Assembly (NCBI GenBank): GCA_031422435.1
Contig: JANPLU010000048.1
Location: 1-32,000 of the forward strand
Source: Acaryochloridaceae cyanobacterium VAR_48_metabat_390
GTDB lineage: Bacteria > Cyanobacteriota > Cyanobacteriia > Thermosynechococcales > Thermosynechococcaceae
Direction: 5' to 3'
DNA: 32,000 nt
Part shown: piece after piece, positions 1 through 32,000 of the stretch
Numbering within the stretch: position 1 is the first letter of the stretch
Layout: every line of letters begins with the position of its first letter
Translations under genes and position numbers: made by a program
The notes under the pieces: model-generated
What the model was told of the DNA's origin: nothing
The model's input: only the letters and a program-made list of their open reading frames with translations
Databases searched by the model: none

Positions 1-7
1 CACTACT

Positions 8-562
8 ATGGCTCTTGAATGTCTCAACGCCGTTTTTTCGCAGCTTAATAAAACCCATTGGAAAGATCAGCAGTCCTTTGAAAAATTTATGCGTCTATGG
101 CCCGAGATTGTGGGTGCGGCTGTTGCGGCACAAACGCGTCCGGTTAAGCTGAGCGACCAGGGGATTTTGTACGTTACGGTATCGAGTGGCGTGTGGGCAC
201 AAAATTTAGCCTTCGAGCGGGTCAGACTTTTAAAAAAGGTTAATGCGTCTTGGAACGGCACAGTTAAAGATATTTACTTTTCCACCCGAGACTGGCACCG
301 CAGTAGTTCTCTTCGTCTGCGTCAGGGGATGGAACTAAAGCTTATTTCTAGTCCGGCGCTGAAGATCTCAGGGAAAAGACCGCAGCCAAAAGACGCTCGA
401 GATGCGTTTTCTCGCTGGTCTTTAGCCGTGCAAAAGCAGACCAAGGGAAATGTTTCTTGCCCTTTATGCCAATGCCCTACACCCCTTGAAGAACTTAAGC
501 GTTGGGGTCACTGTTCGCTGTGCCTCAGTCGCCCTCAGTCAGAAAAATTTCCCAAACTTTAA
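8..562 (+). CDS. DUF721 / COG5512-type protein with C-terminal Zn-ribbon
   Basis: The N-terminal region (WPEIVG...YVTVSSGVWAQNLAFER) resembles the DUF721 family. The C-terminus has CPLCQC...CSLC cysteine pairs. Confidence 0.6.
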   Translation: MALECLNAVFSQLNKTHWKDQQSFEKFMRLWPEIVGAAVAAQTRPVKLSDQGILYVTVSSGVWAQNLAFERVRLLKKVNASWNGTVKDIYFSTRDWHRSSSLRLRQGMELKLISSPALKISGKRPQPKDARDAFSRWSLAVQKQTKGNVSCPLCQCPTPLEELKRWGHCSLCLSRPQSEKFPKL

Positions 563-588
563 CGAGTGCGCCAGAGAAAGCCGCCGAT

Positions 589-1005
589 CTAGACTTGTCC
601 CAGAATTTGTGAAAACTGAGCGTGCATAAGCGCAATCTCTGGGCTGTGCTGAATGGCTTGAGCATAGCGATGCTCGGCAGTAGAGCCGTCCTCGAGCGGG
701 GTAAGGAGCGCCTGTACTGCTGTCAAAAGCGTTTCAGCCGATTCGGCTTCTTCTGGCTTTTTGGCATTGAGCTGTTCATCAATACGAACAATCATTTGAG
801 AGATGGGTCGCAGCCAGTTAAACCATTCGTGCCCCAACACAAGCTGAAAATATTCACCTCTTGTCGCAATGACGCCGTGCGTTTGCTCATAGGTATTACG
901 CTCATGCTCCATCAGGGCTTTATGGAGGTTTAGCAGTAGGGGTCTAAGATTACGCAGGCGCTGTTGAGACTGCTGATTGAGGTCTGTATCTGAGAGCATT
1001 GACAC
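589..1005 (-). CDS. hypothetical protein (138 aa)
   Basis: Clean ORF with no recognisable motif. It is co-oriented with neighbouring minus-strand genes, and the antisense ORF 622..933 looks spurious. Confidence 0.5.
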   Translation of the reverse strand: MSMLSDTDLNQQSQQRLRNLRPLLLNLHKALMEHERNTYEQTHGVIATRGEYFQLVLGHEWFNWLRPISQMIVRIDEQLNAKKPEEAESAETLLTAVQALLTPLEDGSTAEHRYAQAIQHSPEIALMHAQFSQILGQV

Positions 1006-1118
1006 AAAATAGATAAGCGAAGGTGAAAAAATTGAATGAAGGAGTTTTGCAAAGATGACTCACTGAGGGATGAAGCGCAGAAATAATACCCCATGCCCCA
1101 GTGAGACACTTTAAGCAC

Positions 1119-1316
1119 TTAGGAATGGGCGGGTTCTTCAGTAGCGCCACCAGCGGCAGTAGTCCGAGCCTGCTGCTGCTCTAGGGTGGCGATCGCCGCA
1201 TTTACTGCCGCCAAACGGGTTTCTAGGCCATCTCGTGACATTTTGAGAAATTCTAGTTGGGCTTTGCGACAGTGTTGCCGCGTGGCGGCATCCATAAAAC
1301 AGGAAAATGGAAACAT
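1119..1316 (-). CDS. small hypothetical protein (65 aa, helical/coiled-coil-like)
   Basis: ORF only. Two other overlapping ORFs compete for this region, so the choice is uncertain. Confidence 0.3.
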   Translation of the reverse strand: MFPFSCFMDAATRQHCRKAQLEFLKMSRDGLETRLAAVNAAIATLEQQQARTTAAGGATEEPAHS

Positions 1317-1455
1317 AAGAATTATCCAGCGCTATGACTCTTCTATAGTATGCAAAGTTTTGTGTCAATGGTGTCGATGAATTTTAAGCAGTAGAACGGT
1401 AATCCTTAGAGAGGCTATGAGCGAGTTCTGCATCCTGAAATTCAGCAGAGCTACT

Positions 1456-2043
1456 TTAACTTGCTGTAGGGCAGTCTGTTAACCAAGCTTTAATTGCAAC
1501 GGCAACGCTGCCGTCACTGCTGTTGCGTGGCGCAAGGGGTGGCTGCGAGACAGTGGCAGGATAGACTCCAATCGTGGAATACATCATCGCAAGCTGCCAA
1601 TGCTGCTGCTGCCCAGCGAAGAAAGCCCAGTGATATTCCTGAAGGTTAGAAATGCGTTGCCCATCATAGCGACGCATTAGGGTTGTAAAAAAAACCTGCT
1701 TAACGTCACTCGATTGAGGCTGTGGCGGTAAATCTACTATGCCCGACAGGGGTAAAGGTTCAAATTCGGGTTTTGCCGCCAGCAAAATGTAGCTTTTCGT
1801 AATTCCTGCACGGATACGAACGCGGTTGATGTAGCTCGGTAAGTCTGGGAGCATCCTGTCTATGAGCGCAGTGAGGCTACTCGGACACTGTTGAGCAAGG
1901 GGCGTGGCTTCGGGAGCCGATGGTTGGCTAAAGGCTGGTTTTGCAACCGCCGCCAAGCTATTGCAGAAGACCAGGCTTAAAAGAGTTCCAGCACTGGCGA
2001 TCGCCCCTTTCCTTTGTCCCCAATGCCTAAACAAGGGCAGCAA
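1456..2043 (-). CDS. hypothetical exported protein
   Basis: The track ORF 1456..2124 overlaps the pyrF 3' end by 98 nt. A TTG at 2043 would begin just before a signal-peptide-like segment ([26 protein letters not shown]). The start is uncertain. Confidence 0.45.
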
Positions 2044-2767
2044 TTTCCTGACAAATGGCAGCAAAGGCCGCTGCGGGGTCGGCGGACTCTGTGATGGGAC
2101 GACCAATGACGAGATGATTAGCACCAGCGGCGATCGCCTCAGCAGGCGTTAGTGCGCGCTGTTGGTCGCCCAAGGCCGCACCCTTAGGCCGCACCCCAGG
2201 ACACACCAGCAAAAAGTTATCCCCACAGATTTGTCGCAGTTGACTGGCTTCTTGAGGAGAACACACTGCGCCACTCAACCCAGATTCTTTTGCTAATAGC
2301 GCCATCTGAAGGGCATACTCTGGAAGCTCTAGCGGGATTTTGAGATCAAAGGCTAGTTCCCGAGCAGACAGGCTCGTGAGTACCGTAATTGCAATAACCT
2401 TGGGTGGCGCAACCCCTGTTTGGGCTGCTCCTTCAATTGCGGCAGCTTGAGCAGCTTTAAGCCCCACTCGTCCGTTGGTGGCATGAACTGTTAGCAAATC
2501 TACGCCATACCGACCTGCGGCGCGACAGGCTCCGGCAACGGTGTTGGGGATATCGTGGAGCTTTAGGTCTAAGAAGATTTTCTTCTGATGCTGTTTCAAA
2601 TAGTCCAGAATACTAGGGCCGCTGCTGACAAATAGCTCTAGACCCACTTTCCAAAACTGCACCTCGCTGAGAGAGTCTATGAGGGCGATCGCCGCATCTT
2701 TGCTTGGTACATCTAGAGGCACGATGATGCGATCGGCAATGGCAGTAGGAGTAGCTGAAGAATTCAC
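2027..2767 (-). CDS. pyrF: orotidine 5'-phosphate decarboxylase
   Basis: Carries the OMP decarboxylase signatures [15 protein letters not shown] and [13 protein letters not shown], at typical length. Confidence 0.9.
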
Positions 2768-2812
2768 AAAACGTCCCCAAAATATTTGCTCTTATTATGG
2801 CAGGTCAATGGG

Positions 2813-3280
2813 TTATGGCAGGTCAACAGAATCAATGAATGACGGAAGAAAGTCTTGACTTAAAATCTGATCTGCCCCATAGAGACAATTTGATGGGAAG
2901 GATATTGAGAGCAACCCCGTCTCATCACTGGCATCTTCGACGGCGTCTTGATAGCACTGCTCAATCTGCGCCTCAAAATAGGACTTAAGCGATGGATACT
3001 TTCGCAGTAGTCGGCTAATTTGCTTACGAGACTCTCGAATGCTACTTTCCCAACTGGGCGATCGCCGCTCCGCCTGGTGCTGCCATTTCAGCAGATGCAT
3101 CAGCAGTCGGGTGAGCTGACTATCGATCGCATCCCGATGCCGATTTCCCAAATCTTCTACCTCTTCAATCAGATGGGCGAGATCCAGCTCATCAAACCGA
3201 CCCTCCCGCAAAAGTCCAACCGTTTGGCTCACCCAATCGACAAAATCTAAGTCGTAAAGCCTTGGTTTTGCTAGTGTCAT
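2813..3280 (-). CDS. DUF29 domain protein
   Basis: N-terminus LYDLDFVDWVSQTVGLLREGRFDELDLAHLIEEVEDLG is the characteristic DUF29 pattern common in cyanobacteria. Confidence 0.75.
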   Translation of the reverse strand: MTLAKPRLYDLDFVDWVSQTVGLLREGRFDELDLAHLIEEVEDLGNRHRDAIDSQLTRLLMHLLKWQHQAERRSPSWESSIRESRKQISRLLRKYPSLKSYFEAQIEQCYQDAVEDASDETGLLSISFPSNCLYGADQILSQDFLPSFIDSVDLP

Positions 3281-3326
3281 GCTCTTACCTCTGCCTTAAC
3301 GGTAAGGAAATCCTATTTATCAAAAG

Positions 3327-3399
3327 CGAGCATGGAGGGATTCGAACCCCCGACCCTTTGGACCGGAACCAAATGCGCTATCCACTGCGCCACATGCCC
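3327..3399 (-). tRNA. tRNA-Arg (anticodon CCG)
   Basis: The reverse complement folds as a cloverleaf: acceptor GGGCATG/CATGCTC, D-arm GCGC-AGTGGATA-GCGC, anticodon stem TTTGG/CCAAA with loop TTCCGGT, and T-arm GGGGG-TTCGAAT-CCCTC. CCA is not encoded. Confidence 0.9.
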
Positions 3400-3482
3400 T
3401 TGACTGCATTTTTCTAAACGCAGCAGCCCCTTTAGCTTATCGTTTACCCGTAGCAACCGCAAATGAAACGATGCGCAGAATC

Positions 3483-4655
3483 CTATAAAAATGCCATTGG
3501 GTCGGTGGGTTCGCCCTGGCGGCGCACTTCAAAATGAAGGTGCGGTCCCGTCGAAAGACCTGTGGAACCCACAGCAGCGATCGGCTGACCTTTCTGTACG
3601 ACTTGCCCTGCCGTGACGTACATCTCGCTGGCATGACCGTATAGAGTTGTAACGTCGTTGCCGTGGTCAATAATGACTGCGTTGCCGTAGCCTCCGCTCC
3701 ATTCTGCTGCTATGACTACGCCGTTGTCTGCGGCTCTAATGATGCTGCCGTATTCTGCACCAAAGTCTACGCCATTGTGGAGGCGACTGGTGCCAAGAAT
3801 GGGGTGTACCCGCCAGCCAAAAGGACTGGTAATGGGGCCATCGGACGGCAGTAAAAACTGACCCGAACCTGGGACAAATATTGCGCCAGGAAACGCAATT
3901 CTCGCAGCTAGCTTTTGCTGAATATTTTGCGAAATGCGGCTAGATTCTTCTGCTAGCTGCTGTTCGGCGGCGGTCAGGGCTTGGCGATCGCTCTTCAGTC
4001 GATTGGCGAGAATGCTTTCGGATTGCGCCTGGTCTTGGGCAGATACCTTTTGGGTGGTGAGCTGCTGAGTAATAAGCGCAATCTGGTTTTTTTGAGCCTC
4101 AGTTTCTAGCTTTTTAGCCTCGATGACATCTTTTGCCTGCTTAAGCTCCACTAATGCCTTTTGGTCTTCGCCATAAACCCGCTTAAGCTGATACTGGCGA
4201 TCTATTAAAGCTTCTAAGGATCGACTTTGCATGAGGGCAACCCACCCTTGAGCGTCGTTTTGGCGCTGCAAAAATCGGAGCCGTGCAGCGGTGCTGGTCT
4301 GCTGCTTATCGTATTTTGCCTGGAATACAGCAAGTTCCTTTTCGATTTGCTTTAGCTTTTCATTCGCGGCCTTTAGCTTATTCTGCTGCACTTCAATTTG
4401 GGAGGCGGTAGCCTCAATTTGTTGCCCCAGCCCCCCAATGCGATCGCGGGTAGCCTTCTCCTGCTGCTCTAGCTGCTGTTTGGCCTGATTCACGCTAGAG
4501 CGGTACTGATTAATCTGCTGCTGCTTTTGCTGAAGCTCTGGCAAAGATGCGTCATTGACCGCCCAGGCCGTTGCTGGAGGCAGCAGCAGCTCCCCTAGTG
4601 CAAGCTGCATGGCAATGGAGAACGCTAAAATTAACCCTTTAAAAGCAGTGAACAT
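3483..4655 (-). CDS. M23 (LytM) family peptidoglycan metalloendopeptidase with N-terminal signal and long Q-rich coiled coil
   Basis: C-terminal motifs HNGVDF, GYGNAVIIDHG, LYGHASE and GSTGLSTGPHLHFEV. The N-terminus is hydrophobic. Confidence 0.9.
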   Translation of the reverse strand: MFTAFKGLILAFSIAMQLALGELLLPPATAWAVNDASLPELQQKQQQINQYRSSVNQAKQQLEQQEKATRDRIGGLGQQIEATASQIEVQQNKLKAANEKLKQIEKELAVFQAKYDKQQTSTAARLRFLQRQNDAQGWVALMQSRSLEALIDRQYQLKRVYGEDQKALVELKQAKDVIEAKKLETEAQKNQIALITQQLTTQKVSAQDQAQSESILANRLKSDRQALTAAEQQLAEESSRISQNIQQKLAARIAFPGAIFVPGSGQFLLPSDGPITSPFGWRVHPILGTSRLHNGVDFGAEYGSIIRAADNGVVIAAEWSGGYGNAVIIDHGNDVTTLYGHASEMYVTAGQVVQKGQPIAAVGSTGLSTGPHLHFEVRRQGEPTDPMAFL

Positions 4656-4800
4656 TCAGATTGGCCTGAAATAGGCTTGATTAAGACATTATGAAGGCGG
4701 CCTATGCAAACAGACGTATGCCCTAAGCTAATGTACCCTAATCTTTTAATTCGCCGAACTTATCTGCCGCACGGATGGCTCATTTATTTCAGTTTTATAG

Positions 4801-5187
4801 CTACAGCGCCGCTTTGACCTGTGCCTCAAACCAGCCAATGATTTGTGGCAGCGTGAGTTTCTCAAGGGCAATATTTTCTTGCTGGGCAATTTTTTGAAGC
4901 GGAATGAGGGATGAAATCAGTAAGCGGTCAAACAGCTCTATAAAAGACTCATCCGCTGGCGCTTGAAGGTTGAGGCTAGCATCTTGACGAATCCAGGTGC
5001 TAATCTGCTGAGGCTGAAGTTCTGCAATGGTGATGCTCAAGGCTTGACTCACCTGCTGTAGATATCGCCAGCTATAGACTGTGATGCGAATTGAAAAGCG
5101 ATCGCGGGTGGGCAGTAAGGTCTGATCAATCTGGGCACATTCTTCAGGCGAAAGAAACTGACCGAAGGATTCAGGAAAATTTAGCAT
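4801..5187 (-). CDS. hypothetical protein (128 aa) translationally coupled to the methyltransferase
   Basis: Its ATG (5187..5185) overlaps the methyltransferase stop (5183..5181) in the sequence ATGCTAA. I recognised no motif. Confidence 0.5.
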   Translation of the reverse strand: MLNFPESFGQFLSPEECAQIDQTLLPTRDRFSIRITVYSWRYLQQVSQALSITIAELQPQQISTWIRQDASLNLQAPADESFIELFDRLLISSLIPLQKIAQQENIALEKLTLPQIIGWFEAQVKAAL

Positions 5188-6512
5188 GGCGAACTTTCTA
5201 GCTGTTTGCTTTTTGTGGTCCTACTTTTGCTATCGCGGCGGCGAATGGGCACCTCAATACCCCAGTATCGCGCAGCCTGGGACATATCCAGTTCAAGGAG
5301 CGTAAGGTCGCCCAATTTTAGAAAATTTTGGGGCTGCATAGGCTTAGCCTTCATTGCTTCCATCAGCGAGGCCGCGACATGACGGGCAAGCGGTGGCGGT
5401 ACTGCATTGCCAATTTGTCTCGCCCCGTGCCATTTTGTGTGATGCAACCTAAACCAGTCGGGGAAGCCATGCAGCCGTGCCATCTCGCGCACCGTAATAC
5501 AGCGGGGCTGCTCATAGTGGATGGGTCGGGGACTCGTAAAGGCGCCTCGTGCCGAATCTGTCCCAGCGCGTAAAGTATTGGCTACACCGTCTACCGAAAG
5601 CTTAAAAAACCTTGAGATTGGCTCAACCTGGCCTGGGGACGTTTCGGCAAAGCGACGGCGAGAAATGTCTGAATGATTAGAGCGGATGCTAGAGGTTAAT
5701 AGCTTAGGATTCCACTGTCTGTGGTAGCCACAATGCCATGAACCATTTGCTATGCAGCGCATCTCTTGGGCATAGGCGCTCTTAGGTTTCTGCCAGCGCC
5801 AGAGAAGCGTGTTATCGCCTTTCACAAGCGCATCGAACGCCTCAGGATCGGGTAAATCGCTGAGGGCATCGTGGCAAGATGGCCCTTCGGGGAGTTTAAG
5901 CGCCGCAAACTTAGCCACTCCAGCAGGTCTTGTAGTCGGTTCAGGGTATTCTGGCAGCGGCAAGCCCTGCCTTGCACCCATTAAAATCAATCGCTCTCGG
6001 TTTTGCGGCACGCCAAAAAACGATGCGTTAAGGACTTTCCACGGCAGCAACACCCGATAGCCCAACTCATCAAATGCAGCGATCAGCTCTTCTAAAAACA
6101 GCCGATGTTTACCAACCGTCAGCCCCTTCACGTTCTCAAACACAAAATAGGAGGCTTCTAACTCATCCACAATCCTTACAAACTCTCGCACCAAAGCATT
6201 TCGCGGATCTTCAAGGGCACGTTGCCCCATCAGCGAAAAGCCCTGGCAGGGTGCGCCGCCAAATACGACATCAACAGGGCGATCGCCAATCCCTGCTGCT
6301 AGCCGAATATCTGCCCCAGATAGCGTCGCCACAGACTGAGGCAGCACCGCGCAATTAGGGAAATTAAACTTGTGAACTGCCGCGTGGACAGGGTCTACCT
6401 CAACTGCTGCGACCACATCAAACCCAGCTTGCTCAAAACCTAGGCTAAGGCCCCCTGCCCCTGCAAATAAATCAATTCCGGTGGGTCTGTAGGACATGCT
6501 TAACTCATTCAT
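5181..6512 (-). CDS. DNA (cytosine-5)-methyltransferase, orphan (no adjacent nuclease)
   Basis: Motifs appear in canonical order: I DLFAGAGGLSLGF, IV GGAPCQGFS, VI FVFENVKG, VIII QNRERL, IX ITVREMARLHGFPD, X GNAVPPPLA. A basic tail of about 70 aa follows. Confidence 0.92.
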   Translation of the reverse strand: MNELSMSYRPTGIDLFAGAGGLSLGFEQAGFDVVAAVEVDPVHAAVHKFNFPNCAVLPQSVATLSGADIRLAAGIGDRPVDVVFGGAPCQGFSLMGQRALEDPRNALVREFVRIVDELEASYFVFENVKGLTVGKHRLFLEELIAAFDELGYRVLLPWKVLNASFFGVPQNRERLILMGARQGLPLPEYPEPTTRPAGVAKFAALKLPEGPSCHDALSDLPDPEAFDALVKGDNTLLWRWQKPKSAYAQEMRCIANGSWHCGYHRQWNPKLLTSSIRSNHSDISRRRFAETSPGQVEPISRFFKLSVDGVANTLRAGTDSARGAFTSPRPIHYEQPRCITVREMARLHGFPDWFRLHHTKWHGARQIGNAVPPPLARHVAASLMEAMKAKPMQPQNFLKLGDLTLLELDMSQAARYWGIEVPIRRRDSKSRTTKSKQLESSPC

Positions 6513-6528
6513 CTACTGGATTAAACCA

Positions 6529-6555
6529 AAAAACACGTCGCTAGGACGTGTTTTT
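6529..6555 (-). terminator. rho-independent terminator downstream of ado (bidirectional hairpin)
   Basis: Perfect 11-bp stem aaaaacacgtc / gacgtgttttt with loop gctag. On the minus strand the stem is followed by a T-run. It lies 30 nt after the ado stop and 17 nt before the methyltransferase start. Confidence 0.6.
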
Positions 6556-6585
6556 GATTTCGCTAGTTAGCGCTACGAGCGTTAA

Positions 6586-7281
6586 CTAGGCAGCAACTAA
6601 GCCATAGGCAGACATCTTCATAATGTCGCGGGTGGTAAAGCCGATATTGCTAAGGGCTTCGCCGTACTGAATCATAAAGTCCTCGACCAGCGCCTCTTTT
6701 TCCATGTTCAGGACTTTTGCATCCTTTTCCACTTCATTGAGCATCCGCCAAACGATGGGCAAATTTTGGCGATTGGCAGCTTCAACTTCTTCCTTGGTAG
6801 CCTCAAAGTTTTCCTTGAGCCAGATTTCCCCAAAGTTGAGGTGGCTGTACTCATCTTTAACCACGCCCTCGGTGATTTTACGAGCAAAGTCATCCGCGAC
6901 AGGGATGTAGATGTTGTAGGCGGCGATCGCAAAGCACTCAATAATCAGCGACTGAATCACCAAACAGGCTGCAACCTTGTTTTCGCTGGCGGCAGTTTGG
7001 AAATTTTCATGGAGGCTCGCAAAAAATTGACTCGCAAAGCCTAAGTCCGGCGTAACGCTGAGATTCCGAGCGCAGGCTTCAAACCCCTTGCGATGCCGAG
7101 CCTCCATCTTAGAAAGACGCAAGAGATCGTCTTTTTGATTCGGCAGCATCTCCGCTAGACGGATGTAGTTTTCGTGAGCTTCCTGTTCGCCTTCAATCAC
7201 GATTCCATTGATTCGGCTATAGGCGTCACGGTAGATATCACTATGAAAATCAATGTCCGGGCTAGCCTGGAGTTGGGGCAT
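6586..7281 (-). CDS. ado: aldehyde-deformylating oxygenase (alkane biosynthesis)
   Basis: Near-identical blocks to known cyanobacterial ADO: [23 protein letters not shown], [41 protein letters not shown] and [13 protein letters not shown]. Confidence 0.95.
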
Positions 7282-8063
7282 ATCTGTTGAATCTCCTAGT
7301 GGTTCTATAGTTATGGGCTGAATTGATAAAGATTTATATCAAACAGTCATTATGTAATCTGAGTCCTTTACAGTTTACTGCACTCTCTAGAGGCATTCAG
7401 AATTTTCTGCCTTTAGAGTGATGAGTCTGTCTTGCAGCAAGGATGGATTTTTGACGCAAGGCGATCGCTCCAACCGCAAGCCTTTGTCTGAAGCCGAATC
7501 AATCTCTCTGATTTCAGCGTACCCAATTCGAGCCGTCTAATATTCTCTACGCATCTCAATGAGGATTGGATTTGTTTATAAAGAGATGCTTAAGTAAGCT
7601 AGAAGCCCTACATCAGCATGTTATCTTTTGTGGACTGGTGTAAAGGCGTGCAGAATTTAAGTCTAAAAAGTATAGGCATCAACGCAAGGACGATTTTAGA
7701 GTCCATGCTGACCTATAGAGCAGCATTAACTTTTGCCCACGCTTGAAAAAAGGGTAAAGAGTCTTTTAGATATTTAGGTGTGAGTATCAACAGGCTTTGA
7801 GCGGGCTTTATATATTCATACACCCAGGTTATGAAGCGTCTGGCTTGATACACTTCCCTAGCTTTAGTAGAAATACTGATCTCCACGTCTTGCAGCGTTC
7901 CGTTATCAGTCTTTTGGAAAATAAAGGTTCAGTATTTTATGGATGCTAAATCCGTCAAAATATCGTTAAATCAGTTAAATAAACGAATTGGTCTGGATTA
8001 AAGCAGGTATACCGCCACTTCATTAACCTATACCTGCGGCATCAAATTATTGGGGGTGAATTT

Positions 8064-8261
8064 ATGGCTGCTGCGACCAACACACAAAATCGACTGCTAG
8101 GCTTTCTGAAAGAAGAGCTGCTATTGCCCAGTGACTCCATTGATCTAGCGCTGCGTCAGTGTAATCAACGCTCTGGCTCGCTGCCCATTATCTTGTGGCA
8201 CTATGGCCTGATTACTTTAGATCAGCTCAGCAGTATTTATGACTGGTTAGAAACGGCTTAG
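8064..8261 (+). CDS. DUF2949-like small cyanobacterial protein
   Basis: 65 aa. The pattern LLGFLKEELLLP...LALR...LPIILWHYGLITLDQL..IYDWLETA matches my memory of the DUF2949 family. Confidence 0.6.
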   Translation: MAAATNTQNRLLGFLKEELLLPSDSIDLALRQCNQRSGSLPIILWHYGLITLDQLSSIYDWLETA

Positions 8262-8284
8262 TCTTTTACTATCTTGAAGCATTT

Positions 8285-9445
8285 CTATGATGAGGCGGCG
8301 AGCGCTTTACAGGCTGCGCTAACGCCAGCTCCAGGGGTAAAGGCTGTGTGACCTAGTTCTGGCAAGACCGCTTCTAACGCGGAGATTGCGGTCAAAATAT
8401 CGCGATCGCACACAAACCCCAGATGGCCTACCCGTACAATTTTACCTTCGAGTTCATCTTGCCCACCCGCCAGAGCAATATCAAAACGTTGGCGAAGATA
8501 TGATCGCAGCTTTTCTGCTTCAACAGGTGCAGTAACTACCGCCGTAATTGCAGGGCTAGCCGATGCATCATCTTGAGCATACAGAGACAGACCCAGCGCT
8601 CGGACAGCCGCACGAGTAGCAAGTTTATGACGATGATGACGCGCAAAAATGGCTTCTAGCCCTTCCTGTTGCATTATTTCTAAAGCAACCTGAAGCCCAA
8701 ACACAAGGTTAATGGCAGGTGTAAAGGGAGTCGTATTGTGAATCGCTTCAGCGCGATATTTACCGAGGTCTAGATAAAACTTAGGCAGCTTTGCGGTCTT
8801 GTAGGCATCCCACGCTTTTGCGCTTACGGATACAAAACCCAAGCCCGAGGGCATCATATAGCCCTTTTGAGAGGCTGATGCAACCACGTCTAGCTCCCAT
8901 TCATCAATGGGAACCGAAGCAGCACCTAAACTGGTCACGGCATCCACAATGCTTAGTGCCGTGCCGTGGGCTTTGATATAGCGACTAATCGTTTCTAGGT
9001 CGTTGATAACGCCCGTCGAGGTTTCGCTATGGGTGATGATGACGGCTTTAACTTGTTTGGCAGTATCGGCTTCTAAGGCTGCACGAATCGCTTCTGGATC
9101 TAGCGCTTTACCCCACGGTGCGCTGATGCGCTCTGCCGCTAGGCCAAACGCATCGCACATGTCAGCCCAGCGTTCGGCAAATTTGCCATTGCAGCAGACG
9201 AGGACGCGATCGCCAGGACTCAGGAAGTTCACGATGCTTGCTTCCATCGTGCCCGTGCCGCTGGCAGTTAGCACCAGTACGTCGTTAGCCGTCTGGTGAA
9301 GCCACTTCAGGTTTATTAAAACCTGCGCCATAATTTTGCTAAAGTCTGCACTCCGATGACCCATCGGGTGCCGCCCTAAAGCAGACAAAACAGATTCCGG
9401 AACTGGGGTAGGCCCCGGAATCATCAGCATGAGCTTATCTTTCAT
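8285..9445 (-). CDS. class-V PLP aminotransferase (serine-pyruvate / alanine-glyoxylate type; 'soluble hydrogenase small subunit'-like)
   Basis: Has the LMIPGPTPVP N-terminus and an SQKG PLP-lysine region. The start is trimmed to the ATG at 9445 (MKDKLMLMIPGP) because the longer ORF runs into gap2. Confidence 0.85.
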   Translation of the reverse strand: MKDKLMLMIPGPTPVPESVLSALGRHPMGHRSADFSKIMAQVLINLKWLHQTANDVLVLTASGTGTMEASIVNFLSPGDRVLVCCNGKFAERWADMCDAFGLAAERISAPWGKALDPEAIRAALEADTAKQVKAVIITHSETSTGVINDLETISRYIKAHGTALSIVDAVTSLGAASVPIDEWELDVVASASQKGYMMPSGLGFVSVSAKAWDAYKTAKLPKFYLDLGKYRAEAIHNTTPFTPAINLVFGLQVALEIMQQEGLEAIFARHHRHKLATRAAVRALGLSLYAQDDASASPAITAVVTAPVEAEKLRSYLRQRFDIALAGGQDELEGKIVRVGHLGFVCDRDILTAISALEAVLPELGHTAFTPGAGVSAACKALAASS

Positions 9446-9497
9446 TGCTGTCTTCTGTACCGATGTTAAGGATGGTGCCGCTGCCGCTGCTGTTACC

Positions 9498-10502
9498 TTA
9501 CCACTTGGAAACAACGTACTCGGTCAAGTCAAGCACACGTTGGCTATAGCCCCATTCGTTGTCGTACCATGCCACAACCTTTACCATGTGACCACCCATC
9601 ACCATGGTGAGGGCAGCGTCAATGATAGAAGAGCAAGGATGACCTTTATAATCGCTGGAAACAAGCTCAATATCGCTATAGTGCAAAATGCCCTTCATAG
9701 AGCTTGCCGCAGCCGTTTGAAGTGCTTGATTCACCTGTTCTGCAATCGTAGGCTTTTCAACTTGCGCGACAAAATCAACCACCGACACGTTAGGCGTGGG
9801 CACGCGCAGCGCAATGCCGTTTAACTTACCCGCCAATGCAGGAATCACTAGACCCACAGCCTTTGCCGCACCCGTTGAGGTAGGCACAATATTGACCGCA
9901 GCAGCTCGTGCGCGGCGAAGGTCGCGGTGGCTTGCATCTAAAATGCGCTGGTCGCCTGTATAGCTGTGGGTGGTGGTCATCATGCCTTGCAGAATGCCAA
10001 ATTCTTCGTGCAGCACTTTCACGATGGGTGCTAGGCAGTTGGTGGTGCAGCTTGCGTTACTAATAATGTCGTCGCTGGTTTTGTAGTCTTGGTGGTTAAC
10101 CCCAAAGACGTACATAGGCACTGAACCTTTACCAGGTGCCGTAATGACAACTTTCTTTGCCCCTGCATTGATGTGCTTACCTGCACCTTCTGGGGAGATA
10201 AAAACGCCTGTGGATTCAATAACAATGTCAATATTCCATTCACGCCAAGGCAGGTTTTCTGGGTTCCGGTCAGAGACGCACTTGATAACGTGACCGTTTG
10301 CGGTAATGGAGTTATCGTCTGCGCTAATCTCGGCATCTAGTACGCCCAGCATGGAGTCATAGCGCAGCAGGTGAGCATTGGTTCTAGGATCGGAGGTGTC
10401 ATTAATGGCAACGATCTCAATATTGCTGCTTGGTCGCTGCAACCAGCACCGCATGAAGTTACGTCCGATGCGCCCAAACCCATTGATCGCTACTCTAATC
10501 AC
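9498..10502 (-). CDS. gap2: glyceraldehyde-3-phosphate dehydrogenase, Calvin-cycle type
   Basis: Has the [18 protein letters not shown]-terminus, active-site [12 protein letters not shown], and WYDNEWGYS near the C-terminus. Confidence 0.9.
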
Positions 10503-10795
10503 TGCGTCCTATCCTCTTTTTTATAACTCACTTAAAAAGTCAGTCAGTCATGACCCCACCGATCATATCTCAGAAGGTGCGTCTGAATGAAGCGGTTTTT
10601 GTACCTAAAATCTAAACAAGTTTTGGCAGTACCACAGACAAACTTTGGTAAGCATAATGTTTTTCGTTAAAACCTATCCATTTCCAATGCAGGAGGGCAG
10701 GCTCTATTGTTGTGACAGGTGCATTTGAGCGTTTGCTTTAGCCGATTGGTGAAGCAGGCGAGTGTTCGGTCGGGTGTAGATTTGATTGAACAATA

Positions 10796-11068
10796 TCAAG
10801 CGGCAAAGTAAGGCTGCAAATGTTGCTGAAGCTGAACCACAGACAATCGCGGGGAAGGACGCGGAATAGGTGTATCTTTAGGCGCTGTTTCGTTTGTTCG
10901 ATAAAATAAGACTGGAATTTCGTATTGATAGGCCATGAACCAGTCTGCTTGGGCGGTAATGTCTCGAATCTCTAGCTGAAAATTCAAATCCTGAATTTGC
11001 TCCAGCTTTTCTTGCAGCCCTTCACAAAGATGGCAGCCTGGTTTGCTATAAAGGACGAGCGTTGGCAT
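10796..11068 (-). CDS. glutaredoxin-like / thioredoxin-fold protein (DUF836 type)
   Basis: LVLYSKPGCHLCEGL contains a CxxC motif. The ATG at 11068 (MPTLVLYS) is more likely than the upstream ATG at 11098. Confidence 0.65.
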   Translation of the reverse strand: MPTLVLYSKPGCHLCEGLQEKLEQIQDLNFQLEIRDITAQADWFMAYQYEIPVLFYRTNETAPKDTPIPRPSPRLSVVQLQQHLQPYFAA

Positions 11069-11303
11069 AGATTTATTTAGAAAAAGACAGGCTTTCAATG
11101 CGCGATGATTGCGCCCTTCCTATCCTAGAGAGTCTTGACCTGTCTAAGATGACTCTGGGCAGAATTTGATGTGCAAAGATACAAATAGGCCGTTAGAAGG
11201 GTAGCCTAAAACCAAGGTCTCTAAGACTACGCCTGCTGGGTCAAATATCTAGCTTACTGCGTGTAAATTTTAACGTTCTAATATCTACCAAGAGTTAGCA
11301 GTC

Positions 11304-11879
11304 ATGTTGATGGGGTTTTGCAAGTCTAATTGGAAATGGATCGCTGGGTCCCTCTTCCTGGCGGCAGCTACGGGTCTTCCGGTTGTTAGCCAAGCACAGT
11401 CGCCTGGAGATGTAATTCGGATTGGGTCGCCCAGTACCTGGAGCCAATATGAGTCTTATTGGAACCAGCTCATTAACTTAAGTGGTGCGAGCACCCCTCC
11501 TAATGCTGCGGCTGGAAGTGGTGGTGATGCAGCAGCCACTGCCAGTGACCCCAAAGTCTTAGAACAGGTGCTCATTAGAAACCTACGCGTTAGTAACGTA
11601 CGCTTGGTGCCAATTTTTAAGCTCAATGGTTCTTCCCAGGTTTCGGGTAGAATCACGAACGGCAATAGTAAAGCCGTTACGGTTTCTAGCGTTAACCTTG
11701 AAGTCCTAGATTCCTCTGGCAACTTAGTCCAAACGAGTGCAGCAGCACCAGAGCCTTCGACCATTCCGGCTGGGGCAACTGTCACCTTTCAGCAGAGGCT
11801 AGATACGGTGCCATCCGATAGTGGCTTTCAGGTTCGCCTGTCTCGAAGCAACCCGTTTACGATTCAGGGCGGCGTTTAG
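11304..11879 (+). CDS. hypothetical secreted protein
   Basis: N-terminal signal peptide (WIAGSLFLAAATGLPVVSQA-QS). No recognisable domain. Confidence 0.5.
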   Translation: MLMGFCKSNWKWIAGSLFLAAATGLPVVSQAQSPGDVIRIGSPSTWSQYESYWNQLINLSGASTPPNAAAGSGGDAAATASDPKVLEQVLIRNLRVSNVRLVPIFKLNGSSQVSGRITNGNSKAVTVSSVNLEVLDSSGNLVQTSAAAPEPSTIPAGATVTFQQRLDTVPSDSGFQVRLSRSNPFTIQGGV

Positions 11880-11904
11880 GTCGCGCCTATTGATATCAAC
11901 AATA

Positions 11905-12153
11905 ATGGCAACCGTTACTGTCAAGTTATTTGCAGCCTATCAAGAAGCATATGGTAAACCAGAAGTTGTCTTAGAGGTAGCTTCTGGTATGACCGTTGGA
12001 GAAGTGGGCGATCGCATCCGCCACCCTTTTCCTGCACTCCAGGCTCTCGCTGAGGTGACGCGCTATGGAGTAAACCTTGGGTTTGTAGACCCGAGTACCG
12101 TGGTTCAAGAGGGGGACGAGGTTGTGCTGATTCCCCCTGTGAGTGGTGGGTAG
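11905..12153 (+). CDS. moaD: MoaD/ThiS-family sulfur-carrier protein
   Basis: 82 aa beginning MATVTVKLFA and ending ...LIPPVSGG, the diagnostic C-terminal Gly-Gly. The start is set at the internal ATG at 11905. Confidence 0.75.
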   Translation: MATVTVKLFAAYQEAYGKPEVVLEVASGMTVGEVGDRIRHPFPALQALAEVTRYGVNLGFVDPSTVVQEGDEVVLIPPVSGG

Positions 12154-12158
12154 CAACG

Positions 12159-12665
12159 CTAGGGCGCGTGTTTATCTAAAAGTGTAAACAGCGAATCTTC
12201 TAATTCATAGCCAAATAGCTCTGCCATTTGCTTGAGGGTATTGGGTCGCGCTACGCCATTTTGCTTCAGCCAATGGTGCAGCACAAAAATTTTCTGCATC
12301 AAAAATAAATCTAAAGCCTGTGGGTTAAACAAAATGCCTTCACGCTTGCTAAATTCGTGGGGCACTAGCATGGCAGCATAGCGCGCCAACTCGCCAGACT
12401 TCCAATCGAGCCAGTAGGGGAGCCAGGGGTAAATGCTGTCGAGTCGCAAAAACCACAGCCGCACTTCAGGGATATCGGGCAATTCTTCAGACTGCTCTGG
12501 AGCTTGAGGATAGTCAATTTGAAACTGGAGAGACTGCTCATGGTCAAACAGCGTTTTGGTCTGGAGCCAGCGATCTAGCACAGCCTTAACGGGAGACAGG
12601 TCTAGGGTCTCAAAATGTTGGGCGTTGACGGTAATGACGGTAGACATAGGGAAGTGCGATCGCAT
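12159..12665 (-). CDS. conserved cyanobacterial protein, possibly CRR6-like NDH-1 assembly factor (DUF1817)
   Basis: Size and sequence character (WFLRLD..YPWLPYWLDW, LVPHEF) recall the CRR6 family, but this is memory only. An alternative start lies at 12647. Confidence 0.4.
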   Translation of the reverse strand: MRSHFPMSTVITVNAQHFETLDLSPVKAVLDRWLQTKTLFDHEQSLQFQIDYPQAPEQSEELPDIPEVRLWFLRLDSIYPWLPYWLDWKSGELARYAAMLVPHEFSKREGILFNPQALDLFLMQKIFVLHHWLKQNGVARPNTLKQMAELFGYELEDSLFTLLDKHAP

Positions 12666-12797
12666 CTAAATAATGCTTAACGTAGCCTGGAACAGGCAGA
12701 CAGAAAAGCGCAGGGCTAAAACTCGCAAGCAGTTTGAGTTTGGTTATGATGGAATCAATACACAATAAAACCGCTTTTAAGATTTTGGGAATGTACA

Positions 12798-13259
12798 GTG
12801 CTGAGTGAAAAAGAGGGTGATGTTCAATCAATTCAGTCGCTAGACGATGCGCTGACCAAGTGTCAAACTTTAGGGATGCGACTCAGTCGGCAGCGCCGCT
12901 CTATTTTAGAGCTATTGTGGCAAGCTCAAGAGCATCTCTCGGCACGACAAATCTATGACCGCCTCAATCAAGAAGGCAAAGACATTGGACATACATCGGT
13001 CTACCAAAATTTAGAAGCCCTTTCTCAGCAAGACATTATAGAATGCGTTGAACGCTCAGACGGTCGTCTCTATGGACATGTGAGCGATTCTCATAGCCAT
13101 ATTAATTGCCTCGATACCGATCAGATTTTAGATATTCACGTCCAGCTCCCTGATGCGCTCATTGCAGAAATTGAGCAGCGTACAGGCGTAAAAATTACGG
13201 ACTATCGCGTTGATTTTTATGGCTATCGTCAAGGCGATTCGACCTTGAGTTCACTGTAG
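12798..13259 (+). CDS. Fur-family metalloregulator (Zur/PerR/Fur subtype not resolved)
   Basis: Winged-helix region RLSRQRRSILELLW...LSARQIYDRL...GHTSVYQNLEAL and His-rich site GHVSDSHSHINC. Starts with GTG. Confidence 0.85.
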   Translation: MLSEKEGDVQSIQSLDDALTKCQTLGMRLSRQRRSILELLWQAQEHLSARQIYDRLNQEGKDIGHTSVYQNLEALSQQDIIECVERSDGRLYGHVSDSHSHINCLDTDQILDIHVQLPDALIAEIEQRTGVKITDYRVDFYGYRQGDSTLSSL

Positions 13260-13448
13260 TCAATTAAGCCCTGTGAGTCTCCTCTGGTGCTGGCGATCGC
13301 CGTAATCGGTGGACGCATGACCTCCACACTATTCACGCTGATCGTGGTTCCGGTGATCTTCACCTACATTGATAGCCTTCAACACCTCATTTTTGGGAAG
13401 TTATGGAAAGGGGCAGGCGATCGCCGTGCCCAAGATCCATTAATTTAA
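13260..13448 (+). pseudogene. C-terminal remnant of an RND (AcrB/CzcA-type) efflux transporter
   Basis: Translation is ...LVLAIAVIGGRMTSTLFTLIVVPVIFTYIDSLQHL...*, the typical last transmembrane helix of RND pumps. No upstream coding sequence exists, because the frame opens right after the fur stop. Confidence 0.55.
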
Positions 13449-13612
13449 AGTATCTCGGCTCAACCCGAAGTTCTTGTCATTTTGCAATGGTTGTTAGAAT
13501 TTCGTCATATAGTACTTGTATGTATGGTGCGGCAAAATTGTATCAAACATCACAAAAAAATGAAAAATAGCAGACTTAATTAATTCATTAAGTACTCGCT
13601 TTGTGGAAAAAA

Positions 13613-16600
13613 ATGGACAATAGCCGTCAGTCAGAAAAACACGATTCTGAATCTTCTTCTCTGCTAGGCAAGGATAATTCTTTCGTTAAAAATCGATTGG
13701 AGCGATCGCTGAGGCTACAGAGGGTATGCAATCGGACATTAGTGCATGCCAAAGGCGAGCAGGAGCTGCTACAGGAGTTATGCCAAAGCATCATCAGTGA
13801 AGGTGGGTATCGATTCGCGTGGATTGGGTATGTTCAGAATGATGAGAAGCAGTCTGTAAACCCAGTTGCCCATGCCGGACATGGCGAAAATTATCTTAAA
13901 GCACTACAGGTTTCTTGGGGAGAGAACGAAGCAGGCCAAGGGCCAACAGGTCGTGCGATCAGATCAGAGCAACCCTGTATCGTGCAGGATATACCAACGG
14001 AACCCAATTACGCACCCTGGCGGGAGGCCGCACAGCAGCAGGGTTATAGGGCATCAATGGCGCTGCCGTTAACAGATGAGAGCGGAGTGTTTGGAGTACT
14101 GAATATTTATGCAAGTGAGCCAGACGCATTTCAAGATGAAGAGGTGCAGAGCCTGATCTTTTTTGCCGTTGACCTGAGCTATGGCATTAGAGCCTTGAGA
14201 ACAGACCGAGAACGCAAGCAAGCAGAAGAGGCATTGCGACAGAGTGAAGAGCGCTACCAGAACCTAGCGAACAATATTCCAGGAATGATTTTTCAAACGC
14301 GCACCACATTAGAGGGAGGGTTTTCTGTACTTTACGCCAGTACAGGCTGCTACGACCTGTACGAGGTGAGTCCTGAAGAGATGATGACAGGCAGATATAC
14401 CCTCAGAGATTTTGAACATCCCGATGATTCTGTGGTTATTGATCGGATGATTTCCAGGGCTAGTCAATCCCTGCAAATGTTTGATCAGGAATTTCGCATT
14501 GTGACTCTGTCAGGAAAAGAGAAATGGATTCAGGCGGTATCACATCCGATCCCGCAAGCAGATGGATCCATTGTCTGGGATGGCGTCATGCTGGATATTG
14601 ATGGGCGCAAAAAGTCTGAAGATGAGCTGCAGCGGGCTTTAGATACTAATCAAGCAGTACTTAACGCCCTACCAGACGTGATATTAAAAATCGGTCGAGA
14701 TGGGATTTATCGCAGCATCATTCCTAAAAATGACGTGTTTCTCCTTGCTCCTCCAGAGCAATTCCTTGGTAAACATCTTAACGAAGTCCTTCCGGCTGAG
14801 ATTGCCCAAGAACGGATGACCCTAATTGAGGAAGCCTTTTGCACGGGAAAGACTCAGATACAGGAGTATTCACTGTGGGTAGAAGGCAAACAACATTATG
14901 AAGAAATCCGCTGCGTTGTTTGCAGCGAAGATGAGGTCTTGCTTCTGGTTCGAGACATCACCGAAAGTACAAGAAACAAAGCAGATCTTCAGAAAAGCGA
15001 AGAACGACTGCGAATGGCGATCAGCGCTGCCAATCAAGGGATCTATGACCTTAATCTACAGACAGGAGAATCGACTATAAGCCTCGAATATGCGCTCATG
15101 CTAGGGTACGAGCCGGAAGAGCTAAAAGAAAGCTATGACCGTTGGCTTGAGAGGATTCATCCAGAAGATCAAGAGAGCGTTGACAGGACTTTTCGACAGT
15201 ATGTTGCGGGAGAGATTCCAGAGTACAGAGCAGAATTTAGACTACGCACAAAAACTGGAGAATGGCTATGGATTTTATCTATAGGTCAGATTGTTCAGTG
15301 GGATGCGTCAGGAAAGCCATTAAGGATGTTAGGGAGCCATACCGACATTCACAAGCTCAAGCAGGCAGAATCTTCGCTGCGGAATTCAGAGGCAGAGCTA
15401 CTGACGGTATTTCAGGCTATGACAGATGTGGTAGTCATTCGAGACATTCAAGGTCGGTGCCTTAAAGTTGCGCCGACAAATACCACAGGCTTTTACATAT
15501 CCCCTCTAGAAATGATAGGGAAAACAACCGATGAAACATTCCCCGCCCCCGTGGCTAAAGCTTTAAATGATGCTATTCAAACCTGTTTAGCTGAGAAAAG
15601 AGTAGTTGAAACTGAGTTCTTTTTTGAAAAATCCGCCAGAACGTTATTTTTTGCAACTACGGTCTCCCCTATGACCGAAACCACTGCACTTATCGTGTCT
15701 AAGGATGTCTCTGATCGCAAAGGTGCAGAAACTGCGCTCTTAGCGTCTCAAAAGCAGTTTCGCAATCTGGTAGAAAATTCCCCTGACATCATAGAGCGAT
15801 TCGATTTGAATCTAAAACACCTGTACGTGAGTCCTTCGCTGACGGCTTTAACCGGTATACCGATAGAACATTTCCTGGGCAAGTCCTGCCGTGACCTTGA
15901 CATGGGTGAGAGCATGATCAGTGCATGGGAGTCTGCAGCCGCAAGACTGCTGTCTTCTGGTCAAAAGCAGGTGATTGAATTTGAAACGTCTACGCTGGAC
16001 GGCCTTCGAACCTTTGAAATGGCGATCGTTCCAGAATTATCCGCTGAACAAACGCTTGATTCGATACTCTGCCTTTCTAGAGATATTACTGAGCGTAAAA
16101 TTGCTGCAGAAGCGCTCCAAGAAAGCGAGACCCGCTTTAGACAGCTAGCAGAAAATATACAGGACGTTTTTTGGATTGCAGACAGGGAGCTTACAGAGAT
16201 ACTTTATGTCAGCCCTACCTATGAAATCCTCTGGGGTCAAAGCTGCTCTAGTCTCTATGAACAGCCGCAGACTTTTTTAGAAGCAGTCCATCCTGAAGAT
16301 CGCGATCGCGTTGATGATTTGCTCCAGCGCCAGCGGTATGTAGGCTGGAATCATGAGTATCGAATTTTACAGCCTGATGGCACAATGCGATGGATCTGGG
16401 AGCAGGCTTTTCCGGTTCCTGATCCCAGTGGGATCATCAATCGTGTTGTAGGAATCTCCCAAGACATTACCGAGCGAAAAGAGTCTGAGTCTCAGCTTCT
16501 TCATAACTCTCTCCATGACACCCTCACCCGCCTACCCAACCGCAGCCAACTTATACAGCGGATAGAATTGGCTCTCCTTAGAGTCCAAAGAGCTGAGATT

Positions 16601-17800
16601 CATAGCTTCGCAGTTTTATTTCTAGATCTAGACCGATTTAAGAACGTCAACGACAGCTTGGGACATTTAGTGGGCGATCAGCTTTTGGTTAAGGTAGCAC
16701 AAAGACTTCAATCAAAGATTCGTGCGGTTGATTTAGCGGCTCGGCTCGGCGGCGATGAGTTTGTAATCTTACTGGAAGATCTTCCTAACATTCAAACTTC
16801 GATTCAAGTGGCGGAGAAAATCTTGAACGAATTTCAAATTCCAATCGTACTGAACCAGCGCGAGATCATCATAACAACCAGCATCGGCATCGTTTTCGGA
16901 ACCTCGGACTATACAAAGGCTTCCGAGGTACTACGAGATGCCGATACCGCGATGTATCAGGCCAAAACTCAGGGAAAAAACACCTATAGAGTTTTCAATA
17001 CCCTGATGCATACTGAGGTAAGAGAACGACTTGACCTTGAGAACGATTTGCGTAAAGGTTTGGAAAGAGAAGAATTTATTATTTATTATCAGCCCATTCT
17101 TAATATAAATACCTTGAGTTGGGTTGGATTTGAAGCCTTAATTCGCTGGAACCATCCTAGTTTAGGGTTTATCTCTCCCGCAAGCTTTCTACCACTCGCT
17201 GAAGAAACAGGTTTGATTATTTCTCTTGACTATTGGACGCTTAAAACAGCCTGTCAACAGATGGCGCAGTGGCAGGGGCAGTTTCCGAGTGCTGAATCGC
17301 TAAAAATCAGTGTTAATTTGACGGATCAAGTTTTAAGGCAAAACAGTTTCATTGAGTATGTTGACTTAGTTTTGGCTCAAACGGGACTAGAGAGCCAGTG
17401 CTTAAATTTGGAAATTACAGAAGGAGTATTGATCAAAGACATTTCTAGGACAATTGAAATCCTGACCGTTCTCCAGGCGAGAGGAATTCATATTAGTGTT
17501 GACGATTTTGGCACAGGATATTCTTCGCTCAACTATCTGCATCGATTACCGCTGGACACGTTAAAAATAGATCGCTCTTTTGTGAGTCAAATGCAGGTAG
17601 GCTCTCGCAATCATAAGATTGTTAAGACCATCATTACCTTAAGCAATGAGTTAGGGTTTAAAGTTGTTGCGGAGGGAATTGAAACAGAACAACAGCTTGA
17701 ATTGCTGGCTAAGCTAGAATGCGAAATGGGTCAAGGGTACTTTTTCGCCAAACCTATGTCAGCCAGTGCTGTTGAATCCTTTCTGGGGGCTGGGAAGTGA
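13613..17800 (+). CDS. multidomain c-di-GMP signalling protein: GAF, about six PAS/PAC, GGDEF, EAL
   Basis: GAF-like N-terminus and repeated PAS/PAC blocks ending in DITERK/DVSDRK. GGDEF motif at 16748..16762 with an RxxD I-site (RAVD, 16721..16732). EAL at 17132..17140 plus DDFGTGYSS. The ATG at 13613 is preferred over the TTG at 13601. Confidence 0.93.
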   Translation: MDNSRQSEKHDSESSSLLGKDNSFVKNRLERSLRLQRVCNRTLVHAKGEQELLQELCQSIISEGGYRFAWIGYVQNDEKQSVNPVAHAGHGENYLKALQVSWGENEAGQGPTGRAIRSEQPCIVQDIPTEPNYAPWREAAQQQGYRASMALPLTDESGVFGVLNIYASEPDAFQDEEVQSLIFFAVDLSYGIRALRTDRERKQAEEALRQSEERYQNLANNIPGMIFQTRTTLEGGFSVLYASTGCYDLYEVSPEEMMTGRYTLRDFEHPDDSVVIDRMISRASQSLQMFDQEFRIVTLSGKEKWIQAVSHPIPQADGSIVWDGVMLDIDGRKKSEDELQRALDTNQAVLNALPDVILKIGRDGIYRSIIPKNDVFLLAPPEQFLGKHLNEVLPAEIAQERMTLIEEAFCTGKTQIQEYSLWVEGKQHYEEIRCVVCSEDEVLLLVRDITESTRNKADLQKSEERLRMAISAANQGIYDLNLQTGESTISLEYALMLGYEPEELKESYDRWLERIHPEDQESVDRTFRQYVAGEIPEYRAEFRLRTKTGEWLWILSIGQIVQWDASGKPLRMLGSHTDIHKLKQAESSLRNSEAELLTVFQAMTDVVVIRDIQGRCLKVAPTNTTGFYISPLEMIGKTTDETFPAPVAKALNDAIQTCLAEKRVVETEFFFEKSARTLFFATTVSPMTETTALIVSKDVSDRKGAETALLASQKQFRNLVENSPDIIERFDLNLKHLYVSPSLTALTGIPIEHFLGKSCRDLDMGESMISAWESAAARLLSSGQKQVIEFETSTLDGLRTFEMAIVPELSAEQTLDSILCLSRDITERKIAAEALQESETRFRQLAENIQDVFWIADRELTEILYVSPTYEILWGQSCSSLYEQPQTFLEAVHPEDRDRVDDLLQRQRYVGWNHEYRILQPDGTMRWIWEQAFPVPDPSGIINRVVGISQDITERKESESQLLHNSLHDTLTRLPNRSQLIQRIELALLRVQRAEIHSFAVLFLDLDRFKNVNDSLGHLVGDQLLVKVAQRLQSKIRAVDLAARLGGDEFVILLEDLPNIQTSIQVAEKILNEFQIPIVLNQREIIITTSIGIVFGTSDYTKASEVLRDADTAMYQAKTQGKNTYRVFNTLMHTEVRERLDLENDLRKGLEREEFIIYYQPILNINTLSWVGFEALIRWNHPSLGFISPASFLPLAEETGLIISLDYWTLKTACQQMAQWQGQFPSAESLKISVNLTDQVLRQNSFIEYVDLVLAQTGLESQCLNLEITEGVLIKDISRTIEILTVLQARGIHISVDDFGTGYSSLNYLHRLPLDTLKIDRSFVSQMQVGSRNHKIVKTIITLSNELGFKVVAEGIETEQQLELLAKLECEMGQGYFFAKPMSASAVESFLGAGK

Positions 17801-17900
17801 CCTCGGCGAGAATGTTAGCGACTTTTGGATTTAAAAGGCTAACAACTTTATTGAATTTTGCCTAACTCCTTAAGGGTCGTCTTGAACATGGGTAGGATAT

Positions 17901-18179
17901 ATGACAGCTTCACAAGCTCAATGGAATCTCGAACCCAATCTGCTCCAACGGCTCGCTGAATTAGCTCGACAGCGAGGTCAGACTACAGAATCTATCATTA
18001 CAGAGGCAGTGCTTTCATATCTTCAGGCTCAGGTTTCTAAAGATTACAATGCTGCTGCTGAAGATCCTCTGATTGGCCTGTTTTCAGGATCTCCCAATCT
18101 AGCCACCCAATCTGAAGAAATTCTTCAGCAGTCAATCACCGCAACTTCTGGATGGACATGGAAAAACGATCAGCCATAG
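17901..18179 (+). CDS. vapB: type II antitoxin (VapB-like, ribbon-helix-helix type)
   Basis: Small acidic protein that overlaps the downstream PIN gene by about 22-28 nt. The N-terminus LLQRLAELARQRGQTTESIITEAV is RHH-like. Confidence 0.7.
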   Translation: MTASQAQWNLEPNLLQRLAELARQRGQTTESIITEAVLSYLQAQVSKDYNAAAEDPLIGLFSGSPNLATQSEEILQQSITATSGWTWKNDQP

Positions 18180-18577
18180 CGGACACTGGCTTTATCGTGG
18201 CCTTACTCAACCAGTCAGATGCTAGGCATCAAGATGTTGCCCCCATCTATATACAGCAACAATCCATACTCTTTCCCCAAACCGTTTTGGCTGAAGTTGC
18301 CTACTTGTTAGGGCGAGATGCTGGGACTTCAACCGTTGTGGCTTTCCTTAAAGGTCTTTCTCAGAGCCGATTTCACATTATTGCTCTAACTGAAACAGAC
18401 TTAAATCGAATCGCTGAGATTTTGAGCCAGTATGCCGACAGTCGTATTGATTTTGTCGATGCCAGCGTGATGGCAGTTGCTGAGCGATACGGAATCACAA
18501 CCGTTTTAACACTCGATCAGCGCGACTTTCGACTCTTTCGACCCCAGCATTGCCAAAGCTTTGAACTTTTGCCCTAG
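18152..18577 (+). CDS. vapC: PIN-domain toxin (VapC)
   Basis: Conserved acidic residues in IADTGFIVAL, LAEVAYLL, IDFVDASVMA and LDQRDF. Confidence 0.85.
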   Translation: MDMEKRSAIADTGFIVALLNQSDARHQDVAPIYIQQQSILFPQTVLAEVAYLLGRDAGTSTVVAFLKGLSQSRFHIIALTETDLNRIAEILSQYADSRIDFVDASVMAVAERYGITTVLTLDQRDFRLFRPQHCQSFELLP

Positions 18578-18598
18578 CAACGAGCGATCGCTGATCAG

Positions 18599-18665
18599 CC
18601 CGATCTGTAACGATAGAGTGGACTGTAGAACCCTATATCTCTGTTGTAAGCGAGAAGTGCTGTGC
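18599..18665 (+). repeat. direct repeat copy A (about 67 nt)
   Basis: ccCgatctgtaacgataGagtggactGtagaaccctatAtCtCtgttgtaagcgagaagTgctgtgc. It matches copy B with 7 mismatches. Confidence 0.85.
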
Positions 18666-18686
18666 TTCTAAAAGAGGCAACAAAAC

Positions 18687-19421
18687 TCAACCCAAATCTG
18701 GGTCAATCCCTAGCGCCCTCAACTGCTGAGCAAGACGAGCCGCTGTTGCTTCAGCTTGCTCTAAGGGCGTTGGAATCCAATCGCCATGTTCATCTAACCA
18801 TCGTAGCCACGGGCGAGTTCTACCTTCATACTCGCCCTGCCATAAACCCAAACCAACCTTTAACTCTGGCATCCAAAAGCGGTTATTCTCCAGCAACATT
18901 GCTTGATACTGCCCCTTCTCCAGATGAAATCCTCTCAGCGTATTGCTATAGCGGTCATATAAAACGTAATAGGGCACTTTAAGGATGCTTTCATATACGT
19001 CCCACTTGGTTGGGGGTTCTCCCTCTCCAGCTTCAGTTTGTCCCAAATCTTCTTTTTCTGTGCCTGGAGACAATAACTCCACAACCACATAGGGATTTAC
19101 CCCTTCATCCCAGGTTACATAGCTAAGACGTAAATCTTCTGTGCCATAAAGACGCGGCACCCCTATCGCCACAAACCAATCGGGTCGCTTATGCCACAGT
19201 GGATGGTTGAGGTCGTAATACAGATTGATATCGGTGCCTGTAAAAATGCGATCGCGTGTAACCTCGGTTAGACGCAGCGTCGCGCTTAAAAGATGCGGCT
19301 GTAAATCATGAAACTCATCCGGCAAGCCAGGTTCCTCAGGATCTTCACTCGGAAGATCATACATGGTAGGCCAAGGTTTAGTTGCAGATTTCCAAAGGTC
19401 ATCACGATAGGCTTGGGTCAT
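18687..19421 (-). CDS. Uma2-family (DUF820) endonuclease
   Basis: The N-terminus WPTMYDLPSEDPEEPGLPDEFHDLQP and the body INLYYD...PDWF, VVELLSPGT are typical of the long cyanobacterial Uma2 proteins. Confidence 0.85.
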   Translation of the reverse strand: MTQAYRDDLWKSATKPWPTMYDLPSEDPEEPGLPDEFHDLQPHLLSATLRLTEVTRDRIFTGTDINLYYDLNHPLWHKRPDWFVAIGVPRLYGTEDLRLSYVTWDEGVNPYVVVELLSPGTEKEDLGQTEAGEGEPPTKWDVYESILKVPYYVLYDRYSNTLRGFHLEKGQYQAMLLENNRFWMPELKVGLGLWQGEYEGRTRPWLRWLDEHGDWIPTPLEQAEATAARLAQQLRALGIDPDLG

Positions 19422-19482
19422 GGCTATCCCTTGCTTTAGCTCAATGAGCGGCTGTCTTTAGTATATGACCTAGAAAAATGAA

Positions 19483-19549
19483 CCAGATCTGTAACGATAT
19501 AGTGGACTATAGAACCCTATGTTTGTGTTGTAAGCGAGAAGCGCTGTGC
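19483..19549 (+). repeat. direct repeat copy B (about 67 nt), contains the GTG start of the radical-SAM gene
   Basis: ccAgatctgtaacgataTagtggactAtagaaccctatGtTtGtgttgtaagcgagaagCgctgtgc. It lies 884 nt downstream of copy A. Confidence 0.85.
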
Positions 19550-22158
19550 CTGTTGCCGTTGAATCCCTTCTGACTCCTGAAATCCTCAAACCCGCCCGTT
19601 ATTTAGGGAACGAGCTTGGTGCAGCCCATAAGCCGTGGGAACTTGCCTCAGTACGGTGGTCTTTGACCTATCCAGAAATTTATGAGGTGGGTGCATCTAA
19701 CTTAGGGCACATCATTCTCTACAACATCATTAATGCCCAGCCGCGCCAACTGTGCGATCGCGCTTACCTCCCTGCCCCAGACCTTTCGGCTAAACTGCGC
19801 GAGACGCAAACGCCATTGTTTGCAGTGGAATCTAAGCGATCGCTCCTAGACTTTGACATCTTGGGCTTTAGCCTCAGCTACGAACTAGGGGCGACCAACA
19901 TCTTAGAAATGCTCAGCCTTGCCCAAATCCCCCTGACCTGGCAAGAACGCGCCCAGGAACGTACCGATGGACGGCACTATCCCCTCATCTTTGCAGGTGG
20001 ACAAACCGCCACCTCCAACCCCGAACCCTATGCCGACTTCTTTGACTTTATTGCCCTTGGCGACGGCGAAGAACTGCTGCCCGAAATTGGCTTAGTTATT
20101 CAAGAAGGTAAAGCCGCAGGCTTAAGTCGCCGCGACCTGCTTTTGGACTTAGCCCAAGTCCCTGGCGTTTACGTCCCGCAGTTTTACGACATGGCAGTGG
20201 ACGGCTCCGTGCATCCCAACCATCCCGACGTGCCCAAACGCATTTTGCGACGGGTGGCGACACCCATTCCGGCCTACTCTATTGGCCTCGTGCCCTATAT
20301 CCAGACCGTACACGATCGCCTCGTGATCGAAATTCGGCGAGGCTGCACTAGGGGCTGTCGGTTCTGCCAGCCAGGGATGCTCACCCGCCCTGCGCGGGAT
20401 GTGGAGCCAGAGCAGGTGATTGAGGCCGTCGAAAAAGGGATGCGAGCCACGGGGTATAACGAGTTTTCGCTGTTGTCTTTAAGCTGCTCTGACTACCTTG
20501 CTCTGCCTGCGGTGGGCATGGAAATTAAAAACCGTCTCAAGGATGAAAATATTTCTCTTTCGCTGCCCAGCCAGCGGGTCGATCGCTTTGACGAAAACAT
20601 CGCCAACATCATTGGCGGCACCCGCAAAGGCGGACTCACCTTTGCCCCCGAAGCCGGAACCCAGCGGATGCGCGATATTGTCAACAAAGGGCTAACCAAC
20701 GAGGAGCTGTTACGCGGCATCAAGACCGCCCATGAGCAGGGTTGGGATAAGGTGAAGCTCTACTTTATGATTGGGCTTCCGGGCGAAACCGATGTGGATG
20801 TCATCGGCATTGCCGACACCATTCGCTGGCTGCGGCGCGAGTGCAGCACTGAAGGCCGACGACGGATGGACTTTAACGTCACCATTTCTAACTTCACCCC
20901 CAAACCCCATACGCCCTTTCAGTGGCACTCCGTTTCAACGAGCGAATTTAAGCGTAAGCAGGAGATTCTTCGCGCCGAATTCCGGTACGTCAAGGGCGTG
21001 AAGGTCAACTTTACCGACGTGCGAATTTCGGCAATGGAAGACTTTGTGGGACGGGGCGATCGCCGTCTTGCCCCCGTTGTCCGCCGCGCTTGGGAGCTGG
21101 GCGCAGGCATGGATTCCTGGTGGGAGAACCTAGACCAGGCTTTTGGAGCCTGGACCCAGGCCATTGATGAATCAGACCTGACCTGGAAATATCGCAAGGT
21201 CGAGAGCGGCGAGTGGAACGTGATGGATGAGGTGGAAACTCAGGACGATCCGTTTTCACCCAACGCTCGCCTAGATGACCCATTGCCCTGGGATCACATC
21301 GACACCGGAATTGACAAACAGTGGCTCAAAGACGATCTCCAGCGCGCCTTAGAAGCCGCCACAGTGCCAGACTGTTCCTTTGAGGGCTGCTCTCACTGCG
21401 GGGTGTGCAGCACAGATTTTGGTCACAACATTGTGATTGCGCCCCCAGCCATTCCGGCCTTTGCAGGAGAGTTTGTGCCCAATAAAACGCGGGTACAGCG
21501 GCTGCGGGTATGGTTTGGCAAGCACGGAGACATGGGCTTAGTTAGCCACCTTGACCTCATTCGGCTGTTTGACCGAGTCGTGCGCCGTGCCGAGATTCCC
21601 ATTGCCTTTACGGGTGGGTTCCATCCTGGCCCTCGCATTTCTCCTGCCAATGCGCTCTCTCTGGGCGCAACTGGCTCTGGTGAAATTGTCGATTTTGAAC
21701 TGACACGATCGCTAGAACCCGAAACGCTGCGCCAGCTTTTGTCAGCTCATCTGCCGGAAACCATTCCTATCTACCGCGTCATAGAAGTGCCCCTGGGCGA
21801 TCCGTCTGCAACCCAAGTGGTGTCTCAGGCAGAGTATCACCTCACCCTTAGGCTAGAAGACCCAGCCACTGAGGATTGGCAAGGTTGGGTGAGCGCCGTG
21901 CTGGCACAAACTGAAATTTGGTTTGAGCAGAAGGCCAAAAACGGCAAGATGAAGCAGATTAATTTGCGCGATCGCCTTCATGAGCTAACCCTTCTGCAAA
22001 CCACGCCAGAGGTGGTGCTGCACTACATCGGTATCTGTAGCAACGACGGAATGCTGCGCCCTGAACACCTTGCCTTTATGCTGGAATCGGTTTCTGGACA
22101 GTCTATTCAGCTCCAAAAGATTCACCGCGATCGCCTCATTTTGATCGACAGCCTCTAA
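19546..22158 (+). CDS. fused B12-binding-domain radical SAM protein (TIGR03960-like) plus DUF2344/TIGR03936-like C-terminal domain
   Basis: CTRGCRFC (CxxxCxxC) cluster motif, KPARYLGNE N-terminus, and a C-terminal RVWFGKHGDMGLVSHLDLIRLFDRVVRRA block. Confidence 0.88.
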   Translation: MPVAVESLLTPEILKPARYLGNELGAAHKPWELASVRWSLTYPEIYEVGASNLGHIILYNIINAQPRQLCDRAYLPAPDLSAKLRETQTPLFAVESKRSLLDFDILGFSLSYELGATNILEMLSLAQIPLTWQERAQERTDGRHYPLIFAGGQTATSNPEPYADFFDFIALGDGEELLPEIGLVIQEGKAAGLSRRDLLLDLAQVPGVYVPQFYDMAVDGSVHPNHPDVPKRILRRVATPIPAYSIGLVPYIQTVHDRLVIEIRRGCTRGCRFCQPGMLTRPARDVEPEQVIEAVEKGMRATGYNEFSLLSLSCSDYLALPAVGMEIKNRLKDENISLSLPSQRVDRFDENIANIIGGTRKGGLTFAPEAGTQRMRDIVNKGLTNEELLRGIKTAHEQGWDKVKLYFMIGLPGETDVDVIGIADTIRWLRRECSTEGRRRMDFNVTISNFTPKPHTPFQWHSVSTSEFKRKQEILRAEFRYVKGVKVNFTDVRISAMEDFVGRGDRRLAPVVRRAWELGAGMDSWWENLDQAFGAWTQAIDESDLTWKYRKVESGEWNVMDEVETQDDPFSPNARLDDPLPWDHIDTGIDKQWLKDDLQRALEAATVPDCSFEGCSHCGVCSTDFGHNIVIAPPAIPAFAGEFVPNKTRVQRLRVWFGKHGDMGLVSHLDLIRLFDRVVRRAEIPIAFTGGFHPGPRISPANALSLGATGSGEIVDFELTRSLEPETLRQLLSAHLPETIPIYRVIEVPLGDPSATQVVSQAEYHLTLRLEDPATEDWQGWVSAVLAQTEIWFEQKAKNGKMKQINLRDRLHELTLLQTTPEVVLHYIGICSNDGMLRPEHLAFMLESVSGQSIQLQKIHRDRLILIDSL

Positions 22159-22177
22159 ACCTCCATTGCGGTCACTT

Positions 22178-22212
22178 AACATAGCCCATAGATAAATTCT
22201 ATGGGCTATGTT
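22178..22212 (+). terminator. perfect 15-bp hairpin after the radical-SAM gene (terminator-like; also carries ATAG-N7-CTAT)
   Basis: aacatagcccataga-taaat-tctatgggctatgtt, followed by gtataaaa. It begins 20 nt after the stop codon. Confidence 0.6.
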
Positions 22213-22229
22213 GTATAAAAGAATAGAAT

Positions 22230-22254
22230 CTCAGGCTAGCGTTAGAAGCCTGAG
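22230..22254 (+). other. second hairpin (8-bp stem ctcaggct/agcctgag, 9-nt loop)
   Basis: Inverted repeat read directly from the sequence. Confidence 0.4.
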
Positions 22255-22340
22255 CCAGCAAAAGCGAGTCTTTATAAGTTATGCATTAAAGCCTCGATTT
22301 TGCTGAGATATAGAATTCACTTGCACAAGTGTCTATCTAA

Positions 22341-22355
22341 ATAGGAATCATCTAT
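22341..22355. promoter_or_regulatory. candidate LysR operator ATAG-N7-CTAT (T-N11-A) upstream of the LysR gene
   Basis: ataggaatcatctat lies 53-67 nt upstream of the GTG start. It overlaps a TATATA -10-like hexamer, and the adjacent ctatctaaatag is also palindromic. Confidence 0.45.
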
Positions 22356-22407
22356 ATACAATGGAACTAAGCAGCGATCGCAATAATATCCAAGGAGAAA
22401 GAATACT

Positions 22408-23343
22408 GTGAAGCAGGCTACCCTACATCAGCTCCAGGTCTTTGAGGCGATCGCCAAACACAGCAGCTTTACCAAAGCCGCAGAAGAGCTATATCTGACG
22501 CAGCCCACGGTTTCTCAGCAAATGAAGCAGCTCACAAAGGCGATCGGGATGCCGCTATTTGAGCAGCTTGGCAAGCGCCTTTACCTTACAGAAGCAGGCG
22601 AAGAAGTGCTTAAAAGCAGCCGCGATATTTCTACGCGGTTCTCAGATTTAGAGATGACCCTTGCCAACCTGCGCGGCATGAAGCAGGGCAAGCTCCGCAT
22701 TTCGGCTATCACAACCGCTAAATACTTTGTCCCCAGGCTGCTGGGGCCTTTTCGACAGCTTTACCCTGGCATCACCATTGCGTTTCAAGTGACCAATCGG
22801 CAGCAGGTACTAGATCGCTTAGAGCAGAATCTAGACGACCTCTACTTTATTGGGCAGCCTTCCAAAAGTGCAGATATTTGCGTGCGCCCCGTTATGGAAA
22901 ATCCGCTGGTGGTAGTGGCACCTCAGAATCATCCGTTGGCAAAAGCGGAATCCATTTCGCTTCAGCGCATGGCACAAGAGCCATTTATTATGCGGGAATC
23001 TGGCTCTGGTACGCGAATGGCGGTAGAAGACTTTTTTGCAGAAAACCACGTTGAAATGAATGTGGTGATGGAAATTGGCAGCAATGAGGCCATTAAGCAG
23101 GCGATCGTGGGAGGGTTGGGGATTTCGGTGCTGTCGCGTCATTCTCTAGCGCTAGAAGGGATTCATGGACCGCTGACTATTTTGAACGTAGAAGGCTTTC
23201 CGCTCCAGCGCCATTGGTATGTGATCTATCCCGAAAGTAAGCAGCTCTCTATCGTCGCTAAGACGTTCCTAGATTTTCTTTTTACAGAGGGTCGCCAAAT
23301 TGCGAAACAGGCCGATATGGACTTTGTTGCGTCTGAGCATTAG
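22408..23343 (+). CDS. ndhR: LysR-family (CbbR/RbcR-like) regulator, NdhR/CcmR candidate by context
   Basis: HTH LHQLQVFEAIAKHSSFTKAAEELYLTQPTVSQQMKQL. GTG start preceded by aaggag. It sits immediately upstream of ndhF3-ndhD3-cupA. Confidence 0.75.
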   Translation: MKQATLHQLQVFEAIAKHSSFTKAAEELYLTQPTVSQQMKQLTKAIGMPLFEQLGKRLYLTEAGEEVLKSSRDISTRFSDLEMTLANLRGMKQGKLRISAITTAKYFVPRLLGPFRQLYPGITIAFQVTNRQQVLDRLEQNLDDLYFIGQPSKSADICVRPVMENPLVVVAPQNHPLAKAESISLQRMAQEPFIMRESGSGTRMAVEDFFAENHVEMNVVMEIGSNEAIKQAIVGGLGISVLSRHSLALEGIHGPLTILNVEGFPLQRHWYVIYPESKQLSIVAKTFLDFLFTEGRQIAKQADMDFVASEH

Positions 23344-23552
23344 ATAGGCTTCTTCTGTTCTTGTCTTATTAAAAATTGATATAGTCTATGGCTTAAGAGA
23401 GCGAGCTTAGGGACTGAATGATCGCCCTCCTAGACTCATTTTCATTAAAGGACTGATATCTAAAAAGCGTTGTAAATTGATCCCTTCTTTCATAGCCTAT
23501 CTCTCCCACGATCAGGTACACATACTCTTTTTGAAGTCTTTCTAGACAAAAT

Positions 23553-23567
23553 ATAGGCTTTATCTAT
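23553..23567. promoter_or_regulatory. candidate LysR operator ATAG-N7-CTAT upstream of ndhF3
   Basis: ataggctttatctat lies about 86-100 nt upstream of the ndhF3 ATG. Downstream there are three ATAG-N8-nnAT half-degenerate sites (23598, 23612, 23630) and an inverted repeat gctttatctattg / caatagataaaac. Confidence 0.5.
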
Positions 23568-23652
23568 TGTTATCATACAAAATCTGGTCTTCAATCAATA
23601 GATAAAACACGATAGTCTTATCTCAATCCATAGATAAATGGGTATAGATTTG

Positions 23653-25497
23653 ATGCCGCAGTTTTGGATTGAAACAATTTGGTTAGTCCCGTGCTATTCC
23701 CTGTTAGGGGCAGCGCTAACCATTCCCTGGTCGCCAGGAATTTTGTCCCGTACAGGGCCACGGCCTGCGGGCTACATCAACCTGTTAATGACTTTTTGCT
23801 CCTTTTTACATAGTGCGATCGCCCTCTCCAAAATCTGGGGGCAACCCGCACAGCAGGTGTATTTCCCGTGGCTTCAGGTTGCCCACTTAGATTTGACCCT
23901 ACCCCTTGAAATTTCTGCGCTCTCCATTAGCGCCATGGTGCTGGTGACGGGGCTGAACTTTATGGCGCAGCTTTACGCCGTCGGCTACATGGAAATGGAC
24001 TGGGGCTGGGCGAGATTTTTTGGCTTTCTGGCCTTTTTTGAAGCGGGGATGTGCGCCCTAGTGCTGTGCAACTCCATCTTCTTTAGCTTCATGATTCTGG
24101 AGATTTTGACCCTTGGTACCTATGTATTGGTGGGGCTATGGTTTAGCCAGTCCCTCGTGGTGACAGGCGCACGCGATGCGTTTTTGACCAAACGGGTGGG
24201 TGACTTACTGCTGCTCATGGGGGTGCTGGCACTCTGGCCTATTGCGGGCACCTGGAATTTCACAGAACTCGCGCAATGGGCACAGAGTAATCCGGCACTG
24301 CCGCCAGGGACTGCCACCTTACTAGGGCTGGCCTTAATTGCAGGCCCTATGGGGAAGTGCGCTCAGTTTCCGCTTCATCTGTGGCTTGACGAAGCCATGG
24401 AAGGGCCGTTGCCCAGCACCATTTTGCGGAACTCGGTTGTGGTCGCCACCGGAGCCTGGGTTCTCATTAAGCTAGAGCCTGTATTGGCGCTTTCCCCTGT
24501 GGTGATGACCACCATGATTGGGATTGGTGCCGTTAGCGCCGTGGGCGGGACTTTGATTGCGATCGCCCAGATCGACATCAAACGCGCCCTGTCCTACAGC
24601 GTGACGGCCTATATGGGCTTGGTGTTTATTGCGGTAGGTACCCAGCAAAACGAAGCGGCGCTGCTGCTGGTGCTAATTCATGCGATCGCCATGGCGCTCT
24701 TAGTCATGAGTACCGGAACTATCGTCTGGTCTAACATCACCCAAGACCTCACTCAAATGGGTGGACTTTGGTCGCGCCGCCCCATTTCGGGCATCTCTTA
24801 CATCGTGGGCACCTTTGCCCTGATTGGCCTGCCACCCCTCGGCGGGTTTTGGGCATTGCTCAAGCTGCTGGATGGCTTATGGGGCACTCATCCTTTACTG
24901 GTTGTCGTGGTGCTGCTGGTCAATAGCCTAACGGCCTTTAGCCTCACCCGCAAATTTGGCCTGATCTTTGGCGGCAAGCCCACACCCATGACCGTCCGTG
25001 CCCCAGAAGTGCTGTGGCCGATGATCATTCCCATGACCTTGGCAATGGGGGTAGCGCTCCATTTACCGCTGATTTTGCAGACGCTTGACCTGCTGCCCGA
25101 TTGGGCAGTTCTCAATAAAGATGCGGCATTAGTTTTAACCTGGTCTAGCATTTTGGGCTTAAGCCTGGGTGCGGTGGTCTACCTTAACCCATCCATTCAA
25201 AAGCCCATCCAGCTTCCGGTTCAGTCGGTTCAAAAGCTATTGGCGGCAGATTTCTATACCCCTCAGATTTATCGTTCCACCATTGTGCTTGGGGTTGCAG
25301 TGCTCTCTCGCATTACGGACTGGATTGACCGCTTTATTGTGGATGGCTTTATTAACGCCATTGGGCTGGCCTCAATTTTAAGTGGGGAGAGCCTCAAATT
25401 CAGCAATACGGGTCAGTCACAGTCTTACCTTTTAACTATTGTGGTGGGCATTTCGGTGATCGGTCTAATGCTGGCTTGGTCTATTCTTCCTGGCTAA
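23653..25497 (+). CDS. ndhF3: NAD(P)H-quinone oxidoreductase subunit F, CO2-uptake paralogue
   Basis: NuoL/NdhF polytopic membrane protein. The context with ndhD, cupA, cupS and LysR indicates F3. The start at MPQFWIETIWLVP (23653) is preferred over 23638. Confidence 0.85.
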   Translation: MPQFWIETIWLVPCYSLLGAALTIPWSPGILSRTGPRPAGYINLLMTFCSFLHSAIALSKIWGQPAQQVYFPWLQVAHLDLTLPLEISALSISAMVLVTGLNFMAQLYAVGYMEMDWGWARFFGFLAFFEAGMCALVLCNSIFFSFMILEILTLGTYVLVGLWFSQSLVVTGARDAFLTKRVGDLLLLMGVLALWPIAGTWNFTELAQWAQSNPALPPGTATLLGLALIAGPMGKCAQFPLHLWLDEAMEGPLPSTILRNSVVVATGAWVLIKLEPVLALSPVVMTTMIGIGAVSAVGGTLIAIAQIDIKRALSYSVTAYMGLVFIAVGTQQNEAALLLVLIHAIAMALLVMSTGTIVWSNITQDLTQMGGLWSRRPISGISYIVGTFALIGLPPLGGFWALLKLLDGLWGTHPLLVVVVLLVNSLTAFSLTRKFGLIFGGKPTPMTVRAPEVLWPMIIPMTLAMGVALHLPLILQTLDLLPDWAVLNKDAALVLTWSSILGLSLGAVVYLNPSIQKPIQLPVQSVQKLLAADFYTPQIYRSTIVLGVAVLSRITDWIDRFIVDGFINAIGLASILSGESLKFSNTGQSQSYLLTIVVGISVIGLMLAWSILPG

Positions 25498-25537
25498 TTT
25501 TTTCGACTTGTTTTAGTAAAAGTGAGAGTTAAAACGA

Positions 25538-26251
25538 ATGAATAATGCTTCTTTAACATCTAAAGTTTCTCGTCGTCGTATGCTCCAATTTGGAGCAGGC
25601 GCGGTAGGTACGTCCGTCGCAGCCTCTACTTTAGGGCAAGTGTTTATGCCAACAGCTCCGGCGATCGCCCAAAGTAACATGACCCCCGATGAAGCGCTGC
25701 GTCAGCTCATGGAAGGCAACCAGCGCTTTGTTGCCCAAAAGCGAAAATCTCCTAACCAGGATGTGATTCGACTCAATGAAGTCGCAAAAGGTCAAAAGCC
25801 CTTTGCTGCCATTCTGGGGTGTGCCGACTCGCGGGTGCCTTCAGAAATTGTCTTTGACCAAGGTTTAGGCGATCTCTTTGTCTGTCGCATTGCAGGCAAT
25901 ATTGCCACTCCTCAACAAATTGGAAGCTTGGAATTCGGTTCTGCTGTGCTGGGAACCAAAGTCATTATGATCATGGGGCACGAGCGCTGTGGTGCTGTGG
26001 ACGCAACGCTCAAAGGAACTCCGGTTCCGGGGCAAATTGGTAGTTTATTAGATGCCATCAGGCCGTCTCTACCCCAATCTAAAGGTCTCCCTGGCGATCC
26101 TTTAGAAAATGCCGCTAAAGCCAATATTATCTACCAGGTTGAGAAGCTTAAAAAATCACCCGTCTTGGCTGAACTCATTACCGCAGGCAAGCTCAAGATT
26201 GTTGGAGGCTACTATGACCTCGATAAAGGAACGGTTGCTTTAGTGGGTTGA
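25538..26251 (+). CDS. beta-class carbonic anhydrase with twin-arginine (Tat) signal peptide
   Basis: Tat motif SRRRMLQFGAGAV followed by AIA-QS. Beta-CA zinc ligands are present in CADSR and HERCGAV. The gaps to ndhF3 and to ndhD3 are 40 and 43 nt. Confidence 0.9.
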   Translation: MNNASLTSKVSRRRMLQFGAGAVGTSVAASTLGQVFMPTAPAIAQSNMTPDEALRQLMEGNQRFVAQKRKSPNQDVIRLNEVAKGQKPFAAILGCADSRVPSEIVFDQGLGDLFVCRIAGNIATPQQIGSLEFGSAVLGTKVIMIMGHERCGAVDATLKGTPVPGQIGSLLDAIRPSLPQSKGLPGDPLENAAKANIIYQVEKLKKSPVLAELITAGKLKIVGGYYDLDKGTVALVG

Positions 26252-26294
26252 TGTTGAGTTGAGTGATTTGTGCCGTTGAGGTCAAGGGGTTGCA

Positions 26295-27857
26295 ATGTTG
26301 TTGAGTCTTTTAATTTGGCTACCCGTTTTGGGTGCAGCACTAATTGGGTTTTGGCCGCAGAACCTCTCAGAACAGTGGGTCAAACGGCTTGCCCTGATGG
26401 TCAGCACCGTCTTAGTCGGTCAGACCGTTTGGGTGATTAGCCAGTTTGACCTGTCTCAATCTGGCTTCCAGATGCGTGAAATTTTAGATTGGATTGAGCC
26501 ACTGGGCTTAAGCTACCACCTTGGGGTGGATGGTCTATCTTTGCCGCTGGTAGTGCTAAACAGCCTCTTGACCTGGACTGCTATTTATAGCAGCCCTGCT
26601 AAAACCATTCGTCCACGTCTATATTATGTGCTGGTGCTGCTGGTCAATGCAGGGGTGACGGGCGCGTTTTTGGCACAGAACCTGCTGCTGTTCTTTCTAT
26701 TTTATGAAGTCGAGCTGATTCCGCTCTATCTTCTAATTGCTGTGTGGGGTGGCGCTCAGCGCGGGTACGCAGCAACTAAGTTTTTAATTTATACGGCAGT
26801 CTCTGGCATTTTAATTTTGGCTGGCTTTCTAGGGTTGACCTGGCTGGGTCATGCCTCAAGCTTTGACTACGAGGCGGTCCAAACTGTGGTTAGCACTCTG
26901 CCCCTGGTGCTGCAAGTTCTACTGCTGGGCGTTTTGATTTTAGGCTTCGGCATTAAAACCCCCTTGGTGCCTTTACACACCTGGCTACCCGATGCCTATG
27001 TTGAAGCCTCTCCCCCTATTGCGATTTTGTTGGGTGGGGTATTAGCAAAGCTCGGCACCTATGGACTGTTTCGGTTTGGCCTAGGGCTGCTGCCAGAAGC
27101 CTGGAAAAGTATTGCGCCTTTGCTGGCTATATGGGCTGTGGTAATTGTGATGTATGGGGCACTGGCGGCGATCGCCCAGCACGACATCAAGCGCATGGTC
27201 GCCTATAGCTCCATCGGACACATGGGCTATGTATTGCTGGGCGGTGCAGCGCTGACAGAACTGAGCATCGTAGGTGCGGTATCTCAAATGGTTGCCCACG
27301 GCTTTATCTTGGCGCTGCTGTTTTATCTGGTTGGCATTATTGAGGCGAAAGTCGGCACCCGCGAATTATCAGCGCTGAATGGATTGATGAGTCCGGTGCG
27401 CGGTTTGCCCTTGGTGAGTGCCCTATTGGTTTTGGGCGGAATGGCAAGCGCAGGGATTCCAGGACTGGTTGGATTTATTGCAGAGTTTTTGGTTTTTCAA
27501 GGCAGCTACGCCGTGTTCTCCTGGCAAACGCTGCTTTGCGTCGTCGGGACAGGCTTTACCGCAGTCTACTTCGTTATTTTGCTCAACCGCACCTGTTTTG
27601 GACGTTTAGATAGCGCCTTAGCCTACTACCCTAAGGTGCTTTGGTCAGAGCGATTTCCCGCCCTGCTTTTAGCCGCTGTGATCCTATTTTTGGGAGTACA
27701 GCCTTACTGGCTTGTCCACTGGAGCGAACCAACTACGGCGGCAATGGCTCAAGTAGCGGCTGCCTATAAACCTTCGCCGAACGCGATGAGTGTGAAGGCA
27801 GTGGCTCAATCGCTCACGGACTTAACAGGGCGCGATTCTCTTTTGACGAACCTCTAA
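26295..27857 (+). CDS. ndhD3: NAD(P)H-quinone oxidoreductase subunit D (chain 4), CO2-uptake paralogue
   Basis: NuoM/NdhD family (HTWLPDAYVEASPP, AQHDIKRMVAYSSIGHMG). Assigned as D3 by context. Confidence 0.85.
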   Translation: MLLSLLIWLPVLGAALIGFWPQNLSEQWVKRLALMVSTVLVGQTVWVISQFDLSQSGFQMREILDWIEPLGLSYHLGVDGLSLPLVVLNSLLTWTAIYSSPAKTIRPRLYYVLVLLVNAGVTGAFLAQNLLLFFLFYEVELIPLYLLIAVWGGAQRGYAATKFLIYTAVSGILILAGFLGLTWLGHASSFDYEAVQTVVSTLPLVLQVLLLGVLILGFGIKTPLVPLHTWLPDAYVEASPPIAILLGGVLAKLGTYGLFRFGLGLLPEAWKSIAPLLAIWAVVIVMYGALAAIAQHDIKRMVAYSSIGHMGYVLLGGAALTELSIVGAVSQMVAHGFILALLFYLVGIIEAKVGTRELSALNGLMSPVRGLPLVSALLVLGGMASAGIPGLVGFIAEFLVFQGSYAVFSWQTLLCVVGTGFTAVYFVILLNRTCFGRLDSALAYYPKVLWSERFPALLLAAVILFLGVQPYWLVHWSEPTTAAMAQVAAAYKPSPNAMSVKAVAQSLTDLTGRDSLLTNL

Positions 27858-27888
27858 ATTAATGTTTTTGGTCAACATCTATAAAGAA

Positions 27889-27947
27889 GGGCGGGTTTTG
27901 CTGTTGTCGTTAGGCTAACGCAGGTTGATTTTGGGCTAAACCCGCCC
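27889..27947 (+). other. intercistronic inverted repeat between ndhD3 and cupA
   Basis: gggcgggttt ... aaacccgccc forms a perfect 10-bp stem enclosing about 39 nt. Confidence 0.5.
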
Positions 27948-27990
27948 CTACCGTCTCGACATTGAATGTATGACTTGGAGACATGCTGTT

Positions 27991-29286
27991 ATGCAAACCC
28001 TCGATAGACCCACAACCCTTCCACCCTCTACCCACGAATTTGCAGAAATTATCCATCGCTTAGAAGCAGGCGGTGCCATGCTGCCGGATTCCCCCGAAAA
28101 CCTCATGCAGATCATCGGCATCTACAAAGCCTACGCCGTACCGATGGACTTCTACTGGCGCGACCTGCTTTATATTGCCGAGAATGTCTTTCTCAACCCT
28201 TTACCGTTTTTCAAATACTTTCTGCCTCAAGAATACCTAGACCTTCACAACCACTACGCCGGAGACGATGCCGATCTGCGAATTTGGCGCGGGGAAGCAA
28301 CTGCTCACCCTGAGCTGCTTGAGTTTATGGAAAAAGGCGAAACAGGCAAAATGCCTAAGCTGTTTCATCACCTATTCCATGACCGCATCAACATGGAATT
28401 TGCCGAAGCCTGTATGCAGGCGATGCTCTGGCACGGACGCGACATGGGCTGGGGACAATTTGACGGCTACCTCGACAGCGATGAGTACCGCGCTAATGCC
28501 GATCGCGCTATCAAAGCCTACTTGAAGTACAACCCGCCGATGCTGGCACTGTACAAACTCTTCCCTGACATGTTTTTAGAGCAGTGCCGGATGATGTCCT
28601 ACACCGCCAACCTAGGCTTATTTTGGGAAGTGATGGCTCCTGTCTTCTTTGAAATGTCCGATATTTTCGATGAAGGTGGCTTTGCAGGCGTGCCTGATGC
28701 GATGAACTTTTTGGTGAACGGGATTTTTGCGATCGCAGGTCGCCCCATCTACCACCACGTTTATGTACGAGGCGAATGTTTTGAGATCATTCCCAAATCT
28801 AAGGGGTTTATGTGGCTGTACGAAGCCGCCCTCCCCTACGTCGAAGCCGTCTTTTATCGCACCGCCCCCTTCCGAGGCACCAAATCTTACAACGCCCAAG
28901 CCGGACAAGTGCCCACAGAGCAAAAAGACTTCCACTACGGCATTTTATACGCCGATGTGTTTCCGGTAGGCTCGGCAGGAATTCCGCCTACTTTACTGAT
29001 GCAGGATATGCTGCACTTCCTGCCGCCTTACCTAGTGGAATACTACCAGCAGCACTGTCGTGGCGAAGACGATATGCTAATCCAGCTTGGCATTACCTTT
29101 CAAAGATCGATGTATTGCGTTACTTCTGCGGTCATTCAGGCACTGCGACAGGCATTGCTATATCCATTGGATGATCCTAACCCTAAACATTTGATGGCAA
29201 ATCGTGCTTTTTTTGAAGCTCAGATCGATCGCTTTAAGCGACCTGAAGCACGGTTAAGGGATATTCAGGTGCAAAGCTATCGGTAA
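27991..29286 (+). CDS. cupA: CO2-hydration protein CupA (ChpY)
   Basis: ChpXY family blocks (PSTHEFAEIIHRLEAGGAML, PFFKYFLPQ). Its roughly 430-aa length fits CupA rather than the shorter CupB. The ATG at 27991 has GGAG 10 nt upstream; an alternative ATG lies at 27970. Confidence 0.8.
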   Translation: MQTLDRPTTLPPSTHEFAEIIHRLEAGGAMLPDSPENLMQIIGIYKAYAVPMDFYWRDLLYIAENVFLNPLPFFKYFLPQEYLDLHNHYAGDDADLRIWRGEATAHPELLEFMEKGETGKMPKLFHHLFHDRINMEFAEACMQAMLWHGRDMGWGQFDGYLDSDEYRANADRAIKAYLKYNPPMLALYKLFPDMFLEQCRMMSYTANLGLFWEVMAPVFFEMSDIFDEGGFAGVPDAMNFLVNGIFAIAGRPIYHHVYVRGECFEIIPKSKGFMWLYEAALPYVEAVFYRTAPFRGTKSYNAQAGQVPTEQKDFHYGILYADVFPVGSAGIPPTLLMQDMLHFLPPYLVEYYQQHCRGEDDMLIQLGITFQRSMYCVTSAVIQALRQALLYPLDDPNPKHLMANRAFFEAQIDRFKRPEARLRDIQVQSYR

Positions 29287-29303
29287 AATCCCCTCACCCC
29301 CAA

Positions 29304-29326
29304 CCCCTCTCCCAGTGGGAGAGGGG
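29304..29326 (+). repeat. G/C-rich hairpin repeat (cccctctccc-agt-gggagagggg) within a ccctcacccccaacccc context
   Basis: Perfect 10-bp stem. This sequence class is a common dispersed cyanobacterial intergenic repeat. Two further hairpins lie at 29412..29431 and 29444..29461. Confidence 0.6.
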
Positions 29327-29518
29327 AGCAAGATGGAGAGAAGCGTTCAAGCTTCATCTTCTTTGACTCTATCTTTAGCCACCCACCCAAGCACCCTTCT
29401 GGAGGGAGTTTGAGGGACGCAGCCGTCTCTCAATGGGGGGGCACGGGGGGCTAGTCCCCCGAAATTACACAACCCGTCAACCGAGCTACTCCATCAACCC
29501 AGCCACCCAATCAAAACC

Positions 29519-29920
29519 ATGCCCACCATCGTAGACATCGCCGTCAGCAACCCCTCCTTCAGCACCCTCGTCACCGCCGTCAGCGCCGCAGGCTTAGTCG
29601 AAACCCTCCAAAGCCCTGGCCCCTTCACCGTCTTCGCCCCCACCGACGAAGCCTTCGCCAAACTCCCCCCTGGCACCATCCAAACCCTAGTACAAAATAT
29701 TCCCCAGCTTTCCCGTATCCTGACCTTCCACGTTGTCTCTGGCAAATATACAAAAGCCGACCTAGCCCAACTCGGCACCGTTACCTCCATCGAAGGCTCC
29801 CCCATCAACATCGACTGCTCCGAAGGATTTGAAATCAAAAACGCTACCGTCATTGCTGCCGACATCGAAGCCGACAACGGCATCATTCACGTCATTGATA
29901 CTGTTATTTTGATGGGGTAG
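29519..29920 (+). CDS. cupS: fasciclin (FAS1/MPB70-like) domain protein without signal peptide, CupS candidate
   Basis: FAS1 motifs [10 protein letters not shown] and [10 protein letters not shown]. At 133 aa (~15 kDa) and directly downstream of cupA, it matches Synechocystis sll1735, which as I recall was annotated MPB70-like. Confidence 0.7.
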
Positions 29921-29959
29921 TCATGCCTTTAATCGCTAACACCAAACCGGAGAAAACCG

Positions 29960-31303
29960 ATGGGAAATTGGCCTGCGATCGCCGCCTCTACCATCTTCAT
30001 CAGCGTATTCGTCCTCATCATCACCGAGAAAACCCACTTGATGATTGCAGGGTTGTTGGGAGCCTTACTGTTGGTGATGCTCAATATTCTGTCGCTGCAA
30101 GAGGCAGTCGCCTACATTAGCCGCAGCCACGCCACCCTAGCGCTATTTCTAGGCGTGATGATTATGGTGCGCGTTTTCCAGCCCACCCGCATTTTTGAAT
30201 ATCTTGCCACCCAGATTGTCATTCTTGCCAAAGGTGAAGGAAAACGATTGCTGCTCGGCATTGTCGCCATTACGACCCCCATCTGTGCCGTTTTGCCCAA
30301 CGCCACCACCGTCATGCTGTTGGCTCCCCTCGTGCCAACCATGGCAGCAGAGCTAAACATTAACTTTGTGCCGCTGCTCATTTTAATGGTCTTTGTTGCC
30401 AACAGCGCTGGGCTGCTTACCCTCATTGGCGACCCTGCCACCTTTATCGTGGGCGATGCCGTTAATATTAGCTTTTTGGATTATTTAGGAAAGCTAAGCT
30501 TGGGTGGGGCAATCGCCATTCTTACCATTTTAGTGCTGCTGCCCAGACTCTTCCCGACGATTTGGCGAACTCAGCTAGAGCATCCCGAACAGCTCCCCAC
30601 CATCCAAATTCAGCATCGCCGAATGCTATTGCCGGGGGGCATTATTGTGGGTGCAGTCCTACTCTTTTTTGTCATTGGCGAACTGTTGCCAACGCCTATT
30701 TCTCCTGCAACCATTGCCCTTTTGGGGGCAACCTTGTGCCTGCTCCTGAGCCATCACAGCAAGACTAATTCCGTCCCAGATATTCTCAAGGACGTAGACT
30801 GGAGCACCCTGATTTTTTTCATGAGCATCTTCGTCCTGATTGGCGGACTTGAAAAAACGGGCGTTATTGCAGGAGCTTCCGGCATTCTTGCGGTGATTTT
30901 AGGTAAAAACATTGCCCTAGGGTCGATTCTGCTGCTGTTTACCGTAGGCATTCTATCTAGCCTCATTCCCAACATTCCCCTTGTGGTGGCGATGGTGCCT
31001 CTGCTGAAGCAGTATGTCGTCACCGTCGGCTTAGCCAGCCCCGCCATTTTAGACCCCAATTTTGAAGGGCAACTTCCCCCCGAAATTCTGCCGCTGTTTT
31101 ACGCCATGATGTACGGCGCAACCCTGGGCGGCAACGGTACCCTCGTGGGAGCATCTTCTAACATTGTGGCCGCAGGCATTGCAGAGCAGCACGGCAGGCA
31201 CATTTCGTTTCAAACTTTTTTGAAGTATGGCATCCCCGTCATGGTGTGTCAGCTCGTCACAGTCGGGCTATACGTCGTGGTGCGGTTTCTGGTTTTTCGC
31301 TAG
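29960..31303 (+). CDS. ArsB/NhaD-superfamily (SLC13-like) ion permease
   Basis: A 447-aa polytopic membrane protein whose two-halves architecture and sequence character are typical of ArsB/NhaD permeases. It starts 39 nt after cupS. Confidence 0.8.
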   Translation: MGNWPAIAASTIFISVFVLIITEKTHLMIAGLLGALLLVMLNILSLQEAVAYISRSHATLALFLGVMIMVRVFQPTRIFEYLATQIVILAKGEGKRLLLGIVAITTPICAVLPNATTVMLLAPLVPTMAAELNINFVPLLILMVFVANSAGLLTLIGDPATFIVGDAVNISFLDYLGKLSLGGAIAILTILVLLPRLFPTIWRTQLEHPEQLPTIQIQHRRMLLPGGIIVGAVLLFFVIGELLPTPISPATIALLGATLCLLLSHHSKTNSVPDILKDVDWSTLIFFMSIFVLIGGLEKTGVIAGASGILAVILGKNIALGSILLLFTVGILSSLIPNIPLVVAMVPLLKQYVVTVGLASPAILDPNFEGQLPPEILPLFYAMMYGATLGGNGTLVGASSNIVAAGIAEQHGRHISFQTFLKYGIPVMVCQLVTVGLYVVVRFLVFR

Positions 31304-31356
31304 TTCGGGAACCCGTACAGGTCTACAATTGCGAACCCCTGCGGCAGTCCAGTAAA

Positions 31357-31383
31357 TTAGCACTCAGGAGTAGAGAGTGCTAA
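31357..31383. promoter_or_regulatory. CIRCE element (HrcA operator)
   Basis: ttagcactc-aggagtaga-gagtgctaa is a perfect match to TTAGCACTC-N9-GAGTGCTAA. It lies 37 nt upstream of groES. Confidence 0.9.
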
Positions 31384-31419
31384 ACTCCGCAACTTTGGTC
31401 ATTAGGAGAATCAATAGAT

Positions 31420-31731
31420 ATGGCAGCAGTAACCCTTAGCGTATCCACCGTGAAGCCCCTGGGCGATCGCGTATTTGTAAAAGTCAGCGCTTCAGAAGAA
31501 AAGACCGCTGGCGGCATCTTGCTTCCCGATAACGCTAAAGAAAAGCCCCAAATCGGCGAAGTTGCCGCAGCAGGCCCTGGCAAGCGCAACGATGACGGTA
31601 CCCGTCAAGAACTCGAAATCAAGATTGGCGATAAAGTGCTGTACTCAAAGTATGCCGGAACCGACATCAAGCTCGGTGGCGACGAGTACGTCCTGCTTTC
31701 TGAAAAAGACATCTTGGCGATCGTAGACTAA
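31420..31731 (+). CDS. groES: co-chaperonin GroES
   Basis: [12 protein letters not shown]...[11 protein letters not shown]...[12 protein letters not shown]. Confidence 0.95.
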
Positions 31732-31805
31732 GCGCCACAAAATAGCGCGTGTTAAAACGCCGACCTGTTGAAGTAAAGACGATTGACTAGAGCACCCGAG
31801 GTTGA

Positions 31806-32000
<195 letters not shown>

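Follow-up and report, generated by a model that had tools for sequence, protein, structure and literature searches.

The window analysed here is a stretch of 32,000 nucleotides from Acaryochloridaceae cyanobacterium VAR_48_metabat_390 (contig JANPLU010000048.1, positions 1 to 32,000). It carries an ndhF3-ndhD3-cupA cluster for CO2 uptake, in which a gene for a predicted β-carbonic anhydrase (CA) lies between ndhF3 and ndhD3. The features of this locus are as follows.

22408-23343, + strand: LysR-family regulator gene, CbbR/CcmR-like, directly 5' of the operon (Pfam HTH_1 and LysR_substrate)
23344-23637, + strand: intergenic region, putative promoter/operator upstream of ndhF3 (promoter-like hexamers, ATAG/CTAT half-sites)
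23638-25497, + strand: ndhF3, 619 aa (TIGR01960 ndhF3_CO2, 970 bits; cut-off 589)
25498-25537, + strand: ndhF3-CA spacer, 40 nt (no terminator-like site; RNA fold z-score +0.98)
25538-25669, + strand: predicted Tat signal peptide of the CA, residues 1-44 (S11-R12-R13; A42-I43-A44 before Q45)
25670-26251, + strand: predicted mature β-carbonic anhydrase domain, residues 45-237, and stop codon (PF00484, 2a5v match, AF2 model)
26252-26294, + strand: CA-ndhD3 spacer, 43 nt, with an AAGGGG Shine-Dalgarno-like motif (no terminator-like site; fold z-score +0.41)
26295-27857, + strand: ndhD3, 520 aa (NF005611, 801 bits; cut-off 764; Pfam Proton_antipo_M)
27970-29286, + strand: cupA/chpY, CO2-hydration protein, 438 aa (PF10216 ChpXY, 538 bits; TIGR01964, 780 bits)
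29304-29370, + strand: strong GC-rich hairpin(s) 3' of cupA, possible terminator or attenuator before cupS (stems, fold)
29519-29920, + strand: fasciclin-domain gene at the cupS position, 133 aa (PF02469, 2.1e-40)

Genes of the ndhF3-, ndhD3- and cupA-specific subfamilies thus follow one another in order on one strand, with the fasciclin-domain gene at the cupS position. An earlier note on this DNA had placed the CA inside an inducible-type ndhF3-ndhD3-cupA-cupS cluster, and the matches to TIGR01960, NF005611 and TIGR01964 uphold that assignment. Homologues of the fasciclin-domain gene also stand 3' of cupA in many related loci. Because of this position, and because Synechocystis sll1735 (CupS) is MPB70/fasciclin-like, the gene can be read as cupS. 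The canonical operon of NDH-1MS (NDH-1(3)) in Synechocystis, Synechococcus and Thermosynechococcus has these four genes in identical order and orientation; the window operon differs from it by the extra CA between ndhF3 and ndhD3.

The CA ORF (25538-26251, + strand, 237 aa) begins with the first possible start codon, an ATG, 3' of an in-frame TGA at 25523. It matched the Pfam family Pro_CA (PF00484) at 131.1 bits (E 5.6e-38, profile positions 2-156 of 156; curated cut-off 25.7 bits). The CADSR motif was found at residues 95-99 (nt 25820-25834) and the HERCG motif at residues 148-152 (nt 25979-25993), and C95, D97, R99, H148 and C151 are invariant in the family alignment of 44 sequences. Aligned to the active-site residues of Mycobacterium tuberculosis Rv3588c (CanB), C95, H148 and C151 would be the zinc ligands, accompanied by the D97-R99 dyad. 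Rv3588c (PDB 2a5v/1ym3) was the best PDB sequence match (2a5v, E 1e-35) and is the closest solved structure, with 39% identity and the same Cys-Asp-Arg-His-Cys set. The AF2 model of the CA agreed with 2a5v at a TM-score of 0.84-0.87 and an rmsd of 1.8 Å, and of its 193 residues beyond the leader, 170 reached a pLDDT of at least 70. Judged from its sequence, the ORF encodes a β-carbonic anhydrase with an intact zinc site, as the earlier note had proposed. Chance can be ruled out for this ORF, because it is under purifying selection (dN/dS 0.08-0.11) and its position is conserved in other genomes.

It should be pointed out that Rv3588c was crystallised without an export leader, the match starting at residue 47 of the window CA and residue 9 of the chain. 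Moreover, Rv3588c is mycobacterial and has no link to a CO2-uptake complex, whereas the window CA lies in a CO2-uptake operon. The carboxysomal β-CA CcaA (PDB 5swc) shares the β-CA fold with the window CA (PDB sequence match at E 2.9e-14; also a Foldseek match). However, CcaA has no signal peptide, bears a C-terminal carboxysome-targeting extension and is only 26% identical to the window CA in the structural alignment.

The N-terminus of the CA has the layout of a canonical twin-arginine (Tat) leader. The leader, MNNASLTSKVSRRRMLQFGAGAVGTSVAASTLGQVFMPTAPAIA followed by QS, shows an n-region charge of +4, the Tat motif S11-R12-R13-R14-M15-L16-Q17 at the boundary of n- and h-region, a mildly hydrophobic h-region (residues 15-36, GRAVY 1.06) and an AxA site. 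In the 44-sequence alignment, R12 and R13 are invariant. The motif S-R-R-x-[LM]-[LF]-[KQ]-F-G-A-G together with AxA recurs in 112-115 of 120 CA homologues, and the same RR motif and AxA were present in all full-length operon-embedded CAs from 40 further loci. The leader itself is under purifying selection (dN/dS 0.05-0.24), and residues 1-44 are the sole segment of the AF2 model with pLDDT below 50. No Cys occurs in the leader of the window CA, whose first Cys is residue 95, or in the leaders of the 120 homologues. A Cys-containing leader variant occurs in a CA of Oscillatoria (locus L028). By these sequence criteria the CA carries a conserved, cleavable-type Tat leader and is predicted to be exported, in line with the earlier note.

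The leader also bears on a different reading, in which the CA stays on the cytoplasmic side and regulates CupA/CupB as a partner protein, a role put forward for EcaB of Synechocystis, and its N-terminus is an uncleaved membrane anchor or an inefficient export signal. We regard this as very unlikely, since the leader is a Tat signal of textbook, cleavable form, its AxA/Q site is conserved and its h-region is a poor fit for a stable anchor. CupA lies on the cytoplasmic side, so that a Tat-exported CA would face it from the opposite side of the membrane. Free active CA in the cytoplasm abolishes Ci accumulation, as heterologous CA expression in Synechococcus demonstrated, which argues against the cytoplasmic partner as well. 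What speaks for such a partner is the linkage of the CA with cupA in one operon, together with the EcaB-CupA/CupB interaction and thylakoid-membrane association that citing papers attribute to Sun et al. 2019.

The spacers flanking the CA gene are exactly 40 nt and 43 nt long, which confirms the same-strand insertion between ndhF3 and ndhD3 described before. A separating terminator or internal promoter had been named as a point to check. Neither the terminator scan nor RNA folding revealed a terminator-like structure in either CA spacer, and the one promoter-like site inside the CA ORF (26101-26130) is of a kind found at chance frequency. Overall, the scans for promoters and terminators gave chance frequencies, and they were used solely for the absence of terminators in the two spacers. 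Because the genes share one strand and the spacers are short and unstructured, we reasonably infer that the CA is co-transcribed with ndhF3 and ndhD3. Downstream of cupA, a ten-pair stem (CCCCTCTCCC/GGGAGAGGGG) is succeeded by another hairpin that carries a T-rich tail. The region 29280-29380 folds at -37.9 kcal/mol (z -2.86), and the second stem was also flagged by the terminator scan at 29340-29355. Apart from one tRNA, nothing was found by the Rfam scan of the window.

With respect to regulation, the top NCBIfam match of the LysR gene is CbbR, at a score under the cut-off of that family. The gene keeps its position in the five closest genomes. Its LysR counterpart upstream of the Microcystis operon, with which it shares 57% identity, is named ccmR (PMC4419860); an adjacent LysR regulator is common to the two operons. 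Upstream of ndhF3, promoter-like hexamers at 23543-23570 score 9/12 in a scan that as a whole is at chance (9 found vs 8.1 expected), and several ATAG/CTAT-type half-sites are grouped at 23550-23645, with a window-wide motif count at chance level. The NdhR-type ATAG-N8-CTAT operator gave 11 matches vs 9 expected in the window, which is not significant. Three of the ATAG-N8-CTAT matches lie close together before and over the ndhF3 start; the operator search was given no weight as evidence. Low-CO2 induction through a CcmR/NdhR-type LysR regulator may be envisaged for the window operon; for Microcystis PCC 7806, constitutive expression of ecaB and the corresponding operon genes is reported (PMC4419860).

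The earlier note had taken the layout as special to this genome and undescribed. The junction survey overturned the first of these points: all 14 CA-family members whose context was examined sit at the ndhF3/ndhD3 junction, and about one third of the cupA loci sampled from metagenomes carry the CA. The named carriers are Microcystis aeruginosa NIES-843 (the 2007 reference genome), Nostoc, Fischerella, Microcoleus vaginatus and Aphanothece, as well as Pannus, Stenomitos, Allocoleopsis and Altericista, and the hosts of the close relatives are Thermosynechococcaceae/Acaryochloridaceae cyanobacteria. The Microcystis CA at the same operon position is 56% identical to the window CA. In the cupA-anchored metagenome sample, the CA gene was present in 33 of 68 resolved cupA loci and, after dereplication, in 17-18 of 52, so the canonical form without CA accounts for about two thirds of the sampled operons. 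The breadth of the survey comes from exact-protein look-ups and this cupA-anchored scan; a single-protein genome scan, whose peptide patterns were too specific, returned 7 loci, 5 of them cyanobacterial. None of the examined papers that name both ecaB and ndhF3 places a CA between ndhF3 and ndhD3, and the NIES-843 locus tags had no match in literature supplements; a prior description is possible. The operon CA is an accessory gene, widespread yet seldom discussed, and not peculiar to this genome; annotated public genomes already contain this common arrangement, of which the window CA is an ordinary case.

CA distances track those of NdhF3, NdhD3 and CupA (Mantel r 0.66-0.75, p<=0.0005). The CA is patchily distributed: over 57 taxa its presence or absence requires no fewer than 14 state changes, and two near-identical loci differ by a clean 873-nt indel. 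Taken together, the co-divergence with the flanking genes, the patchy distribution and the clean indel fit an old operon member that has often been lost. Recent horizontal insertion was considered as a general origin and rejected, because the junction is always identical and the CA distances follow those of the flanking genes.

The frequent loss of the CA while the operon stays could also mean that its role is unrelated to NDH-1MS (e.g. periplasmic pH/bicarbonate homeostasis), its position being a harmless accident, possibly with a promoter of its own. Two thirds of the operons work without a CA, the CA protein evolves faster than its neighbours and its GC3 is lower (0.44 vs 0.56-0.63), and there is the promoter-like hexamer pair within the ORF; these observations point the same way. 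They are outweighed, in our judgement, by an identical junction across several cyanobacterial orders and in every family member examined, by the co-divergence, by the strong purifying selection and by a tandem duplication of the CA at the same site in Pannus and in locus L031, while the hexamer match is at chance frequency. An unrelated role is hence highly improbable. The conserved synteny across several orders argues for a functional link of the CA to the CO2-uptake complex, and the frequent loss of the gene suggests a conditional contribution. The low GC3, the frequent loss and the chance-level promoter-like site in the ORF are counted against the explanation favoured below, which does not account for the GC3.

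A close point of comparison is EcaB (slr0051) of Synechocystis sp. PCC 6803, like the window CA a cyanobacterial non-carboxysomal β-CA with a twin-arginine leader. According to the accounts of Sun et al. 2019 given in PMC10096703, PMC9283085 and PMC11360081, EcaB is an active CA, up-regulated together with CupA and associated with NDH-1(3/4). Two differences are evident. The slr0051 gene is encoded away from ndhF3-ndhD3-cupA, whereas the window CA is inside the operon; and a lipoprotein attachment site is reported for EcaB in PMC10096703, whereas the leader of the window CA has no Cys. Neither slr0051 nor any other Synechocystis protein was among the best 120 matches (down to 61-66% identity) when the window CA, the Microcystis CA or the Cys-containing Oscillatoria CA was the query. 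On this basis, slr0051 appears to be at best a distant relative, and the published BLAST identities between other cyanobacterial 'ecaB' genes and slr0051 are only 38-41%. The Microcystis operon CA is most likely the Microcystis ecaB of the literature, and the window CA would be 'EcaB-like' by architecture only.

Our preferred explanation, which we hold tentatively and with somewhat less than even confidence, is that the gene encodes a catalytically competent exported β-CA, an old, conserved and dispensable operon member that is co-transcribed with its neighbours and most probably equilibrates CO2 and HCO3- in the periplasm. The CA would be transcribed with ndhF3-ndhD3-cupA from a promoter that follows the neighbouring CcmR-like LysR gene, made with its twin-arginine leader and exported from the cytoplasm. 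Export would be required, as a CA left in the cytoplasm would collapse the pool of bicarbonate accumulated there. The soluble mature enzyme would then act in an extracytoplasmic compartment, most probably the periplasm, and hold HCO3- and CO2 in equilibrium. While NDH-1MS/CupA removes CO2 within the cell, CO2 could be regenerated at the cell surface from the much larger external bicarbonate pool. Together, CA and CupA may form a two-compartment module, as the earlier note had suggested.

We prefer the periplasm on established boundary-layer arguments, because surface regeneration of CO2 would pay in organisms forming colonies, filaments or mats. The named CA carriers are mostly of these growth forms, from freshwater and terrestrial habitats, and the small unicellular model strains are without the gene. 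Algal external CAs (e.g. Chlamydomonas CAH1) and cyanobacterial EcaA resemble the proposed principle in their low-CO2-linked regeneration of CO2 from bicarbonate. However, these enzymes belong to the alpha class and have no operon link to a CO2-hydrating complex, so the likeness is a functional analogy only; Cyanothece EcaA is moreover exported by Sec, whereas the leader of the window CA is of the Tat type. Against a periplasmic role, external CA activity in Microcystis, which has the same operon CA, is given as negligible (Song and Qiu 2007, as quoted in PMC4419860), and most EcaB of Synechocystis was found in thylakoid membranes according to PMC10096703. The activity of Cyanothece EcaB is reported as unverified.

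The same exported, co-transcribed CA may instead work in the acidic thylakoid lumen, turning any bicarbonate into CO2 that passes through or across the membrane to CupA. It would either feed CupA from the lumen side or run a CO2/HCO3- cycle that, when light is high and CO2 low, dissipates surplus proton gradient. We consider this possible and rather doubtful. Cyanobacteria use the Tat pathway at the plasma membrane and at the thylakoid membrane alike, and the CA is tightly linked genetically to a thylakoid complex. At the pH of the lumen, however, CO2 is already the equilibrium form, and a CA would contribute little unless bicarbonate enters; we know of no bicarbonate route into the cyanobacterial lumen, which counts against this reading. 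A CO2/HCO3- cycle would also be futile for carbon gain, and the window CA has no sequence feature that separates lumenal from periplasmic Tat substrates. Of the two published hypotheses, one has the lumen supply CO2 to CupA/B (PMC10096703). The lumen is favoured, too, by the thylakoid-membrane location of most Synechocystis EcaB and its tie to NDH-1(3/4) and photoprotection, as given in the reports cited above, and by the negligible external activity quoted for Microcystis, whereas periplasm proteomics, as summarised in PMC10096703, also identified EcaB. In a bolder and unlikely version, NDH-1MS has in the Tat β-CA subfamily a dedicated partner on the trans side, which works in the lumen opposite CupA and is absent from all model strains. 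If so, CA and complex would constitute a two-compartment, membrane-spanning CO2/HCO3- converter, and the source of CupA's CO2 and the purpose of EcaB-type enzymes would be settled.

Recent reviews still call the role of 'external' β-CAs (EcaB) in cyanobacteria undefined (PMC10096703), and the link of EcaB to NDH-1 CO2-uptake complexes has so far rested mainly on one Synechocystis study. The Tat β-CA family described here is fixed at the ndhF3/ndhD3 junction across several orders, co-diverges with its neighbours and comes and goes as a clean cassette, and thereby lends independent genomic support to the CA/NDH-1 link. Microcystis, Nostoc and natural presence/absence pairs such as loci L016 and L020 are indicated as tractable material for its test. 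In addition, a CcaA-like gene, of a different family from the operon CA, was observed upstream of ndhF3 in metagenome locus L021.

The open reading frame at 25538-26251 (+ strand, 237 aa), whose ATG at 25538 is the earliest possible start past an in-frame TGA at 25523, encodes an intact, conserved and structurally sound beta-carbonic anhydrase (CA). Its match to the Pfam profile Pro_CA (PF00484) spans the entire profile and scores 131 bits (cut-off 25.7); a weaker match is to the NCBIfam model PRK15219 "carbonic anhydrase family protein". Both zinc-site motifs quoted in the earlier note are present: CADSR spans residues 95-99 (nt 25820-25834), and residues 148-152 (nt 25979-25993) form HERCG. 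The closest solved structure is Rv3588c of M. tuberculosis (2a5v/1ym3, E 1e-35), with which the zinc ligands and the Asp-Arg dyad are aligned. The AlphaFold2 model, computed with 44 family members as input, gave a mean pLDDT of 77.6; values below 50 were confined to residues 1-44, exactly the predicted leader, and the rest of the model fitted 2a5v with a TM score of 0.84-0.87 and an rmsd of 1.8 Å. That this gene is functional is nearly certain.

The leader was assessed by the features that define a Tat signal (n-region, RR motif, h-region and AxA site). The n-region carries a charge of +4 and ends in S11-R12-R13-R14-M15-L16-Q17, the h-region comprises 22 Gly/Ala/Thr-rich residues of moderate hydrophobicity (GRAVY 1.06), and the C-end reads A42-I43-A44|Q45. 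The predicted Tat leader is conserved: 112-115 of the 120 closest database homologues possess the S-R-R-x-[LM]-[LF]-[KQ]-F-G-A-G motif and the AxA site, and the others either are gene calls truncated at the N-terminus or differ by a single R-to-Q change. Across the 44-sequence alignment neither R12 nor R13 varies, and the leader dN/dS of 0.05-0.24 (against three relatives) corresponds to purifying selection. Because no leader cysteine was found in the CA or its 120 closest homologues, cleavage is predicted to release a soluble protein and not a lipoprotein. A regulatory role of the CA on the cytoplasmic face would be at odds with such a cleavable leader, and we regard it as improbable.

The genes around the CA gene are as follows.

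Operon genes of the window
LysR regulator gene, + strand (same as the CA gene), upstream of the operon
ndhF3, + strand, 5' neighbour of the CA gene (TIGR01960, 970 bits)
ndhD3, + strand, 3' neighbour of the CA gene (NF005611, 801 bits)
cupA/chpY, + strand (TIGR01964, 780 bits)
fasciclin-domain gene, + strand, neighbour in the cupS position

The CA gene begins 40 nt past the ndhF3 stop and ends 43 nt ahead of the ndhD3 start on one strand, in agreement with the earlier coordinates. A separating terminator or internal promoter had been named as a point to check. The terminator scan detected no terminator-like hairpin in either spacer, and folding against shuffled sequence revealed no excess structure (z +0.98 for ndhF3-CA, +0.41 for CA-ndhD3). 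The sole promoter-like match near the gene lies within the ORF (26101-26130) and comes from a scan at chance level (9 matches in total, 8.1 expected). It is therefore reasonable to infer that CA, ndhF3 and ndhD3 are co-transcribed.

Other elements were seen around the operon. A strong GC-rich hairpin, CCCCTCTCCC-AGT-GGGAGAGGGG, lies 3' of the cupA stop at 29304-29326 (+), followed by a second one with a T-rich tail; the fold of 29280-29380 has -37.9 kcal/mol (z -2.86). The hairpins (29304-29370, +) may terminate or attenuate transcription ahead of the cupS-like gene, or may stabilise the upstream mRNA. ATAG/CTAT-type half-sites cluster at 23550-23645, a stretch that leads up to the ndhF3 start and runs across it; one instance is ATAGGCTTTATCTAT at 23554-23568 with 7-nt spacing. 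ATAG-N8-CTAT with one mismatch has three matches at 23598-23645; the cluster is reminiscent of LysR/NdhR operators, with a window-wide count at chance level. After the cupS-like gene, 29960-31303 (+) encodes a CitMHS/ArsB-superfamily transporter (447 aa, weak NhaD-like matches), kept in place in locus L002 and, with one gene intervening, in L005; it could be an ion transporter tied to Ci uptake, or unrelated.

The order LysR-ndhF3-CA-ndhD3-cupA(-cupS) was present in all five closest genomes, namely that of Altericista sp. CCNU0014 and four MAGs from Thermosynechococcaceae/Acaryochloridaceae. For remoter family members (50-70% identity), the context was found by exact-protein look-up. All of them lie between ndhF3 and ndhD3, which brings the count to 14 of 14 family members whose context was examined.

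Remoter genomes with CA between ndhF3 and ndhD3 (exact-protein look-up)
Nostoc sp. CHAB 5824
Fischerella sp. CENA71
Stenomitos
Allocoleopsis
Microcystis aeruginosa NIES-843 (AP009552, ~1.355 Mb)
Pannus brasiliensis (two tandem CA copies)
Microcoleus vaginatus PCC 9802
Nostocales HT-58-2
Aphanothece hegewaldii

As a denominator, a metagenome scan was anchored on CupA instead of CA, taking the best 80 matches to CupA from CA-bearing operons. The junction was resolved in 68 of these 80 loci; a beta-CA stood directly upstream of ndhD3 in 33 but not in the other 35. After dereplication (cupA at >=95% identity collapsed), CA occurred in 17-18 of 52 lineages among the best 80 loci, a one-third share that may be an overestimate because the queries came from CA-bearing operons and only the best matches were sampled. 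Every full-length operon-embedded CA in these loci had the RR and catalytic motifs. Fourteen loci were Microcystis aeruginosa, with CA 97-98% identical to NCBI Microcystis proteins. The layout, of which the earlier note knew no description, is hence a common, ancient and often-lost operon variant found in several genera and in annotated reference genomes, and no novelty of this one.

Within the same loci, pairwise CA distances correlated with the NdhF3 (Mantel r 0.75), NdhD3 (0.66) and CupA (0.69) distances, all at p<=0.0005. On an NdhD3+CupA neighbour-joining tree of 57 taxa, the presence of the CA was patchy and required 14 or more state changes. Metagenome loci L016 (1994) and L020 (156-1028) differ by a clean indel of ~873 nt, consisting of the CA gene and its spacers, between flanks of 95-97% nucleotide identity, a natural presence/absence polymorphism. 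The CA always occupies one and the same junction, ndhF3/ndhD3. Taken together, these observations are better explained by an old operon member with many losses than by repeated independent insertion. A hitch-hiker unrelated to NDH-1MS would be at odds with both the fixed junction and the co-divergence with the flanking genes, and is accordingly given little credence. In close relatives the CA evolves faster (84-89% amino-acid identity, neighbours 89-98%), and it is clearly constrained (dN/dS 0.08-0.11). Its GC3 is 0.437, compared with 0.56-0.63 for ndhF3, ndhD3 and cupA, despite long operon residence. Sequence comparison indicates selection on the gene and its fixed residence in a CO2-uptake operon.

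Our preferred reading, held tentatively, is that the exported CA works in the periplasm. It would leave the cytoplasm via the Tat leader and turn the large external bicarbonate pool into CO2, which NDH-1MS/CupA would then pull into the cell. Since a cytoplasmic CA dissipates accumulated bicarbonate, export would be obligatory. Most of the named carriers are freshwater and terrestrial cyanobacteria that form colonies, filaments or mats; to our knowledge the gene is missing from the small unicellular model strains. Where cells grow as colonies, filaments or mats, diffusion boundary layers make it worthwhile to regenerate CO2 at the surface; by this reasoning, carrier lifestyle would favour a periplasmic CA.

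Two reports count against the periplasm: external CA activity of Microcystis is cited as negligible (Song and Qiu 2007, as quoted in PMC4419860), and EcaB, the external beta-CA of Synechocystis, was reported to be mostly on thylakoids (PMC10096703). Action of the same exported enzyme in the thylakoid lumen is for these reasons a serious rival, if a less probable one. It agrees with a published alternative (PMC10096703) that has CupA supplied with CO2 from the lumenal side, but requires a bicarbonate route into the lumen, of which none is known.

By architecture, as a cyanobacterial, non-carboxysomal beta-CA with a predicted Tat leader, the protein is EcaB-like; however, EcaB of Synechocystis sp. 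PCC 6803 (slr0051) has a reported lipoprotein cysteine which the window CA lacks. Slr0051 was absent from the best 120 matches to each query (window, Microcystis and Oscillatoria CA), lists that reached 61-66% identity; the published identity of other cyanobacterial "ecaB" to slr0051 is 38-41%. The periplasmic "ecaB" of Microcystis NIES-843 is MAE15130 in the literature, and the operon-embedded CA of this strain is located about where MAE15130 falls by gene index, consistent with their being the same gene. A supporting role of EcaB for NDH-1(3/4) has been proposed (Sun et al. 2019, cited after PMC10096703, PMC9283085 and PMC11360081). No statement of a CA gene between ndhF3 and ndhD3 was found in the literature searched, whose scope did not include the likeliest sources, Sun et al. 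2019 and Sandrini et al. 2014. The value of the feature is comparative: synteny lends independent genomic support to a connection of EcaB-type enzymes with the CO2-uptake complexes that still stands on weak ground, and the natural presence/absence pairs can be used to test this connection.

Several variants were also observed. In Oscillatoria (L028/L029 4509-5279; relatives of Oscillatoria sp. Prado101 / O. princeps), the operon-embedded CA has 256 aa, and its Tat leader in L028 ends in ...AGLGC, with a linker rich in Asn, Pro and Thr behind it; the variant may be anchored by a lipid, recalling the lipoprotein site reported for EcaB of Synechocystis. Two tandem Tat beta-CA genes occupy the junction in metagenome locus L031 (3666-5180), the second with a divergent leader (TRRDLLQYG...), and in Pannus brasiliensis CCIBt3594 (L095 6106-7723). 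A 437-aa protein, P0276, which may represent two CA units in fusion or tandem, matches the family with 47% identity across 79% of the query. Some genomes carry different, leaderless beta-CA genes just upstream of ndhF3, such as a CcaA-like protein of 256 aa (L021 2358-3128); Nostocales HT-58-2 has a 194-aa Pro_CA gene ~1.6 kb upstream of ndhF3 (L097 1852-2436) besides its embedded Tat CA. Three metagenome loci (L030, L048 and L057) contain 3.7-4.9 kb of extra DNA between ndhD3 and cupA, with a short cupA fragment near ndhD3 in L048, and these look like operon-disrupting insertions.
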